Origin: Patescibacteria group bacterium
GTDB lineage: Bacteria; Patescibacteriota; Minisyncoccia; Phycocordibacterales; JACOZG01
Direction: 5' to 3'
Length of the DNA stretch: 58,020 nucleotides
Assembly (NCBI GenBank): GCA_038064435.1
Contig: JBBTTC010000017.1
Location: 1 to 58,020 of the forward strand
A program made the translations under genes and the position numbers. Positions 1-58,020 of the stretch are shown one piece after another (within the stretch, counting starts at the first letter, position 1; each line of letters opens with the position of its first letter). The notes under the pieces are model-generated. The model saw only the letters and a list, made by a program, of their open reading frames with translations. It was not told the origin of the DNA and ran no database searches.

Positions 1-358
1 GTAGTTTGTTTGGGGCGAATCCCTCCTAAAAAGTAACGGAGGGGCCTATTAAGGTCGGCTAGGCGCGAATGGAAACCGTGCCGATAGTGTAATGGCACAA
101 GCCGGCTTAACTGCAAGACGTACAGGTCGAGCAGGCGCGAAAGCGGAGCATAGTGATCCGACCATACGCATTAGATGCGGTGGGAGCTCAACGGATAAAA
201 GCTACTCTGGGGATAACAGGCTAGTTCCGCCCAAGCGTCCCTAGCGACGGCGGAGTTCGGCACCTCGATGTCGGCTCAACATATCCTGGAGGTGGAGAAG
301 CTTCCAAGGGTTTGGCTGTTCGCCAATTAAAATGTTACGTGAGCTGGGTTCAAACCGT

Positions 359-633
359 TCAGGAGTTAATTGTGGATTTTTTGACTTTTGAACCGTTTGA
401 GCCCCGAGGTTATAAACGACATATCACGGCGGCCATCGGGAGTGATTCCGATGTGCGCAACCAACTTATATCGGTGGAATCCGCATTGATGTGGACAATA
501 CCGAGGGAAATTTTTGGGGTTAAAATAATGTTAGACAAACCCCAATTTAGTGCCCGTAGAGACTGAACGTTGGTGTTCTCATTAATGAGAATAAGTTACA
601 GTCCAATCCACTTAGTAATAAGTGACGTAGATG
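359..633 (+). mobile_element. Group I intron, ORF-less, 275 nt, at 23S position 2593 (E. coli numbering)
   Basis: 5' exon ends in U358 and the intron ends in G633. P7 strands GAGACT (559-564) and AGTCC (600-604). Removal restores the conserved rRNA sequence. Confidence 0.93.
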
Positions 634-696
634 CGTGAGACAGGTTGGTCTCCTATCTACTGCAGGCGTTGATACTTGAGGGGAGTTGTTTTTAGT

Positions 697-1487
697 AAAA
701 TTTTGCTACTTCGTGGAGTAATCCACGATGACAATTCGGCTAATAACGGTGAAATCTCGATTGGTTTTGGTCTGTTGATAAGTTCGTTTGTTTTAGTCCA
801 ACAAACGTTCTACAATTTACTTGAGGACCAAGATGTCTCGAGACAATACCGTGGGAAGTCGATCTGAGATTGACATGGCTTACATCGCCGGTTTTCTTGA
901 TGGCGATGGTAGTCTCATGCTTCAACTAAAAAGACGTAAAGATGTTAAGTCCCGTACGAGGTTCATGGCGACCGTCTGTTTTTACCAAGACAGTCGACAC
1001 GCCGAACCATTGATCTGGATTAGAAAAATCTTGGGCATCGGTTATATTTTTAACCGCAATGATGGTATGACGGAATTGCGCATTAATGGTTATGAAACCA
1101 TTGCTGTAATCTTACGAAAATTGCTTCCATACATTAAATTCAAAAAAGCTCAAGCCCGAGCTCTTTTGAAAGCCGTCGATATTCTAAGAAAAACACCAAA
1201 ACGTCTCTTGGTTCAAAGCATGCTCTCTGCGGTTGTTGATTCAATAATAAAAATTCAGAGTCACAACTATGCTACCAAAGGGAAAAGAAGCAGAAGGGAA
1301 TTGTTGTCAGTCTTGGGTTTGACCCCGTAACGACTTGTGGCCACCATGATTGGTGGCACAGACTTCGATAAGATCGGAAAGTTCTCTGTTGAGGACAGGA
1401 TTATCGTGGTAATACGCCGATACCCTATCCGCCGTAGGCGGAGGGTAAAGATATAGTCTGCACTCCTGGTGACAGGGGAAGCATGTG
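697..1487 (+). mobile_element. Group I intron, 791 nt, with homing endonuclease, inserted between U2656 and A2657 of the sarcin-ricin loop
   Basis: 5' exon ends in U696 and the intron ends in G1487. P1 TAGT/GCTA with a U.G pair; P2 hairpin TCGTGGA-GTAA-TCCACGA (711-728); P7 ACGACT (1330-1335) / AGTCT (1455-1459) within AAGATATAGTCT. Confidence 0.93.
833..1330 (+). CDS. Single-motif LAGLIDADG homing endonuclease
   Basis: YIAGFLDGDGS motif, downstream VCFYQ, ~165 aa (homodimeric type). ATG 833 is preceded by GAGG. Confidence 0.93.
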   Translation: MSRDNTVGSRSEIDMAYIAGFLDGDGSLMLQLKRRKDVKSRTRFMATVCFYQDSRHAEPLIWIRKILGIGYIFNRNDGMTELRINGYETIAVILRKLLPYIKFKKAQARALLKAVDILRKTPKRLLVQSMLSAVVDSIIKIQSHNYATKGKRSRRELLSVLGLTP

Positions 1488-1783
1488 ACGAGAGGACCGA
1501 AACGAACTGACCTCTGGTCTGAGAGCTGTCGCGCCCGCGGCATCGCTCTGTAGCTATGTCGGGACTGGATAACCTCTGAAAGCATCTAAGAGGGAAGCCA
1601 ACCCCAAGATTAGGTATCGTCCGCCGCAAGGCGGAGCGGCCCCTGGGAGATGACCAGGTTGATAGGCTTTAGGTGTAAGTCCGGTAACGGATTCAGCCGA
1701 GAAGTACTAATCCGCCGTCCTCCTATTAGGAAACCCCAAAATCATTCCGTTAGTTTAATTTTTTTAACATCGAGTCTTTAAAC

Positions 1784-1887
1784 TCGGTGGCTTGTCGTCG
1801 GGGCCACACCTGTTCCCATTTCGAACACAGCAGTTAAGCCCGATAGAAGCGATGGTACTCGCAAGGGGAGAGTAGCTAGCCGCCGGA
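1784..1887 (+). rRNA. rrf: 5S rRNA (short, ~104 nt)
   Basis: CACCTGTTCCCATTTCGAACACAGCAGTTAAGC, CGATGGTA and GAGAGTAG motifs; terminal helix TCGGTGGC/GCCGCCGG. Confidence 0.92.
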
Positions 1888-1922
1888 TTTAAGGATTTGA
1901 TCGAATGTGCTATAGTGCGGGC

Positions 1923-3014
1923 ATGAAAAGAATTATTTTAGCTTTAGTTTTTTCTTTGTTTTTGGCCGCGCCGGTGGCCGCGCAAGAGGCGTCAACGCTT
2001 CCGCCACCGCCTAGTCTTGATCAGCAAATTGCCAGTGTGCGTGCGCAAATTGCGCAATTAACAGCGCAACTGAATCAGCTACTGGCCCAGAAGCGCGGGA
2101 ATTTTTGTTACAATTTTAGATATAATTTGCGTTATAACGACGGCCACCCCGATTGGTTAAAGTTAAACGAGATTTTAGGTTACGAAAATGTTTCTACCGT
2201 TCAGGAATTGCAAGAGAAGTATGCCAATGAGATTTTGCGCCCGGCGGGCTTAGCCCGCGGCACGGGCTTTGTTGGCCCGGCTACGCGCGCTAAGCTCAAT
2301 GCTCTCTACCGCTGCCGTCCGCTACCGGGCAATCAGTCGCCAGTTATAAATTCCGTTACCGGTCCGACCACGCTCCGAGTGGGTGAGATGGGCACTTGGA
2401 ACATTGTAGCTCATGATCCCGAACAGGGGCCGCTAACTTACTCGATCTTGTGGGGTGACGGTCCAGCGTCGCCCTCGCCGGCGAATATACCATTCTTGCC
2501 CAACGCGGCGCTCGAGAATCGCCAAGTTTCCACTCTTAGTCACACCTACATCTCGCTCGGCATTTTCACTGTTCGTATCTCCGTCAGCGATAATGCCGGT
2601 AATACCACCCCCAGCACACTAACTGTTACCGTAATTGACGCCAACCAGCCCCGCATCACCGTGCTCTCGCCTAATGGTGGCGAGGCGTGGCTCACTAATA
2701 CAGTACAACCACTCACTTGGCGAGCTGAAAATGTGCCTAGCGATTCCAAGATTAATCTATCTTTAATCACGCACCGACCATGTTACGGGCCGATTTGTCC
2801 AATGATTAATTCTGGTCCCCCAATACTTCTAGACAAAGATATTCCTGTCCAGTCTAACTACAACTGGATAGTAGCAACCGATATTGCAAATAATTACATA
2901 CAGCCGGGTAATTATTATCTATCTGTTTGTTTGGCAGGTTCGACTGTCTCGGTTTGTGATCATAACGATCAAGCATTCAGTATTGTTGGCCCGGCAAACG
3001 CTATTGCCAATTAA
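1923..3014 (+). CDS. Secreted/surface protein: signal peptide, coiled coil, peptidoglycan-binding-like segment, PKD/Ig-like domains
   Basis: Signal ending ...VAAQE; TGFVGPATRAKLN; PKD-like YSILWGDG...HTY...G.FTV; ITVLSPNGGEAW Ig-like start. Confidence 0.7.
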   Translation: MKRIILALVFSLFLAAPVAAQEASTLPPPPSLDQQIASVRAQIAQLTAQLNQLLAQKRGNFCYNFRYNLRYNDGHPDWLKLNEILGYENVSTVQELQEKYANEILRPAGLARGTGFVGPATRAKLNALYRCRPLPGNQSPVINSVTGPTTLRVGEMGTWNIVAHDPEQGPLTYSILWGDGPASPSPANIPFLPNAALENRQVSTLSHTYISLGIFTVRISVSDNAGNTTPSTLTVTVIDANQPRITVLSPNGGEAWLTNTVQPLTWRAENVPSDSKINLSLITHRPCYGPICPMINSGPPILLDKDIPVQSNYNWIVATDIANNYIQPGNYYLSVCLAGSTVSVCDHNDQAFSIVGPANAIAN

Positions 3015-3016
3015 TC

Positions 3017-3787
3017 ATGGCCTCGTGGGGAGCGAAAAGGCAGATTGAGTACTTCTTTATGCTGGTTTTGGTGCTGGCCGCCGTCGGCTCCGCCGCCTTC
3101 TTTTACTACCGCCCCGCACCCAGTTGTTTTGACGGCAAGCAAAATCAAAACGAAACGGGCATTGATTGTGGCGGCGCCTGCCAAGCCGTGTGCCGGGACG
3201 AAATTTTGGCCCTCAAACCACTCTGGACCCGGGTACTCAAGCTCGGCGATTCGTTCTACGACTCGGTGACTCTAGTAGAAAATCCCAATCTCAATTTGGG
3301 TATAAAAAAATTATCGTACGTCATAAAATTTCTCGACAGTGACAATCGTTTAATCACCGAACGGTCCGGAGAAACTTTTGTTAACCCCAACGAGTCGTTT
3401 GCTATTTTTGAGAGTCAGATCGAAGTGGGTGAGCGCGTGCCGGCGCGGGCCTTTTTTGAACTCGGGGCCGAGCGACCATTGTGGCAGAGAGTCAGCATTG
3501 CTGATCGGCCGGACTTGGATGTGGAAGAAGGCATTTTTGTTAATCAACCTACGCCTAGTCTGCGGGCTAGGATCATCAATCGTTCCACTCGACCAGTTGT
3601 TGACGTTGACGTGGCGGCTATTTTGCAAGACGCGGAGAAAAACACCATCGGTGCCAGCGCCACGCGCGTTGACGCCCTGCCGCCCGGCGAGAGTCGCGAG
3701 CTGGTTTTTACTTGGCCTACGCCGTTTGATCCGCCGCCGGTTTTTCATCAGTTCTACCCGCATTTCAACTTTACCGATCTCCACTAG
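3017..3787 (+). CDS. Membrane-anchored hypothetical protein with Cys-rich CFDGKQNQNETGIDCGGAC motif
   Basis: N-terminal TM helix, Cys-rich motif, beta-rich C-terminal region. Confidence 0.7.
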   Translation: MASWGAKRQIEYFFMLVLVLAAVGSAAFFYYRPAPSCFDGKQNQNETGIDCGGACQAVCRDEILALKPLWTRVLKLGDSFYDSVTLVENPNLNLGIKKLSYVIKFLDSDNRLITERSGETFVNPNESFAIFESQIEVGERVPARAFFELGAERPLWQRVSIADRPDLDVEEGIFVNQPTPSLRARIINRSTRPVVDVDVAAILQDAEKNTIGASATRVDALPPGESRELVFTWPTPFDPPPVFHQFYPHFNFTDLH

Positions 3788-3790
3788 ATC

Positions 3791-4912
3791 ATGCTTGCCG
3801 CGCGCTTCAAGCACGTTGACTGGGTGCTCTTAATTGCCATCCTGCCGCTCGTTGGCGCTGGCCTAATTACCATGAACTCTTTTACCGCCGAGAGTTATTT
3901 TTTTGGTCGACAATTAGCTTGGGTAGCGGTATCGCTCGTTGTTTTTTTTCTTCTGAGTTTGCTTGATTTACGTTTTTTGCGTCGCAGTGGCGTGGTGGTG
4001 GCAATTTATGCTTGTTTAGCGGCCCTGCTTCTGGCTTTGCTTTTCATCGCGTCTCCGGTTAAGGGGGCGCGTAGTTGGTTTAATTTTGGACCGATTTCCT
4101 TCCAACCCGCTGACTTTATGAAGTTGGCCCTGATTCTAATTTTGGCTAAGTATTTTTCCCGTCGGCACATCGCTATTGCCCACTTCCGACACATTTTTGT
4201 CTCCGGACTCTATGCACTTTTGCCTTTCGCGCTGGTTTTTGTCCAACCCGATTTTGGTTCAGCGGTGATCATTTTCGTTATTTGGTTGGGTATGATTATC
4301 GTGGCCGGGGTGTCGCGTCGGCATTTGGCTTTGGTGTTGATGGTGGTTACGCTAGCTCTGTCTTTTGCTTGGTTCCGCGTACTTGATGATTATCAAAAGA
4401 TCCGTTTGGCTTCGTTTGTTAATCCCTTAGCCGATGTGCGCGGCGCTGGTTACAATGCGCGGCAGTCCACCATTGCTGTTGGTTCCGGCCAAGTGTTGGG
4501 CAAGGGCGTGGGTCATGGCACACAGTCACGCTTGCGCTTTTTGCCCGAGTACGAAACTGACTTTATCTTTGCCGCTTTTGCCGAAGAATGGGGATTTGTG
4601 GGTGTGATTATTTTGCTGGCGCTCTTTAATGTGGTGATCTGGCGCACGCTCGAGGCCGCCAAGCTGGCGGCCTCCAACTTTGAAGCTCTTTATGCTGTTG
4701 GCCTAGCCATTTTGTTCTTGTCACATTTGGTGATCAATGTGGGCATGAACATTGGCCTCTTGCCGGTTACCGGCTTACCATTACCTTTTGTTAGCTATGG
4801 CGGCTCGCATCTCTTGGCCGCTTTCATCGGCCTCGGACTCTTGATGGGCATGCGTCGCTACTCCCGCGCCTATCACCAAGACGACCTCAAAAAAGAATTT
4901 CTGGGGGTGTGA
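3791..4912 (+). CDS. rodA: SEDS family peptidoglycan polymerase RodA
   Basis: GARSW, FQPADFMK, QPDFGS, PEYETDFIF, TGLPLPFVSYGGS motifs; multiple TM helices. Confidence 0.88.
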   Translation: MLAARFKHVDWVLLIAILPLVGAGLITMNSFTAESYFFGRQLAWVAVSLVVFFLLSLLDLRFLRRSGVVVAIYACLAALLLALLFIASPVKGARSWFNFGPISFQPADFMKLALILILAKYFSRRHIAIAHFRHIFVSGLYALLPFALVFVQPDFGSAVIIFVIWLGMIIVAGVSRRHLALVLMVVTLALSFAWFRVLDDYQKIRLASFVNPLADVRGAGYNARQSTIAVGSGQVLGKGVGHGTQSRLRFLPEYETDFIFAAFAEEWGFVGVIILLALFNVVIWRTLEAAKLAASNFEALYAVGLAILFLSHLVINVGMNIGLLPVTGLPLPFVSYGGSHLLAAFIGLGLLMGMRRYSRAYHQDDLKKEFLGV

Positions 4913-4913
4913 T

Positions 4914-5453
4914 TTAACAATCTCCAGCACCTTGGCCAAAGGTGCACGCCAAATTCCAGGATTCCGCGACGTCGGATGAGGTGATCGATATAGTGTCTCC
5001 ACCCGCAAAAAATGGAATAGCGTCTTGCATTGTGGCCGGGGCACTATTGATGTCCTCGATGTATAAGTAGGCCACTTTATACTCGGTTCTTTTCGGGTTA
5101 ACCTTATACCAATAAGATCCCATTGTGTCGGATGGTCTGGTTGGCATGTATGGCGCTAGTTCAGAGAGACTAGCGGGATCATCCCAAGGATTAGCCCCAC
5201 AGTTCCAGCAATTTGTTCGACCTGTTTCCCAGCCTGGGTCAATGGGTAGGACATAGTCAGGATATTGACCAGTTGAACTGTTGTTGCGGTAAAGTTCAAG
5301 GGCATTTCGCACTTGGATCAATGCTTGCACTCGTTTACTATCTCTCGCTTTCGCTCGGGCTTGACTAACCGAAGCAAAAATAATACTTGACAACAAGCTA
5401 ATGATCGCAATAACGACGAGTAGTTCTATTAAAGTGAAGCCGCGTTTGGTCAT
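4914..5453 (-). CDS. Type IV pilin-like protein
   Basis: MTKRG|FTLIELLVVIAII prepilin motif with E5; ARAKARDSKR helix; ATG overlaps the upstream TGA. Confidence 0.9.
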   Translation of the reverse strand: MTKRGFTLIELLVVIAIISLLSSIIFASVSQARAKARDSKRVQALIQVRNALELYRNNSSTGQYPDYVLPIDPGWETGRTNCWNCGANPWDDPASLSELAPYMPTRPSDTMGSYWYKVNPKRTEYKVAYLYIEDINSAPATMQDAIPFFAGGDTISITSSDVAESWNLACTFGQGAGDC

Positions 5454-6088
5454 GGATTGCAATCAGTAGTTAAGAAGCTACAACTAACCTTCCAGTTTTT
5501 TGATCGGTCTGAGGAATAGAAAGAGAGTGTCTTTGTTTGAAGTTCAGTAACCGTGGGTATAAATGTTGTATCTATCATTTGTTGTGGTGCAGAGGCGATG
5601 TTTTCAATGGTTCCCAAAATGACTAGTTTGTAGTCGGTGCCGTTCTGATCTACTTTGTACCAATAGCCCCTATATGAATCCGCGGTACCGGGTTGATTGT
5701 CTATAAAACCGCCGGGTGGAGTTAGCGGGTCAGATGGGCGTTGGGGTAGATAAGGGCTGATGCCAGTGTTAAACGGCCCGCCTGTGCCTAGTTTTGTTGG
5801 ATCGTATCCCCAACTCGCATTTTGTCCCGATGGAGCACAATCCCAACAGCCAGATCCGGAAAAGTGAACAACGTCAATCGGATAATATGGGGGTGGATAC
5901 CGCCCGTGATCTGATTTGTACAACTCCAAAGCATTTCTCACTTGAACGATGTCTTGTAAACGTTTAGAATCACGCGCTCGACTCCGCGCTTGACTAACAC
6001 CAGCAAACACAATACTCGACAGTAAGCTGATAATGGCAATGACCACCAAGAGTTCGATGATAGTAAAGCCGGAGCGGGGAGAAGTCAT
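5450..6088 (-). CDS. Type IV pilin-like protein
   Basis: RSG|FTIIELLVVIAII prepilin motif; paralog of the adjacent pilin (shared CW.C, P.RPSD, YWYKV motifs). Confidence 0.9.
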   Translation of the reverse strand: MTSPRSGFTIIELLVVIAIISLLSSIVFAGVSQARSRARDSKRLQDIVQVRNALELYKSDHGRYPPPYYPIDVVHFSGSGCWDCAPSGQNASWGYDPTKLGTGGPFNTGISPYLPQRPSDPLTPPGGFIDNQPGTADSYRGYWYKVDQNGTDYKLVILGTIENIASAPQQMIDTTFIPTVTELQTKTLSFYSSDRSKNWKVSCSFLTTDCNP

Positions 6089-6100
6089 GGTGTCGGCCAA

Positions 6101-7246
6101 TTATACCAGATTATAAAGGTTAATGGTTTCGGCCAGCATACGGCTTGTGGAAAAGTCTTTTTCCACCTTGCTTTTTAGTGTTTGTCCCATTTGCTCGGCC
6201 TCGTTGGGGTGATCGAGGAGAAAAGTGATGGCTCGGGCAATTTCGTCCGGTCGCTTTGGTTTAACAAGCAGGCCAGTTTTCATTGGCTCAATTATATCAC
6301 GGAGTCCACCCACCGCCGTGGCCACCACCGGCCGGCCGGCCAGGCCGGCTTCCAGCACGACGTAGGGCAGCCCCTCTTTAATTGACGTGAGCAAAAAGAG
6401 ATCAAAAGCCAAAAGTAATTCGGCCGCGCCGGCCTGTTGGCCGAGTAGGAAGATTTTTTTCCCCAACCCGAGCCGCTCGATTAGGTTGGATAATGTCGAC
6501 CGCTCTTCGCCCTCGCCGACAATGACTAACGCCAAATTTTTGTTGCCCAATTGCTTGATAGTTTGGATGGCATAAGCGAGACCCTTGTTGCGATGAAGTT
6601 CGGCAATCATACCCAGCCAAGCCGCGTTGGGCTCGAGTTCTCGTAAGGTCGGCACTAGTGACATTATTTTTTCTCGCGCCACGGTGGCTGGCAAATAGTC
6701 GGGCGCCGTTAGGCCATGGCGAATCAATTTAATTTTCCCCGGCCGGATGAGGAATCGTGGCGCTGCCAAGCGTTCGCTCTCGGCAATAACTATTGTTTGG
6801 TGGGCTAGTAGCACGGTGAGCCAAGAGAAAAAACGAATCAGCGTTCGGGCCAGTGGTCCGCGCGCTTCGTTGAAGGTCCAGCCATGGGCGGTATAGATAA
6901 TGCGGGGTACTCCCGTTAGACGACCAGCCAATGCTCCGAGGCCAGATGCTTTTGGGCTATTGAGATGTAAGACAGCCGGTCGCCGCGTGCGAAATAATTT
7001 AATGAGCCGAAAGAAAGTTATTATTTCAGCCAAAAAATTAATGTCCCGGTTTAACGAATCGAGACGCAAAGTTTCCATCCCCGCGCTGGTTAGTTTGGCC
7101 GGTAATTCTTCGCCGCGCCCATGCACCACCAGCGGCCGCCAGCGATTGGTTGGCAAATTGGTGGCTAGGTCGTAAACATAGCGCTGGGCGCCACCCCAGT
7201 TGCCTTTGGTGATGAGGTAAATTATGCTGACCGATTTATTAGACAT
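6101..7246 (-). CDS. GT4 (GT-B fold) glycosyltransferase
   Basis: ITKGNWGGAQRYV N-terminus; KEGLPYVVLEA (EX7E) motif. Confidence 0.9.
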   Translation of the reverse strand: MSNKSVSIIYLITKGNWGGAQRYVYDLATNLPTNRWRPLVVHGRGEELPAKLTSAGMETLRLDSLNRDINFLAEIITFFRLIKLFRTRRPAVLHLNSPKASGLGALAGRLTGVPRIIYTAHGWTFNEARGPLARTLIRFFSWLTVLLAHQTIVIAESERLAAPRFLIRPGKIKLIRHGLTAPDYLPATVAREKIMSLVPTLRELEPNAAWLGMIAELHRNKGLAYAIQTIKQLGNKNLALVIVGEGEERSTLSNLIERLGLGKKIFLLGQQAGAAELLLAFDLFLLTSIKEGLPYVVLEAGLAGRPVVATAVGGLRDIIEPMKTGLLVKPKRPDEIARAITFLLDHPNEAEQMGQTLKSKVEKDFSTSRMLAETINLYNLV

Positions 7247-7280
7247 TCGGGAATTTTCATTGTAACATAGCGCTTGATTC

Positions 7281-8558
7281 ATGACCTTGCAAGCCCGCGG
7301 TGAGTCCATCTTATTGCTAATCGGTGACGCCCTCTTTTTGGTCCTAGGCCTCTGGCTGACCTTGTTGGTGCGTTATTTTGACTTCCCGGATCGGGCGGTT
7401 TTGCTTAGCCATCTCGAGCCATTCGTTTGGATCTTCGTTGCTTGGTTGGTAATTTTTTTCATTTCCGATTTGTACGGTAAGCAAAACACCATTTGGCGCC
7501 GACGGCTGGTGGGCGTGATCATCCGAGCGCAAATCGCCAATTTGCTGGTGGCTGTTGTTTTCTTTTACTTTATTCCGGGTTTTCGCGTGGCGCCGCGCGT
7601 TAACCTGTTCATCTATTTCTTGATCGCTACTGGCCTGTTGGTGTGGTGGCGTTTGGGTTTGTCGCATTTAGTTTTGCGGGGTCGGCGAGAGCGTCTGGCC
7701 TTTTTGGGCACGGAGCCGGAATTACTGTCGGTTAAGCGGGAACTGACTGACAATCTGCGCTATCGCCTCGACATTGTTGAGGTCGCTGACCTAGCCGAGG
7801 CGCGCCGGCTCAAGCCCGGCGCGATTGTGGTTAACATTTATGGCCGCGAGGTGCCGGTGTGGCTGGCCGACTTTTATCGCTTACTTTTTGCCGGTGTGCG
7901 CTTTTTGCCTCTGCATCGGCTGTACGAAGATATCTTTGGCCAAATTCCGGTATCAGTGATCAGCGAGCGTTGGTTCCTCGAAAATATTTCCAACCGCCGC
8001 CGCGTGGCCTACGACTCCCTCAAGCGCTTGATGGACATTGTTTTGGCCACATTGTTGTTTGTAATTACCCTGCCGCTTTATCCGGTTATCTGGCTGGCGA
8101 TCAAGCTGGATGATGGCGGGCCATTATTTTTTTCGCAAGAGCGAGTGGGGCGTCATCAGCAAGTTTTTACTATCCACAAATTTCGTTCCATGCGCGGCGG
8201 CGAGGTGACGCGTGTGGGTCGTTTTATTCGCCGCACACGGCTTGATGAATTGCCGCAACTGCGGAGCGTGATTACCGGCCGTCAGTCCTTGGTGGGCCCA
8301 CGGCCGGAGCGGCCGGATTACGCGGCGATTTATCGCGAAAAAATCCCGTATTACGATGCGCGGCATCTCATCGCGCCCGGCCTCTCGGGTTGGGCGCAGA
8401 TTTACCATCAGGCGCACCCGCACTTTCGGCCAATGGTTGATGATACGCGTGATAAGTTGTCGTACGATTTGTATTATGTCAAGAATCGCGGCATGTGGCT
8501 CGATCTGGAAATTGCCCTCAAAACCATTAAAACCATATTGTCTCGCACTGGGCTCTAG
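7281..8558 (+). CDS. Polyprenyl-phosphate glycosylphosphotransferase (WcaJ/WbaP-like sugar transferase)
   Basis: N-terminal TMs; KRLMDI, KFRSM, RLDELPQL, LVGPRPE, PGLSGWAQI, YDLYYVKN motifs. Confidence 0.92.
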   Translation: MTLQARGESILLLIGDALFLVLGLWLTLLVRYFDFPDRAVLLSHLEPFVWIFVAWLVIFFISDLYGKQNTIWRRRLVGVIIRAQIANLLVAVVFFYFIPGFRVAPRVNLFIYFLIATGLLVWWRLGLSHLVLRGRRERLAFLGTEPELLSVKRELTDNLRYRLDIVEVADLAEARRLKPGAIVVNIYGREVPVWLADFYRLLFAGVRFLPLHRLYEDIFGQIPVSVISERWFLENISNRRRVAYDSLKRLMDIVLATLLFVITLPLYPVIWLAIKLDDGGPLFFSQERVGRHQQVFTIHKFRSMRGGEVTRVGRFIRRTRLDELPQLRSVITGRQSLVGPRPERPDYAAIYREKIPYYDARHLIAPGLSGWAQIYHQAHPHFRPMVDDTRDKLSYDLYYVKNRGMWLDLEIALKTIKTILSRTGL

Positions 8559-8561
8559 TAG

Positions 8562-8589
8562 TTGACGGAAAAATTTTGATTCATATAAT
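8562..8589 (+). promoter_or_regulatory. Sigma70-type promoter of groES-groEL
   Basis: TTGACG-16 nt-TATAAT, followed by AGGAG and ATG 8598. Confidence 0.7.
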
Positions 8590-8597
8590 CAGGAGTT

Positions 8598-8909
8598 ATG
8601 ACAAAGAAAATTGATATCAAGCCCTTGGGCGACCGGGTTTTGGTGCAACCACTCGACGATAATGATCGTCAGGGCAAGACCAAAAGCGGCATTATTATTC
8701 CCGACACCGTGGATCGCGAAAAGTCGGAACGCGGGCTGGTGGTGGCGGTGGGTGAGGGCCGCCGGTCCGACGACGGCAAGATCATTCCGCTCGCGGTCAA
8801 AAAGGGTCAGACGGTGATTTTTTCCAAATACGGTCGAGATGAAGTTAAGCTGGGCGAGGAGGAATATTTTATTGTTAGCGAGGCCAACATTTTGGCGATC
8901 TTAAATTAA
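8598..8909 (+). CDS. groES: Co-chaperonin GroES
   Basis: IKPLGDRVLV, TKSGIIIPD, VVAVGEG motifs. Confidence 0.97.
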   Translation: MTKKIDIKPLGDRVLVQPLDDNDRQGKTKSGIIIPDTVDREKSERGLVVAVGEGRRSDDGKIIPLAVKKGQTVIFSKYGRDEVKLGEEEYFIVSEANILAILN

Positions 8910-8912
8910 ATT

Positions 8913-10571
8913 ATGACTAAGCAAATTATTTTTGGCGACCGGGCCCGAGTGAGTTTGAAGCGCGGTATTGATAAGGTGGCTGATGCCGTGCGCATCACCA
9001 TTGGCCCCAAGGGCCGTAATGCCATTATTGATAAAGGTTACGGCGCGCCCACCATCACCAACGATGGTGTGACTATTGCTAAGGAGGTGAGTCTCAAGGA
9101 TAAGGTGGAAAATTTGGGCGCCGAGATGATCAAAGATGTGGCGTCCAAGACCAATGACACGGCTGGTGATGGTACTACCACGGCCGTAATTTTGGCTCAA
9201 GCGATTATTGAAGAGGGTTTTAAAAAGACGACCTTGGGTGTTAATGCCATGGGGGTGCGGCTCGGCATTGAGGCCGCGGCTAGCGAGGTGGTGGAGGCCC
9301 TGCGCAAAATGGCCAAGCCCATCCAAATCAAAGACAAAAATGAGGTTAAACAGGTGGCCACCATCTCGGCCGAGTCTGAGGAGTTTGGCGGCATCATTGC
9401 CGATGCCATTGAGAAAGTGGGTGAGGACGGCGTGGTGACGGTGGAGGAGTCGCAGTTATTCACCGTCGAGTCGGAATTGGTGGAAGGCATGGAGTTTGAT
9501 AAGGGCTACGTTTCGCCCTACATGATCACTGATGCCGAGCGCATGGAGGCCGTCTATGACGATCCGTTTATTTTGCTGACCGACAAAAAGATTTCCTCAA
9601 TTAAAGATATTTTGCCTTTGCTCGAGAAGTTGGCCCAAGCCGGCAAAAAGGAGCTGGTGATTATTGCCGAAGATATTGATGGTGAAGCTATGGCCACCTT
9701 GGTGGTTAACAAACTCCGCGGCACCTTCCACACTCTCGGGGTTAAGGCACCGGGTTTTGGTGACCGACGCAAAGAGATGCTGGAAGATATTGCCGTCTTG
9801 ACGGGCGGTAAGGTGATCACCGAGGAAGTGGGTTTGAAGCTCGAGAATGCCGACGTCAATTTGCTCGGCCGGGCGCGGCGCGTGATCTCCACTAAGGACG
9901 ACACCAAGATCATTGGTGGTAAGGGCAAGAAGGCCGACATCGAATCGCGCATCGGCCAGATCAAAAAGCAGATCGAACTTAGCGATTCGAGTTACGACAA
10001 AGATAAATTAAAGGAGCGATTGGGTAAGCTCTCGGGCGGGGTGGCGGTGATTAAGGTGGGGGCGGCCACCGAAGCGGAGATGAAATACAAAAAATTGAAG
10101 ATCGAAGACGCGGTTGAGGCGACGCGCGCGGCGGTGAAAGAGGGGATCGTGATCGGTGGCGGCGCGGCCTTGGTGAAGGCCGCGGCCCGCTTGGCTGGCA
10201 AAACGATCAAGGCGCCATCGCCGGATATTGCCGATGAGTTTGAGGTGGGTGTGAAAATTTTACTTAAAGCGGTGGAGGCGCCACTCCGGCAAATTGCTAT
10301 TAATGCTGGCAAAGACGACGGCGCGGTAATTGTGGATCGAGTTAAAAAAACAACTGGCAATGAGGGTTATGATGCCAATGCCGATGAGATTGTGAAAGAC
10401 ATGTTTGCCGCCGGCATCATTGATCCGGTTAAAGTTACGCGCACTGGCTTGGAACGAGCGGCCTCGGCCGCCTCAATTTTGCTCACCACCGAGGTGGCCA
10501 TTACCGATGAGCCTAAGGAAGAGAAGGATATGCCTCCAATGCCCGGCGGCATGGGCGACATGGACTACTAA
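8913..10571 (+). CDS. groEL: Chaperonin GroEL
   Basis: [24 protein letters not shown] motifs; GGM tail. Confidence 0.98.
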
Positions 10572-10599
10572 CCCCGCCCGTTGTGGTATAATTAGCGCC

Positions 10600-11490
10600 G
10601 TGAAAAAATTTAAACAAGGCTTCTCGTTGTTGATAACGGTAGTTATTCTGGCTCTTCTAGCCGGCGGGGGTTATTGGGCGATTACCAAGAAATCGGGATC
10701 ATCACTCATATCGTCATCGGACGGGAACTGGCTGACCTATAGGAACGAAGAACATGGGTTTGAATTTAAATATCCGGTTGATTGGAAAACTAAGATCAGT
10801 CAGAAATATGGTGGCATGGAAACAGAGTTTACTGATAAAATGGGTAAAACGATTCTACTTTTACATCTACCAATTCCCGAGATCGGATACGAAGCGTGGG
10901 CACTTAAAAATGAACGAAGAATTTCCATACCGAATAGCCAGAAGTATTTAACCAGATTTGATTACCAACCAAGCGCAGATGCTGATCCAACCTTTACGGG
11001 TTTTGTTTTAGTCAATTGGAGTATGGATAATTGGAAAAATTCTGGTCAGTTGTCGGTACCGGAGGTCAGTAACGAAAACGATTATCGTCTTAAGTTGCTG
11101 GACGAGATTTTGGCCACCTTTCGTTTTACCGAGCAGACCTATGAAGCAAAGATTTTTCCGACCGGCCAACAGCTTGTTTTTACCGTGCGTTACCCTGATG
11201 GTTGGCGCCCTGAATATTTTTACTATATTGGATCAAGGTATCCAGAGCGAATGAGCGAAACAGAAACGCCGTCTGGGCTCGATTTGATCTTGGAGGGGGA
11301 AGCACAGAGTGGTCCGAATGTCATTCGACTTTTCGGTTCTAGGGTGAGCATGGACACTGGAACTTGTCCAGTCTCGGGGGCCACGCGATGTGTTGTTTTA
11401 CCGCAATTGGGCAGGGCCTTTACACTTAGTAAAGATGTTGAAGTCCAACAGATTTTTGATCAAGTGGTGGCCAGCATTGTTAGGAAGTGA
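10600..11490 (+). CDS. Membrane-anchored protein with pilin-like leader and PsbP-like repeats
   Basis: MKKFKQG|FSLL leader plus TM; W.TY.N...GFEFKYP.DW and FTVRYPDGW repeats. GTG start 7 nt after TGGTATAAT. Confidence 0.65.
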   Translation: MKKFKQGFSLLITVVILALLAGGGYWAITKKSGSSLISSSDGNWLTYRNEEHGFEFKYPVDWKTKISQKYGGMETEFTDKMGKTILLLHLPIPEIGYEAWALKNERRISIPNSQKYLTRFDYQPSADADPTFTGFVLVNWSMDNWKNSGQLSVPEVSNENDYRLKLLDEILATFRFTEQTYEAKIFPTGQQLVFTVRYPDGWRPEYFYYIGSRYPERMSETETPSGLDLILEGEAQSGPNVIRLFGSRVSMDTGTCPVSGATRCVVLPQLGRAFTLSKDVEVQQIFDQVVASIVRK

Positions 11491-11521
11491 GTGCAGAATA
11501 TTAGCAAATTAATTTTTCACC

Positions 11522-12076
11522 ATGACATACACTATTTTAATCGTCGTCGCCGTTATTATTTTGTGGTTTGTGGCCACCTACAACGGCTTTATCCGCCTCG
11601 TGACTCGAACCAAAGAAGCTTGGGCCGATATTGATGTTCAGCTCAAGCGCCGCTATGATTTGATCCCCAATTTGATTGAGTCAGTAAAAGGTTATGTTTC
11701 GCACGAAAAAGATACGCTCGAAAAAATTACTCAAGCCCGCAATATGGCCATGCAGGCTGGCACAGTCGCCGATCACGCCAGGGCCGAAAATATGCTATCG
11801 GGAGCGCTTAAGTCGCTCTTTGCCGTGTCAGAAAGTTATCCTGACCTGAAAGCCAACCAAAATTTTATTGAACTTCAGCGCGAATTGTCCGACACGGAAA
11901 ACAAAATCCAGGCGGCGCGGCGGTTTTATAATGCCAACGCTCGCGACCTGCAAATAAAAATTGATTCTTTCCCGTCAAATATTTTGGCCAACATGTTTAA
12001 GTTCATGCCCCAGGAATTTTTTGATCTTGACGAGGCGAGCGCGGCGGCGCGCGAGCCGGTGAAGGTTGGGTTCTAA
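11522..12076 (+). CDS. lemA: LemA family protein
   Basis: WADIDVQLKRRYDLIPNL, YPDLKANQNF, ENKIQAARRFYN motifs. Confidence 0.95.
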   Translation: MTYTILIVVAVIILWFVATYNGFIRLVTRTKEAWADIDVQLKRRYDLIPNLIESVKGYVSHEKDTLEKITQARNMAMQAGTVADHARAENMLSGALKSLFAVSESYPDLKANQNFIELQRELSDTENKIQAARRFYNANARDLQIKIDSFPSNILANMFKFMPQEFFDLDEASAAAREPVKVGF

Positions 12077-12967
12077 ATGGCAGCAAATCTTTACTCGCAT
12101 CAGGCCAGTAATGTCCAGAAGACTTGGCTCCTGATGGCCATTTTTCTCGTTTTAGTAATCGCCCTTGGTTGGGTGATTAGTTATGTTTTTGGCGAGCCGT
12201 TAATTCTCTGGGTAGCGGTGGCTTTTAGCATTGTGATGAATGTTTTTAGTTATTGGTACTCTGACAAGTTGGTGGTCAAGCTCACCGGCGCCGTGCCGGC
12301 GCCCGACGAGCAATACCCCGACTTGCACAATGTGGTGGAAAATTTGGTCATCACGGCCGGCCTGCCCAAGCCCAAAATTTATATCATCAACGATTCGGCG
12401 CCCAATGCTTTGGCCACTGGCCGCGATCCCAATCACGCTGCTGTGGCCGTGACCACCGGTCTGCTGGCCATCCTTAATCGCACCGAGTTGGAAGGGGTGA
12501 TCGCCCACGAGCTCTCGCATATTGGTAATCGCGATATTTTAATTTCCACCGTGGCGGTGGTGCTGGCGGGTTTTGTGAGCATCTTGGCCGATATTTTTTT
12601 GCGTTCGCGTTGGTACGGCGGCGGCCATGGTGACCGGCGCAACAATGCCGGCGCCGTGCTGGTGATTGCTGGTTTGGTTTTGGCCATCTTGGCCCCGATT
12701 TTTGCCACCTTAATTCAATTTGCCATCTCGCGCCGGCGCGAGTTCTTGGCCGATGCTTCCGGCGCCCTACTCACTCGCTATCCGGAGGGTCTGGCTAGCG
12801 CGCTTGAGAAGATCGCCGCCGTGGGCCAGCCCATGCGGCGCGCCAGCCAGGCCACGGCGCACCTCTTTATCGCCAATCCTTTTGCCGGTCGCGGCTTTAG
12901 CCTCACCCACCTTTTCATGACCCATCCCCCGGTCGAAGCCCGCGTCCGGGCTTTGCGTCAATCATAG
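12077..12967 (+). CDS. htpX: Zinc metalloprotease HtpX (M48)
   Basis: PNALATG, HELSH, SRRREFLAD, THPP motifs. Confidence 0.93.
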   Translation: MAANLYSHQASNVQKTWLLMAIFLVLVIALGWVISYVFGEPLILWVAVAFSIVMNVFSYWYSDKLVVKLTGAVPAPDEQYPDLHNVVENLVITAGLPKPKIYIINDSAPNALATGRDPNHAAVAVTTGLLAILNRTELEGVIAHELSHIGNRDILISTVAVVLAGFVSILADIFLRSRWYGGGHGDRRNNAGAVLVIAGLVLAILAPIFATLIQFAISRRREFLADASGALLTRYPEGLASALEKIAAVGQPMRRASQATAHLFIANPFAGRGFSLTHLFMTHPPVEARVRALRQS

Positions 12968-13008
12968 TTTCTTTACTTGCCAGCTCTTTCCAGTATCCTT
13001 AATTTTAT

Positions 13009-13098
<90 letters not shown>

Positions 13099-13149
13099 GA
13101 TTGGCAACTTTGAACCTAAGCAAAATAAGGGTTCTAGAGCCAAATTAAT

Positions 13150-14715
13150 ATGCACATAAAAACCATACAGCTCAAAGATTTCAAACGCTTCAATGATCTA
13201 ACAATTGACCTTGAGAATCACTCTAAAAAAATAATTGCTCTTGTGGGTCCAAACGGGTCAGGTAAGAGCAGTGTCTTTGATGGATTTGAACAGTTTTCAA
13301 CAAACGAAAGAGAAAAGAGGGCTAGAATGGGTTATCGGAAAAATGTTAGTTATCTTAAGAAATCCATTTTTCAGTTGATTGGTATATCGTCCGAAGAGAG
13401 TGATTATGACTCGAGTACTCATGTGCTCGTTGAATCAGACCAGTCAGCATATACACCAACCAGTTTCTATATTCGAAGTGCCCATCGATTTACTCCGCGC
13501 ATTGAGATTAAACAGATTAGAGCACTTTCAAAAATAGAAGAGGATGAAAAGAGGCCAAAGTATTTAATTGATATTGACTCCAGGCTAGAAGAAAACTACG
13601 AAAGACTTATCGGTGGATTTTTTTCCGAGGTTTACGATAAGGATATTACAGGTAAACAATGGTCGGAGAAAAATATACAAAATCTAAATAAATCACTAAG
13701 TGGAATACTAGATATTAGTATTGTTTCATTAGGAAACCCTACTCATGAAGAGGGTAGTCTTTATTTTACAAAAGGAACTTCGAGTAAGTTTCCTTATGAA
13801 AATCTTTCCGCAGGTGAAAAAGAGGTCGTAGACCTTATACTGGATCTTTACATAAAAAGGGATTTTTATTCTAATACCGTCATATGTATTGATGAGCCGG
13901 AATTGCATCTCAGCACTTCTATCCAAAGGAAATTACTAATTGAGATTGAAAAGATAATACCAGATACTTGTCAGCTCTGGGTTGCAACTCATAGTATTGG
14001 ATTTTTGAGGGCACTACAGGAAGACCTGAGAGATAAGACCGCTGTAATTGATTTTTTGGGAAATAATTTTGATGAAACGGTTGTACTAAAACCAATTGTA
14101 GGAACAAGAAAAGATTGGTTTCGTATATTTGAAACGGCCTTGGAAGATTTAACTGGGCTTCTTGCTCCGAAGAGAATTGTCTACTGTGAGGGACGACCAG
14201 ATCCTTCTGTTTCTGGGGCTGAGCAGGGGCTAGATGCAGATGTCTATAACGAGATTTTCTCGAATAAATATCCAGATACCCTTTTTGTTTCAAGTGGAGG
14301 TGGAAACGTTGTTAATAAAAGCGCTCTTCTTGCGTTAAAGATATTAAAGAAAGCCTTCAGTACCGTAGATCTATATTTACTCAAAGATAAGGATGGTTCA
14401 TCTGATCAAGAGCGAAATACTTTCATAAAGTCCGATCTGTCAAATAAAATGCTTATGAGACGTGAGATCGAAAATTATTTATTTGATAAGGAAATTTTGA
14501 AGAAGTTTTGTTCGTCAAACTCGAAAACATTCAATGAGTCTAGATATGATAGTAAAGTCACTGATATTAAGGATCAGAAACTTAAACTCGTACAACAAGA
14601 AATACTGGCTTCATGCCAGGGCTCAGGGAATATTCAACAGTTCAAGAAAGAACTGGCTAAGCATGTATCACCTGATACAGGTGTATTTCAGGAAGTCGAG
14701 ACATCCATATTTTAA
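13150..14715 (+). CDS. OLD-like ATP-dependent nuclease (ABC/AAA_21 ATPase plus TOPRIM-like domain)
   Basis: Walker A GPNGSGKS, signature LSAGEKE, Walker B CIDEPE, ATHS; C-terminal IVYCEG, KDKD (DxD), RREIENYL. Confidence 0.75.
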   Translation: MHIKTIQLKDFKRFNDLTIDLENHSKKIIALVGPNGSGKSSVFDGFEQFSTNEREKRARMGYRKNVSYLKKSIFQLIGISSEESDYDSSTHVLVESDQSAYTPTSFYIRSAHRFTPRIEIKQIRALSKIEEDEKRPKYLIDIDSRLEENYERLIGGFFSEVYDKDITGKQWSEKNIQNLNKSLSGILDISIVSLGNPTHEEGSLYFTKGTSSKFPYENLSAGEKEVVDLILDLYIKRDFYSNTVICIDEPELHLSTSIQRKLLIEIEKIIPDTCQLWVATHSIGFLRALQEDLRDKTAVIDFLGNNFDETVVLKPIVGTRKDWFRIFETALEDLTGLLAPKRIVYCEGRPDPSVSGAEQGLDADVYNEIFSNKYPDTLFVSSGGGNVVNKSALLALKILKKAFSTVDLYLLKDKDGSSDQERNTFIKSDLSNKMLMRREIENYLFDKEILKKFCSSNSKTFNESRYDSKVTDIKDQKLKLVQQEILASCQGSGNIQQFKKELAKHVSPDTGVFQEVETSIF

Positions 14716-14729
14716 AAATATAAATCTGC

Positions 14730-14784
14730 TAACTATAGTATGTAGAATCAAAGTTAGCGGGTGAGTATACTATAGTTATCAATA
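14730..14784 (+). promoter_or_regulatory. Putative controller-protein operator pair upstream of the HTH gene
   Basis: Inverted 11-mers TAACTATAGTA (14730-14740) and TACTATAGTTA (14768-14778); -10-like TATACT at 14766. Confidence 0.65.
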
Positions 14785-14999
14785 TGAAAGGAGAAGTTTT
14801 ACTTAAATTTGGAGAGAAGGTCAGAGAAGAGAGGTTGAAACAGAACCTTTCTCAGGAAGAACTTGCCTCACGAGCCGGGGTACATCGAACATATATTGGG
14901 ATGATCGAGAGAGCAGAAAAGAATATCACACTCGAAAATATTAAAAAAATCTCCAAAGCCCTCAATCTTCAAATTGAATATATGTTTAAAAATCTATGA
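14784..14999 (+). CDS. XRE-family HTH protein, probable R-M controller (C protein)
   Basis: 71 aa; LSQEELA...HRTYIGMIERAEKNITLENI; ATGA-coupled to the next gene. Confidence 0.85.
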   Translation: MKGEVLLKFGEKVREERLKQNLSQEELASRAGVHRTYIGMIERAEKNITLENIKKISKALNLQIEYMFKNL

Positions 15000-16072
15000 T
15001 TTACTTAAGCAATGTTTTTAGATTTATATTTGCATACGGACAAAAAGGCCATCAGATTGGCCGTAAGGTTGGCGATGCACTAGAGATAGTTATCTTTGCT
15101 CTGATCTCAAGAGACAAGGGACTGTCTAAATACCTTGTTGTAGAGAATGGTGTTGAAGGTGCGTCAGGTGCAAAGCATAAAGTAGAGTTTGCGTTCTATA
15201 AGCTAGATAAGGGAAAGCCAACGAAAAATCCAAAAGATTTGTTCGGGCTAATTGAGTGTAAAAAAGTAGGAGCAGAAGTTACTGTAAAGCAATCATTTAA
15301 AACTTGGCACAAAAGTAACAATAAGCCATTTTATACAACCAACGGTTACTCTTTTGGTTTGGCTACTAACTCGGGATCAGTTGATGTTGTGGTTAAGTCT
15401 ATTGATGAAAAAGGAAATAATTTTGCTGTTGATATCGGAAAAAAGACAAATAAATACTCAATGTCTGTGGGAGGTATACTTCTAATGGCTATAGACGTGA
15501 AAGGTGGGCTTTTTATTCTTAATTCAGTAAAGGACTTTTTCAAGGTAAAAGAAAACGTAAAGAGATGTTTAGTTATCACAACAAAAGAATTGAGTGATGG
15601 AAAGGTATCGAAGATTCTAGTTGAAGAATGTCTCACGGGGCCTCAAACTCCAGAAAAGGCAAAACAAGCATCTTTTGTGTCTCTTGATGTTAGAAAAAAG
15701 GTCATGGGAACTTTTGATCCTCAAAAAGGAAATGGAACTTTCGTTTCAACTCTAGTTATTGGAGAGATTTCTCACTGGGAAGAAAAAAGCCTTTCGATGA
15801 TCCGACTTTGTAATGATTATAATCTCTTTGTACCCGATGAAGTCATAATAGAAATATTTGAAAAATTTCAAAAACATTTCGGTCTTACTTTTCAAGATAT
15901 GATGACAAAAAATCACTATAAAACTAATGAGCAAGTGAGAAGTGTGCTGGAGGAGATTATCGGAACTCGCAAGGGAAAGGTTTTAATGGATTTGGCAACT
16001 AATAAATATGTGCATCCTGAACTAACGCTTAAAGCTGGTGAACCACACCTTACATTTATAGAAGTATTCTAG
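14996..16072 (+). CDS. Putative PD-(D/E)XK restriction endonuclease
   Basis: GDALE helix, GASGAKHKVEF strand and LIECKK (ExK); lies between a C-like gene and an MTase. Confidence 0.6.
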   Translation: MIYLSNVFRFIFAYGQKGHQIGRKVGDALEIVIFALISRDKGLSKYLVVENGVEGASGAKHKVEFAFYKLDKGKPTKNPKDLFGLIECKKVGAEVTVKQSFKTWHKSNNKPFYTTNGYSFGLATNSGSVDVVVKSIDEKGNNFAVDIGKKTNKYSMSVGGILLMAIDVKGGLFILNSVKDFFKVKENVKRCLVITTKELSDGKVSKILVEECLTGPQTPEKAKQASFVSLDVRKKVMGTFDPQKGNGTFVSTLVIGEISHWEEKSLSMIRLCNDYNLFVPDEVIIEIFEKFQKHFGLTFQDMMTKNHYKTNEQVRSVLEEIIGTRKGKVLMDLATNKYVHPELTLKAGEPHLTFIEVF

Positions 16073-17289
16073 TTTTTAACAAAGACAAGAATCGCATCTT
16101 TTTTACTCTCTTGCTCTTTGTGATAATCGGCTTTGTGTTGGTATGAATATTTACCTGTAGAGTAGTGCGTTGTTCTATAGTTGATTTCAGAAATTTCATA
16201 ACCGATTCTTTTCATAACATCGATCATTTTTTGATGCACTTTTTCTAATTTTCCTTGAATAGTGCAGTCTCCAATTACAATCGCACATCTGCCACCCTTA
16301 GGCTGTAAGTGATAAGTTTCTCTATACGCTTTTTCGAGACTATCATAGTAATTCTGTACATTTTCTTCTGTTTTTGCAGGCCAAGATTTAAGTTCTTGCT
16401 TTCTGAGTTCTTTTTTTGAATTACCATCCCATAGGTTTTTGAAAGAATCTGCCCACTCAAGCTCAAGATTAAATACTGGCAAATAGTCAAAACAATTTAG
16501 ATATGGTGGATGAGAAATAACTAACCAATAATTTCCTTTCGGCAATTTATGCGAATAGGTGGTCATACTATCGGTTAAAATAGCCACACCTTCTTTTCTG
16601 CTTGCGAAGGCAATATTAAACTCCATTTGGGATCTAATCATATCCTTTACTTTTTTAGCGTAGGCTTCGAATACATTACGCTGTCGCTTGCTCTTGTTTA
16701 TATGAGGACGGACTTCTCCATCGTAAGCTTTCGATACCCGTCTAATTATTGCTAAAAAAGCCAGAACAAAAAAATCTTTCTCCTTTGTTTCCTCTATTGC
16801 TAAAATAGTATCTCGAAGCTTTCCTAAATCAACGACGATATTTTCTTGAAACCACTTATCTAAAAAAACTTGATCGGGAAGATCACGCGACAATGATTTT
16901 TTATCTGGTGTAAAGAAATTATTGGATATTTTAATAAATATCTTTTCCAGCTTATTAATTTCGTATATTGAAGTTTTTACCTTGCACGAAAGTACTGCAA
17001 GGGGGTTTATGTCGATTCCAACTGATCTTATGCTCCTAAGCGAAGCTTCGACTAAAGAAGTTCCTGACCCAGCAAAATTATCGAGCAGGATCCCATTCTT
17101 TGGAGCAGGAAATTGCTCCAATAATTGAGCCGCTACTGTTGATGGAAATTTCCCATAATATCTGAAGTAGTCATGGGTTAGGTAAGATAGTTCGCCAATG
17201 GTTTGTGGTATGTCCCATAAATGCGTAGCTATTTCCTCGCTATCTATGGAGCCTATTGTCGGTAGTAGTTTAAGTAAATATTGTTGCAT
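16069..17289 (-). CDS. Amino (N4-C/N6-A) DNA methyltransferase, alpha-type motif order
   Basis: Motif I LDNFAGSGTSLVEA...GIDINP, then RRVS segment, then motif IV variant VISHPPY. Confidence 0.88.
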   Translation of the reverse strand: MQQYLLKLLPTIGSIDSEEIATHLWDIPQTIGELSYLTHDYFRYYGKFPSTVAAQLLEQFPAPKNGILLDNFAGSGTSLVEASLRSIRSVGIDINPLAVLSCKVKTSIYEINKLEKIFIKISNNFFTPDKKSLSRDLPDQVFLDKWFQENIVVDLGKLRDTILAIEETKEKDFFVLAFLAIIRRVSKAYDGEVRPHINKSKRQRNVFEAYAKKVKDMIRSQMEFNIAFASRKEGVAILTDSMTTYSHKLPKGNYWLVISHPPYLNCFDYLPVFNLELEWADSFKNLWDGNSKKELRKQELKSWPAKTEENVQNYYDSLEKAYRETYHLQPKGGRCAIVIGDCTIQGKLEKVHQKMIDVMKRIGYEISEINYRTTHYSTGKYSYQHKADYHKEQESKKDAILVFVKN

Positions 17290-17295
17290 AAAATT

Positions 17296-17314
17296 TATTG
17301 ATAACTATAGTATA
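17296..17314 (-). promoter_or_regulatory. Copy of the controller-promoter 19-mer upstream of the MTase
   Basis: TATACTATAGTTATCAATA on the minus strand is identical to 14766-14784 on the plus strand. Confidence 0.65.
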
Positions 17315-17358
17315 TATAAGTTCATGATCACAAAGCAAGTGGATAACTCTCGTTTTAC

Positions 17359-17565
17359 CTAAGATTCAATGGAATAATCCACCGCATTCCGCCCCTTATC
17401 CGACTTCGGCTTGGGCACCTCAAACCACTCTGGATGAACTTTGTAGATAGCCCTTAGTTTCTGTATACTTTTATCAAGATCCTCGAATTTGATCCGTGTT
17501 TTCGGTTCAAAGTTCCAGGCATCGTCCCCGCCTTCATTCGCCAGATGTCTATGTTCGAACGGGAA
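17359..17565 (-). pseudogene. Start-less open frame (68 codons), probable 3' remnant of an unidentified gene
   Basis: Protein-like frame FPFEHRHLANEGGDDAWNFEPKTRIKFEDLDK...IES* bounded upstream by TAA, with no start codon. Confidence 0.4.
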
Positions 17566-17627
17566 TTATAAGCTAGTTGACAATTACTTGACAATTGAAT
17601 ATAGATTAGTTTACAATGTAGTTGTTT

Positions 17628-18680
17628 ATGACAAATAAGGAAAAGATACTACAACTAATTATCCAAAACGGAAGGATCACGTCTGTGGAGATAACCAATA
17701 AGATCGGGGTTTCTCGCCAATATGTCAACTTGATAATTTCTGATCTAATTGCGGAAAAACAAGTTATCAAACTCGGTGGAACCCGCAATGCCTTTTATGT
17801 TTCAAAAGAATATATCTCTAAAAATCCAGAAATTATACCAAGCGTACTTAAAAAGAAATACAAAAATGAATTATTAGAGGAGCATAAAATCCTCTTTGAA
17901 ATTGAAGAAAAATTTCCTCGCATTGCACAACTTCCAGAAAATATTAAAAGTATTTTTACTTTTGCGTTCTCTGAAATGTTCAACAATGCCATTGAGCACT
18001 CTCAATCAAAAAGTATCTCAGTTGAAGTATCGCTTCGTGAAAAAGATCTCTCCTTTATCGTGAATGATTCAGGCGTGGGAGCATTTCGTAATATTATGAA
18101 AAAGAAAAATCTGAAATCAGAAATTGAAGCTATCCAAGATCTCTTAAAAGGAAAGACCACGACAATGCCAAAATCTCATTCAGGAGAAGGGATATTCTTC
18201 ACTTCAAAAGCAGGAGATGTTTTTATTTTGGATAGTTTTGGATATCGTTTATCCGTCAACACAGTTAAGCCAAATGTAGCAATTCATCATTTACCGACAA
18301 GAAAACGGGGAACAAGAGTAGTTTTTAGAATCAATACTGACTCAGCCCGACATTTAAATGATGTTTTTAAGAAATATACTAATCTAGCTGGGGAAGGAGA
18401 TTATGGTTTTGATAAAACCGAGATACGAATCAAGTTGTTTACCGCCGGTGGTGTACATATTTCTCGTTCGCAAGCACGTAGAGTTCTAGCCGGACTTGAA
18501 AAATTCAAGATTATTTTGTTTGATTATGAAAAGGTACCAATGGTCGGTCAAGCTTTTGCCGACGAAATTTACAGAGTTTTCCAGGAACTTCATCCAGATA
18601 TTCGTCTTGAAAATGAAAACATGAGTGAGGGGGTAAGATTTATGATTGAGCGATCTAAGAATGAGGCAAAAAGGAAATAA
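17628..18680 (+). CDS. Winged-HTH + HATPase_c-like + STAS-like (DUF4325-type) protein
   Basis: N-terminal HTH GVSRQYVNLII; EMFNNAIEHS, VNDSGVG, HSGEGIFF ATPase boxes; C-terminal SRSQARR...FADEI. Confidence 0.78.
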   Translation: MTNKEKILQLIIQNGRITSVEITNKIGVSRQYVNLIISDLIAEKQVIKLGGTRNAFYVSKEYISKNPEIIPSVLKKKYKNELLEEHKILFEIEEKFPRIAQLPENIKSIFTFAFSEMFNNAIEHSQSKSISVEVSLREKDLSFIVNDSGVGAFRNIMKKKNLKSEIEAIQDLLKGKTTTMPKSHSGEGIFFTSKAGDVFILDSFGYRLSVNTVKPNVAIHHLPTRKRGTRVVFRINTDSARHLNDVFKKYTNLAGEGDYGFDKTEIRIKLFTAGGVHISRSQARRVLAGLEKFKIILFDYEKVPMVGQAFADEIYRVFQELHPDIRLENENMSEGVRFMIERSKNEAKRK

Positions 18681-18682
18681 TT

Positions 18683-18805
18683 ATGGCAAACAGCAATCTT
18701 ACTAACGCGAAACGGGTAAAGAACGACGAATTCTATACCCAGTACGGTGATATTCAGAAGTGGAGATTTGTGCCGATGGAGAACCCGGAAACCATAAATA
18801 CATGA
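18683..18805 (+). pseudogene. Truncated N-terminus of an EcoRI-family adenine methyltransferase
   Basis: MANSNLTNAKRVKNDEFYTQYGDIQK resembles the M.EcoRI N-terminus (K.K.DEFYTQY.DI); the frame stops after 40 codons. Confidence 0.7.
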
Positions 18806-18972
18806 AATTTGAAACTAAAATGCCCGCCGATCTACGGCGAGTGGCTGGCGAGCGCGCCCCGGGCGCGAGAGACGCAGGTGGTAGAGATGTTGCTTCGATG
18901 GCCTAAACTGGTTACTGAAAAATCAATCAATGGCGAGGCGCGGCCACGGAAGATAAAATTGGGATTACTCGA

Positions 18973-19395
18973 TTATTTTTTGAATTTTAGTAGATATCCA
19001 ATGAATAAGCCCGATAATGAGAAAATCGCAATTGAAATAACTCCTGCAATAACATAATAACTCAATATGTAAACCAATTGATTTGCTCCAAGCACCTTAA
19101 CGATTACCGCACCGACCAAACTATTTGAAAGTCTTTCGGTGTAGAAAAATACCCACAAATATTTTCCATATTGAATACTGCAGAGCATGCTTTTACAAGT
19201 CATTAAGTAAAAGATGTAAATAACATGGTTTAGCAGACCCAAAATGAACCCCGAATAGAAGCCGGCGCTTTTATACCCACACAATTTTTTTCTCAGATAT
19301 ATAAATGTGGAAACAAAAACAATTAAAGAGAAAACTAGGAAGATCATGAGGCTTAATGAAGACCCATAATGTACAGAGTATTGCGAGTTAAGCAT
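18973..19395 (-). CDS. Hypothetical membrane protein
   Basis: 140-aa AT-rich ORF with about three hydrophobic segments. Confidence 0.55.
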   Translation of the reverse strand: MLNSQYSVHYGSSLSLMIFLVFSLIVFVSTFIYLRKKLCGYKSAGFYSGFILGLLNHVIYIFYLMTCKSMLCSIQYGKYLWVFFYTERLSNSLVGAVIVKVLGANQLVYILSYYVIAGVISIAIFSLSGLFIGYLLKFKK

Positions 19396-19489
19396 AAGCT
19401 TGATTGTATTCTCAAATACCTGATTTGTATATGATGATATGCGAATAACCGAGATGGACGGGGGTGGGTTTACGGTCTAGAATGGCGGG

Positions 19490-20806
19490 GTGATTGGAGT
19501 GCCAGATCAACTAAAAATTAGGGGCGGGAAGCCCCTCGAGGGGGAGGTGGTGGTGCGCGGCGCCAAAAACAGCATCCCTAAATGTTTGGTGGCTTCTTTG
19601 CTCACGGCCGAGCCGTGCCGGTTAACCAATGTGGCCGACATTGAAGATGTGGAAGTGGTGGCCACCATGATCCGGGCGCTGGGCGGCGCGGTGGAGCGCG
19701 TGGACGGCACGGTGCAGGTGGTTAATCGTGATCTCCGGGCCATCGCCCACGAGGAACTCAAGTCGATTGCCGGCAAGAGCCGCATCCCGATTTTATTTGC
19801 TGGTCCACTTTTGGCGCGCTTGGGTGAGGCGTTTATTCCCGAATTGGGCGGTTGCCAAATCGGCCCGCGGCCGGTTAACTTCCACATCGCCGCGCTGGAG
19901 AAGTTGGGCGCCGCGGTGACGGAAATTCCTAATGGTCTCCACTTAACCACTACTGGTTTGCACGGGGCCAAAATCGAGCTCGACTACCCCAGTGTCGGGG
20001 CCACCGAGCAGGTGCTCTTGGCGGCGGTGATGGCCGACGGCGTCACTGAATTATCTGGCGCCGCCGTCGAACCGGAAATAATTGACTTGATCGCTGTGCT
20101 ACAAAAAATGGGGGCCATTATTTCGGTCGACACTGATCGGGTGATTACTATTGTGGGGGTTAAGACGTTACGAGGCTTTGATCACACGGCCATGACGGAT
20201 CGACTGGAGGTCGCTTCTTGGGCGGTGGCCGCGGCCGTGACTGGTGGCCGCATTACCGTTCGCCGGGCGCGGCAAATGGATCTAATGACTTTTCTTAATC
20301 GTTTCCGGCAAGTGGGTGGTGAGTTTGCCGTTGGCAATGATGAGATTACTTTTTGGCGTGGTCCAGAATTGCGTCCGATTGCTATTGAAACGGATGTTCA
20401 TCCCGGTTTCATGACCGATTGGCAGCAGCCGTTCACCATTTTACTCACGCAGGCCGCCGGCGCTTCAATTGTGCATGAGACGGTGTACGAAGATCGATTT
20501 GGCTATGTTTCCGAACTCAACAAAATGGGCGCCAAGATTCAACTACATCGCGAATGTTTGGGTGGTTACGTACGTTGCCGTTTTGGTGAGCGCAATCATT
20601 TGCACAGCGCCGTGATCATTGGTCCCACGCCTCTCTCAGGTGAGCACATTACGGTGCCCAATTTGCGCGCCGGTTTTTCTTACATCATCGCTGCCTTGGC
20701 CGCTGAGGGTGAGTCGACAATTAATCAGGCTGGCATTATTGGTCGCGGTTACGAAAATTTTATTGATAAATTGCGTACCCTGGGTGCTGAACTTGTGCTA
20801 CAATAA
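19490..20806 (+). CDS. murA: UDP-N-acetylglucosamine 1-carboxyvinyltransferase
   Basis: GAKNS, GGCQIGPRPV, SVGATE, DRLE, PGFMTDWQ, VHETVYEDRF, NLRAG motifs. Confidence 0.94.
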   Translation: MIGVPDQLKIRGGKPLEGEVVVRGAKNSIPKCLVASLLTAEPCRLTNVADIEDVEVVATMIRALGGAVERVDGTVQVVNRDLRAIAHEELKSIAGKSRIPILFAGPLLARLGEAFIPELGGCQIGPRPVNFHIAALEKLGAAVTEIPNGLHLTTTGLHGAKIELDYPSVGATEQVLLAAVMADGVTELSGAAVEPEIIDLIAVLQKMGAIISVDTDRVITIVGVKTLRGFDHTAMTDRLEVASWAVAAAVTGGRITVRRARQMDLMTFLNRFRQVGGEFAVGNDEITFWRGPELRPIAIETDVHPGFMTDWQQPFTILLTQAAGASIVHETVYEDRFGYVSELNKMGAKIQLHRECLGGYVRCRFGERNHLHSAVIIGPTPLSGEHITVPNLRAGFSYIIAALAAEGESTINQAGIIGRGYENFIDKLRTLGAELVLQ

Positions 20807-20810
20807 AACC

Positions 20811-21224
20811 ATGATGCAAACTCACAATCGAATTTTGTTGGTTGAAGACGAAGACTTGATCGGTCAAGCTTTGGTAGACAAGTTGACGCGCGAGGGTTTT
20901 GAGGTCACTTGGGCCAAGAATGGCGTGAGCGGCCTAGAGCAGACGGCCGCTCTAACGCCGGACCTGATCTTACTCGACATCATCATGCCTAAGATGGACG
21001 GCATCACCATGTTGAAGAAGTTGCAAGCTGACGATCACGGCTGCAAAATACCGATTGTTGTTCTCACTAATTTGAGTGATAATCGCAAGGTGGAAGAAGC
21101 CATGACCTCCGGCGCCTACGATTATTTGGTTAAGACCGAATGGACGCTGGAAGAATTGGTGGCCAAGATGCGCGAAGTGCTTGGTCGGGTAACTCTTTTT
21201 CCGGGCCATACTCACCAGTCCTAA
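20811..21224 (+). CDS. Stand-alone response regulator receiver
   Basis: ILLVEDE, DLILLDIIMPKMDG, LTN, YLVK motifs; no output domain. Confidence 0.88.
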   Translation: MMQTHNRILLVEDEDLIGQALVDKLTREGFEVTWAKNGVSGLEQTAALTPDLILLDIIMPKMDGITMLKKLQADDHGCKIPIVVLTNLSDNRKVEEAMTSGAYDYLVKTEWTLEELVAKMREVLGRVTLFPGHTHQS

Positions 21225-21302
21225 TTTTCTTTTGCTTTTTTGAAGAGTCGTGTTATAATCAAAGTGGGCTAAGGGCCCGTTTTTGTTTCTCTAATTATTT
21301 TT

Positions 21303-23117
21303 ATGTCCGAGATTAGAAATGTGGCGATTATCGCTCACGTTGACCACGGCAAGACCACGCTCGTGGATGCCTTGTTGCGCCAGTCGGCCACCGAGCTGGA
21401 TAAAACGGTGGCCGAGAATTGTATTTTGGATAGCAATGATCTGGAGCGCGAGCGCGGCATTACCATTTTTTCTAAAAATGCTTCGGTGGTGTGGCGGGGG
21501 ATCAAGATCAATATTATTGATACGCCCGGCCACGCCGATTTTGGTGGCGAAGTGGAGCGGGTGCTCTCGATGGCCGATGGCGCCTTGCTTTTGATTGACG
21601 CCAAAGATGGTCCGATGCCGCAAACGCGTTTCGTGCTTAAGCAGGCGTTGGCGCGCGGCCTCAAAATAATTGTGGTGATTAACAAAATTGATCAGCCGGC
21701 CGCCCGGCCGGCTTGGGCGTTGGATCAAACCTTTAACTTATTTGTGGACTTGGGCGCCAGCGATGAGCAGGCCAACTTTCCGGTGATCTACGCCGCCGGC
21801 CGGCGCGGCTTGGCCGGCACCAGCGCGACGCTTGAGACTATGGCCGACATCACACCACTTTTCGAAGCAATGGTTAGGGAGGTGCCGCCGCCGGCCGGCG
21901 ACCCGGGCCAACCCTTTCAATTTTCGGTTACATCGGTGATGGGGGATCAGTTTCGTGGTCGGTTGGCGATTGGCCGCATTTACCGCGGTACGGTGAAGCC
22001 GGGCGACGAAGTTGCTCGGCTGGGCCGCGGCGGCTTGGTGGAAAAATATCGGCTCACGGCGGTGCTAAATTTTGTTGGTCTCAAGCGTTTGGAGGTAACC
22101 GCCGCCGTGGCCGGCGACATCGTGGCTTTAGCCGGTCATCCAGCCGTGACTTTGGGTGAGACCATCGCCACTGCCAGCGCGCCAGAGACCTTGCCGGCCC
22201 TGCAGATCGAAGAACCAACGGTTAAGATGACCTTCCGTATCAATGATTCACCTTTGGCCGGTCAGGAGGGAACATTTACCACTTCGCGTCAGGTGGGAGA
22301 ACGATTGATGCGGGAAAGGGAGAATGATCCGGCGTTGATAATTGCAGATAGTGAGAGTGGCAGTTGGGAGGTGGCCGGCCGTGGTGAATTGCACCTCGCG
22401 ATATTAATTGAGCGCCTGCGGCGCGAGGGGTATGAGTTTCAGGTGTCGCGGCCGCAAGTTATTCCTAAAATGATTGATGGTGCTAAGCATGTTCCCCACG
22501 ATCAATTAACGATTGAAGTGCCGGAAGAATATTTGGGTGTGGTCGTGCAAAAGTTGGGCCAACGGCAGGGGGAGATGAAAAATATGGTTGTGGATAAAGG
22601 ATTAGCTCGGCTCGACTTTGTGGTTCCGACCGGCAGTTTGTTTGGTTACCGGCGAGAATTTTTGACTGATACGCGCGGTCTTGGTGTAATGCATTCCACC
22701 CCGGCTGGTTACTCTCTGGCCCCATCCACCCCGTCCGTCGCGGCGGACGAACGTGGCTCACTGGTGGCCTCGGAATCAGGCCAGACCTTAGCTTACGGTT
22801 TGCTCAATGTGCAGGATCGCGGGGTTTTATTTTATGGTCCGGGCGCGATGGTTTATGTTGGTCAAGTGGTGGGCGAGCATTCACGCGCTGGCGACTTGCG
22901 CGTTAATGTGTGCAAAGCCAAACAACTTTCCAATGTGCGGTCGCGTGGCGAGGGAGTAACGGATCACCTCAACGCCCCGCGGCCCATGGGCCTAGACGAA
23001 GCATTGGAATATATTGGCGATGATGAGTTGGTGGAAGTTACGCCGGTCAGCGTTCGCATCCGCAAAATCATTCTCGACGAAGCCGCCGCCCGCCGCCTCG
23101 CTCGGGGAATTAAATAA
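21303..23117 (+). CDS. typA: Translational GTPase TypA/BipA
   Basis: AHVDHGKTT, RGITIFSKN, DTPGHADFGGEVER, GRGELHL motifs. Confidence 0.95.
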   Translation: MSEIRNVAIIAHVDHGKTTLVDALLRQSATELDKTVAENCILDSNDLERERGITIFSKNASVVWRGIKINIIDTPGHADFGGEVERVLSMADGALLLIDAKDGPMPQTRFVLKQALARGLKIIVVINKIDQPAARPAWALDQTFNLFVDLGASDEQANFPVIYAAGRRGLAGTSATLETMADITPLFEAMVREVPPPAGDPGQPFQFSVTSVMGDQFRGRLAIGRIYRGTVKPGDEVARLGRGGLVEKYRLTAVLNFVGLKRLEVTAAVAGDIVALAGHPAVTLGETIATASAPETLPALQIEEPTVKMTFRINDSPLAGQEGTFTTSRQVGERLMRERENDPALIIADSESGSWEVAGRGELHLAILIERLRREGYEFQVSRPQVIPKMIDGAKHVPHDQLTIEVPEEYLGVVVQKLGQRQGEMKNMVVDKGLARLDFVVPTGSLFGYRREFLTDTRGLGVMHSTPAGYSLAPSTPSVAADERGSLVASESGQTLAYGLLNVQDRGVLFYGPGAMVYVGQVVGEHSRAGDLRVNVCKAKQLSNVRSRGEGVTDHLNAPRPMGLDEALEYIGDDELVEVTPVSVRIRKIILDEAAARRLARGIK

Positions 23118-23148
23118 ACTTCGCTTTATGCTAAAATGAAGCGTTACC

Positions 23149-24099
23149 GTGCGACAAGCGATTTTAAAACTACCCGAGCAATTTACTTTTAACGCGTTGA
23201 TTCATCAGCCGGAGCAATTTAAGCCGGCGCATCGGATGGTGGTGGGTGGCATGGGTGGTTCGGCCTTACCGGCCGAACTGTGGCAACGCTTGCGCCCGAC
23301 CACGCCACTCGTTGTCCATCGCGATTATGGTCTGCCAACATTGGATGACAATTGGTGGGTCAGCAGTTTGTGGGTGGCTAGTTCTTATTCCGGACAAACC
23401 GAGGAAACATTGGATTTTGCCGCCGCTTGCCAAGCCCGTGGCCTCAATTGGCTAGCGATCGCTAGCGGCGGCCGCTTGTTGGAGGTGGCCAAGGCGGCCA
23501 GCCGGCCCTACATCCAACTCCCAGCCGGCTGGCCGCCGCGCTTGGCCTTGGGTCTTGGTCTGCGAGCCTTGGCCAGCCTAATGGCCGACGATGCTCTGGA
23601 TCAAGAAATGGTGGCTCTGGCCCCACAGCTTAAGCCAGCCGCGCTCGAAGCTGATGGTCACGATCTGGCCACTAAGCTTCACGGGCGGGTGCCGATTATT
23701 TATTCTTCTGATCTTAATCGCACTCTAGCTTATAACTGGAAAATTAAATTTAATGAGACCAGCAAGGTGCCAGCTTGGGCCAATGTGGTGCCCGAGCTGA
23801 ACCATAATGAGTGGCAGGGTTTTGCCGCTCGACCTCTTGGTTTCCAACCCCATTTTATTTTTATCATCGACCCCGACGATCATCAGCGCGTGCGTCGGCG
23901 CTTTGAAGCGATGGGAGTTTGGTTGGAGAAAAATAATTGGCCCATGACGGTGATTACTTTGTCGGGCGAAACGGTGCTGGAAAAGTTGTTTCGTAACTTG
24001 ATCTTGGCTGATTGGACGGCGCTCTTTTTGGCCGAGGCGGGCGGCGTGGAGCCAATGCCGGTGCCTTTAATCGAGGAATTCAAAAAATCAATTATTTAA
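23149..24099 (+). CDS. Bifunctional phosphoglucose/phosphomannose isomerase (SIS)
   Basis: GMGGS, SYSGQTEET, KIKFNETSK, PELNHNE motifs. Confidence 0.88.
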   Translation: MRQAILKLPEQFTFNALIHQPEQFKPAHRMVVGGMGGSALPAELWQRLRPTTPLVVHRDYGLPTLDDNWWVSSLWVASSYSGQTEETLDFAAACQARGLNWLAIASGGRLLEVAKAASRPYIQLPAGWPPRLALGLGLRALASLMADDALDQEMVALAPQLKPAALEADGHDLATKLHGRVPIIYSSDLNRTLAYNWKIKFNETSKVPAWANVVPELNHNEWQGFAARPLGFQPHFIFIIDPDDHQRVRRRFEAMGVWLEKNNWPMTVITLSGETVLEKLFRNLILADWTALFLAEAGGVEPMPVPLIEEFKKSII

Positions 24100-24105
24100 A
24101 ACAAC

Positions 24106-24927
24106 ATGTATTTGGTTTTTGATATTGGTGGCACCAATACTCGATTGGCCGCTTCTGACGATGGCCAGACTTTTGGTTCGCCGCTTATTTTGCCCACGCC
24201 CAAATTATTTGCCGAAGCTATGGTTAGCCTTCAGGCCGCCGCTGCCACCCTAACAGCCAATCGGCCACTCACGGCCGCCGCCGGCGGTATTAGCGGCACG
24301 CTAGCGCCTGATCGGCGTACTCTAGTTCATGCCACTCACTTACCCGATTGGGTTAAGCAACCATTGGCCGCCGGCTTGGTGGCGGCCTTGGGTGGGCCGG
24401 TGGTGATTGAAAATGATGCCGCTGTGGTGGGTTTGGGTGAGGCCGCGGCTGGCGCTGGCAAGAATTACTCGGTGGTGGTTTATGTGACGGTTAGCACTGG
24501 CGTGGGCGGCGCGCGAATCGTGGACCGACGAGTGGATCGGCGCGTGATTGGTTTCGAACCCGGTTTTCAGATTATCGACCGAGCCAATTTGTTGACGCTC
24601 GAGGATTTAATTTCCGGCACGGCCATCGCGCGCCGTTATGGCCGCCCGCCGCGCGAATTAACTGATCCCGCTATTTGGGATGAAGCGGCGGCTCTGTTGG
24701 CTATTGGTCTTCACAATTCGATCGTGCATTGGTCGCCGGAGGTGGTAATTTTGGGTGGTAGCATGTTTAAACAGCCGGGCATTGCTCTCGAGGCGGTGCG
24801 TCAGCATTTAGCAACATTTAAAACAGCCCTAGGTGGCGTGCCGGAAATTAAGTTAGCTGAACTGGGGGATCTCGGCGGGCTCCATGGCGGCTTGCAAATG
24901 CTGTCTCTTTTGGTCGCCCGCTCTTGA
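24106..24927 (+). CDS. ROK family sugar kinase
   Basis: FDIGGTNTR, ENDA, TVSTGVGG, EPG motifs. Confidence 0.88.
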   Translation: MYLVFDIGGTNTRLAASDDGQTFGSPLILPTPKLFAEAMVSLQAAAATLTANRPLTAAAGGISGTLAPDRRTLVHATHLPDWVKQPLAAGLVAALGGPVVIENDAAVVGLGEAAAGAGKNYSVVVYVTVSTGVGGARIVDRRVDRRVIGFEPGFQIIDRANLLTLEDLISGTAIARRYGRPPRELTDPAIWDEAAALLAIGLHNSIVHWSPEVVILGGSMFKQPGIALEAVRQHLATFKTALGGVPEIKLAELGDLGGLHGGLQMLSLLVARS

Positions 24928-25035
24928 TCTGCCGCCGGCCACGTTTTCTAACCACTAAAATTGTCAGTTATCAACAGCTCGTTTATTCATCTTCAGTCTA
25001 CAATAGGGCGGTAATATTTTTTAGCATTTGCATTT

Positions 25036-27345
25036 ATGGTAAAAAAGCCCACCAGTTTGAAAAGTCTCAAAAAGATTCGCAAGCGCGATGGTTCAGTTGT
25101 GGCCTTTGACGAAAATCGGATTGTCGCCGCTGTTTTAAAGGCGATGCGCGCTGGCGGTGAGGGCAATTTGGAATCGGCGGAGACGGTGGCCCGGGCGGTG
25201 GTTAAAGAGTTGGTTAAGGCTAGGGCTGAGAACACCAAAGATTACATGCCGACGGTGGAGGGCGTGCAAGATATTGTTGAGAAACAACTAATTCTCCACA
25301 ATCTGGCGCAAACGGCTAAGTTATACATTTTGTACCGCGAACGCCGTTCGGAGCTGCGCCGGCAAAAGGGTGAGGTGTCGAAAGAAATTCGCGATTTAAC
25401 TGCTTCCAGCAAACAATATTTCCGCAACCAATTGTCGGAATTTGTTTATTACACTACATATTCCAAATGGATACCGGATTTGAGTCGCCGCGAAACATGG
25501 ATTGAAACTATTGATCGTTATGTTGGCTTCATGCGTGATCATTTGGGCGATAAACTGTCGGTGGATGAGTACCAGGAGATCCGTTCCTACATGCTGGAGA
25601 TGAAAGCTTTGGGTTCCATGCGCTTGTTGTGGGCCGCCGGACCAGCGGCGGCCAAGAGCAATGTTTGTGCCTATAATTGCTCTTTCGTGGCACCAACCAA
25701 GTGGCAGGATTTTGCTGAGATTATGTATATCCTGATGTGTGGTACCGGGGTGGGTTTCTCGGTTGAACCGCAAACGGTGGAGCTTTTGCCTATTATTCAG
25801 AGGCAGAAAAAGGATAAGGCTAAAACATTTGTCATCCCCGATAGTCGCGAGGGTTGGGCCGACGCTTTTGCCTATGGTCTTAAGACTTGGTCGGACGGCA
25901 ATGACGTTGATTTTGATTATTCCGAAGTACGGCCCCAGGGTGCGCGACTTAAAACGATGGGTGGTCGGGCTTCTGGCCCCGGGCCACTCCGCAGTTTGCT
26001 TGATTTTGCGCGCGAGAAGATGTTGGCACGTCAGGGACGACGCCTCACAACGCTTGACGTGCATGACATCGTTTGTAAAACCGGTGAAGTGGTGGTCGCC
26101 GGCGGAGTGCGGCGAAGTGCCCTGATCTCGCTCTCGGATTTGGATGATCAAATTATGCGCGAGGCCAAAAATGGACAGTTCTATCTTAATCATCCCGAGC
26201 GAAGCATGGCCAATAATTCGGCGGCCTACAATGAGCGGCCAACGATGCGTCAATTTTTGGATGAATGGATAAATTTAGTTAATTCTGGCTCGGGGGAGCG
26301 GGGGATTTTTAACCGCGGCAGTCTCAAAAAACAACTGCCTGTACGGCGCTGGAAGGTTTTTCAGTCTGGCGTAGACACTTGTGGCACTAATCCGTGTGGG
26401 GAAATAATCTTACAATCCAAGCAGTTTTGTAATTTGTCAGAAGTGGTGGCCCGGCCGGAGGATACCGAAGACACGTTGCTGGAAAAGGTGCGCATTGCCA
26501 CCATTCTTGGTACTTACCAAGCCACCCTAACTCATTTTTCCTATTTGTCTAAGGACTGGAAAGATAATTGTGAAGCTGAAGCCTTACTCGGCGTTTCCAT
26601 CACTGGTCAGTTTGATTGCCGTGCCGTGCGTAATCCCAACACTTTGCGCAAAATGAAGGAGGTGGCCATTGAGGTTAATCGCAAATACGCTACTCGTTTC
26701 GGCATTAACCCGTCCACCTGCATCACTTGCGTTAAGCCCTCGGGCAATGGGTCGCAGTTATTTGATTCTTCCTCCGGTATGCATCCGCGTCACGCTGCCT
26801 ATTACATTCGTCGCGTCCGCATTGAGAGTCACAATCCGCTGTTTGCTATGCTCAAGGATATGGGGGTGCCGTACCATCCCGAGGTGGGTCAGGATCCGGC
26901 TACCGCCTCGACTTTTGTTTTGGAATTTCCGGTGCAGGCACCCAAGCACGCCATGCTCAAGGATCATCTAAGTGCGATTGAGCAGTTGGAGTATTGGAAG
27001 ATGCTCAAAGAGAATTATACCGAACACAATCCTTCGACAACGGTGTCGGTGGGCGAGGATGAGTGGCTTCGAGTAGCCAATTGGGTGTATGAGAATTGGG
27101 ACATGGTTGGCGGGTTATCATTTTTGCCGCGCAGTGATCATGTCTATCGCCTAGCGCCGTATGAAGAAATAAGTGAGGCTCGTTACAAAGAGATGGCCGC
27201 CAATTTCCCGCAGATTGATTTTTCTAAAATTGTGCTTTACGAACACGACGATGCTACTACGGGGGCAAAGGAATTGGCTTGTGTGTCTGGTACCTGTGAG
27301 ATTGATATTGTCTCTCCGCCGCTAGGCATTAATAATCAGGCTTGA
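25036..27345 (+). CDS. nrdJ: Class II (adenosylcobalamin-dependent) ribonucleotide reductase with N-terminal ATP cone
   Basis: IRKRDGSVVAFD ATP cone; GGVRRSA, TNPCGEI, CNLSEV, TCVKPSG; C-terminal CVSGTC. Confidence 0.85.
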   Translation: MVKKPTSLKSLKKIRKRDGSVVAFDENRIVAAVLKAMRAGGEGNLESAETVARAVVKELVKARAENTKDYMPTVEGVQDIVEKQLILHNLAQTAKLYILYRERRSELRRQKGEVSKEIRDLTASSKQYFRNQLSEFVYYTTYSKWIPDLSRRETWIETIDRYVGFMRDHLGDKLSVDEYQEIRSYMLEMKALGSMRLLWAAGPAAAKSNVCAYNCSFVAPTKWQDFAEIMYILMCGTGVGFSVEPQTVELLPIIQRQKKDKAKTFVIPDSREGWADAFAYGLKTWSDGNDVDFDYSEVRPQGARLKTMGGRASGPGPLRSLLDFAREKMLARQGRRLTTLDVHDIVCKTGEVVVAGGVRRSALISLSDLDDQIMREAKNGQFYLNHPERSMANNSAAYNERPTMRQFLDEWINLVNSGSGERGIFNRGSLKKQLPVRRWKVFQSGVDTCGTNPCGEIILQSKQFCNLSEVVARPEDTEDTLLEKVRIATILGTYQATLTHFSYLSKDWKDNCEAEALLGVSITGQFDCRAVRNPNTLRKMKEVAIEVNRKYATRFGINPSTCITCVKPSGNGSQLFDSSSGMHPRHAAYYIRRVRIESHNPLFAMLKDMGVPYHPEVGQDPATASTFVLEFPVQAPKHAMLKDHLSAIEQLEYWKMLKENYTEHNPSTTVSVGEDEWLRVANWVYENWDMVGGLSFLPRSDHVYRLAPYEEISEARYKEMAANFPQIDFSKIVLYEHDDATTGAKELACVSGTCEIDIVSPPLGINNQA

Positions 27346-27383
27346 CGTGACGAAAGGGACGAAGTGTGCTAGAGTTAACTAGT

Positions 27384-27715
27384 TCGGTGCCGGGTGATCG
27401 TCGTCCGCCCAAAGCTTCGGCCTTGTGGTGGATGAAGGAAAGTCCGAACACTCCTCTGGCTTTCGGGCTAGAGAGCCGGGTAGCAGGTAACGCCTGTCGT
27501 TCGCTTAAAGTCTCGCGACATTATGGCGAACCGAGGTGCGAACAGAGACGAGTCTCCGCCTAAAGCTTTACGGCATTATGGCGGAGGGTGAAACGGCTAA
27601 ATCCTTACCCGAGTGCAAGGCCGTGTCCCGATAAGGGAAGTGCCGCTGGATCCATCAAGCGATTGATGGACAAGATAAATGATCACTTAAACAGAATTCG
27701 GCTTACGAGCGCCGA
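27384..27715 (+). ncRNA. rnpB: RNase P RNA
   Basis: GGAAAGTCC and AACAGAATTCGGCTTA universal P4 motifs; P1 TCGGTGC/GCGCCGA. Confidence 0.94.
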
Positions 27716-27786
27716 TCATTTCAATTTGCTCCAGCTAGTCGCTGGGGCATTTTGATTTTTTGCGCTACGCCGCCCCATAATTTATA

Positions 27787-30006
27787 ATGAGCGGAATTAT
27801 GGTTAGAAAAACTGTCGACTCGACTTGGTATGCGCCGCAATCCTTGGCCGGCTATTTTTTCTTGATCGGTGTGGTGGTAGCACCGATTATTGTTGGTCCC
27901 AGTCTAATGGTGCCACTGGCTGTCAGTAAGACTTTTTGGTTTACCTTGGTGGCTGTTTTGTCTGCCAGTGCTATTTTGCTTGATCACATTACGGCGGGAC
28001 GTTTGTTTTGGCCTCGTGGTTTGGTTTTGCCGGCAATGGGTTTGGCGACAATGCTCGCCGCGGTAGCTAGTTGGTGGGCGCCGAATTTTAAGCAAGCTTG
28101 GTTGGGTTTGTCGGGAGAGACTGCCACGTTATCTTTTTTGGCGAGTGCCTTCATTTTTTTAGTTTTGGCGGCGTTAATTTTACGGCACAACAATTGGTTA
28201 GAGCGATTTTATTTTTTTACTGTGCTTGGGATTGCTCTGGGTATCGTCTGGAGTTTACTGGCGATTGTTTTCTTTAATCTTGGTTGGGCGCCGGCCTTTT
28301 TGGCTTCTCGGTCAGTGATTGGCGGCGGATGGTTTGATCTGGCCGCTTTGTCGGGCTTGGGTTTGATCATTGGTTTAAGTTTGTGGGAATTTGGGATGAT
28401 TACCGTTCGTTGGCAGAAAAGTTTGATTAGCGGTGCGGTAGTTTTGTGCTTGCTTGCTTTGGCGATTTTGGATCAAACACGATTGTGGTTGCCAGTGGGT
28501 TTGACCGCTGTGGCCATTTTTGTTTTTCGTTTGGGAGTCTTGGAGCGTCGTCGCCCGTCCTCTTTTCGGCCGGCGATGGTTGTGGTGATTTTTGCGATTT
28601 TCCTTTTATCGTGGGGTAGACCGGGCGGTAGTTTGTTGGGCGGTCAGTTGGCCGAGTGGCGAGGTGGAGTTGGTGTGCCCAGTGATTTGACGATGGCGCG
28701 TAGCGCCAGCCAAATTTGGTCGATGATGTTGTCGGGCCTAGATAGTAATTTATGGTTTGGGCGTGGCGGGTGGGGATTGGGTACCGGTGGTTGGGCGGTT
28801 GTACTTGCTTGGTGTTTAGTAGCAATGGCGTTGGCGCGCGAGGTTGGCCGATCTCTCCGGCAAGCTTGGCGGAATGCTGACTCTGACGAGTTGGCCCGGG
28901 CCTTCGTGGCGACCCTGGTAACCTTTGACTTGTGGTGGATAAATTTTTTCTATTCCCCCGGACCAGTACTACGTTATCTGGCTTTTATTTGGATCGGTGT
29001 GCTGTTGGCCGCGCTGAGTCGGGTCGCCGGTTATCGACCATATGAATGGTTGGCGGGGAAGATGTGGCGCCGCCGCTTGCCTTTCATGGCCGTCAACGGT
29101 TTGGTGTTAATTGTTGTTTGGGCTGGTGGCTATTTGGCAGTTGAGCGTTTGGTGGCGAGGCATTACTCGGCCCAGGCCGCCACCCTAGCGGCCGCCGGTC
29201 AAGCAGAGGCCGCCGCTGAGAAAATTGATCGAGCTATATCTATGGATGAGCAGGATTATTACCATCGACAGGCGATTGAAATTTATTTACTTCGTTTAGA
29301 AAAACTGTTGGCCGTAGCCGGTCCCACTCCTACCGATGCTCAACTCGACGAGGTCAGCAATTTAGCTAATCGCCTGACCTTAACCACCGAGTCGGCACTC
29401 GCCATTAATTCGCAGTCGGCTAGAAATTGGGCGACGCGTGGTGTGGTGTTTGGTCGTTTGGCTACCCTGGGTATCAATGGTGTTGCTGAGCAGGCTCGAG
29501 CGGCTTATGATCGTGCTAGTCAACTGGAGCCCACCAACCCCCAGTGGCCATATCAGGCGGCGCTTGGTTTGCTGGGCCAGCTTGATCAGCCGGTGGTGGC
29601 CGCTTATCTTGATCGGGCTATCAGCATTGATCCCAACTATATTCCGGCGCGTTTGCTAGGTGTGCGATTGCTCGAAGAGGCCGGCAATTGGCCGCTCGCC
29701 GAAAGTGAGTGGCGAGCGCTAACACGTCTTGATCCTATTAACTTCGCAAATTGGTTTGGGTTGGGCGTGAGTCGTTATCGGCAAAATAATTTTACTGGCG
29801 CTCTTGATGCCCTGACCCAAGCTCTAGTGCTCAATCCTGATTATGCTAACGCTCGCTATTTTTTGGCGCTAGTTTATGATGAGTTGGGTCGGGATGACGA
29901 GGCCATTCGTGAGCTGGAGGTTATTGCCGCCGCTAACTCCGACCGGGCTGATTTACAGGAAATGATTACTCGTTTGCGATCTGGTCAATCAGCTCTGGTT
30001 AAATAA
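27787..30006 (+). CDS. Polytopic membrane protein with C-terminal TPR repeats (O-antigen-ligase-like architecture)
   Basis: About 12 hydrophobic segments followed by TPR-like repeats (ALVLNPDYANARYFLA). Confidence 0.6.
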   Translation: MSGIMVRKTVDSTWYAPQSLAGYFFLIGVVVAPIIVGPSLMVPLAVSKTFWFTLVAVLSASAILLDHITAGRLFWPRGLVLPAMGLATMLAAVASWWAPNFKQAWLGLSGETATLSFLASAFIFLVLAALILRHNNWLERFYFFTVLGIALGIVWSLLAIVFFNLGWAPAFLASRSVIGGGWFDLAALSGLGLIIGLSLWEFGMITVRWQKSLISGAVVLCLLALAILDQTRLWLPVGLTAVAIFVFRLGVLERRRPSSFRPAMVVVIFAIFLLSWGRPGGSLLGGQLAEWRGGVGVPSDLTMARSASQIWSMMLSGLDSNLWFGRGGWGLGTGGWAVVLAWCLVAMALAREVGRSLRQAWRNADSDELARAFVATLVTFDLWWINFFYSPGPVLRYLAFIWIGVLLAALSRVAGYRPYEWLAGKMWRRRLPFMAVNGLVLIVVWAGGYLAVERLVARHYSAQAATLAAAGQAEAAAEKIDRAISMDEQDYYHRQAIEIYLLRLEKLLAVAGPTPTDAQLDEVSNLANRLTLTTESALAINSQSARNWATRGVVFGRLATLGINGVAEQARAAYDRASQLEPTNPQWPYQAALGLLGQLDQPVVAAYLDRAISIDPNYIPARLLGVRLLEEAGNWPLAESEWRALTRLDPINFANWFGLGVSRYRQNNFTGALDALTQALVLNPDYANARYFLALVYDELGRDDEAIRELEVIAAANSDRADLQEMITRLRSGQSALVK

Positions 30007-30013
30007 TCAAACT

Positions 30014-31564
30014 ATGTTTAATTGGCCGCGGGCGGCCGTTATTTTGGCCGTCTCATCGCTTTTGTCGCAAATTCTCGGTTTGTTCCGTGATCGTTTGTTG
30101 GCCGGTAGTTTTGGCGCCGGCACCGAGCTCGATATTTACTATGCCGCTTTTCGTTTGCCCGACTTACTCTATGTTTCGCTCGGGTCTTTGGTTTCGGTGA
30201 CCATTTTGGTGCCAATTATTATCGAGCGACGACAGACGGGCGTGGAAGCCACCGAGAGGTTAATTGGTTCGTTGTTTACCGTGTTTAGTTTGTTTATGTT
30301 AGTTGGACTGACGGTAATTTTTTTCTTGGTGCCGCTTTTGGCTCCGGTTTTGGCTCCCGGCTTTACGCCCGTCGCCCATAGTCAATTTATTTTACTGACC
30401 AGAATTTTGCTTCTCTCGCCGTTTCTTTTGGGTTTGTCCAATTTGGTGGGTAGCGTTGGTCATGCCGCGCAACGTTTTACTCTCTATGCTTTAAGTCCGT
30501 TGGTTTATAATTTGGGTATTATTGCGGGCATTATTTTTTTGGTGCCACGCTGGGGTTTGGCCGGGTTGGCGCTGGGGGTGGCGCTCGGTGCTCTTCTTCA
30601 TCTGGTTGTTCAGTGGCCCAATTTGCATCATCATGGCTTGCGACCACGCTGGGTGTGGCCCATTGCTTGGCGTGAGGCGCTGGAGGTGGCACGTCTGTCT
30701 TTGCCGCGCACCTTGGGGCTCGCCGCTCATCAGTTAGCCTTTTTAGTCTTAACAGCTTTGGCTTCACGATTGGCCGTTGGTTCGATTGCTATTTTTAGTT
30801 TGGCTTACAATTTGCAATCGGTGCCACTGGGCTTGGTGGCCATGAGTTATGCGGTAGCCGCCTTTCCATCTCTAACCGCGGCGCGAGTTAAACAGGATTG
30901 GGACGCTTTTCGTCGTGAGGTAATTAATGCCGCGCGACAAATCATCCTTTGGTCGGCGCCGCTTTTGGTTTTAACCATTATTTTGTCAGAACGTTTAGTG
31001 CGCCTTTTGTTCGGGGTGGGACGATTTAGTGACGTTGATGTTAAACTTACCGCCACGGTGCTGTCGGTTTTTATTGTTTCGCTCTTGGCCCAAGGTTTAA
31101 TTTCGCTTTTGATTCGGGCTTATTACGCGGCCGGTTATACTCGCCGGCCGCTCATTGTTAATCTCTTTGGCGCCGCCCTGATGATTGTGGTAGCCGCTGG
31201 GTTTATTTATTTTTTCCCAGCCGCTGACTGGAGTCTGTTTATTTTACCCGGCGCCTTTTCGCTGGCTATGATAATTAATCTAATTTGGCTGTGGCGGGAT
31301 TTTCATCACGATTTGGGTGGAGGAGGGCTTAACCCTATTTATTTTGGGAAAATTATTTTGGCCGCGGTGTTGGCGGCGCTCACCAGCGCACTGGTAGTCT
31401 ATTTTTGGCCGGTTACTATTGCTAGCACCTACGTCAATTTGTTGGTCAGTACGGCCGCGGCTGGCTTGGCTGGTTTGAGCGCGTATCTTCTCGTCATTTA
31501 CCTCTCGAGCCAATCTGTGTTAAAACTTACTCACCATGACCAACCCGGAAATACGAAATTTTAG
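30014..31564 (+). CDS. murJ: Lipid II flippase MurJ/MviN
   Basis: SQILGLFRDR, AAFRLPD, LIRAYYA motifs; many TMs. Confidence 0.9.
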   Translation: MFNWPRAAVILAVSSLLSQILGLFRDRLLAGSFGAGTELDIYYAAFRLPDLLYVSLGSLVSVTILVPIIIERRQTGVEATERLIGSLFTVFSLFMLVGLTVIFFLVPLLAPVLAPGFTPVAHSQFILLTRILLLSPFLLGLSNLVGSVGHAAQRFTLYALSPLVYNLGIIAGIIFLVPRWGLAGLALGVALGALLHLVVQWPNLHHHGLRPRWVWPIAWREALEVARLSLPRTLGLAAHQLAFLVLTALASRLAVGSIAIFSLAYNLQSVPLGLVAMSYAVAAFPSLTAARVKQDWDAFRREVINAARQIILWSAPLLVLTIILSERLVRLLFGVGRFSDVDVKLTATVLSVFIVSLLAQGLISLLIRAYYAAGYTRRPLIVNLFGAALMIVVAAGFIYFFPAADWSLFILPGAFSLAMIINLIWLWRDFHHDLGGGGLNPIYFGKIILAAVLAALTSALVVYFWPVTIASTYVNLLVSTAAAGLAGLSAYLLVIYLSSQSVLKLTHHDQPGNTKF

Positions 31565-33341
31565 TATCATCGCTCATATTGACCACGGCAAGAGCACCTT
31601 GGCCGATCGTTTGTTGGAATTAACCGGTACTATTCCCGAGCGTCAAATGCGGGCTCAGGTGCTCGACAGTATGGAATTGGAGCGCGAGCGGGGTATTACC
31701 ATCAAAATGCAACCCGTGTGCATGATGTATCGCCATGCCGGTTGTGACTACATTCTAAATTTGATTGACACGCCGGGGCACATTGACTTTGCCTACGAGG
31801 TCTCGCGGGCTCTGGCCGCCGTTGAGGGCGTGGTGTTGCTCATTGATGCCGTTAAGGGTATTCAGGCCCAAACGGTGTCGGTGCTAAATATGGCCCGGGC
31901 GCTCGGCCGCACCATTATTCCGGTACTTAACAAAATCGACTTGCCAGCCGCGGCCGTGGAGGAAAATCGCCAAGCGGTGGCTCGCTTGGTGGGTGTGGCG
32001 CCAAACGAAGTGCTGGCTGTTTCCGCCAAAACTGGCGAAGGAGTGGTGGGCGTGCTCACGGCCGTAGTCGAACGTTGCCCACCGGCCGCGATTGATGGAA
32101 CGGGAGTGCAGGCCCTAGTTTTTGATTTTGAATATTCAACTCACCGCGGTTTGATTGTTTATGTACGTTTGTTATCTGGGCAAATTAAGGCTGGCGATCA
32201 ACTTTTGTTTTGTTCGCAAGGCGAGAAGTTCACCGCGCTGGAGGTGGGCGTTTTTTCGCCGGCGCCGCAAGCAGCGCCGGCTCTCGCCGCCGGCACCATT
32301 GGTTACATCGTGACGGGCATAAAAAATGCTAGTCGCCGGCGAGTGGGTGACACCGTGACTACGGCCGCGGCACCGGCACCGGCCGTGGCTGGCTATGCCG
32401 AGCCACGGCCGGTGGCCTGGGCCTCAATTTATCCGTCCAGTCAGGATGATTTTACGCCCTTGCGTCAGGCGTTGGAGCGTTTAGCTCTGGCCGATTCATC
32501 CTTGTCGTTTGAAGAAGAGTCGTCGGGAGCGTTGGGCCGCGGCTTTCGTGCCGGTTTTTTGGGATTACTGCATTTGGAAATTATCACCGAGCGATTACGA
32601 CGAGAATTTAAGCTCGATCTGATTATTTCTTTGCCCTCGATTAGTTACCAAGTAATGGCGCCCGGCGCCAAGGAGCCGGAGGTTATTTATTCACCCCACC
32701 TGTTTCCGGCCGAGACTAAGGGTTACCACATTGCCGAGCCGTGGGTAGAAGCCGAGATCATCACACCGCCGGCGATCATCAACGCGATAGTTAAAATAAT
32801 CAATGATCATGAGGGGGTAATTATGACGACGGAAAATTTTAGTGCTGACCGCAACTTGCTCCGCGTCGAATTGCCGCTCCGAGAGTTAATGCGCAGTTTT
32901 TTTGCCGAACTCAAAACCGTGTCTTCCGGTTTTGCCTCATTGTCGTACCAGTCGCTAGTTGCTGATGGTGGCTGGCGGCCGGCGGCGGTGACGCGCCTTG
33001 ACCTTTTGGTGGCTGAAGAATTAGTGCCGGCTTTCTCGCGCGTGGTGTCTTTGGCGCGGGTAGAGGCCGAAGCTAAGGTTGCGGTGGAACGTTTGGCCGA
33101 GATCCTGCCGCGACAACTGTTTGTGGTTAAAATTCAGGCTCGGGCCTTGGGCCGGATTATTGCTTCACGCACCTTGACCGCACTTAAAAAAGACGTCACC
33201 GGTTATCTCTACGGCGGTGATATTACGCGTAAACGTAAATTGTGGGAAAAGCAAAAACGTGGCAAGAAAAAGTTATTGAGCCGCGGTCAGGTTAATATTC
33301 CGGCGGAGGTGTTTCTTAAGATGATTAGCTCACACCAATAG
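31536..33341 (+). CDS. lepA: Elongation factor 4
   Basis: IRNFSIIAHIDHGKSTLADR, GFRAGFLGLLH, KKDVTGYLYGGDITRKRKL motifs. Confidence 0.96.
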   Translation: MTNPEIRNFSIIAHIDHGKSTLADRLLELTGTIPERQMRAQVLDSMELERERGITIKMQPVCMMYRHAGCDYILNLIDTPGHIDFAYEVSRALAAVEGVVLLIDAVKGIQAQTVSVLNMARALGRTIIPVLNKIDLPAAAVEENRQAVARLVGVAPNEVLAVSAKTGEGVVGVLTAVVERCPPAAIDGTGVQALVFDFEYSTHRGLIVYVRLLSGQIKAGDQLLFCSQGEKFTALEVGVFSPAPQAAPALAAGTIGYIVTGIKNASRRRVGDTVTTAAAPAPAVAGYAEPRPVAWASIYPSSQDDFTPLRQALERLALADSSLSFEEESSGALGRGFRAGFLGLLHLEIITERLRREFKLDLIISLPSISYQVMAPGAKEPEVIYSPHLFPAETKGYHIAEPWVEAEIITPPAIINAIVKIINDHEGVIMTTENFSADRNLLRVELPLRELMRSFFAELKTVSSGFASLSYQSLVADGGWRPAAVTRLDLLVAEELVPAFSRVVSLARVEAEAKVAVERLAEILPRQLFVVKIQARALGRIIASRTLTALKKDVTGYLYGGDITRKRKLWEKQKRGKKKLLSRGQVNIPAEVFLKMISSHQ

Positions 33342-33440
33342 GGCGGGGATGTAGAGCAAAACCATGCCGGCCAAGACAATAAAACTAACGATGGCCCAGA
33401 TAATGTTGAGTTTACGGCGATTGTTTTTGTGGAGTAACAT
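33330..33440 (-). CDS. Small single-TM protein, 36 aa (below the ORF-track cutoff)
   Basis: MLLHKNNRRKLNIIWAIVSFIVLAGMVLLYIPALLV*: basic N-terminus plus one TM helix; fills the lepA-ftsL gap. Confidence 0.6.
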   Translation of the reverse strand: MLLHKNNRRKLNIIWAIVSFIVLAGMVLLYIPALLV

Positions 33441-33461
33441 TAGTGTTAGTATACAAAAGTC

Positions 33462-33842
33462 ATGAAAGAATTCCAAGGTCGTCGCCGGTGGTATTCACCA
33501 GTTGTTATTGTGATTTTGTTGGGTTTGGGTGTGCTTTTGGGCCGGGCGGTGTGGCGTTTGTATGGCGCGGAGCGTGTGGCAACGGCGCGATTAGAGCGAT
33601 TGGTTGCCGACTGGAAAAAGTTGGCCAAGCGGGAAGAGTTTTTAACCGTTAAACTAGCGGCGCTTAGCACCGCTCGCGGCATTGAGGAAGTGATTAGGGA
33701 AAAATTTGCTGTTGTTCGCTCGGGCGAGAAGGTGGTCAACATTGTCGGCGATGAGCCAACCACCACCCCGCTCGCAACTGATGAAACTTGGTGGCAAAAA
33801 GTAGTATCATTTTTTCAATCCAAAACCGAAGAGCGGGATTAG
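33462..33842 (+). CDS. FtsL/DivIC-like septum formation initiator family protein
   Basis: TM helix, coiled coil, GIEEVIREKF...GEKVV motif. Confidence 0.65.
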   Translation: MKEFQGRRRWYSPVVIVILLGLGVLLGRAVWRLYGAERVATARLERLVADWKKLAKREEFLTVKLAALSTARGIEEVIREKFAVVRSGEKVVNIVGDEPTTTPLATDETWWQKVVSFFQSKTEERD

Positions 33843-33876
33843 TTTAGTGGTAGGATCGGCCGCGGCCGACTTCCCA
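33833..33876 (+). pseudogene. tRNA-Gly-like 5' remnant
   Basis: GCGGGATTAGTTTAGTGGTAG (acceptor 5' strand plus D arm), then a palindrome and CTTCCCA; no T arm. Confidence 0.5.
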
Positions 33877-33888
33877 GAATATAGTTTG

Positions 33889-33959
33889 GCGGATGTGGTT
33901 TAGTGGCAGAACACGAGCTTCCCAAGCTCGGGGCCGGGGTCCGATTCCCCGCATCCGCA
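33889..33959 (+). tRNA. tRNA-Gly(CCC)
   Basis: Acceptor GCGGATG/CATCCGC; anticodon loop TTCCCAA; T loop variant TCCGATT. Confidence 0.9.
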
Positions 33960-34042
33960 CTGCTTTCAAATACTAAATTCCTTTTCATTGTACAACTAAC
34001 TCACGATCGTGAATTAGTGGTACAATGGATTTTATTTGAAAT

Positions 34043-34075
34043 AAAAAAAGCCCACACCATTACTGGTGCGAGCTT
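34043..34075 (-). terminator. Intrinsic terminator of the 34117-34473 gene
   Basis: Minus strand AAGCTCGCACCA-GTAA-TGGTGTGGGCTT followed by a T run. Confidence 0.75.
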
Positions 34076-34116
34076 GCTCGCGGCGGCACGTTAACCCATG
34101 TCAAGGTTGCATGTTG

Positions 34117-34473
34117 TCATTTCACAACTTGGGATCTTGACGGGAAGTATCTTCGGTAGAGTGCGAGCTCGCTATTACTGGCCGGCACGTTTGCAATGAC
34201 GTAAGCGCGATACGCAACCATATCACGCCGTGAGAGCACATCGCCATCTTTGTTTTCCCATAACGTGGTGGGAAAGACGGACGCTTTTGAGGTGATAGTC
34301 TTTGATGTTTTGTCGACAAACATCGGGCCGCCCGGGAAAACACCTTCCGTGGGATTGAGGATGATGAGATCACCCCTTTTGATTTTTTTGTTCTGGCTGT
34401 GGTAAGCAGCTAGTATGGCGGAACCAAAGGTGAGGGCAAGGACAAACACGACTTGAGAGAGCGGTTTTTTCAT
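34117..34473 (-). CDS. Hypothetical protein with N-terminal signal/TM
   Basis: 118-aa ORF with its own consensus promoter and terminator. Confidence 0.65.
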   Translation of the reverse strand: MKKPLSQVVFVLALTFGSAILAAYHSQNKKIKRGDLIILNPTEGVFPGGPMFVDKTSKTITSKASVFPTTLWENKDGDVLSRRDMVAYRAYVIANVPASNSELALYRRYFPSRSQVVK

Positions 34474-34548
34474 GGCATTGCCTTTCTCTAAATGAGTTAC
34501 AGTTTTTAAAGAACCAAAACTAATCCGATGACCTTTACTGCTTCTTTA

Positions 34549-34577
34549 ATTATACACCCGCACAAGGTATCTGTCAA
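34549..34577 (-). promoter_or_regulatory. Consensus sigma70 promoter
   Basis: TTGACA-17 nt-TATAAT on the minus strand. Confidence 0.8.
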
Positions 34578-34628
34578 GTGCAAAAAACAGGTGGCTTGGG
34601 TACACTAAATTACCTAGTAAATTAGCCA

Positions 34629-34916
34629 ATGTCCTCGACTTTTAAGCGCCAAAGGGAAGATTTTGAGTGCGAGCAGTGCGGGGCAAAAGTGGTGGGCGAT
34701 GGCTACACTAACCATTGCCCCGAATGTTTGACTAGCAAACACGTTGATGTTTTTCCCGGCGATCGGGCTGCGAATTGTGGCGGTTTGATGCCGGCCGTGG
34801 GCTGGGAACTTGACCATGGCCGGACGGTAATTATTCACCGTTGCACTAAATGTGGATTGGAAAAAAAGAATAAAGCAGCGGCCAGTGACAAGCTTGAAGC
34901 TCTATTGGCCGCATGA
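34629..34916 (+). CDS. RNHCP-domain zinc-ribbon protein
   Basis: FECEQCG, TNHCPECL.SKHVD..PGDRA..CGG.M, HRC.KCG motifs. Confidence 0.85.
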   Translation: MSSTFKRQREDFECEQCGAKVVGDGYTNHCPECLTSKHVDVFPGDRAANCGGLMPAVGWELDHGRTVIIHRCTKCGLEKKNKAAASDKLEALLAA

Positions 34917-34931
34917 TAAACTGAAATCCTT

Positions 34932-35189
34932 ATGAATAAAAAAGTCACCATCTATACCACCCCCACTTGCACCTATTGCCGTATGTCTAAGGCGTTCTTT
35001 CGCGAAAACAATATTGCTTATGACGAATTTGACGTGCAAAGCGACCTGGTTAAGCGTCAGGAGATGGTGGACAAAAGCGGCCAGCTCGGCGTGCCGGTGA
35101 TCGTGGTGGCCGACGTTACGACCGGTAAAGAGGAAATAGTGATCGGCTTTGATCGGCCGGAATTGACTCGACTGCTAATCAACAAATAA
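34932..35189 (+). CDS. Glutaredoxin-like (NrdH-type) redoxin
   Basis: YTTPTCTYC active site; SGQLGVPVI, IGFD motifs. Confidence 0.88.
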   Translation: MNKKVTIYTTPTCTYCRMSKAFFRENNIAYDEFDVQSDLVKRQEMVDKSGQLGVPVIVVADVTTGKEEIVIGFDRPELTRLLINK

Positions 35190-35201
35190 CCCGAACGACT
35201 C

Positions 35202-35273
35202 GCTCTCGTAGTTCAATGGATAGAACAGCCCCGTCCTAAGGAGCAGATGTAGGTTCGATTCCTACTGAGAGCA
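35202..35273 (+). tRNA. tRNA-Arg(CCT)
   Basis: Acceptor GCTCTCG/TGAGAGC; anticodon loop GTCCTAA; GGTTCGATTCC. Confidence 0.88.
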
Positions 35274-35314
35274 TAAGTTGCCGTCTGGCTCTAGATATTT
35301 TATACTGGGCGAGT

Positions 35315-35584
35315 ATGTATGGTGAAGATAAGCGGACGCTGGATCGTTTGCAGGAGCTAGCTGAAGATAATAACCGCATTTTGCACCGCCTTCAGCGCAC
35401 GGCGCGCTGGGCTAGCTTTTGGCGCGGGCTCAAATGGCTGCTGGTGTTGGCAGCGATTCTGGTTTCCTACTACCAGTTGCAACCCTATTTTGAAAGTTTG
35501 CGCGGCGTGTACGAATCTGTTCCCAAATCAACTGCTTCTTGGGCCGAACTGATTGAACAAGCATTAAAACCCAAGCCGAGGTAG
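35315..35584 (+). CDS. Small membrane protein
   Basis: 89 aa; LAEDNNRILHRL helix followed by a TM segment; stop codon lies inside tRNA-Phe. Confidence 0.7.
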   Translation: MYGEDKRTLDRLQELAEDNNRILHRLQRTARWASFWRGLKWLLVLAAILVSYYQLQPYFESLRGVYESVPKSTASWAELIEQALKPKPR

Positions 35585-35647
35585 CTCAGTCGGTAGAGCG
35601 TCCGCCTGAAGAGCGGTAGGTCGCCGGTTCGATTCCGGCCCTCGGCA
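35575..35647 (+). tRNA. tRNA-Phe(GAA)
   Basis: Acceptor GCCGAGG/CCTCGGC; anticodon loop CTGAAGA. Confidence 0.94.
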
Positions 35648-35737
35648 TCATGCAGGAAAAGTCAAAGAGTTTTGGTTCGCCTCGACGACTAATTTGTGTT
35701 AAATTTTGGGGGAAGAAAGTTTTTTAATCCAAATCAT

Positions 35738-36205
35738 ATGAATAAAATTCTTTTGAAAATCACCGGTTTGCTTTTTGTTTTTGGTGCTATTGATGTACTC
35801 GTAATTTTATATTGGTGGTTACGTTGTGGACAAACACAATCCGCTTTTTACTGTGACGCTTTTATGTTTGGTGGGATACTTTTACTTCTAGGTATACCGG
35901 CTTTGGTTTTGTTTGGCATGTCCGTAATCATCCTGGCTTTTTCTAAGTGGTATAAGGGAAATGTTTCTTCTATTGCTACATGGATAATTGTCATATTAGG
36001 AATAATTATTTTTGTTGTTCCCCATACACCCCTTTTACTTTCCAGCCAACAATCAAAGACATATCGTGGTTTTCTAAATCAGATGGAACAGAATAAGGCG
36101 GAACTGGAGAGGCGAAAAGAAGCACAGTGTATCGAGTATAAACAAAGAAGGTCTGAGTGGCGTGAGGGACAGCCAATGCCTGTTCCGCCTTTCGGATGTA
36201 ATTAG
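35738..36205 (+). CDS. Hypothetical membrane protein (AT-rich)
   Basis: Three TM segments followed by a charged tail. Confidence 0.6.
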   Translation: MNKILLKITGLLFVFGAIDVLVILYWWLRCGQTQSAFYCDAFMFGGILLLLGIPALVLFGMSVIILAFSKWYKGNVSSIATWIIVILGIIIFVVPHTPLLLSSQQSKTYRGFLNQMEQNKAELERRKEAQCIEYKQRRSEWREGQPMPVPPFGCN

Positions 36206-36357
36206 ATTTCTGAATCATTATTTTTTGCCGCCAAAGAAAAACTTGAAATTGTTAGCGGTGCGGCTTCGTCGCCTTTCCGAATTTTCGTGGCGTAAATTCC
36301 TCGCCGTCGCAGGCGGCGAAATACGCTCGGACTAATTCAAGAATACTGCACCGTTGA

Positions 36358-36840
36358 TTAACCCGATTTGATTTTGAGTTTCTGGATGCGGTCTTTGTCG
36401 AGCTTGGGCAGACGAATGGTGAGGAGGCCGTGTTTCTCGGTGGCTTCGGCTTCCTCGGCTTCGACTTCGGACGGCAGGAGAATTGTTTTGGTAAAAGAAC
36501 CCCAATACAGTTCGCGTTGGAAGTAATCTTGTTCGTTGGCGCCCGAGAGATCTTCGCGCTGGCCGCGGATCGTCACCATTTCGCGAGTGATGTTGACGCT
36601 TAAATCTTCCGGCCGCACTCCAGCCACCATGGTTTTAATGATGATGTCGGTCGGAGTTTGGTAAACGTCGACGGCTAGTTCTCCTTCCTCGGCGCTTTCT
36701 TTCAGCCAGTCGCCATTGTGCTCCTGAGTTTCTGTTTCCGTTGTGGCTGACGGATCGGCCGTGGCGGGTTCATTGTAGTCGCGGTTGAGAGCCACGCTAC
36801 CCGTTAATCTTTCAAAAAATGATCGTTTGCGTTTAAACAT
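36358..36840 (-). CDS. Small heat-shock protein (Hsp20/alpha-crystallin)
   Basis: ELAVDVYQT, AGVRPEDL, ELYWGSF..TI.LP, GLLTIRLPK motifs. Confidence 0.92.
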   Translation of the reverse strand: MFKRKRSFFERLTGSVALNRDYNEPATADPSATTETETQEHNGDWLKESAEEGELAVDVYQTPTDIIIKTMVAGVRPEDLSVNITREMVTIRGQREDLSGANEQDYFQRELYWGSFTKTILLPSEVEAEEAEATEKHGLLTIRLPKLDKDRIQKLKIKSG

Positions 36841-36846
36841 CACAAC

Positions 36847-37650
36847 TTAGTCTTGTCCCACTAGCCGCGGTGAACAAAAAACTTGTTTAACTTTCTCAAA
36901 GAATAATATTGAGAATAGTGCTAAGAGCCAAAGTAGGGCAAATATTCTCATCAATTCACCCAGATCAACACCACCAGTGGCCGGGTTTTCTTGCAAGCCC
37001 ATTATAAGTAAATTAAAAATAGTGTGCAAGAGCGTGGCTGTGATTAACCCATAAAGCCAAAAAAGAATTTTTTGCCAGCGTGGCCGGCAAAAGGCTAGGG
37101 CGATTAGGCCGCCCACCACCGCTGACGACACCACGTGCAATAGAGTGGAGCCCAGAAAGCGTAAGTTCCCGGTCAACCATAAATCTGGGCCGTTTAAATC
37201 TAGCAAATAAAAAGCGTTCTCGAAGGCCGCAAAACCGAGAGCGGCGGTGATCAAGTAGATCATGGCATCGATTGGTTCATCAAAGTCGGCGGTGCGGAGA
37301 GCGATGACGTAGGCGGTGAGAAGTTTAACTATTTCCTCAATGGCGGCCCAGATTAACCAAAGGAATTTGTAGGACCAAGCGGCACCAACTAGTCCAAACC
37401 AGCGTAGCATTGGTGTTACCAGCGGCGAGATTTCTTGTTCTAATTCTCTGGCCACTAGCACAGCTAAACCACTAGCCAGTAGGATGCCAGCAATGAGCAG
37501 TCGTGGTTCGGGCCGTCGACGATCCTCGCGCAACCAAAACCAGAGCCAAAGCATGGCCGGCGCGATGCCGGCCAGCAGGGCGTAAGGATTGCCAAGCAGA
37601 TTGCTAACCAAACCAACCGAGGCCTGCCAAAAGTTTAACTCATGGGCCAT
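36847..37650 (-). CDS. prsW: PrsW family intramembrane metalloprotease
   Basis: IEEIVK, FDEPID, LGFAAFEN, LLH motifs. Confidence 0.85.
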   Translation of the reverse strand: MAHELNFWQASVGLVSNLLGNPYALLAGIAPAMLWLWFWLREDRRRPEPRLLIAGILLASGLAVLVARELEQEISPLVTPMLRWFGLVGAAWSYKFLWLIWAAIEEIVKLLTAYVIALRTADFDEPIDAMIYLITAALGFAAFENAFYLLDLNGPDLWLTGNLRFLGSTLLHVVSSAVVGGLIALAFCRPRWQKILFWLYGLITATLLHTIFNLLIMGLQENPATGGVDLGELMRIFALLWLLALFSILFFEKVKQVFCSPRLVGQD

Positions 37651-39764
37651 GGTTCAAACATGATTAACGGCTGGTCTGGTTTCCATATTTGCCAAATGGT
37701 ATGAGTAATATGGGGGGCGAATGGTTGAAGCATGATTAGTAATCGACCCAGCGTGATGGCCAAAAGTTGGCGGCCCGAATCTTGATCAGTGGAGCTGGTT
37801 TGGCCGTGTAGTCGTTCTTTTACTGACTCAATAATTTTATCAGCAAACACATGCCAAAAATAGTGGTATAGTTTTTCGGCCGCCAGATAGAAACGGTATT
37901 GCTCGAGATCGCCAGTGACGTCACGCGTTAAGGCCTCGAACTCGTTCAGGGTGTTTTGATCGGCGGCGGTTAGGGGCGTGGTTTGGTTGTTGTTGGCGTG
38001 CTCGATCACAAATCGACTGGCATTCCAGACTTTATTGATGAAGCGCTTGTAGCCATTGATTTTCTCTTCCGAAATTTTGCTATCGCTACCGGCGGCCGTG
38101 CCGATTATTAAGGCTAGTCGCAGAGCATCAGCGCCATATTTATTGATCATGTCTAGGGGATCAATGATGTTGCCGAGCGACTTGGACATTTTTTTGCCGC
38201 CTTCGTCGCGCACAATGCCGTGTAAATAAACTTGTCGGAAAGGAATCTCGCCCCGCAGGGCTTGAGACATTAGGATCATGCGCGCCACCCAAAAAAATAG
38301 AATATCGTAGCCGGTCTCCATGACGGTTAGGGGGTGGTAGCGCTTTAGTTCCTGTGTGTCGCTCGGCCAGCCGAGGGTAGAGAACGACCATAACCCGGAG
38401 GAAAACCAGGTATCGAGGGTGTCGGGGTCTTGTTCCCAGCCCGGGTCGATTGGTGCTTCAATTCCACAATAAATTTCGTCGCCACGATACCATACTGGCA
38501 AGCGGTGGCCATACCAGATCTGCCGACTAATGCACCAGTCACGCAAATTGTCGATCCAGTGGAAATAAATTTTGCTAAAACGGTCGGGGGTAATTTTAAT
38601 TTGCCCGGATTCGACCGGTTGCCGCATTAACTCTTTGAGCGTTTGGCCGCCGCGGCGTGCTAGCGGCTTGTTAACAGCTAAGAACCATTGTTTGAGCACC
38701 TGTGGCTCGAGCACCTCGCCGCCGCGACTATTAGTTGGTATGCGATGATGATAGCGGGGATCAACTTTTTCGACTAACCCCTTGGCTTCTAGGGTGGCCA
38801 CAATTTGCGGCCGGGCTTTTTTAATGTGTGCGCCGGCGAAAGGTCCGGCCAGCGGCAACAGTTTGCCGTCGAGATCAATCACTGGTTCGTGGTCGAGCTG
38901 ATGGCGGGTGGCAATATCGAAGTCGGCTTGATCGTGGGCCGGTGTGATGGTCATTGCACCGGTGCCAAAGGCCATGTCGATTGATGGATCTTTGATGATC
39001 GTGGCGGTGATTGGTCCGCTAATCCATTCAACAGTTAGTTTTTGCCCGTGCTCATATTGCTGGTAACGGGCATCGTCGGGATGCATCACAACATATTTGT
39101 CGCCAAACTTAGTTTCTGGTCGCGCTGTACCGATGACGAATGGGCCATATTTGAGATAATAAAAATTTTCCTCCCGTTCCACCCATTCCACTTCATCATC
39201 GGAGACGGTGGTTTGCAGACGAGGATCCCAGTTTACTAGGCGATGACCGCGATAAATTAAACCGTCGTCGTAGAGTTGTTTGAAGGCGGTGCGCACGGCG
39301 CGCTCGCGCGTGGCGTCGAGCGTGTAGGCCTCGCGTGGCCAATCGAGTGAAGCACCAAGGCGTTTGATTTGCTCGACGATCGTGTCGTGACTAGATTGAG
39401 CATAGGTCTCGACCTGGGCCAAAAATTTGTCGCGCCCGAGATCGTGACGCGTTTGGCCGGTTTCTTTGTGTAGTAAACTTTCCACCTTAGCTTGAGTGGC
39501 CAGCGCGGCATGGTCGGTGCCGGGTACCCAGAGCACGTCGCGGCCGCTGGCGCGCGCGTAACGAGCAATAATGTCTTCAATCGTCACCATGGCGGCGTGG
39601 CCGAGATGGAGAATGCCGGTAACATTGGGTGGCGGCAAGACCATTGAGAAGGGGGGAAGAGGAGAGCTGGGATTGGCGGCAAAGGCGCCGCTTTGTAACC
39701 ACAAACCCTGCGCCGCGGCCTCGCTGGTGGGCGGGTCGTAGGGCTTGAGCAGTCGTTCATCCAT
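37635..39764 (-). CDS. valS: Valine--tRNA ligase (compact; no C-terminal coiled-coil arm)
   Basis: PPPNVTG.LHLGH, DWCISRQIWYGH, KMSKS motifs. Confidence 0.95.
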   Translation of the reverse strand: MDERLLKPYDPPTSEAAAQGLWLQSGAFAANPSSPLPPFSMVLPPPNVTGILHLGHAAMVTIEDIIARYARASGRDVLWVPGTDHAALATQAKVESLLHKETGQTRHDLGRDKFLAQVETYAQSSHDTIVEQIKRLGASLDWPREAYTLDATRERAVRTAFKQLYDDGLIYRGHRLVNWDPRLQTTVSDDEVEWVEREENFYYLKYGPFVIGTARPETKFGDKYVVMHPDDARYQQYEHGQKLTVEWISGPITATIIKDPSIDMAFGTGAMTITPAHDQADFDIATRHQLDHEPVIDLDGKLLPLAGPFAGAHIKKARPQIVATLEAKGLVEKVDPRYHHRIPTNSRGGEVLEPQVLKQWFLAVNKPLARRGGQTLKELMRQPVESGQIKITPDRFSKIYFHWIDNLRDWCISRQIWYGHRLPVWYRGDEIYCGIEAPIDPGWEQDPDTLDTWFSSGLWSFSTLGWPSDTQELKRYHPLTVMETGYDILFFWVARMILMSQALRGEIPFRQVYLHGIVRDEGGKKMSKSLGNIIDPLDMINKYGADALRLALIIGTAAGSDSKISEEKINGYKRFINKVWNASRFVIEHANNNQTTPLTAADQNTLNEFEALTRDVTGDLEQYRFYLAAEKLYHYFWHVFADKIIESVKERLHGQTSSTDQDSGRQLLAITLGRLLIMLQPFAPHITHTIWQIWKPDQPLIMFEPWPMS

Positions 39765-39788
39765 AGCAGGATGATAACAAAATTTGGC

Positions 39789-40820
39789 TTATTTTAAAAC
39801 TAAATTGCCGTCGGCGCGGAGGCGACTAACGGCCGGCAAAGGTAAATCGGCACGGAGATAACCGGCCAGAGCGATCATCACGGCGTTGTCGCCAGTCAGC
39901 TCGGGCGGCGGCAGCAAAATCTCGGGAAAAGTTTGGCGTGCCCGCCGGCGCAGCTCTTCATTGGCTGAAACGCCGCCGGTGACGATGATTGATTGGGGGC
40001 GGTACTTTTTTGCCGCGTTCTCAAGTTTGGCTAACAAAACATCAATGGCTGAAGTTTGGAATTCATTGGCAATGGCCGCTTTGACCGTTGACGTGAGTTT
40101 GTTGCCATTTTTTAAATCTCGCAGCTGATACAGAACCGCCGTTTTTAAACCGGAGAACGAAAAATCAAAATCCTTGGAGTGCAGCATGGGCCGCGGCAGA
40201 GGAGTCGGTGCAGAACCAGTTGTTTTTTTGGCCAATTTGGCTAGAGCTGGTCCGCCCGGGTAGGGCAGGTCGAGTAGACGCGCCACTTTGTCAAAGGCCT
40301 CGCCCACGGCATCATCGCGCGTGCGGCCAATAATTTTATACTTCAACCAGTCGCGTACAAGCACGAGCTCGGTGTGGCCACCCGAGACGATCAGGGCTAA
40401 GGCCGGGAAGCGAAGTTTTTGTTTTTGATCGACCAGTACGGAATAGATGTGTCCCTCTAGATGATTGACGGGGATGAGTGGTTTGCCCCAAGCCAAGGCG
40501 AGTGCTTTGGCAAAATTGAGGCCGGCCCAGAGGGCCGGCTCGAGCCCCGGGCCGCGCGTGACAGCCACGGCGTTAATGGCCGAATAGGGAGGTAAAAGGT
40601 TGGCTTGTTTTAGTGTAGCCGCGAGCACGGGGGGCAAATTTTTTTCATGCTCGCGTTTGGCGAGATTGGGTACCACGCCGCCCCAGGCGGCGTGCAAGGC
40701 GGCTTGGGAAGAAATGATTTGTGCTAACACCTTAAACTTCGGCGCCCGTTGACCACCACGTCCCCGTACTACAGCTATCGCCGTTTCGTCACAACTTGTC
40801 TCGATGGCCAAAATTTTCAT
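39789..40820 (-). CDS. tsaD: tRNA threonylcarbamoyladenosine transferase TsaD
   Basis: LAIETSCDET, HLEGH, SGGHT, DDAVGEAFDK, DNAVMIA motifs. Confidence 0.95.
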   Translation of the reverse strand: MKILAIETSCDETAIAVVRGRGGQRAPKFKVLAQIISSQAALHAAWGGVVPNLAKREHEKNLPPVLAATLKQANLLPPYSAINAVAVTRGPGLEPALWAGLNFAKALALAWGKPLIPVNHLEGHIYSVLVDQKQKLRFPALALIVSGGHTELVLVRDWLKYKIIGRTRDDAVGEAFDKVARLLDLPYPGGPALAKLAKKTTGSAPTPLPRPMLHSKDFDFSFSGLKTAVLYQLRDLKNGNKLTSTVKAAIANEFQTSAIDVLLAKLENAAKKYRPQSIIVTGGVSANEELRRRARQTFPEILLPPPELTGDNAVMIALAGYLRADLPLPAVSRLRADGNLVLK

Positions 40821-40917
40821 GTTCTACCCTAAACTATCATGCTCGGTCAGCAAAAACAAAAGCCCCCGATCCGCCACGGCGGACGAGGGCTATCAAAAAA
40901 TGGCCAACGAGCAATGG

Positions 40918-41121
40918 TTACTCTGATGTTAGTGATTGGAACAATAAAGCGCAGGCCGGGCAATTGGCCATGTGGCTGGCAAACTCGCCAAGCTCATCGT
41001 CGGTCAACTGTTCACCGCTCATCTTTTGGAATAACTTTAATGTTCGCTCACAACTGGGTGATGGCCCGCTGTTCTCACTTCCTACCGGCCGAACCGGCAC
41101 TTCTACACATGTTGTGATCAC
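40918..41121 (-). CDS. Small protein with ZAS/zf-HC2-like motif
   Basis: 67 aa; SHMANCPAC (HxxxCxxC); AGGAG 7 nt before the GTG. Confidence 0.5.
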   Translation of the reverse strand: MITTCVEVPVRPVGSENSGPSPSCERTLKLFQKMSGEQLTDDELGEFASHMANCPACALLFQSLTSE

Positions 41122-41218
41122 GGCTCATCTCCTGAAAATGTGTTTTTGTACCAAACTAACCTTCTTGCCACGATACAGTATTTTTTTACTGCCTGCAAGT
41201 AGTTGGTCGTTTTACCGG

Positions 41219-41291
41219 TGGGCGGTAGAGGGCTCGAACCTCTGACCTTATCGACGTCAACGATATGCTCTACCAACTGAGCTAACCGCCC
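41219..41291 (-). tRNA. tRNA-Val(GAC)
   Basis: GGGCGGTTAGCTCAGTTGGTAGAGC; anticodon loop TTGACGT. Confidence 0.94.
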
Positions 41292-41311
41292 AATATTTTT
41301 TTGATGATCGG

Positions 41312-41398
41312 CGGAGGGTACAGGATTCGAACCTGTGAGGGGATTACTCCCCAACCGCATTTCGAGTGCGGCGCGTTAGACCTCTCTGCCAACCCTCC
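41312..41398 (-). tRNA. tRNA-Ser(CGA)
   Basis: Long variable arm; anticodon loop CTCGAAA; GGTTCGAATCC. Confidence 0.93.
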
Positions 41399-41458
41399 GT
41401 CGGCCAGTTTAACATTTTTGGCTAAAATGGCAAAAGATGTTACGATATTTTGGTTTGC

Positions 41459-41530
41459 GGCCCTATCGTCTAACGGTTAGGACATCGGCTTTTCAAGCCG
41501 GTAATCCGGGTTCGATTCCCGGTGGGGTCA
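41459..41530 (+). tRNA. tRNA-Glu(TTC)
   Basis: GGCCCTATCGTCTAACGGTTAGGAC; anticodon loop TTTTCAA. Confidence 0.93.
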
Positions 41531-41536
41531 AAATAA

Positions 41537-41562
41537 AAAAGATCGGCCGCGGCCGATCTTTT
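41537..41562. terminator. Perfect 26-bp palindrome, probable bidirectional terminator
   Basis: AAAAGATCGGCCGCGGCCGATCTTTT between convergent tRNA-Glu and ORF 41586. Confidence 0.65.
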
Positions 41563-41585
41563 GTGGGGTGGGGGATCGATCATGA

Positions 41586-41930
41586 TCAGAGTTTGCAGGT
41601 TAATTGTTCGAGCTCCTTTTCCACCTGCTTTTCAGTCATACGATGTATCCGGTGATACTCGTCGATCTCGTCTTGGTGGTACGGACTATAGCCCGCTTCG
41701 GCCAACGCTAGTTCGTATGGCGTTAGGCCGGCAATAATCATTGCTGAGCCACGATCCATATTCCAATCACAGACTAAGTCGTAGTACAAATCCAGGCAAT
41801 TGATCTGCTCCCCATTTTCTAGTCGCCGGCTGAGCTCTTCTTCAACTTCCCATAAACCTGTTTTGTCCAGCAGGTCGAGGTGCTTCAGTCCGGCCAGGTG
41901 AGCTTTCCAAAAATCCCTTTCCTGAATCAT
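41586..41930 (-). CDS. Acidic hypothetical protein
   Basis: 114-aa ORF; purine-rich RBS-like GAAAGGGAAAACC before the ATG. Confidence 0.6.
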   Translation of the reverse strand: MIQERDFWKAHLAGLKHLDLLDKTGLWEVEEELSRRLENGEQINCLDLYYDLVCDWNMDRGSAMIIAGLTPYELALAEAGYSPYHQDEIDEYHRIHRMTEKQVEKELEQLTCKL

Positions 41931-42049
41931 GGTTTTCCCTTTCGGTAACGCTATTCCAAGTGGCTGACTACACATCAGCTCCCAGAATCGCCTTATTTTT
42001 CAATGTCCTAGCGGCTTAATCTTCTTTTCTTATTTTACCACCGCCATCA

Positions 42050-42979
42050 TTAATTTGTCAAGTGCAAAAAAAGGTAAATGTCTTCGAGCGCTTTAATGGC
42101 GTCACCAACGGCAATATTATTTTGGTGATACAAACCATCAGCACAGTCGCCGGCGGCCCAAATGCCAACGTGAGAAGTTTTTTGAGTTTTAGTATCAACT
42201 ACAATGGCACCATACTGATTTACGTCTACGAGATCTTTTACCATCTCGGTGCTCGGCACCAAACCAATTTCCACAAAGATCCCGCCGGTGGCAATCTCTT
42301 TCACTTCTCCAGTCACCACATTTTTGTAGACTAAAGATGTGACAAATTTATCACCCTTAATTTCTTGTGTCTCGGCATTAGTGATGGCTTTAAATTTAGG
42401 ATGAGCCAGCACGCGTTCCACCGTTAGTTCGTCGGCTCGGTAAGTTTCACTCCGATGGATGAGGGTCACTGACTGGGCGTAAGCCAATAGTTGCAGAGCA
42501 GTTTCAAAAGCGGCATTACCACCACCGATCACGATCACATCCTTGCCAGCAAAAAGCGGGCCGTCGCAAGTGGCGCAGTAGGTAATGCCTTTTTGTTCAA
42601 ATTCTGTTGCGCCGGGCACGGTGAGCTTGCGGCGGTGGGCGCCGGTGGCGATGAGTACGGTGCGGGCCTCAATTTCCTGCTGATCGTCGGTACGGATTTT
42701 AAAATTTGCGCCACTCGGTGTGACGGTTTCGGCTTTAACGCCCTCTTTGATCACAAAGTCGGCACTTCGGTATGATTCCAGATGATCCTTGAGGTCAGCA
42801 GCCAATTTTTCGCCGCTAATGGACTTGGTGCCGATCCAGTTTTGAATATCGCTCGAGACAATCGATTGGCCGCCAAAGTCGAAAGCGACGGTAGTGGTTT
42901 TAATTTTTTTTCGAGCGGCATAAACGCCGGCGGCTACCGCCGCCGGTCCGCCGCCGATAATTATTAAATCGTAGAACAT
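42050..42979 (-). CDS. trxB: Thioredoxin reductase / AhpF-like FAD disulfide oxidoreductase
   Basis: IIGGGPA, YCATCDG, VIGGGN, AAGDC motifs. Confidence 0.88.
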   Translation of the reverse strand: MFYDLIIIGGGPAAVAAGVYAARKKIKTTTVAFDFGGQSIVSSDIQNWIGTKSISGEKLAADLKDHLESYRSADFVIKEGVKAETVTPSGANFKIRTDDQQEIEARTVLIATGAHRRKLTVPGATEFEQKGITYCATCDGPLFAGKDVIVIGGGNAAFETALQLLAYAQSVTLIHRSETYRADELTVERVLAHPKFKAITNAETQEIKGDKFVTSLVYKNVVTGEVKEIATGGIFVEIGLVPSTEMVKDLVDVNQYGAIVVDTKTQKTSHVGIWAAGDCADGLYHQNNIAVGDAIKALEDIYLFLHLTN

Positions 42980-43000
42980 GGCGGTTTAAGTATAGCTTAA

Positions 43001-44170
43001 TTATTTAATTTTGGGACGGCGCAAAAAGGCGGGGATTGATGACCACTCATCGTCTTCTTCTTCAGCGGGAGTTTTAACCGTTCGAACGGGCTCGGGTTTT
43101 TTAACTTTAAAATCAGCTGTCAAGTCGAGAGGTGGGGCTTCAGCGTGACCATTTGATGACGGCGAGGCTGGGGCCTTGGAATCAAAGTTGCCGAGTGGCG
43201 GCTTCTTTTTAGAATTTTCTGGAAAGCCGGAAGCCATAACGGTAACGCGAATTTCGTTTTTATTAAGCTTGTTGTCGTGGATGGCGCCGAAGATAATTTT
43301 GGCATTGGGATCCACTGATTCAATAATCACTTTAGCGGCTTCTTGAATTTCAAACATCGTCATGTCGTTACCGCCGGCGATGGCAAAGAGCACGCCCTTG
43401 GCCCCGTCGATCGAGAGATCAAGCAGGGGCGAATTGATCGCCGCCTTAGCCGCCTCAATCGCTCGATTATCACCGGCCGCGGCGCCAATGCCCATCAAGG
43501 CCGAACCGGCGTTGGCCATAATGGCGCGAATGTCGGCAAAGTCCACATTGATGATACCTGGCGTGGTAATTAAATTAGATAGTCCTTCTACGGCTTGGCG
43601 CAAAACCTCGTCGCAAGTGGCGAAAGCCGAAAGGCAGGTGGTGGTTTTATCAATAATGCCGAGTAAGCGATCGTTGGGAATAACGATGATGGCGTCAACC
43701 TCGGCCCGCAATTCTTCGATACCCTTATCGGCCAAGAGCATACGCTGGTTGCCTTCAAAGAAAAAAGGTTTGGTGACGATGGCGATAGTGAGCACGCCTT
43801 GATCTTTGGCTGTCTTGGCCACAAACGGCGCCGCGCCGGTGCAAGTGCCGCCGCCCATGCCGCCGGCAATAAAGATCATGTCAGCCCCTTTAATTATTTC
43901 CTGAATTTCCTGACCACTTTCTTCAGCCGCTTTGCGGCCAATTTCTGGATTCATGCCGGTACCTAGGCCGCGCGTTAGCGTTTTGCCAATATGAATTCTT
44001 TTTTTGATCGGCGAGTGATGCAAATGTTGAGCGTCAGTATTGATGCCGATGAAGTCTACGCCCTTCACGCCCGAGCGAACCATGTGATTAACGGCGTTCA
44101 CGCCCGAGCCGCCTACACCAATCACTTTGATGCGGGCGAAGGTCTCAATTTCCGGATTGATCTTGGGCAT
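43001..44170 (-). CDS. ftsZ: Cell division GTPase FtsZ
   Basis: GVGGSG, GMGGGTCTG, NVDFAD motifs; C-terminal IPAFLR. Confidence 0.97.
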   Translation of the reverse strand: MPKINPEIETFARIKVIGVGGSGVNAVNHMVRSGVKGVDFIGINTDAQHLHHSPIKKRIHIGKTLTRGLGTGMNPEIGRKAAEESGQEIQEIIKGADMIFIAGGMGGGTCTGAAPFVAKTAKDQGVLTIAIVTKPFFFEGNQRMLLADKGIEELRAEVDAIIVIPNDRLLGIIDKTTTCLSAFATCDEVLRQAVEGLSNLITTPGIINVDFADIRAIMANAGSALMGIGAAAGDNRAIEAAKAAINSPLLDLSIDGAKGVLFAIAGGNDMTMFEIQEAAKVIIESVDPNAKIIFGAIHDNKLNKNEIRVTVMASGFPENSKKKPPLGNFDSKAPASPSSNGHAEAPPLDLTADFKVKKPEPVRTVKTPAEEEDDEWSSIPAFLRRPKIK

Positions 44171-44224
44171 GGCGTAAGATTAGCAGTTAAAAATTTAAAA
44201 GGCAAACCACGCCGCCAGCCTTAT

Positions 44225-45385
44225 TTATGGCCACAATTCTCGCAACCAGCGAAAAAATTTATGTTTGCCGCGACTGATCAATTTTAGTCCGTAGGACTCC
44301 TCTGGATCAAGGTTGTAACCGAACATCGTGAGACCGTAGGCCACTAGCCAAGCTGAGTCTTTGGGCGGTCGGGTAGTGGCGGTGGCCTCGGTGGTGAGAA
44401 TGCGGGCTGGCAGGCGCAAATTGGCTCTGGCCAATTTATCAATCCCTTCAATTTGTCCACCACCACCGGTTAATACAATACCAGCCGGCAACAGACCCGC
44501 CCGCCCCATTTTTTTTAAGTGATTATCGATTAACTCAAACATGTCTGACAAACGTGCTTCAACAATTTCTTCTAATTTCTTTTTTAGCACCAGCCCGCCG
44601 TCTTGGCCAAGTTTAATTTTTTCCGCTTCCTCGATCGGCACACGTAAGCCGAGGGCGATATCGTTGGTGATGTCGGTGGAACCGATGGGGAAAACTTGCA
44701 AGCTAAGCGGTAGACCTTCTTCAAACACGATGATCGAGGTGGTTTGGGCGCCGATATTGGTTAAAACTACTCCGGCTGCTTTCTGTGCCGGTGTGAGAGC
44801 CACTAAACTGGCGGCCAATGGCGCGGCGACGATATCATCAACCACTAAGCCGGCCGCCTCAGCGGCGCGAATTAGATTATTGAGATGTTGAATCAAGCAG
44901 GTGATGAACAGAGTTTTGACCTCCAATTTGTTACCCTTGAGGCCTTCCGGCCGGCCAATAATCTTTTGTCCATCGAGTTTGTAAAACAGGGGAATGGTAT
45001 GAAGGATTTTTTTGTTGGCTAGATCGGTGAGATTGGCTTCACTGGCTTCGATGACGCGGGCAACGTCGTGGTCGGTGATCTCGGAATCGGCTCGTGAGAC
45101 AATCACTTGACCGTCACTCAGGCGAGAAGACAGTGGCGCGCCACCCACGGCCAAAAAAACATTGCGTAGACGTTGTTTGACGGTGCGTTCGGCCTCGGCT
45201 ACCGCTTCGCGAATGCTCTCGGTTGTTTCATCGATGTTGACAACATAACCGCGGCGCAGGCCGCGGGATTCTTTTTTGATCAAAGCCAAAACGCGCGGGG
45301 TTTTATTTCCCGCGTCTAGTTCGCAGACCGCGATCCGCACGGCCGCGGTGCCGATGTCGAGGCCGGTGACGATGTGTTTGCTCAT
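44225..45385 (-). CDS. ftsA: Cell division protein FtsA
   Basis: [25 protein letters not shown] motifs; amphipathic C-terminus FFRWLRELWP. Confidence 0.92.
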   Translation of the reverse strand: MSKHIVTGLDIGTAAVRIAVCELDAGNKTPRVLALIKKESRGLRRGYVVNIDETTESIREAVAEAERTVKQRLRNVFLAVGGAPLSSRLSDGQVIVSRADSEITDHDVARVIEASEANLTDLANKKILHTIPLFYKLDGQKIIGRPEGLKGNKLEVKTLFITCLIQHLNNLIRAAEAAGLVVDDIVAAPLAASLVALTPAQKAAGVVLTNIGAQTTSIIVFEEGLPLSLQVFPIGSTDITNDIALGLRVPIEEAEKIKLGQDGGLVLKKKLEEIVEARLSDMFELIDNHLKKMGRAGLLPAGIVLTGGGGQIEGIDKLARANLRLPARILTTEATATTRPPKDSAWLVAYGLTMFGYNLDPEESYGLKLISRGKHKFFRWLRELWP

Positions 45386-45725
45386 GGTGGTCGAAGAAAG
45401 CGTCGAGACGTTTTTCCTCGGCCTCCATTTTACTACCGTGGACAAAACCTTTCAAATGAAGTAAACCGTGGATAAACAAATAACGGCAGTAATCAGTGAA
45501 TTTTTTTCCGTTAGCTACGGCTTCGGCACGGATAAGTGGCAAACACAAGAGAATTTCACCAACATCGGGCGCGAGAGGGAAACTTAAGATATTGGTCGCC
45601 TTATCGCGTCCTCGATATTGCTTGTTGAGACGTTGCGCTTCCGGCCGATCAATGGTGGCTAAACTTAAATCGTATTTGGCACCCAGCACATGGCGAGCGA
45701 TGGTGGCAAAGTTGCGCCGCGGCAT
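45303..45725 (-). CDS. ybeY: rRNA maturation endoribonuclease YbeY
   Basis: LNKQYRGRDKATNILSF, GEILLC, HGLLHLKGFVH motifs. Confidence 0.9.
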   Translation of the reverse strand: MPRRNFATIARHVLGAKYDLSLATIDRPEAQRLNKQYRGRDKATNILSFPLAPDVGEILLCLPLIRAEAVANGKKFTDYCRYLFIHGLLHLKGFVHGSKMEAEEKRLDAFFDHHEQTHRHRPRHRHRGRADRGLRTRRGK

Positions 45726-45943
45726 TAGATCTTACCGAGTTTTTTGAGTCGAGCGTAGTGCTCACGTCGAGCCAGCATTTTAAGAGCCGATTGCTTTTTT
45801 TTGTATTCGGATTGAGCGCGCACGCGAAAACGGCCCGCTTTAACTTTTTTAATCAGACCAGAAATTTGCACCCGTTTGCTAAAGCGGCGCATCAGGCTTG
45901 AATTGGATTCGTTGGGTAATCGCTTGACCTCAATCGTTATCAT
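45725..45943 (-). CDS. rpsU: 30S ribosomal protein S21-like
   Basis: 72 aa, basic; IEVKRLPNES..SLMRRFSKRV pattern. Confidence 0.7.
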   Translation of the reverse strand: MITIEVKRLPNESNSSLMRRFSKRVQISGLIKKVKAGRFRVRAQSEYKKKQSALKMLARREHYARLKKLGKI

Positions 45944-45980
45944 GCTTAGAAGCTAACACAAAAGTTCGGCGCGAGCAAGA

Positions 45981-47282
45981 TTACTTAAGATTTTTTAAAT
46001 TCTCGGCCAAATGATCGATTTTTATAGTGTCTTGAGAACGAGTAGACATATTGCGCAAAATAACCGTCCCTTCCAGCGCTTCTTTTTGGCCTAGGATCAG
46101 AGCGTAGGGCACACCCAAACGTTCAGCCATGCCGAGTTGGGCTGATAGTGAATCTTTGGAGAGCGATTGGGCAATGGGCACGCGTGCCCGACGCAAAATT
46201 TCAATTACTTCAAAACTGTGTAACTTGGCTTCGAAGCTTAACTGAATAAAAAATATTTTTGGCTTTTTGATCAGGCGGGGATTAATAGTTTTTATTCCCG
46301 GGGCTGACAGTACTCGATCCAAACCAATGGCGCCACCGACGGCCGGCAAATCTTTGCGGCTACCGAGCGCCCGAGCCAAATAGTCGTAACGGCCGCCACC
46401 GGCTAGAGCCAATGGTGTGTCTTCACCGGGGGCGCGATCCACAATTTCAAACACGGTGCGCGAGTAGTAATCTAGGCCGCGCACTAGCTGGTGATTAATT
46501 TCGTAAGTCACGCCCATAGTTTCAAGATATTCCAGCACCTCCTTAAAATGTTTTTTGCAAGCTGCGCACAAGTAGCTAACCGGTGTTGGGGCACCCTGTT
46601 TGATCTGTTGGCAGGCAGGATTTTTGCAATCCAAGAGGCGCAGGGGATTTGTTTTTAGTCGTTCGCGGCAGTCGGCGCACAAATTTTTATGATGTTTGCG
46701 GTAATAGGCCGCCAGTTCGCGACGATACGCTGGCCGACATTCTTTGTCGCCGATGCTGTTAATCTCAACGTGCAAGTTGTCGAGCCCAACTTCACCCAAA
46801 ATGAGGGTAAAAGTTTTTATAATCATGGCTTCGGCGATACTCTTTCCGGTGCCGATAATTTCTAGACCGAATTGATAGAACTGGCGGTAACGACCTCGCT
46901 GTGGACTATCGTGACGAAAAAATGGGCCAGAGTAGTAGAGCATCACTGGCTGGGGTTGGGTTTGCAAACCGTTGTCGAAATAGGCACGCATTACTGGCGC
47001 GGTGCCCTCGGGGCGCAGAGCTAGGCGGTCGCCACCACGGGTTTTGAGCGTGTACATTTCTTTGTCGACGATGTCGGTGGCTTCGCCGATGGCGCGGGTA
47101 AATAAGCTCTCGGCTTCCAGCATTGGTGTTTCGATGGCGGTGAAGCCATAGTAAAGAGCAATTTCCGCCGCGCGTTCAGCCAAACCTTGGTAGGCGTAAA
47201 AAGTGTCGCCCATGAGGTCGCGCATACCTCGCGGGATTTTTGGTGTCTCGCCTTTAGTTTTAGGTTTAGTGTTGGAGGGCAT
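45981..47282 (-). CDS. hisS: Histidine--tRNA ligase
   Basis: PRGMRD, LRPEGTA, PQRGRYRQF, LVRGLDYY, GGGRYD motifs. Confidence 0.96.
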   Translation of the reverse strand: MPSNTKPKTKGETPKIPRGMRDLMGDTFYAYQGLAERAAEIALYYGFTAIETPMLEAESLFTRAIGEATDIVDKEMYTLKTRGGDRLALRPEGTAPVMRAYFDNGLQTQPQPVMLYYSGPFFRHDSPQRGRYRQFYQFGLEIIGTGKSIAEAMIIKTFTLILGEVGLDNLHVEINSIGDKECRPAYRRELAAYYRKHHKNLCADCRERLKTNPLRLLDCKNPACQQIKQGAPTPVSYLCAACKKHFKEVLEYLETMGVTYEINHQLVRGLDYYSRTVFEIVDRAPGEDTPLALAGGGRYDYLARALGSRKDLPAVGGAIGLDRVLSAPGIKTINPRLIKKPKIFFIQLSFEAKLHSFEVIEILRRARVPIAQSLSKDSLSAQLGMAERLGVPYALILGQKEALEGTVILRNMSTRSQDTIKIDHLAENLKNLK

Positions 47283-47286
47283 ATAG

Positions 47287-47823
47287 TTATTGCGATTGGC
47301 CGGGCAAGAAAGCAATTTCGCTGAGGGGGAGAAGGCGTAGCAGAACTCGGCCAGTAATAAGGCGACTGTTAACTGGTCCCCACGATCGTGAATCGAGACT
47401 CATCGGCCGATTGTCGCCCATAACAAAATATTCTTTGCTACCCAAAGTGGTGGGCGGACTATTATCTTCAGCTGTGGCTAAGTAGTTTTCTGTCAGTGCC
47501 GTTTGTTGGCCACCTTGTTCGATCCATACTACTCCATTTCGCACTTCGACTGTTTCGCCCGGCAGACCAATGACCCGTTTGATGAAGAATTTTTTGGGAT
47601 CATTGGGGTAGCGAAAGACAATAACCTCACCGCGCGTTGGCGGGCGGAAATGATAAGACAGTTCATCAATCACCAAATATTCGCCGTCGGCAAAAGTGGG
47701 AACCATGGACTTGCCGCTAACGATAAATGGTTGGGCTACATAGGCTCGAATAGGCACAACCACGATTACAGTGATGACGATAAAACGAACGATCTCGCCG
47801 AGTGACTGGCGCCAGTTATTCAT
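47287..47823 (-). CDS. lepB: Signal peptidase I
   Basis: SGKSMVPT, FIKRVIGLPGE, GDNR..SLDSR motifs. Confidence 0.94.
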   Translation of the reverse strand: MNNWRQSLGEIVRFIVITVIVVVPIRAYVAQPFIVSGKSMVPTFADGEYLVIDELSYHFRPPTRGEVIVFRYPNDPKKFFIKRVIGLPGETVEVRNGVVWIEQGGQQTALTENYLATAEDNSPPTTLGSKEYFVMGDNRPMSLDSRSWGPVNSRLITGRVLLRLLPLSEIAFLPGQSQ

Positions 47824-47880
47824 CGGCGAACAGTTTATTACAAACAGTCGGTGGGCGCAAGAAATGCTACAATGCGGTTT

Positions 47881-48435
47881 ATGACATTTATGATTGTTGG
47901 CCTCGGCAATCCCGGGCCAGAATATAAAGAAACGCGGCATAACACCGGCCGGCTGGTACTCGAACACTGGCGTGCCGCGCAGTCGTGGCCGGAGTGGAAG
48001 TTTTCTGCCCAAACCAAGGCGCTTGAGAGTCGTGGTCGAATCGGAGACGAAACAGTAACCCTCCTTTTGCCCGAGGGCATGATGAATAAATCCGGCCAGA
48101 GCCTTAAGGCTCTGGCCGGTAAAAAAAAGTCCCTGGCGCAAACCATTGTTGTTTATGACGACTTAGATCTGCCGTTCGGCAAAATCAAAATCAGTTTTAA
48201 TCGTAGCTCGGGCGGCCATCGCGGCTTGGAATCAGTGATCAAGGCGGTCAAAAGTCAGGAGTTTATTCGTTTGCGAGTGGGGATTGGACTCAAAAAAAAG
48301 CCGGCCGACGTGGTCAAATTTATTTTAGGCCGCTTTACTCCAGCCGAGCGCGTTAAGTTAAAAAAAATTATTCCCGCCGCGACGCAAGCACTGGAACAAA
48401 TTATTGAGCGAGGCTGGTTACGGGCGCAAGTTTAG
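47881..48435 (+). CDS. pth: Peptidyl-tRNA hydrolase
   Basis: IVGLGNPG..Y..TRHN, MNKSG, DDLDLP, GGHRG motifs. Confidence 0.94.
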   Translation: MTFMIVGLGNPGPEYKETRHNTGRLVLEHWRAAQSWPEWKFSAQTKALESRGRIGDETVTLLLPEGMMNKSGQSLKALAGKKKSLAQTIVVYDDLDLPFGKIKISFNRSSGGHRGLESVIKAVKSQEFIRLRVGIGLKKKPADVVKFILGRFTPAERVKLKKIIPAATQALEQIIERGWLRAQV

Positions 48436-49540
48436 CCGCTTCCTTTTTTTCGCCGGTCGAGAGAATTAACTTTTGCCCCTTAGGCTCGAACAAGGTGATG
48501 AAAAATGGGTAGCTTTTGCCCAACTCTAGTTTTTGCCGCAACTTATCTTCCGTCCCAAATTCGGAAATGTGTACCAAGCCGGCCACGCCTTCCTCAATGC
48601 TCGCCAGCGCGCCGTATTTATTATATTTAATAATCACGCCCTTAACTTGCTCACCCTTCTTGTATTTGTTGGCCGCTTCATCCCAAGGATTCTTTTTTAA
48701 CGCCTTGATCGAGAGCGAGATTTTGTCGTCCTTGATCTCAATAATTTTTGCTTCCACGTGATCGCCGAGGCGGAATAGGTCTTTAGGATTTTCCACCAGC
48801 GACCAATCAATTTCTGAAATGTGCACCAGGCCCTCAAAACCCTCCTCGAGCTTGACGAAGACACCGAAGTCTACCAAACCGCTCACCACACCAGTTACCA
48901 CGTCGCCGATATTGTATTTAGCCACGATGTCGCGGCGATTCTTGCTACTCAAGGCCTTTTCGGAAAAAATTAATTTGTTTTCTTTGGGGTCAGCGCCGAT
49001 TAAATAAACTTCCAGCTTCTCACCGATTAATTTTTTTAGCTCCTCAACAATTTGTTCCTTGTCGCCATCGGGCACTTTTGGGTAATGTTCGGGTTTGAGT
49101 TGGGAGGTGGGTAAAAAGCCGTCAATACCCTTCCACTCCATTATTAGTCCGCCCTTGTTGGCCGACTTAACGGTTAGTTCAAAAATTTCTTTATTATCAA
49201 TAGACCGTTTGGCTTCACTCCAGATGATGGCTTGCTTGGCTTCTTTGAGCGAGAGTTCAACGTAGCCCTTTTCGCCCTCTGGATCAATCACCTTGGCTGT
49301 TACCACGTCACCGACGTTAATTTCCTTAATCACTTCTCGAGCATTCAAATATTCACGGCCAAAAATAAGACCGGTGCCCATTGGCGGCAGGTCCACATAC
49401 AGGGCCATTTTATCTTTGGCAATTATTGTACCTTGCACCAAAGAGCCCACCGCCGGTTGCAGGGGGGTGGTCTTGATGATCTCGTTCATCAATTCTTCCC
49501 CCGGCCCGATGGCGATCGTTGCTTTATCCAATTCTGCCAT
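48401..49540 (-). CDS. rpsA: 30S ribosomal protein S1 (short, about four S1 domains)
   Basis: Repeated S1 motifs GFLPTSQL, GLVHISE, KISLSIK. Confidence 0.82.
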   Translation of the reverse strand: MAELDKATIAIGPGEELMNEIIKTTPLQPAVGSLVQGTIIAKDKMALYVDLPPMGTGLIFGREYLNAREVIKEINVGDVVTAKVIDPEGEKGYVELSLKEAKQAIIWSEAKRSIDNKEIFELTVKSANKGGLIMEWKGIDGFLPTSQLKPEHYPKVPDGDKEQIVEELKKLIGEKLEVYLIGADPKENKLIFSEKALSSKNRRDIVAKYNIGDVVTGVVSGLVDFGVFVKLEEGFEGLVHISEIDWSLVENPKDLFRLGDHVEAKIIEIKDDKISLSIKALKKNPWDEAANKYKKGEQVKGVIIKYNKYGALASIEEGVAGLVHISEFGTEDKLRQKLELGKSYPFFITLFEPKGQKLILSTGEKKEAAKLAPVTSLAQ

Positions 49541-49632
49541 GGCAGTTATCATAGTAGAGTAGATAGTATAACTACAGCCCTACTTTTGGCAATAGTTTAG
49601 TGTTGGGGTCGATTTTATGCTATAATCACGGT

Positions 49633-50229
49633 ATGATAATTACTTATCACGGCCGGGGAATGATTAAGTGCCAAGTGGCGGATGAGGTGGTGGCGTTTAA
49701 TCCAATTGGTAAAGAGTCTGGCCAAAAGGTGACGCGTTTTGGGGCTGACTTGGTGCTCGTCTCGCTTAGCGACTCGGCCTATAATGGTACCGAGGCCATG
49801 GCCTTGGGAAGTAAAACGCCGCTAGTGCTTGACGGCCCGGGCGAGTATGAAGCGCGAGGGATTTTTATTCGCGGTGTGGGCTCGCCCGGGCCGAACGGCA
49901 AGATTAATACGGTTTACTCGGTGTTGTTTGACGGTATTCGTCTAATGCATCTCGGTGCCATCACCGGCCCCTTGTCTGACGATAATAAAGAAAAGTTGGG
50001 AGAGACCGACATTTTATTTGTTCCTCTTGGTTTCCCGGCCGCAGCGGGTTTGGCTACGGAGTTGGCGGCTAAACTAACGGTACCGGTGGACTATGATGAC
50101 GATAAGCAACTGGAAAAATTTTTAAAAGAAGTGGGCGCGCCGTCAGCCGAGCGCCTCGATCGGCTGACGATCAAGAAAAAGGATTTAATTGATAAAGAGG
50201 CGGTGACTATGGTAATTAATCAATCATGA
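49633..50229 (+). CDS. Metallo-beta-lactamase-fold protein (degenerate metal site)
   Basis: ITYHG, DGPGEYE, HLG, TDILFVP motifs; HxHxDH is absent. Confidence 0.65.
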   Translation: MIITYHGRGMIKCQVADEVVAFNPIGKESGQKVTRFGADLVLVSLSDSAYNGTEAMALGSKTPLVLDGPGEYEARGIFIRGVGSPGPNGKINTVYSVLFDGIRLMHLGAITGPLSDDNKEKLGETDILFVPLGFPAAAGLATELAAKLTVPVDYDDDKQLEKFLKEVGAPSAERLDRLTIKKKDLIDKEAVTMVINQS

Positions 50230-50516
50230 AAACTTGGCAAGAACGTTTAACTAATTGGCGGCAAAAGCCTCGAGTGGCGCGTGAGCGTTTGGCTCGAGTG
50301 CTGGCCGGCGCACTGACTGGTTTGATCGCCTTAGTGTGGTTGGCCGGGTATCAGTTTCCAGCTAGTTTAGAATCCGGCGGTGGCACGCAAACTGCTGCCA
50401 TCGTGGCGCCGGTGGTGCTTAGTGACGAGCCGCAGGGTTGGCAACGGGTGCGGGCCGGCTGGCGCGAAGTGCGGAAGTGGTGGGCGACTGACGATTATGG
50501 CCGACAAGGACAATAA
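50226..50516 (+). CDS. Small membrane protein
   Basis: ATGA-coupled to the upstream gene; one TM segment; overlaps the gyrA start. Confidence 0.55.
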
Positions 50517-52941
50517 TCAATCAAGCGCTGGCCGCGTTATACCGGTAGATATTGCCTCCGACATGAAGGAGTCGTATTTGAATTACGCCATGTCGGTGAT
50601 TGTTTCGCGCGCCCTGCCAGATGTGCGCGATGGTCTCAAGCCGGTGCATCGGCGTTTGCTTTTCACCTTGCATGAGCTCGGTTTGTATCACACCGCCCGT
50701 TTTCGCAAGTCGGCTTTGGTGGTGGGTGATGTGCTTGGTCATTACCATCCACATGGCGACACGGCTTGCTACGATGCCCTAGTGCGCTTGGCGCAAGACT
50801 TCTCGCTCCGTTACCCGTTGGTGATCGGGCAGGGTAATTTTGGTTCGATTGACGGTGATTCGCCGGCGGCTATGCGTTACACCGAGACCAAGATGTCGAG
50901 TTTGGCGGGCGAGTTATTGCGCGACATTAACAAAGAGACGGTGCCCTTTGCTCCCAATTATGATGGCAACCGGCAGGAACCCTTACTCTTGCCGGCGGCG
51001 ATACCCAATTTAATTTTGAACGGCACCTTGGGCATCGCCGTGGGCATGGCCACCAAGATCGCGCCGCACAATCTCACTGAGGTGATGTCAGCACTCGAGG
51101 CGTTGATTGATAATCCCGGCCTCGATTCGGAGGAAGTGCTCCAGTACGTCAAGGGCCCCGACTTTCCCACTGGTGGCGTGGTCTACGGTCATCGCGATAT
51201 TGCCCATGCCTCATCCACCGGTCGCGGTGGAGTGCTGGTGCGGGGCGAGGCCGACGTGGTTGAGACGAAAGCTGGCTCAAGTCAGATCATCATTCGTTCT
51301 CTGCCTTATCAAGTCAACAAGGCCGAATTGATTACCAAAATTGCTGATCAGGTGCGGGAGAAAAAGTTGGAGGGGATCAAAGATATTCGCGATGAGTCCA
51401 CCACGCTCGATGATTTGCGAGTGGTGATTGATCTCAAGTCTGGTGCTTACCCACAGAAGATACTCAATTATTTATACAAACACACTGACCTAGAAACAGT
51501 TTTCCACTACAACATGTTGGCTTTGGTGGACGGCGTGCCCAAACTGCTGTCGCTCAAGGCTATTTTGGCCGAGTTTATTAAACACCGTGAGGTGGTGGTG
51601 GAAAAGCGCACACGTTTTGACTTGCGTGAAGCCGAAGAGCGCGAGCATATTTTGCTTGGTCTCAAAAAAGCCCTCGACCATATTGATGAGGTGATCCAAA
51701 CCATTAAACGCTCGGCCGATGCCGCCGAGGCCGGTCGGCAGTTGATGGTCAAGTTTGCTCTCTCTGATCGGCAGGCGGCGGCCATCTTGGACATGCGGTT
51801 GCAAAAGCTGGCTGGTTTGGAGCGGCAAAAAATTGAGGATGAGCTTAAAGAAAAACAGGCGTTGATTAAGGAACTTAAAAGTATTTTGGCTGATCACGGT
51901 AAGCTGATGGAGATCATCAAAACCGAATTTGCTGAAATAAAAAGCAAATACGGCGATGAGCGCCGTACCCGGGTGGTGAAGCAAGGAGTGGGTGAGATCC
52001 GTGAGGAAGATTTGATACCGGAAAAAGATAATGTGTTGGTGCTAACGCGTGGCGGCTACATTAAGCGCACCGACCCGGTCGAGTATCGGCCGCAAAAGCG
52101 CGGCGGTGTGGGGGTAGTGGATCTGGACGTTAAAGACGAGGACGTGGTGGACATTCTCCTCTCGGCTAACACCCATAACGATATTCTCTTTTTCACCGAT
52201 CGGGGCAAGGTTTATCAGATTAAAATGTATGATTTGCCGGAGGGCAAACGGGCCACGCGCGGTAAGTCGATCATGAATTTTCTAGCGTTGGCTGATGGCG
52301 AAAAAGTAACCTCGGTGTTGGCAGTGCCCAAGTCGGGTGACAAACTGTCATTATTTATGATCACCCGCGCCGGCGTGGCCAAAAAAGTGGCGGCCGGCAG
52401 TTTTAGCGATGTGCGCCGCAGTGGTCTCATCGCCATTCGTTTGGACGGCAAGGATCAATTGCTCGCGGCGCGCCTGGCGCCATCCGGTTCCTCACTCGTT
52501 ATTGCTACCAAAAAGGGTCAGGCCATCCGCTTTCGCGAGAGCGACATTCGCATCATGGGGCGGGCGGCGCGCGGGGTGCGCGCCATGCATTTGAGCGGCG
52601 GCGATGAAGTGATCGCCGCCGACATCGTCACGCCCGAGCACTCGGCCTATCTCATTATGACGGCCAATGGCCTCGGCAAAAAAACCAAATTGTCGGAATA
52701 CAAATTGCAAAAGCGCGGCGGCGGCGGCATTAAGACGGTTAAGATCACCACCAAAACGGGACCATTGATCGCGGCTAAAACCTTGACCGGCGCCGAAACG
52801 CAGATCATTGCCGTCAGTCGTCAGGGTCAGACGATCCGCACAGTTTTAAGTGACATCCCGATGTTGGGTCGTTCTACGCAGGGCGTGCGGATAATGCGCG
52901 TGCGGGCCGGTGACGCTTTGGCCTCGATGATTTGCTTGTAG
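50497..52941 (+). CDS. gyrA: DNA gyrase subunit A
   Basis: [28 protein letters not shown] motifs; GyrA-box QKRGGVG. Confidence 0.97.
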
Positions 52942-52961
52942 TATAATTCTAGGGTCAGTGT

Positions 52962-53513
52962 ATGGCCTTTACTAATCCGGAAGCGAATATCAAAAATTTT
53001 GGTCTCCGGCCCGGAATGATGGTGGCCGATTTTGGCGCTGGCGTGGGGGCGCACACTTTTCTCGCCGCGCGAGCTGTGGGTGACGGCGAGGTTTATGCCA
53101 TCGACGTGCAAAAAGAGGTTTTGGCCGCTTTGGCGCGACGGGCCGAGGAGCAAAAAATTCGCAACATCAAATATTTGTGGGGTGACGTTGAACAATTGGG
53201 CGGTAGCAAACTTAAAGACGGATCAGTGGATGCGGTGATGCTAATTAATCTTTTATTTCAAATTAGTAACAAATACACTTTAGCTCAAGAGGTGGCGCGT
53301 GTGGTGCGCCCGAGCGGTTGGGCATTGATTATTGATTGGGAAGATTCCTTTGGCGGCCTGGGGCCGCCAGCCAGTGATGTGATTAAATCTCCGGCGGCGG
53401 CGGAAGTTTTTAAGTCGGCCGGTTTTGAGTCAGCCGGAACTTTTCCGGCTGGCGACCATCACTGGGGTTTAAAGTTACGGCGAGCTGTGGTCCGTGATTA
53501 TCGCCATGATTAG
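52962..53513 (+). CDS. Class I SAM-dependent methyltransferase
   Basis: VADFGAGVG, VYAIDVQ motifs; C-terminal AGDHHWG. Confidence 0.85.
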   Translation: MAFTNPEANIKNFGLRPGMMVADFGAGVGAHTFLAARAVGDGEVYAIDVQKEVLAALARRAEEQKIRNIKYLWGDVEQLGGSKLKDGSVDAVMLINLLFQISNKYTLAQEVARVVRPSGWALIIDWEDSFGGLGPPASDVIKSPAAAEVFKSAGFESAGTFPAGDHHWGLKLRRAVVRDYRHD

Positions 53514-54819
53514 TCTCAATAATTTAAGTGTTTTCCAGATGGTGATTTTGGGTCTTTTTATCGCCGTATTACTTTTTGGCGTGTTGGTTTTTGCCGGCAT
53601 TTTACCCGGTTTTCGCCAGGAGCCGGTGGGTGTGGCGGGGAAGATAGTCTGGTGGGGAACTTGGGACGAACCAATTATTCAACCGCTCGTCGCTCGCCTC
53701 AACACCGAGAATCTAGACAAATTTTCACTTACCTATGTGGTTAAGCCAGCCGCCACGCTGGAAGCCGAGTTAACGGAGGCCTTGGCAGTTGGCTCCGGAC
53801 CGGATCTGGTTTCCTTGCCGTCCAGTTGGGTAATCGCTGATGGCAACAAATTTGTTCCTATGCCGACCGAGGTTATGTCGCCACGCCAGTTCGAAGACAG
53901 TTTTATCAATCTCGCCGCCGTGTATCAAGTGCCCGATGGAGTGTTGGCTTCGCCGATTACTTTTGATCCGTTGGTTTTGTATTACAACAAAGATTTGCTG
54001 GCGCGGGCTGGTCTCTCTCGACCGCCAGCCACTTGGACCCAATTTAAGCTTGATGCCGAAGTGCTAACGCGCCGCGATGAGCGCGACAATATTTTGCAAT
54101 CGGCGGCGGCGCTGGGCTTGTTTAGCAACATCACTCATGCCAAAGATATTTTATCTCTGCTTTTTATCCAGGCTGGCAATCCCATCGTAACCGCCGCAAC
54201 CAATGGTTGGGCGGTGGTGTTGAAAGAGGATTTGGGCATCAAGCCGCCGCCATCGCCACGGGCCGTAGAATTTTTTGTCCAGTTTGCTGATCCAGCCAGC
54301 CGAACCTACAGCTGGAACCGTTCTCTGCCGGAAGCGGCCGATAATTTTGTGGCCGGGCGCTCGGCTTTGTATCTTGGCTACGGTAGTGAGTGGGCCGATT
54401 TAACCGCGCGCAATCCGCATTTGTCTTTGGGCGTGGCTTTGGTGCCCCAGCGCGACGAGACGGGAACGGTCACGGCCGGTCGACTCACTGGTTTGGCCAT
54501 CACGCGTCAGGCGGGCGGGCGCGCAACGGCGGCTTTCGCCGCCGCCAGTGCTCTAAGTTCGCCGGCCGCGGCCGGCGAACTTGCCCGCCAGCTTGGCTTG
54601 GCTCCAGCGCGCCGCGACCTCTTGGCCGAGCGGGTTACAGATCCGGTGCGCACCATCTTTTACCGTTCGGCCGTTTCGGCGCGCGGTTGGCCAGATCCGG
54701 CGCCCGCGGCTACGACCGAGATTTTCCGTCGCCTCATCGAGGGCGTGGTGGCGGGTCGCGCCACGGCCGAGCAGGCGGTGGCGCGGGCGCACCAAGAATT
54801 AGTCGAACTTTTGCCATGA
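53506..54819 (+). CDS. Membrane-anchored extracellular solute-binding protein (family 1, sugar-type)
   Basis: N-terminal TM; GSGPDL, DPLVLYYNKDL, PPATW, FVAGRSALY motifs. Confidence 0.8.
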   Translation: MISLNNLSVFQMVILGLFIAVLLFGVLVFAGILPGFRQEPVGVAGKIVWWGTWDEPIIQPLVARLNTENLDKFSLTYVVKPAATLEAELTEALAVGSGPDLVSLPSSWVIADGNKFVPMPTEVMSPRQFEDSFINLAAVYQVPDGVLASPITFDPLVLYYNKDLLARAGLSRPPATWTQFKLDAEVLTRRDERDNILQSAAALGLFSNITHAKDILSLLFIQAGNPIVTAATNGWAVVLKEDLGIKPPPSPRAVEFFVQFADPASRTYSWNRSLPEAADNFVAGRSALYLGYGSEWADLTARNPHLSLGVALVPQRDETGTVTAGRLTGLAITRQAGGRATAAFAAASALSSPAAAGELARQLGLAPARRDLLAERVTDPVRTIFYRSAVSARGWPDPAPAATTEIFRRLIEGVVAGRATAEQAVARAHQELVELLP

Positions 54820-55136
54820 AGGAAAAACTTTTGGCTGTCGCCATTGATCTGATTCCTTGTGCTACCACGCGTCACCCTAACCCTTGTACCTTGGCCGACT
54901 TTTTTACTCTCGTCGCCAATGTGATTCGTTTTTTAGTTTTGAACTTGGCTGTGCCGGCGGCAACTATCACCATTTTTATTGCTGGCTTCATGTATCTCAC
55001 CACCTCGATCCAAGATCAGCGCAATAAGGCCAAGAGTTTGTTTAAAATGGCCGGTTGGGGACTGGTGCTAGCTTTGGCGGCGCAATTAATTGTCCAAACG
55101 ATTGCTAATTTTTTAATTAAGCCCGGAACATTATGA
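54816..55136 (+). CDS. VirB2/TrbC-like pilin 1
   Basis: LIPC...PCT N-terminus; two TMs separated by a basic loop (DQRNKAK); ATGA overlap. Confidence 0.7.
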   Translation: MKEKLLAVAIDLIPCATTRHPNPCTLADFFTLVANVIRFLVLNLAVPAATITIFIAGFMYLTTSIQDQRNKAKSLFKMAGWGLVLALAAQLIVQTIANFLIKPGTL

Positions 55137-55477
55137 TCAAAGATTTTATTTTTCTGATAATAACAAAAGCGCAAGCCATAACAGGCGGAGTCTCGAATCC
55201 CAGCGGAAACCCATTTCAAATCCTGAAATACGATACCCTAAGTGAATTTGTAACCGCTATTCTTCAACTAGCCGTGAAGATCGGCACGCCGCTAATCGTC
55301 TTGGCGATCATTTATTGTGGTTTCCTCTTTGTGACGGCGCGTGGTAATGAAACTAAGATCAAGCAGGCCAAGGACGTGCTCTTTGCCACCATCATTGGCG
55401 CGGCTATTATTCTTGGCGCTTTCCTAATTTCCGAAGTCATTGAGTCAACTATTAAATCACTAACTATCCAACCATGA
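55133..55477 (+). CDS. VirB2/TrbC-like pilin 2
   Basis: AQA signal; GFLFVTARGNETKIKQAK...IIGAAII pattern. Confidence 0.78.
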   Translation: MIKDFIFLIITKAQAITGGVSNPSGNPFQILKYDTLSEFVTAILQLAVKIGTPLIVLAIIYCGFLFVTARGNETKIKQAKDVLFATIIGAAIILGAFLISEVIESTIKSLTIQP

Positions 55478-55791
55478 ACAAAGATTTTGCCTATTTAGTT
55501 AATAATATTGCCGTCGATAAAATCATCGAGCCGCTAATGGTGCTGATTATGGCCTTGGCCTTAGTCTATTTTTTGCTTGGTGTGTTTAAGTATGTTAAGG
55601 CGGCTGATGAGGCCAAGCTCAAAGAAGCCGGCAAGATGATCGTGACCGGATTAATTGGTCTGTTTGCCATGGGTTCGGTGTGGGGTTTGGTTAATGTGCT
55701 TCAGAAGACGTTTAATCTCGATAATACGCCGCCGGGGACTTCAGCGCCGAGCACGTGGTGGGATAATGGTTTGTATGGTGAAGGGGATTGA
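55474..55791 (+). CDS. VirB2/TrbC-like pilin 3
   Basis: FLLGVFKYV..ADEAKLKEA...GLIGLFAM.SVWGLV pattern. Confidence 0.75.
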   Translation: MNKDFAYLVNNIAVDKIIEPLMVLIMALALVYFLLGVFKYVKAADEAKLKEAGKMIVTGLIGLFAMGSVWGLVNVLQKTFNLDNTPPGTSAPSTWWDNGLYGEGD

Positions 55792-55836
55792 TTTATAATT
55801 TAAAGCAGGTCGTTTAACAATAAACAATTATTAATT

Positions 55837-56199
55837 ATGTTATCAAAAGTTACTAAATTACTGCCGGTTGGCCTGTTGGCTTTCCCGGCCTTGGCCCACG
55901 GGCAAACGATTAGTTCTATCTTGATTAAATTCCAAGATATTCTCAGGATTGTTATCCCCATTATCATCACCCTAGCCATCATTGCTTTCCTCTGGGGTTT
56001 GGTCCAGTACGTCACTTCAGCTGGTGATGAAGCCAAGCGCAAAGAAGCGGCCGCCAAGATTATTGGTGGTATTGTGGTGATCTTTGTGATGGTGACGGTC
56101 TGGGGCTTGGTTTATGTTTTGGGCCGATCTTTTGGTGTTGATCCCGGATCGAATAATAACTCAGTACCCGTGCCCGCAATACCCAGCGCTCAGCTTTAG
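55837..56199 (+). CDS. VirB2/TrbC-like pilin 4
   Basis: Signal ...ALAHGQ; FLWGLVQYVTSAGDEAKRKEA...VMVTVWGLV pattern. Confidence 0.78.
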   Translation: MLSKVTKLLPVGLLAFPALAHGQTISSILIKFQDILRIVIPIIITLAIIAFLWGLVQYVTSAGDEAKRKEAAAKIIGGIVVIFVMVTVWGLVYVLGRSFGVDPGSNNNSVPVPAIPSAQL

Positions 56200-56208
56200 A
56201 TTCTAGAT

Positions 56209-56484
56209 TTGTTTTCGTTTATGATCGCTTACGCCGCCACGGCTGATCAGTTTATTGACGTGGTAACAGACAAAATTATTGACCCGCTGATCATCCTGCT
56301 CTCGGCGGTGGCTTTACTGTACTTTCTTTGGGGATTGCTCGAGATGATCATCAATGCTGATAATGAAACGGGGCGCGAGACTGGCCGGCGGCACATGCTC
56401 TACGGCGTGATTGGTTTGGCGGTGATGCTCTCGGCTTATGGGATCATGAATGTGATCTGCGATACCTTGAGTTTGAGCTGTTAA
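56209..56484 (+). CDS. VirB2/TrbC-like pilin 5
   Basis: AYA signal-like segment; FLWGL...ADNETGRETGRRHMLYGVIGLAVM pattern. Confidence 0.75.
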   Translation: MFSFMIAYAATADQFIDVVTDKIIDPLIILLSAVALLYFLWGLLEMIINADNETGRETGRRHMLYGVIGLAVMLSAYGIMNVICDTLSLSC

Positions 56485-56506
56485 CTCCTAAAATTGAGAA
56501 TAAAAA

Positions 56507-56540
56507 AACGAGAAGATCCACCGCGGTGGATCTTCTCGTT
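56507..56540. terminator. Perfect 34-bp palindrome, probable bidirectional terminator
   Basis: AACGAGAAGATCCACCGCGGTGGATCTTCTCGTT between convergent operons, with an A run on the left. Confidence 0.75.
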
Positions 56541-56551
56541 AGGCGTTTAAC

Positions 56552-56941
56552 TTATTTTATTGGTTTAGTTTTTATCCTAACCAACACCCCCTTTTCTCCC
56601 AGTGATTTTACCTGAAACTCTGGACTGTTCATTCTCCCTAGCCAGTGATCTTGTTGTTGATCGTCGTCAATAAATTTATCATTAACACGATCTAACAATC
56701 TCACATGGCCACCTTCCGGGTAGTCAAGTTCAAAGGCATAGCCCGGCGGTATTCGAATCACTTCCGAATACCGGCCCACTGGCGCCACCACCAACCAGGG
56801 TGTTTCGGTAGCCGTTGCCACGGACGTTCGTTTTTGAGTCGTGGCCCATTTAAAACTTTGGTTGACGATCACCCCCACGCAGATTAGGAGAACTGAACCA
56901 ATTAGTAACCATTTTCCTACGAACAAGTGCCGAACGATCAC
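56552..56941 (-). CDS. Membrane-anchored hypothetical protein
   Basis: N-terminal TM and beta-rich domain; GTGA-coupled to the SPFH gene. Confidence 0.65.
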   Translation of the reverse strand: MIVRHLFVGKWLLIGSVLLICVGVIVNQSFKWATTQKRTSVATATETPWLVVAPVGRYSEVIRIPPGYAFELDYPEGGHVRLLDRVNDKFIDDDQQQDHWLGRMNSPEFQVKSLGEKGVLVRIKTKPIK

Positions 56942-57864
56942 GGTTTACTCCTTCCTTTTGGCGGTGTGGTGCCACCAGGGTTGGTTATAACAATTGGCCG
57001 GACTCCGCCACCAAGTCCCTCAAACGTAGTTACTTGACGTTCCGCTCGGTTGTCCATCACGTCAATTGCGACGTTGGCTTCTTGGGCGGTTAGACCGGCA
57101 ATCCTAAGTTTTTGGATATTGGTGATTTTGGCGTCTGTTTTGGTGGTTAAAGCACTGGCCTGCGCCTGCGCCCGCCGTTCTTTTTCCAGATCCTCAGCAA
57201 CTTCCGGACTAAATTGTACTCCGGTCAAAGAGAAGGTCTGGATATCTATTCCGTACTTTTCTTCAATTGGTGAATGACTACCGTCACCTGTAGCCTTTAG
57301 CTTTTTGGAGATGAGGATCCGGTGGTTATCGTAATGGTCCAAGATCTTGGTCTTGTCTGTTATGGGTAGGGGTACCCCTGATCCATATTTTTTGGGCCAT
57401 CTGAACGTTATGTGCGGCATGTCTTTGAGCCGAAGAAGGCAATTAATTAAATCTCCAATTGCCCCTCTCTTCTCAATGAACTCGCTGGCATTATGCACAC
57501 CGGAAATGACGCCGATTTCATTTTTCACTGCTTCTTGTAGACCAGTGATTATGTCCTTGTCCTCGACCTCGTAGTAGCGCTTCATATGTTCTTCGTCTGG
57601 GCGCCACTGAATTGTGGCATTGATGGTGATGCCCACGCCCTCCCTAGCTGTCACCTTGACGGTTAGGTCGGTGGTTTTTAGTTCGTACGAAAACGCTTCC
57701 ACACGGTAGAAAAAGGGGATAATCCAATGCCATCCCTCTGGTAGGGGATCTCCGTCAACCCTTTTACCCATTCGCACGAGAATTCCATAGTTGGCCGTAG
57801 GTACGACAATAATGCCGTACAAAATAAAGGCAATTGTCAATATCGCCACAATAACCCATAGCAT
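56938..57864 (-). CDS. SPFH/Band 7 domain protein
   Basis: TM, then VVP...GILVRMGK.....PEGWHWIIPF; YGIDI and C-terminal AQAQA coil. Confidence 0.82.
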   Translation of the reverse strand: MLWVIVAILTIAFILYGIIVVPTANYGILVRMGKRVDGDPLPEGWHWIIPFFYRVEAFSYELKTTDLTVKVTAREGVGITINATIQWRPDEEHMKRYYEVEDKDIITGLQEAVKNEIGVISGVHNASEFIEKRGAIGDLINCLLRLKDMPHITFRWPKKYGSGVPLPITDKTKILDHYDNHRILISKKLKATGDGSHSPIEEKYGIDIQTFSLTGVQFSPEVAEDLEKERRAQAQASALTTKTDAKITNIQKLRIAGLTAQEANVAIDVMDNRAERQVTTFEGLGGGVRPIVITNPGGTTPPKGRSKP

Positions 57865-57932
57865 ATGCGTCTCCTTAAGGTAGGTTTTTTTCGCTTTTTA
57901 ATTGTCAAACAACATGTCTGACCTCTTTCCTA

Positions 57933-57962
57933 ATTATAACTCGTCTAGCTAGTAAAAGTCAA
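57933..57962 (-). promoter_or_regulatory. Sigma70 promoter of the SPFH operon
   Basis: TTGACT-18 nt-TATAAT on the minus strand. Confidence 0.7.
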
Positions 57963-58020
57963 GTGCCCGTAATGGTTCAATAGCTTGGAATCACTTTAAC
58001 CGTTAACATCCAAGCATATG

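Follow-up and report, generated by a model that had tools for sequence, protein, structure and literature searches.

A Group I Intron Carrying a LAGLIDADG Gene within the Sarcin-Ricin Loop of a Patescibacteria 23S rRNA Gene

The Interrupted 23S rRNA Gene

The window, that is, the whole 58,020-nt stretch of DNA analysed here, begins with the 3' part of a 23S rRNA gene (positions 1–1731), and the Rfam scan placed a 5S gene after it at 1783–1888. In E. coli numbering, an insert of 791 nt separates U2656 from A2657 of the 23S rRNA sequence. The junctions can be read directly as ...GTTGTTTTTAGT(696)/AAAATTTTGCTAC...GCATGTG(1487)/ACGAGAGGACC, where a slash marks each junction. Excision of 697–1487 restores UAGU/ACGAGAGGACC, and the spliced reading, TTTTTAGT/ACGAGAGGACC, is the sarcin-ricin loop, of which the E. 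coli version is CTGCTCCTAGTACGAGAGGACCGG. The Rfam bacterial LSU model spans the region only when about 800 nt are skipped after ...UUUUUAGUA (184.5 bits, E = 3.9 × 10−58). In a permissive Rfam scan the LSU alignment reached the 3' end of the 23S rRNA with just two blocks skipped: this one and an earlier block, which follows position 358 and measures about 279 nt.

The numbering was checked on a real E. coli rrl copy of 2902 nt, which is two short of the canonical numbering. In this copy the junction is preceded by the T at nt 2654, and the T of the classic L2593 site is nt 2591; thus, the canonical junction is U2656/A2657. Under the canonical numbering the ricin adenine lies at 2660, as expected. 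The earlier note had placed the insertion between the same two nucleotides, and the sequence reading, the Rfam LSU alignment, and the E. coli rrl numbering all confirm it. A junction moved by one base, A697 and A1488 both being A, was ruled out by the U·G pair of P1 and the terminal G. The features of the locus are collected in Table 1.

Table 1. Positions of the exons, the intron, its helices and its reading frame in the window.
Feature	Position	Strand	Description	Evidence
23S rRNA exon between the two introns	634–696	+	63 nt; final bases (...UUUUUAGU) in the 5' half of the sarcin-ricin loop; U2656 = 696	Rfam LSU alignment; E. coli numbering
L2656 group I intron	697–1487	+	791 nt; first base A697, terminal (omega) G 1487	
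P1	693–708	+	693–698/703–708, 6 bp; U696 (5' splice site) pairs with G705; guide UUGCUA	Guide invariant
P2	711–728	+	7-bp hairpin, 711–717/722–728; GNRA tetraloop GUAA (718–721)	
P3, 5' strand	736–740	+	UCGGC; partner GCCGA 1416–1420, giving the P3/P7 pseudoknot	
J3/4	741–745	+	UAAUA	
P4-P5 domain	746–852	+	P4 746–750/848–852; P5 755–760/838–843	
P5a and P5b	764–834	+	P5a 764–773/825–834; P5b hairpin 781–811	Domain folds
Homing endonuclease ORF	833–1330	+	165 aa; one LAGLIDADG motif (YIAGFLDGDGS); intact; stop UAA 1328–1330	
P6	853–1326	+	GGG-AA-GUC (853–860) with GAC-CCC (1321–1326)	
P7, 5' strand	1330–1335	+	A(C)GACU, bulged C1331; 3' strand AGUCU 1455–1459	Invariant in 49/49
P7.1 and P7.2	1336–1409	+	P7.1 1336–1346/1351–1360; P7.2 1363–1386/1391–1409; peripheral hairpins between P7 and P3'	
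P3, 3' strand, and P8	1416–1447	+	P3 3' strand 1416–1420; P8 hairpin 1421–1433/1437–1447	
J8/7 and P7, 3' strand	1448–1459	+	J8/7 AAGAUAU 1448–1454; P7 3' strand AGUCU 1455–1459	Rfam Intron_gpI partial match
P9.0	1460–1462/1484–1486	+	GCA with UGU, 3 bp	90.5% paired
P9 and terminal G	1463–1478; 1487	+	P9 1463–1468/1473–1478, GNRA loop GUGA; terminal G 1487	Hairpin folds
3' exon	1488–1731	+	Starts with ACGAGAGGACC (A2657 onward, remainder of the sarcin-ricin loop) and runs through the 23S rRNA end	Rfam LSU alignment

Secondary Structure of the Intron

At the Rfam gathering threshold, no group I match was found in the window. In the permissive scan the Intron_gpI model (RF00028) gave 27.8 bits (E = 1.1 × 10−4), and only the J8/7-P7'-P9 part was sensibly aligned. 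The misalignment of the 5' half is due to the 470-nt insert in L6 and to P7.1/P7.2, for which the model has no room. The search with an Infernal-type group I model that the earlier note had proposed thus returned a partial match but stayed below the gathering score of 50 bits. The neighbouring L2593 intron reached 43 bits with the Rfam group I model. Because of the sub-threshold score, the case for a group I intron was built by comparison of homologues.

Base pairs were counted from sequence anchors in 49 non-identical homologous introns, with the partner strand shifted by 1–2 nt as a control. P1, P3, P4, P5, and P9.0 were paired at 82–100%, compared with 0–65% for the shifted partners. P1 was paired at 100% and had the U·G pair in 49/49 introns (shifted partners, 0–33%), and P4 was paired at 99.6%, one A-U swap included. 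P3 was paired at 91%, and one of its positions was U-A in 23 sequences and C-G in 22. Swaps between U-A and C-G were also found in P5 (82% paired), and P9.0 showed compensatory swaps of two kinds (A-U/G-U/G-C and C-G/U-A).

The remaining hairpins were followed from locus to locus. P2 was a hairpin of 6–7 bp with a GNRA loop in all of the 12 displayed loci, its stem sequences differing among them, and its median MFE over 49 loci was −7.8 kcal/mol. P9 was likewise a hairpin with a GNRA cap whose stems varied among the loci examined. P5a/P5b, P7.1, P7.2, and P8 were recurrent hairpins with compensatory changes across loci. RNAalifold independently recovered P1–P6, P8, and P9 from a plain MAFFT alignment of ORF-trimmed introns; P7 was beyond its reach because it is pseudoknotted with P3.

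Both strands of P6 and P7 were invariant in the ORF-containing copies, so that covariation for these two helices would come only from ORF-less copies. In those copies P6 is closed by a short loop, for example GGGAAGUCCGAU-GCAA-AUCGGACCCC in locus L133, and in locus L137 the GUC/GAC pairing of P6 is swapped to GAC/GUC. This establishes P6 and locates the ORF in loop L6, which houses most of it. P7 (A(C)GACU/AGUCU) and J8/7 (AAGAUAU) were present and invariant among the homologues, and such invariance gives no covariation signal. The guanosine-binding pair is presumed to be G1332-C1458, in a P7 whose geometry was compared with that of the Tetrahymena P7. An alternative P7, cAGACU at 1360–1364, was dropped since its motif is not conserved, whereas AACGACU at 1329–1335 is invariant among the homologues. 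For P10, no complementarity of the P1 loop or the guide-sequence extension to the 3' exon ACGAGA was detected. The terminal G was found in 73/73 delimited homologues.

Judged by this comparison of sequences, 697–1487 is confirmed as a genuine group I intron, in which P1–P9, P9.0, and the P3/P7 pseudoknot are backed by more than 120 homologues at the same site. The P7.1/P7.2 extension, a typical trait of subgroup IA introns, points to an IA-like architecture.

The Encoded Protein

The ORF in the intron gave a match to Pfam LAGLIDADG_1 (PF00961) with 35.6 bits (E = 1.8 × 10−8; cut-off 23.1). By family profile, the nearest solved structures were I-MsoI, I-CvuI, and I-CreI (E from 1 × 10−16 to 1 × 10−21 per single chain). 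A confident AlphaFold2 model of the protein (pLDDT 87.8, pTM 0.82) was compared with the same three enzymes by Foldseek, and TM scores of 0.73–0.79 were obtained (E from 2 × 10−13 to 1 × 10−11) at 22–31% identity. The catalytic residues D25, Q52, and K104 align with D20, Q47, and K98 of I-CreI, and they are invariant in an alignment of 18 sequences (the protein of the window and 17 homologues). Besides these, 57 further columns are invariant across relatives of 57–66% identity.

On the basis of profile, alignment, and modelled fold, the 165-aa protein belongs to the single-motif LAGLIDADG enzymes, in the I-CreI/I-MsoI/I-CvuI type, and its catalytic residues are intact. As a single-motif protein it would be expected to act as a homodimer. 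I-CreI, I-MsoI, and I-CvuI come from L2593 introns of green-algal chloroplasts, Cr.LSU among them, in which the ORF lies in L6. The protein of the window, for which they are the closest enzymes, shares with them the fold, the catalytic residues, a length of about 160 aa, and the single motif. However, their target is L2593, whereas the intron of the window sits at L2656.

The ORF also differs from those of the I-CreI group in that it runs across P5', P4', and P6 (both strands) and takes in the first base of P7. From AUG 833 it traverses P5', P4', and the 5' strand of P6. At its 3' end (...UUG ACC CCG UAA) the last codons form the 3' strand of P6 and J6/7, and A1330 both completes the stop codon and opens P7. 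The two ends of the peptide, GSRS... and ...GLTP, do not vary in the protein alignment, which this overlap with the core helices explains. A Shine-Dalgarno-like GAGGA lies at 823–827 in P5a, and A833 and U834 of the start codon AUG 833–835 also lie within P5a, which includes the GGACC of the invariant UUGAGGACC. An in-frame GTG at 851, the end of P4', corresponds to the annotated start in many homologues, and the true start is therefore uncertain.

The U at the 5' splice site, the U·G pair of P1, the terminal G, the P7 pair, and the intact LAGLIDADG ORF listed in the earlier note are thus all present. Its reading of the insert as a group I intron with a LAGLIDADG gene inside the sarcin-ricin loop (L2656) is borne out by the homologue comparison and the Pfam match.

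Occurrence of the Intron in Other Genomes and Metagenomes

We found 2880 database homologues of the ORF protein. When the protein was scanned against one genome per species, at least 507 species-representative genomes of Patescibacteria had a relative. For the 80 homologous loci listed, every title that names a taxon names CPR/Patescibacteria, and several read just 'bacterium' or 'uncultured bacterium'.

Of 81 sequences that the protein search had brought in, 73 had an identical junction with an intron running from A to G, and these introns were 724–1040 nt long. The same junction was found in 67 of 80 metagenome loci by the 3'-junction pattern, which is independent of the protein. The undelimited remainder was left out of the junction counts; most of the metagenome ones end at a contig end. 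Among the 67 delimited metagenome introns, 48 had a LAGLIDADG ORF and 19 were without the motif. Their lengths ranged from 292 to 847 nt and formed a continuum of full-length, degenerate, and ORF-less copies, with truncated ORFs of 69 and 107 aa. A protein identical to that of the window was encoded on seven independent contigs from several samples, including 0.1–0.2 µm filter fractions of Hainich groundwater and GCA_964356735.1.

Comparison with Known Introns

Tsurumaki, Sato, Saito, and Kanai (2024, J Bacteriol) analyzed 348 CPR 23S genes and reported 14 frequent insertion sites (PMC11270868). LAGLIDADG_1 was predominant at positions 1917, 1931, 1952, 2593, 2604, and 2657 (23IS6–8 and 23IS12–14), and the group I introns at 23IS9–11, 23IS13, and 23IS14 were stated to be unreported in other bacteria (PMC11270868). 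Position 2657 is their 23IS14, a frequent site of group I introns with LAGLIDADG_1 genes (PMC11270868). The intron of the window agrees with the 23IS14 class in site, intron type, single-domain LAGLIDADG_1 ORF, and the mixture of ORF-bearing and ORF-less copies, and presumably in host clade.

The earlier note had left the novelty of the site unverified, many catalogued introns at L2656 being what would remove it. Such introns are indeed on record, since position 2657 is already catalogued as 23IS14 (PMC11270868) and relatives occur in the at least 507 species genomes above; the site is therefore not new. The catalogue gives 23IS14 by position only, and the word 'sarcin' occurs zero times in it (PMC11270868). 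The available text has the 23S group I introns clustering in domain V, near the peptidyl transferase centre, and it contains no secondary structure and no site-specific enzyme assay for the 2657 intron (PMC11270868). No per-site counts for 23IS14 were found in the part of its supplement that could be consulted. A search of the available literature for introns at L2656/L2657, or for the sarcin-ricin loop together with CPR introns, returned nothing relevant beyond Tsurumaki et al. (2024).

I-ShaI from Ca. Shapirobacteria (23IS7) is the sole assayed CPR LAGLIDADG enzyme; it dimerises and cleaves its own insertion site (PMC11270868). Like the protein of the window, it is a single-domain LAGLIDADG_1 protein in a CPR 23S group I intron. 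However, it belongs to another rRNA site and another lineage and is reported to be 42% identical to I-CeuI (PMC11270868).

Haugen et al. (2007) have described group I introns at L2593 in cyanobacteria; they have a P7.1/P7.2 extension, about 65 nt in length, like that of the phage Twort intron (PMC1995217). They resemble the intron of the window in their short P2, in P7.1/P7.2, and in a single-motif LAGLIDADG ORF that reaches into core helices (PMC1995217). They occupy another site and have a short P5 (PMC1995217), whereas the intron of the window has an elaborate P5a/P5b arm.

Homing Target and Mechanism

Among the host genes, the right half-site ACGAGAGGACC was invariant. In the left half-site, TAGT alone was fixed, and positions −5 to −12 varied with the helix 95 stem. 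Position −5 of the target is T in the window and C in 66 of 73 hosts. Dyad symmetry was best about the insertion site but weak, with a mean of 5.2 of 11 positions and 4 of 11 in the window. A second peak at +4 is a mere reflection of the helix 95 hairpin, and an I-CreI-like geometry (centre at +3) gave a poor dyad score. Because the dyad signal is weak, the cleavage position is not predictable.

The element is very probably a mobile, IA-like group I intron at U2656/A2657 of a CPR/Patescibacteria 23S gene, belonging to the '23IS14 / position 2657' class. In the precursor rRNA the intron would fold, and an external guanosine would attack after U696, a base that the U·G pair holds in P1. P9.0 would set the terminal G1487 in the P7 pocket, and ligation of the exons would yield an intact sarcin-ricin loop. 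The product of the ORF in L6 would cleave 23S rDNA that lacks the intron, at TAGT/ACGAGAGG or close to it, and the intron would be copied in when the break is repaired from a copy that contains it. Later decay and loss of the ORF would complete the homing cycle. Such a cycle is supported by the mixture of ORF-bearing, truncated, and ORF-less copies in the metagenomes.

The same mixture can be read differently. The intron may splice while its endonuclease no longer drives homing, the protein being a decaying passenger or having another role, such as that of a maturase, and the intron being inherited only vertically in this lineage. Copies that are truncated or ORF-less are common at the site (19 of the 67 had no motif, and there are ORFs of only 69 and 107 aa), and the T at −5 departs from the C of 66 of 73 hosts. 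In addition, CPR bacteria usually have one rRNA operon (PMC11270868), so that an intron-less target must come from another cell. However, the ORF of the window is full length, and the invariance of D25, Q52, K104, and the 57 further columns among relatives of 57–66% identity indicates purifying selection on the enzyme. The ORF-less copies retain the same ribozyme core, which means that the protein is not required in cis by the RNA. We therefore regard the loss of homing in this lineage as rather unlikely beside a mobile intron.

Could the insert be an intervening sequence that RNase III removes without ligation, leaving a fragmented 23S rRNA, like the classical bacterial IVS? Other sites in CPR 23S genes, namely 23IS2 and 23IS4, do hold short non-intron insertions of that kind (PMC11270868). 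However, the insert has a complete and covarying group I core, including the U·G pair, the terminal G, and P9.0, and no long stem flanks 697–1487 as a substrate for RNase III. The cutting of one bond in the sarcin-ricin loop inactivates ribosomes (abstract of PMC2896532), and a loop left unligated would mimic the damage of alpha-sarcin. A single 23S gene is usual in CPR bacteria (PMC11270868). Since a single break in the loop inactivates ribosomes and there is usually one 23S gene, the exons must be re-ligated. The conserved and covarying core also favours true splicing over unligated excision, which we consider highly improbable.

That the locus is an assembly chimera or an rRNA pseudogene can practically be discarded: nothing specific speaks for it beyond the origin of the window in a metagenome assembly, whereas seven independent contigs, which come from several samples, carry the identical protein, more than 130 loci gathered in many studies share the junction, and the exons match the LSU model to the 3' end, with the 5S gene following.

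Two further readings may be considered, although tentatively: that the endonuclease has a new, broad specificity for the sarcin-ricin-loop DNA of bacteria, and that its expression is gated by the folding of the ribozyme. We hold this pair of possibilities to be somewhat doubtful as it stands. As for specificity, the enzyme may recognise this DNA with its dyad on GTAC, across the insertion site, and may tolerate the variable helix 95 flank. The potentially 'very broad homing range' of the earlier note is plausible for bacteria but conjectural, the left half of the presumed target being variable. As for gating, translation and splicing could be mutually exclusive states. This is suggested by the burial of GAGGA and the first two bases of AUG in P5a, by the stop codon that abuts P7, and by the conserved L5b loop GGUCC, which competes for the same GGACC strand.

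Biological Meaning

The element is already known, being a member of a very common class of CPR rRNA introns whose site was catalogued in 2024. What is added here, the comparative secondary structure and the sarcin-ricin loop context, is detail rather than a new kind of element. With its L6 ORF overlapping P5', P4', P6, and P7, the structure could guide work on splicing and expression.

Few known RNA elements are as conserved or as sensitive to damage as the sarcin-ricin loop, and one broken bond in it kills the ribosome. An intron inside this loop is therefore a vivid case of the precision required of group I splicing, which follows from there usually being one 23S gene in these bacteria. The recognition sequence of the enzyme of the 2657 site would be a new meganuclease specificity. 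If it is true that the enzyme targets the sarcin-ricin loop and tolerates the variable flank, it could cut the 23S rDNA of most bacteria and would represent a new natural specificity among the meganucleases.

A Second Group I Intron at L2593

We found that the 23S rRNA gene carries a second group I intron at the classical L2593 site (E. coli numbering), which is that of I-CreI, in addition to the intron in the sarcin-ricin loop (L2656). The match to Rfam Intron_gpI (RF00028) was slightly below the gathering score of 50 bits (43 bits, E = 2.9e-9), and the ends of the intron were set by relatives without it, which read CAAACCGT joined directly to CGTGAGACAG. An insertion at L2593 is also present in about two-thirds of the loci bearing the L2656 intron. 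Because only a 63-nt exon parts the two introns, both ribozymes must fold and splice within a precursor of about 1.1 kb without mutual interference.

Features located in the window
Feature	Positions	Description
L2593 intron	359-633	group I, ORF-less, 275 nt; 23IS12; Rfam Intron_gpI and intron-less relatives
Exon between introns	634-696	63 nt
UUGAGGACCAG and associated P5a/P5b segments	772-776, 796-799, 821-835	L2656 intron
5S rRNA	1783-1888	106 nt
RNase P RNA	27382-27721	bacterial class A

The 5S rRNA, at 106 nt compared with 120 positions in the model, starts about 50 nt downstream of the 23S gene end. The RNase P RNA barely reached its Rfam gathering score (102.9 versus 100), and several of its helices are shorter or absent relative to the model.

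Variation and Decay of the L2656 Intron

In some homologous loci (L003, L005-L007, L014, L019-L020 and others), an extra GC-rich hairpin (e.g., AGGCCCUUCAGGGCU) at the intron 5' end expands the P1 loop, 5' of the guide sequence UUGCUAC; the window intron is without it.

UUGAGGACCAG is almost invariant. In P5a, the GGACC that it contains is paired with GGUCY; the loop of P5b, conserved as GGUCC (GUCC in the window), is complementary to that same GGACC. A Shine-Dalgarno-like GAGGA is likewise buried in the P5a helix of the window, as are the first two bases (A833 and U834) of the endonuclease AUG. These features could reflect alternative pairing, or control of endonuclease expression.

Among the metagenome loci (L085-L164; e.g., L094, L133, L154, L118, L137 and L143), the smallest ORF-less L2656 introns (292-390 nt) keep the same core, and intermediate copies of 430-620 nt retain ORF remnants. 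Together, the minimal and intermediate copies make up a naturally occurring series of deletions, and this series defines the minimal ribozyme.

What the first reader, a model, noticed from the sequence alone, without database searches (positions are those of the whole stretch)
13099..17320. Candidate composite defence system: OLD-like nuclease plus controller-REase-MTase at tRNA-Ser
Seen: a four-gene AT-rich block directly after tRNA-Ser(GGA): ABC-ATPase/TOPRIM, XRE HTH, PD-(D/E)XK-like gene (ATGA-coupled), and a convergent MTase overlapping it by 4 nt. Both R and M have non-canonical catalytic motifs and the two promoters share a 19-mer. Known: ATPase-nuclease modules such as PrrC and PARIS back up R-M systems by sensing anti-restriction proteins. 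Inference: this may be an R-M system with a dedicated OLD-type back-up. It could equally be two independent systems sharing a hotspot. This is the best candidate for an undescribed system in the window.
Basis: partly seen in the sequence, partly recalled or inferred. Interest (0 to 1): 0.7.

Follow-up and report, generated by a model that had tools for sequence, protein, structure and literature searches.

The report
BspHI-like R-M beside PARIS-like nuclease
Right after a tRNA-Ser gene, a groundwater bacterium carries two ordinary anti-phage modules side by side: a controller-regulated restriction-modification cassette of the BspHI family and a one-gene ATPase-nuclease of the OLD/PARIS kind. 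Comparative data show they move independently and do not form one dedicated system.

Summary
tRNA-Ser(GGA) is followed by an AT-rich block with a 521-aa ABC-ATPase/Toprim gene, a 71-aa C protein ATGA-coupled to a 358-aa REase, and a convergent 406-aa MTase overlapping it by 4 nt. An exact 19-mer precedes both C and M.

The composite interpretation is not supported. C, R and M are all homologous (37/37/44% identity, same layout) to the only R-M on plasmid pBspH1 of Acinetobacter sp. NEB 394. The 19-mer is a conserved C-box plus -10 element, an arrangement like that of Esp1396I.

The ATPase belongs to a widespread single-gene family (over 2,500 relatives). Its best defence profile is fused PARIS (AriAB).

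None of 80 ATPase loci carries this R or M, and none of 80 REase loci carries the ATPase. Homology with relatives breaks at 14,703-14,720, at the ATPase stop codon. An 89%-identical cassette lacks the ATPase, and 72-83%-identical ATPases lack the cassette.

One lead remains. About 12 of 80 ATPase relatives sit in or beside other R-M operons, mostly between hsdS and hsdR of Type I systems, and two close relatives flank different R-M cargo. A generic, non-dedicated R-M guardian role is therefore plausible but unproven.

Both modules are new members of known kinds.

The parts
13009..13098 (+). tRNA-Ser(GGA); left anchor of the variable island
   Evidence: ARAGORN; Rfam tRNA 53 bits. The 82%-identical ATPase in L175 sits 49 nt after the same tRNA.
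13099..19450 (.). AT-rich variable island (GC 0.33-0.40 against 0.50-0.59 in the flanks), between tRNA-Ser and murA
   Evidence: Composition profile; ORF list.
13150..14715 (+). Single-polypeptide ABC ATPase (residues ~1-300) plus Toprim nuclease domain (residues ~340-445) plus helical C-terminal tail; OLD/PARIS kind (fused-AriAB-like)
   Evidence: Pfam AAA_21 7.5e-18 and AAA_15 1.3e-15. PADLOC AriAB 4.2e-29; the C-terminus alone matches only AriAB, 1.1e-5. Invariant GPNGxGKS, LSxGEK, DEPELH, H281, E347, D413xD415, E439xE441. AF2 pLDDT 82 with a beta-alpha Toprim strand order. Foldseek finds PtuA, GajA and retron-Eco8 at 1e-9 to 1e-10.
14720..17356 (.). Self-contained C-R-M cassette (BspHI family); this is the extent of DNA homology with cassettes found in other contexts
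   Evidence: blastn breakpoints against L171-L174 and L091-L093. Metagenome contigs diverge ('loose ends') at 14727.
14727..14784 (+). C/R promoter-operator. C-box palindromes ACTATAGT at 14732-14739 and 14769-14776, GCTAAC...GTTAGC inverted repeat, -10-like TATAGT 7 nt before the C ATG (probably a leaderless mRNA)
   Evidence: Repeats D7, I3 and I11; conservation in homologous cassettes; promoter-like match.
14784..14999 (+). Controller (C) protein, XRE-type HTH
   Evidence: PADLOC Control_protein 5e-22. PDB C.BclI 8.6e-14, C.AhdI 1.3e-12, C.Esp1396I 1.3e-7. 37% identity to the pBspH1 C protein.
14996..16072 (+). Type II restriction endonuclease, BspHI family; ATGA-coupled to C
   Evidence: PADLOC REase_II PDLC03437 1.1e-56, full length. 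36.6% identity over 93% to the pBspH1 ORF. Invariant D27, E30, E64, E87-C-K89 and GPQTPEKAKQASFVSLDVRKK.
16069..17289 (-). DNA methyltransferase. Motif I DNFAGSGT lies N-terminal and motif IV SHPPY lies C-terminal (alpha-like order); probably N6-adenine
   Evidence: PADLOC MTase_II 5.9e-98. 44% identity to the pBspH1 MTase. Motif conservation. The sister REase clade pairs with a Dam-type m6A MTase.
17296..17333 (-). M promoter: C-box/-10 copy of the 19-mer (17296-17314), a TCATGA site (17322-17327) and a -35-like TTGTGA (17328-17333)
   Evidence: TCATGA lies within 120 nt upstream of M in 19 of 35 non-redundant cassettes; the next most frequent palindrome occurs in 7 of 35. It is also present in pBspH1.

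Best explanation
Two autonomous defence modules lie next to each other in a tRNA-Ser-linked variable island of an uncultured groundwater bacterium. The host is probably Patescibacteria, judging from its closest homologs.

Module 1 (13150-14715) is a one-gene ABC-ATPase/Toprim nuclease of the OLD/PARIS kind. By analogy, the ATPase part senses a phage cue and licenses the Toprim nuclease to cut tRNA or DNA, stopping growth of the infected cell. This step is inferred.

Module 2 (14720-17356) is a BspHI-family Type II R-M cassette. M methylates the site, probably m6A in TCATGA, and R cuts unmodified DNA. The C protein binds ACTATAGT-type C-boxes in both promoters. That delays and then limits C-R expression and turns M down. 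This mechanism is known for Esp1396I-type systems and is inferred here from homology and from conserved operators.

The adjacency is that of a defence island, not of an operon or a dedicated partnership. Any cooperation would be generic and would act in trans.
For: Independence of the two modules:
- None of 80 species-level genome loci of ATPase relatives carries a homolog of this R or M within +/-10 kb.
- None of 80 metagenome loci of REase relatives carries the ATPase, while C-R-convergent-M is kept in about 40 of them.
- A cassette whose REase is 89% identical sits in L171 after unrelated genes.
- ATPases at 81% and 72% identity have no R-M nearby.
- ATPases at 82-83% identity are followed by a serine recombinase and by different methyltransferase/helicase cargo.
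- DNA homology with ATPase relatives ends at 14688-14702. Homology with cassette relatives begins at 14720 and ends at 17328-17356.
- In the same metagenomes, contigs diverge at 14727.

Identity of module 2:
- PADLOC Control_protein, REase_II and MTase_II match at 5e-22, 1e-56 and 6e-98.
- C, R and M are 37%, 36.6% and 44% identical, in the same layout, to the only R-M on pBspH1 of Acinetobacter sp. NEB 394. REBASE uses the prefix BspH for that strain's enzymes (PMC12707154).
- BspHI cuts TCATGA and is blocked by adenine methylation (PMC5778455).
- C-boxes are conserved upstream of both C and M across the family. A -10-like TATAGT lies inside each copy.
- Esp1396I is the precedent for C binding at both the CR and M promoters of convergent genes (PMC2691842).

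Identity of module 1. Fused AriA-AriB proteins are part of the published PARIS definition (PMC9122126; PMC11464382).
Against: - The ATPase family is enriched next to R-M systems in general. About 10 of 80 relatives are inside or beside Type I hsd operons, one is 3 nt after a Dam-like MTase, and one follows an Eco57I-type enzyme. Two of the four closest relatives examined flank other methyltransferase cargo. Adjacency to an R-M may therefore be selected rather than accidental.
- Short-sided contig joints hint that strains lacking the whole 4.3-4.4-kb ATPase+C-R-M block coexist. In this population the two modules may be gained or lost together.
- Many REase loci are short contigs, so absence of the ATPase is informative for only about 25 of them.
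- No function was tested.
Confidence: 0.75

Rival explanations
1. Generic R-M guardian. The ATPase/Toprim family is a trans-acting 'anti-anti-restriction' module, like PARIS sensing Ocr or PrrC sensing inhibition of EcoprrI. It is repeatedly recruited next to whichever R-M a genome carries. Here it would back up the BspHI-like system without any specific molecular coupling.
For: - The family's best defence-profile match is fused PARIS.
- Members sit between hsdS and hsdR with gaps of 3-34 nt in L041, L057, L058, L077 and L082. They sit beside hsd genes in L036, L048, L050, L051 and L067.
- These members are scattered across the family tree.
- Other relatives adjoin a Dam-like MTase or an Eco57I-type enzyme.
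- Close relatives L175 and L176 adjoin other methyltransferase/helicase cargo.
- PARIS and PrrC are described as R-M guardians (PMC12707154).
Against: - About 85% of relatives have no R-M as an immediate neighbour. Many sit among housekeeping genes.
- Similarity of the Toprim domain to AriB is remote. The window protein has no Pfam DUF4435 hit, and the C-terminal profile finds no PDB AriB.
- Defence genes cluster for reasons unrelated to function.
- No trigger is known.
Confidence: 0.3
2. Dedicated composite system. ATPase, C, R and M form one functional unit in which the nuclease is activated when this particular R-M is inhibited.
For: - The genes are tightly packed: 68 nt separate the ATPase stop from the C start, and no terminator-like site lies between them.
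- The four-gene block is identical in several groundwater metagenomes.
- Possible block-level presence/absence variants exist.
Against: - There is no co-occurrence in 160 related loci.
- The nearest relatives of each part lack the other.
- Homology breaks exactly between the two parts.
- The C-R operon has its own conserved promoter-operator starting 5 nt after the ATPase stop.
Confidence: 0.07
3. Mobile-element accessory. The ATPase is primarily cargo of, or an exclusion or stabilisation gene for, a small tRNA-targeting integrative element driven by a large serine recombinase. In the window the recombinase has been lost or replaced by the R-M cassette.
For: - In the window and its closer relatives the gene starts 46-217 nt downstream of tRNA genes of eight identities: Ser-GGA, Ser-CGA, Gln, Arg, Lys, Asn, Tyr and Glu.
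- An orthologous convergent serine recombinase (56-64% identity) directly follows it in L013, L175 and L176, which come from different samples and include a gammaproteobacterial MAG (L013).
Against: - No recombinase or remnant of one is detectable in the window.
- Most family members have neither a tRNA nor a recombinase nearby.
- Being cargo does not exclude a defence role, so this reading describes how the gene travels more than what it does.
Confidence: 0.2

Closest known systems
BspHI restriction-modification system (plasmid pBspH1, Acinetobacter sp. NEB 394)
   Same: Same three genes in the same layout: C, then R, with a convergent overlapping M. Identities are C 37%, R 36.6% over 93% of its length, and M 44%. 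A TCATGA site lies in the M promoter region of both.
   Different: The sequences are only about 37-44% identical, so specificity is not proven. The C-boxes differ in sequence. The host is an uncultured groundwater bacterium, and the cassette is chromosomal, next to a tRNA.
Esp1396I-type C-protein regulation (also AhdI, PvuII)
   Same: A C-R operon and a convergent M gene, with C-protein operators at both the CR promoter and the M promoter (PMC2691842). The C protein matches C.Esp1396I, C.AhdI and C.BclI structures at 1e-7 to 9e-14.
   Different: The operator sequence is ACTATAGT within a GCTAAC...GTTAGC frame, and the two palindromes are 37 bp apart. R and M are unrelated to Esp1396I. No binding data exist.
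PARIS, single-polypeptide (AriA-AriB fusion) form
   Same: An ABC ATPase of the AAA_15/AAA_21 type fused to a Toprim nuclease domain. The PADLOC AriAB profile is the best defence match for the whole protein (4e-29) and the only match for the C-terminal domain alone (1e-5). Single-gene fusions are part of the published PARIS definition (PMC9122126).
   Different: The window protein does not hit Pfam DUF4435, and only 3 of 39 relatives hit it weakly. No sequence match to solved AriB was found, and only E=0.04 to AriA. The trigger and target are unknown. The fused forms themselves were not reported as tested in the passages I read.
Class 1 OLD-family nucleases (P2 Old, Thermus scotoductus OLD)
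   Same: A single gene with an N-terminal ABC ATPase and a C-terminal Toprim domain with conserved acidic residues. The fold search finds OLD-class proteins GajA and retron-Eco8 at about 1e-9.
   Different: Sequence similarity to TsOLD (6P74) is limited to the P-loop region (E 1.8e-4). The Toprim profile finds no OLD structure. Class 1 is defined as not lying near other defence genes (PMC10568477), which is untrue here.
PrrC/EcoprrI and RloC (R-M-embedded abortive-infection nucleases)
   Same: About 10 of 80 relatives of the ATPase are inserted in Type I hsd operons, as prrC is (PMC12707154). They share a P-loop NTPase plus nuclease logic.
   Different: There is no sequence relationship to PrrC or RloC in any library searched. 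Here the neighbour is a Type II cassette with its own promoter. The nuclease domain is Toprim, not a PrrC-type anticodon nuclease.

Membership tests
C-protein-controlled Type II R-M, BspHI family | REase homologous to the family's enzyme | tested here: met
   PADLOC REase_II PDLC03437 1.1e-56 over residues 1-336. tblastn 1e-53, 36.6% identity over 93% to the pBspH1 ORF.
C-protein-controlled Type II R-M, BspHI family | Cognate MTase with an AdoMet-binding motif I and a catalytic motif IV | tested here: met
   DNFAGSGT and an invariant SHPPY. PADLOC MTase_II 5.9e-98. 44% identity to the pBspH1 MTase.
C-protein-controlled Type II R-M, BspHI family | Controller protein with conserved C-box operators | tested here: met
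   C.BclI 8.6e-14 and C.AhdI 1.3e-12. Palindromic operators are conserved upstream of C and of M in homologous cassettes.
C-protein-controlled Type II R-M, BspHI family | Recognition and cleavage of TCATGA, with protective methylation | not testable with these tools
   Indirect evidence only. TCATGA occurs upstream of M in 19 of 35 cassettes against at most 7 of 35 for any other 6-bp palindrome. The site is not depleted in the window: 13 observed against 13.4 expected.
PD-(D/E)XK nuclease fold (for the REase) | Core alpha-beta-beta-beta fold with a D/E...(D/E)xK active site | tested here: inconclusive
   Invariant E64 and E87-C-K89 lie on consecutive predicted strands. However, Foldseek finds no PDB match below E 5e-3, and the profile search finds none.
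PARIS (AriA/AriB, including fused AriAB) | ABC ATPase of the AAA_15/AAA_21 type | tested here: met
   AAA_21 66 bits and AAA_15 58 bits, both above their curated cut-offs. PADLOC AriA profiles 1e-19 to 2e-20.
PARIS (AriA/AriB, including fused AriAB) | DUF4435-type Toprim nuclease domain | tested here: inconclusive
   The window protein has no Pfam DUF4435 hit, and 3 of 39 relatives hit at E of 0.011 or worse. The C-terminus alone matches PADLOC AriAB at 1.1e-5. Toprim residues E, DxD and ExE are invariant.
PARIS (AriA/AriB, including fused AriAB) | Passes the single-gene fusion profile used to call PARIS | tested here: inconclusive
   The protein scores 99.7 and 43.9 bits against the two PADLOC AriAB profiles. 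The published DefenseFinder-type thresholds are 80 and 20 bits (PMC9122126). I could not verify that the profiles are the same, and most of the score comes from the ATPase half.
PARIS (AriA/AriB, including fused AriAB) | Activation by an anti-restriction protein, and tRNA cleavage | not testable with these tools
   Needs experiments.
OLD family, Class 1 | Single gene with an N-terminal ABC ATPase and a C-terminal Toprim domain | tested here: met
   Domain order.
OLD family, Class 1 | Detectable homology of the Toprim domain to OLD nucleases | tested here: not met
   The C-terminal profile finds no OLD or GajA chain in the PDB at E up to 10. No OLD-type Toprim Pfam hit. TsOLD is matched only at the P-loop.
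PrrC/RloC-type R-M-embedded anticodon nuclease | Gene embedded in a Type I R-M operon, with a PrrC/RloC-type nuclease domain | tested here: not met
   Here the neighbour is a Type II cassette with its own promoter. There are no PrrC or RloC family hits. Embedding in hsd operons is seen only in about 10 of 80 relatives.
Septu / Gabija / retron I-B / MADS / AbiL (multi-gene systems whose ATPase profiles also hit) | Presence of the obligatory partner: PtuB HNH, GajB helicase, RT plus ncRNA, other mad genes, or AbiLii | tested here: not met
   No such ORF lies in 13100-19450. No ncRNA other than the tRNA is found. The NCBIfam PtuA and MAD3 hits are far below cut-off, 52 against 500 bits and 27 against 420 bits.

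The most novel reading that the evidence does not exclude
The 515-530-aa ABC-ATPase/Toprim family, of which 13150-14715 is a member, is a widespread, self-contained 'R-M guardian': a fused-PARIS-like abortive-infection nuclease. It has been recruited many times independently into or beside R-M loci of different types. These include positions between hsdS and hsdR of Type I systems, next to Dam-like and Type IIG enzymes, and next to Type II and Type III-like cargo in candidate-phylum bacteria. It often travels with a tRNA-targeting serine recombinase. In this window it would guard a BspHI-like system.
Probability: 0.25. Interest if true: 0.6.

Novelty: new member of a known kind. Interest (0 to 1): 0.3.

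Why it matters
As posed, the finding is ordinary. It is a defence island in which a standard C-controlled Type II R-M sits beside a standard single-gene ATPase-nuclease, so it should not be counted as an undescribed system.

It still gives three small, usable leads:
1. It provides a sequence-level handle on the BspHI family. No structure of this family has been solved. The MTase has an invariant, unusual SHPPY motif. The presumed recognition site recurs in the M promoter, which suggests methylation-sensitive feedback in addition to C-protein control.
2. It identifies a large, barely annotated ATPase/Toprim family at the edge of the PARIS definition. Its repeated insertion into Type I R-M operons makes the 'R-M guardian' idea testable beyond E. 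coli PARIS and PrrC.
3. It is an example of defence-module turnover at tRNA genes in groundwater bacteria with small genomes.

Tried and rejected
- Septu, Gabija, retron I-B, MADS and AbiL: their ATPase profiles hit the N-terminal half, but the obligatory partner genes or ncRNA are absent. All rejected.
- PDB searches for the REase, by sequence, profile and fold, found nothing. The PD-(D/E)XK fold therefore remains an inference.
- PDB profile search with the Toprim domain alone found nothing.
- Depletion of TCATGA in the window as a test of specificity: not depleted, 13 observed against 13.4 expected, so uninformative.
- Search for a serine recombinase or a remnant of one in the window: none found.
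- Search for a direct repeat of the tRNA 3' end as an att site: none found. There is only a 14-nt inverted repeat, 13106-13119 against 17501-17514, of unclear meaning.
- Identification of the ORF fragment at 17362-17565(-): no relatives in any fetched locus.
- RNA evidence for co-transcription: only DNA metagenomes hold the sequence.
- Phage collection: no homolog of the ATPase.
- Literature searches for this ATPase family inside Type I R-M loci gave nothing specific.

Full report

Yes. ARAGORN and Rfam place tRNA-Ser(GGA) at 13009-13098. The ORF list gives four genes:
- 13150-14715 (+), 521 aa
- 14784-14999 (+), 71 aa
- 14996-16072 (+), 358 aa
- 16069-17289 (-), 406 aa

C and R share ATGA. 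R and M overlap tail-to-tail by 4 nt. GC falls from 0.50-0.59 to 0.33-0.40 between about 13100 and 19450. It also holds a wHTH-HATPase_c-DUF4325 gene (17622-18680) and a small membrane protein (18973-19395, minus strand).

The 19-mer TATACTATAGTTATCAATA is at 14766-14784, and its exact reverse complement is at 17296-17314. It therefore has the same orientation directly in front of the C and the M start codons.

**2. The R-M part**

PADLOC profiles give Control_protein 5e-22, REase_II PDLC03437 1.1e-56 (full length) and MTase_II PDLC03239 5.9e-98. The C protein matches the solved controller proteins C.BclI, C.AhdI and C.Esp1396I.

The only plasmid in PLSDB with a relative of the REase is pBspH1 of Acinetobacter sp. 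NEB 394. Its only R-M is an HTH gene, a 381-aa 'hypothetical protein' and a convergent, overlapping DNA methyltransferase. All three are homologous to the window's genes, at 37%, 36.6% and 44% identity. REBASE names that strain's enzymes BspH... (M.BspHII, in PMC12707154). BspHI cuts TCATGA and is blocked by methylation of either adenine (PMC5778455). I therefore file the cassette under the BspHI family.

Three further observations fit this assignment:
1. TCATGA lies within 120 nt upstream of the MTase start in 19 of 35 non-redundant homologous cassettes. These include the window (17322-17327) and pBspH1. The next most frequent 6-bp palindrome occurs in 7 of 35.
2. The sister clade of the REase (44-49% identity) pairs with a small Dam-type m6A methyltransferase instead. 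This points to adenine methylation.
3. The MTase has motif I (DNFAGSGT) N-terminal and an invariant SHPPY motif IV about 190 residues later. The 'non-canonical' motif is thus a conserved family trait and not decay.

The REase keeps D27, E30, E64, E87-C-K89 and a 21-residue invariant block. Its AF2 model is confident (pLDDT 87.6, pTM 0.83). It has no counterpart in the PDB by fold or by profile, so the PD-(D/E)XK assignment stays an inference.

**3. The 19-mer**

Upstream of C there are two ACTATAGT palindromes (14732-14739 and 14769-14776) inside a GCTAAC...GTTAGC frame. The same pattern recurs upstream of C in relatives whose C protein is 57-97% identical. More distant relatives carry the classical ACTTATAGTCCGTGGACTTATAGTC type of C-box.

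A C-box copy also recurs upstream of M, in close relatives and in distant ones (for example GATTACTTTAAGTACC). A -10-like TATAGT lies inside each copy. It is 7 nt before the C ATG, which suggests a leaderless C-R mRNA, and 14 nt before the M ATG.

This arrangement matches the one described for Esp1396I, where C binds at both the CR and M promoters of convergent genes (PMC2691842). The shared 19-mer is therefore explained by known biology.

**4. The ATPase**

Pfam finds AAA_21 and AAA_15. An alignment of 28 relatives at 50-81% identity shows these invariant features:
- Walker A (GPNGxGKS), signature (LSxGEK), Walker B (DEPELH) and H281
- in the C-terminal third, E347 (YCEG), D413xD415 and E439xE441-N-Y

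The AF2 model (pLDDT 82) places E347 at the end of the first strand, and the DxD at the end of the third strand, of a beta-alpha-beta-alpha-beta-alpha-beta unit. That is the Toprim pattern.

Foldseek's best PDB matches are PtuA, retron-Eco8 and GajA, at about 1e-9 to 1e-10.

Among 5,027 PADLOC profiles, the fused PARIS profile AriAB is the best match for the whole protein (4.2e-29). It is the only match for the C-terminal 200 residues alone (1.1e-5). Pfam DUF4435 is hit only weakly, and only in 3 of 39 relatives. No solved AriB or OLD Toprim is found by profile search.

[quoted passage not shown] The gene is therefore a remote member of the OLD/PARIS kind. It is probably what standard tools would label merged PARIS. 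It is not a new architecture.

**5. Are the two parts one system?**

ATPase side. The ATPase family is large: over 2,500 proteins at E<=1e-5, nearly all 510-530 aa. It is spread over many phyla, and 321 species genomes were confirmed in the scan. In the 80 best genome loci (+/-10 kb), tblastn finds no relative of the window's R or M.

REase side. In 80 metagenome loci of REase relatives, none has the ATPase. C-R-convergent-M is kept in about 40 of them.

Nearest relatives:
- A cassette whose REase is 89% identical follows unrelated small genes (L171).
- ATPases at 81% and 72% identity stand among housekeeping genes.
- An 82%-identical ATPase sits 49 nt after the same tRNA-Ser(GGA), in the same GroEL-LemA neighbourhood. 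It is followed by a serine recombinase, RadC and two N6_N4 methyltransferases (L175).
- An 83%-identical ATPase is followed by the orthologous recombinase, a SEC-C protein, a 584-aa methyltransferase and a DEAD/ResIII helicase (L176).

Homology breakpoints. DNA homology with ATPase relatives stops at 14688-14702. Homology with cassette relatives starts at 14720 and ends at 17328-17356. In the metagenomes that hold the block, other contigs diverge exactly at 14727.

The junction between the two modules is therefore at the ATPase stop codon. Each module occurs without the other, so the dedicated-composite reading is not supported.

**6. What remains of the back-up idea**

Immediate neighbours of the 80 ATPase relatives are heterogeneous, but the most frequent families are Type I R-M subunits: Methylase_S in 5, HSDR_N in 7 and N6_Mtase in 1.

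Clustering finds hsdR, hsdM or hsdS within 5 kb in about 10 loci. Five of them have the order hsdS-ATPase-(hsdR), with gaps of 3-34 nt (L041, L057, L058, L077, L082). These loci are scattered over a neighbour-joining tree of the family. Two further loci adjoin a Dam-like MTase (3-nt gap) or an Eco57I-type enzyme.

Together with L175, L176 and the window, this shows a recurrent but non-specific liking for R-M neighbourhoods. It resembles prrC inside EcoprrI, and PARIS as 'R-M guardians' (PMC12707154). I rate a generic guardian role at about 0.3. It is compatible with the best explanation, because it needs no dedicated coupling.

**7. How the ATPase travels**

In the window and its closer relatives, the gene starts 46-217 nt downstream of a tRNA gene. 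Eight tRNA identities are represented: Ser-GGA, Ser-CGA, Gln, Arg, Lys, Asn, Tyr and Glu.

In L013, L175 and L176, a convergent, orthologous large serine recombinase follows it directly (56-64% identity). The window has no such recombinase.

In two metagenomes, short-sided contig joints connect 13092-13115 to 17410-17528. The stretch 17417-17620 has 2-5 times the depth of the block. Strains without the whole 4.3-4.4-kb block may therefore coexist. This evidence is weak because the joint sides are only 23 nt long.

**8. Verdict**

Both modules are new members of known kinds. Module 2 is a BspHI-family, C-controlled Type II R-M. Module 1 is a single-polypeptide ABC-ATPase/Toprim protein at the PARIS/OLD boundary. 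All mechanistic statements are inferred from homology, and nothing was tested functionally.

I score interest at 0.3. The main value lies in the side leads listed under 'noticed in passing'.

Noticed in passing
window 17322-17327; L179 (pBspH1) about 50 nt upstream of the M start; L091-L174 cassettes: TCATGA, the BspHI site, lies in the MTase promoter region of 19 of 35 non-redundant homologous cassettes. In the window it sits between the -35-like and -10-like hexamers. This suggests methylation-sensitive feedback on M in addition to C-protein control.
   Followed up: partly
L041, L057, L058, L077, L082 (about 10001-11600); also L036, L048, L050, L051, L067: Relatives of the ATPase (41-46% identity) are inserted in Type I R-M operons, typically between hsdS and hsdR with gaps of 3-34 nt. 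These loci are scattered across the family tree.
   Followed up: partly
window 13099-13149; L175 5862-6001; L178 563-681; L011, L012, L013, L015, L035, L061: The ATPase gene starts 46-217 nt downstream of tRNA genes of eight different identities. In L013, L175 and L176 it is followed directly by an orthologous convergent large serine recombinase (56-64% identity). This looks like a small tRNA-targeting mobile module.
   Followed up: partly
window 17622-18680 (+), with its promoter at 17577-17617: A 352-aa protein with a winged HTH, a histidine-kinase-like ATPase (HATPase_c_2) and a STAS-like DUF4325 domain. It is preceded by tandem TTGACAATT repeats and a near-consensus promoter. It has no PADLOC match and is found in none of the 160 related loci. 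Its function is unknown.
   Followed up: partly
window 17362-17565 (-) and 17417-17620: A 68-codon open frame without a start codon and of higher GC looks like the 3' remnant of a gene. The stretch has 2-5 times the depth of the neighbouring block in four groundwater metagenomes, and assembly graphs break there. No relatives were found.
   Followed up: partly
window 13106-13119 and 17501-17514: A 14-nt inverted repeat (13 of 14 matched) lies just after the tRNA and just after the R-M cassette, near the positions of contig joints that skip the whole ATPase+C-R-M block. It could be chance or a recombination scar.
   Followed up: no
L094-L107, L112, L114 (for example L100 7105-7689, L096 1656-2279): The sister clade of the REase (44-49% identity) keeps the C protein and its C-boxes. 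It pairs with a small convergent Dam-type (PF05869) methyltransferase instead of the 406-aa SHPPY enzyme, a case of methyltransferase replacement within one REase family.
   Followed up: partly
window 18973-19395 (-): A 140-aa predicted multi-pass membrane protein at the right edge of the AT-rich island, directly before murA. It has no family match.
   Followed up: no
window 14996-16072: The BspHI-family REase gives a confident AF2 model (pLDDT 87.6, pTM 0.83) with no similar solved structure (best Foldseek E 5e-3). The family appears to be structurally uncharacterised.
   Followed up: yes
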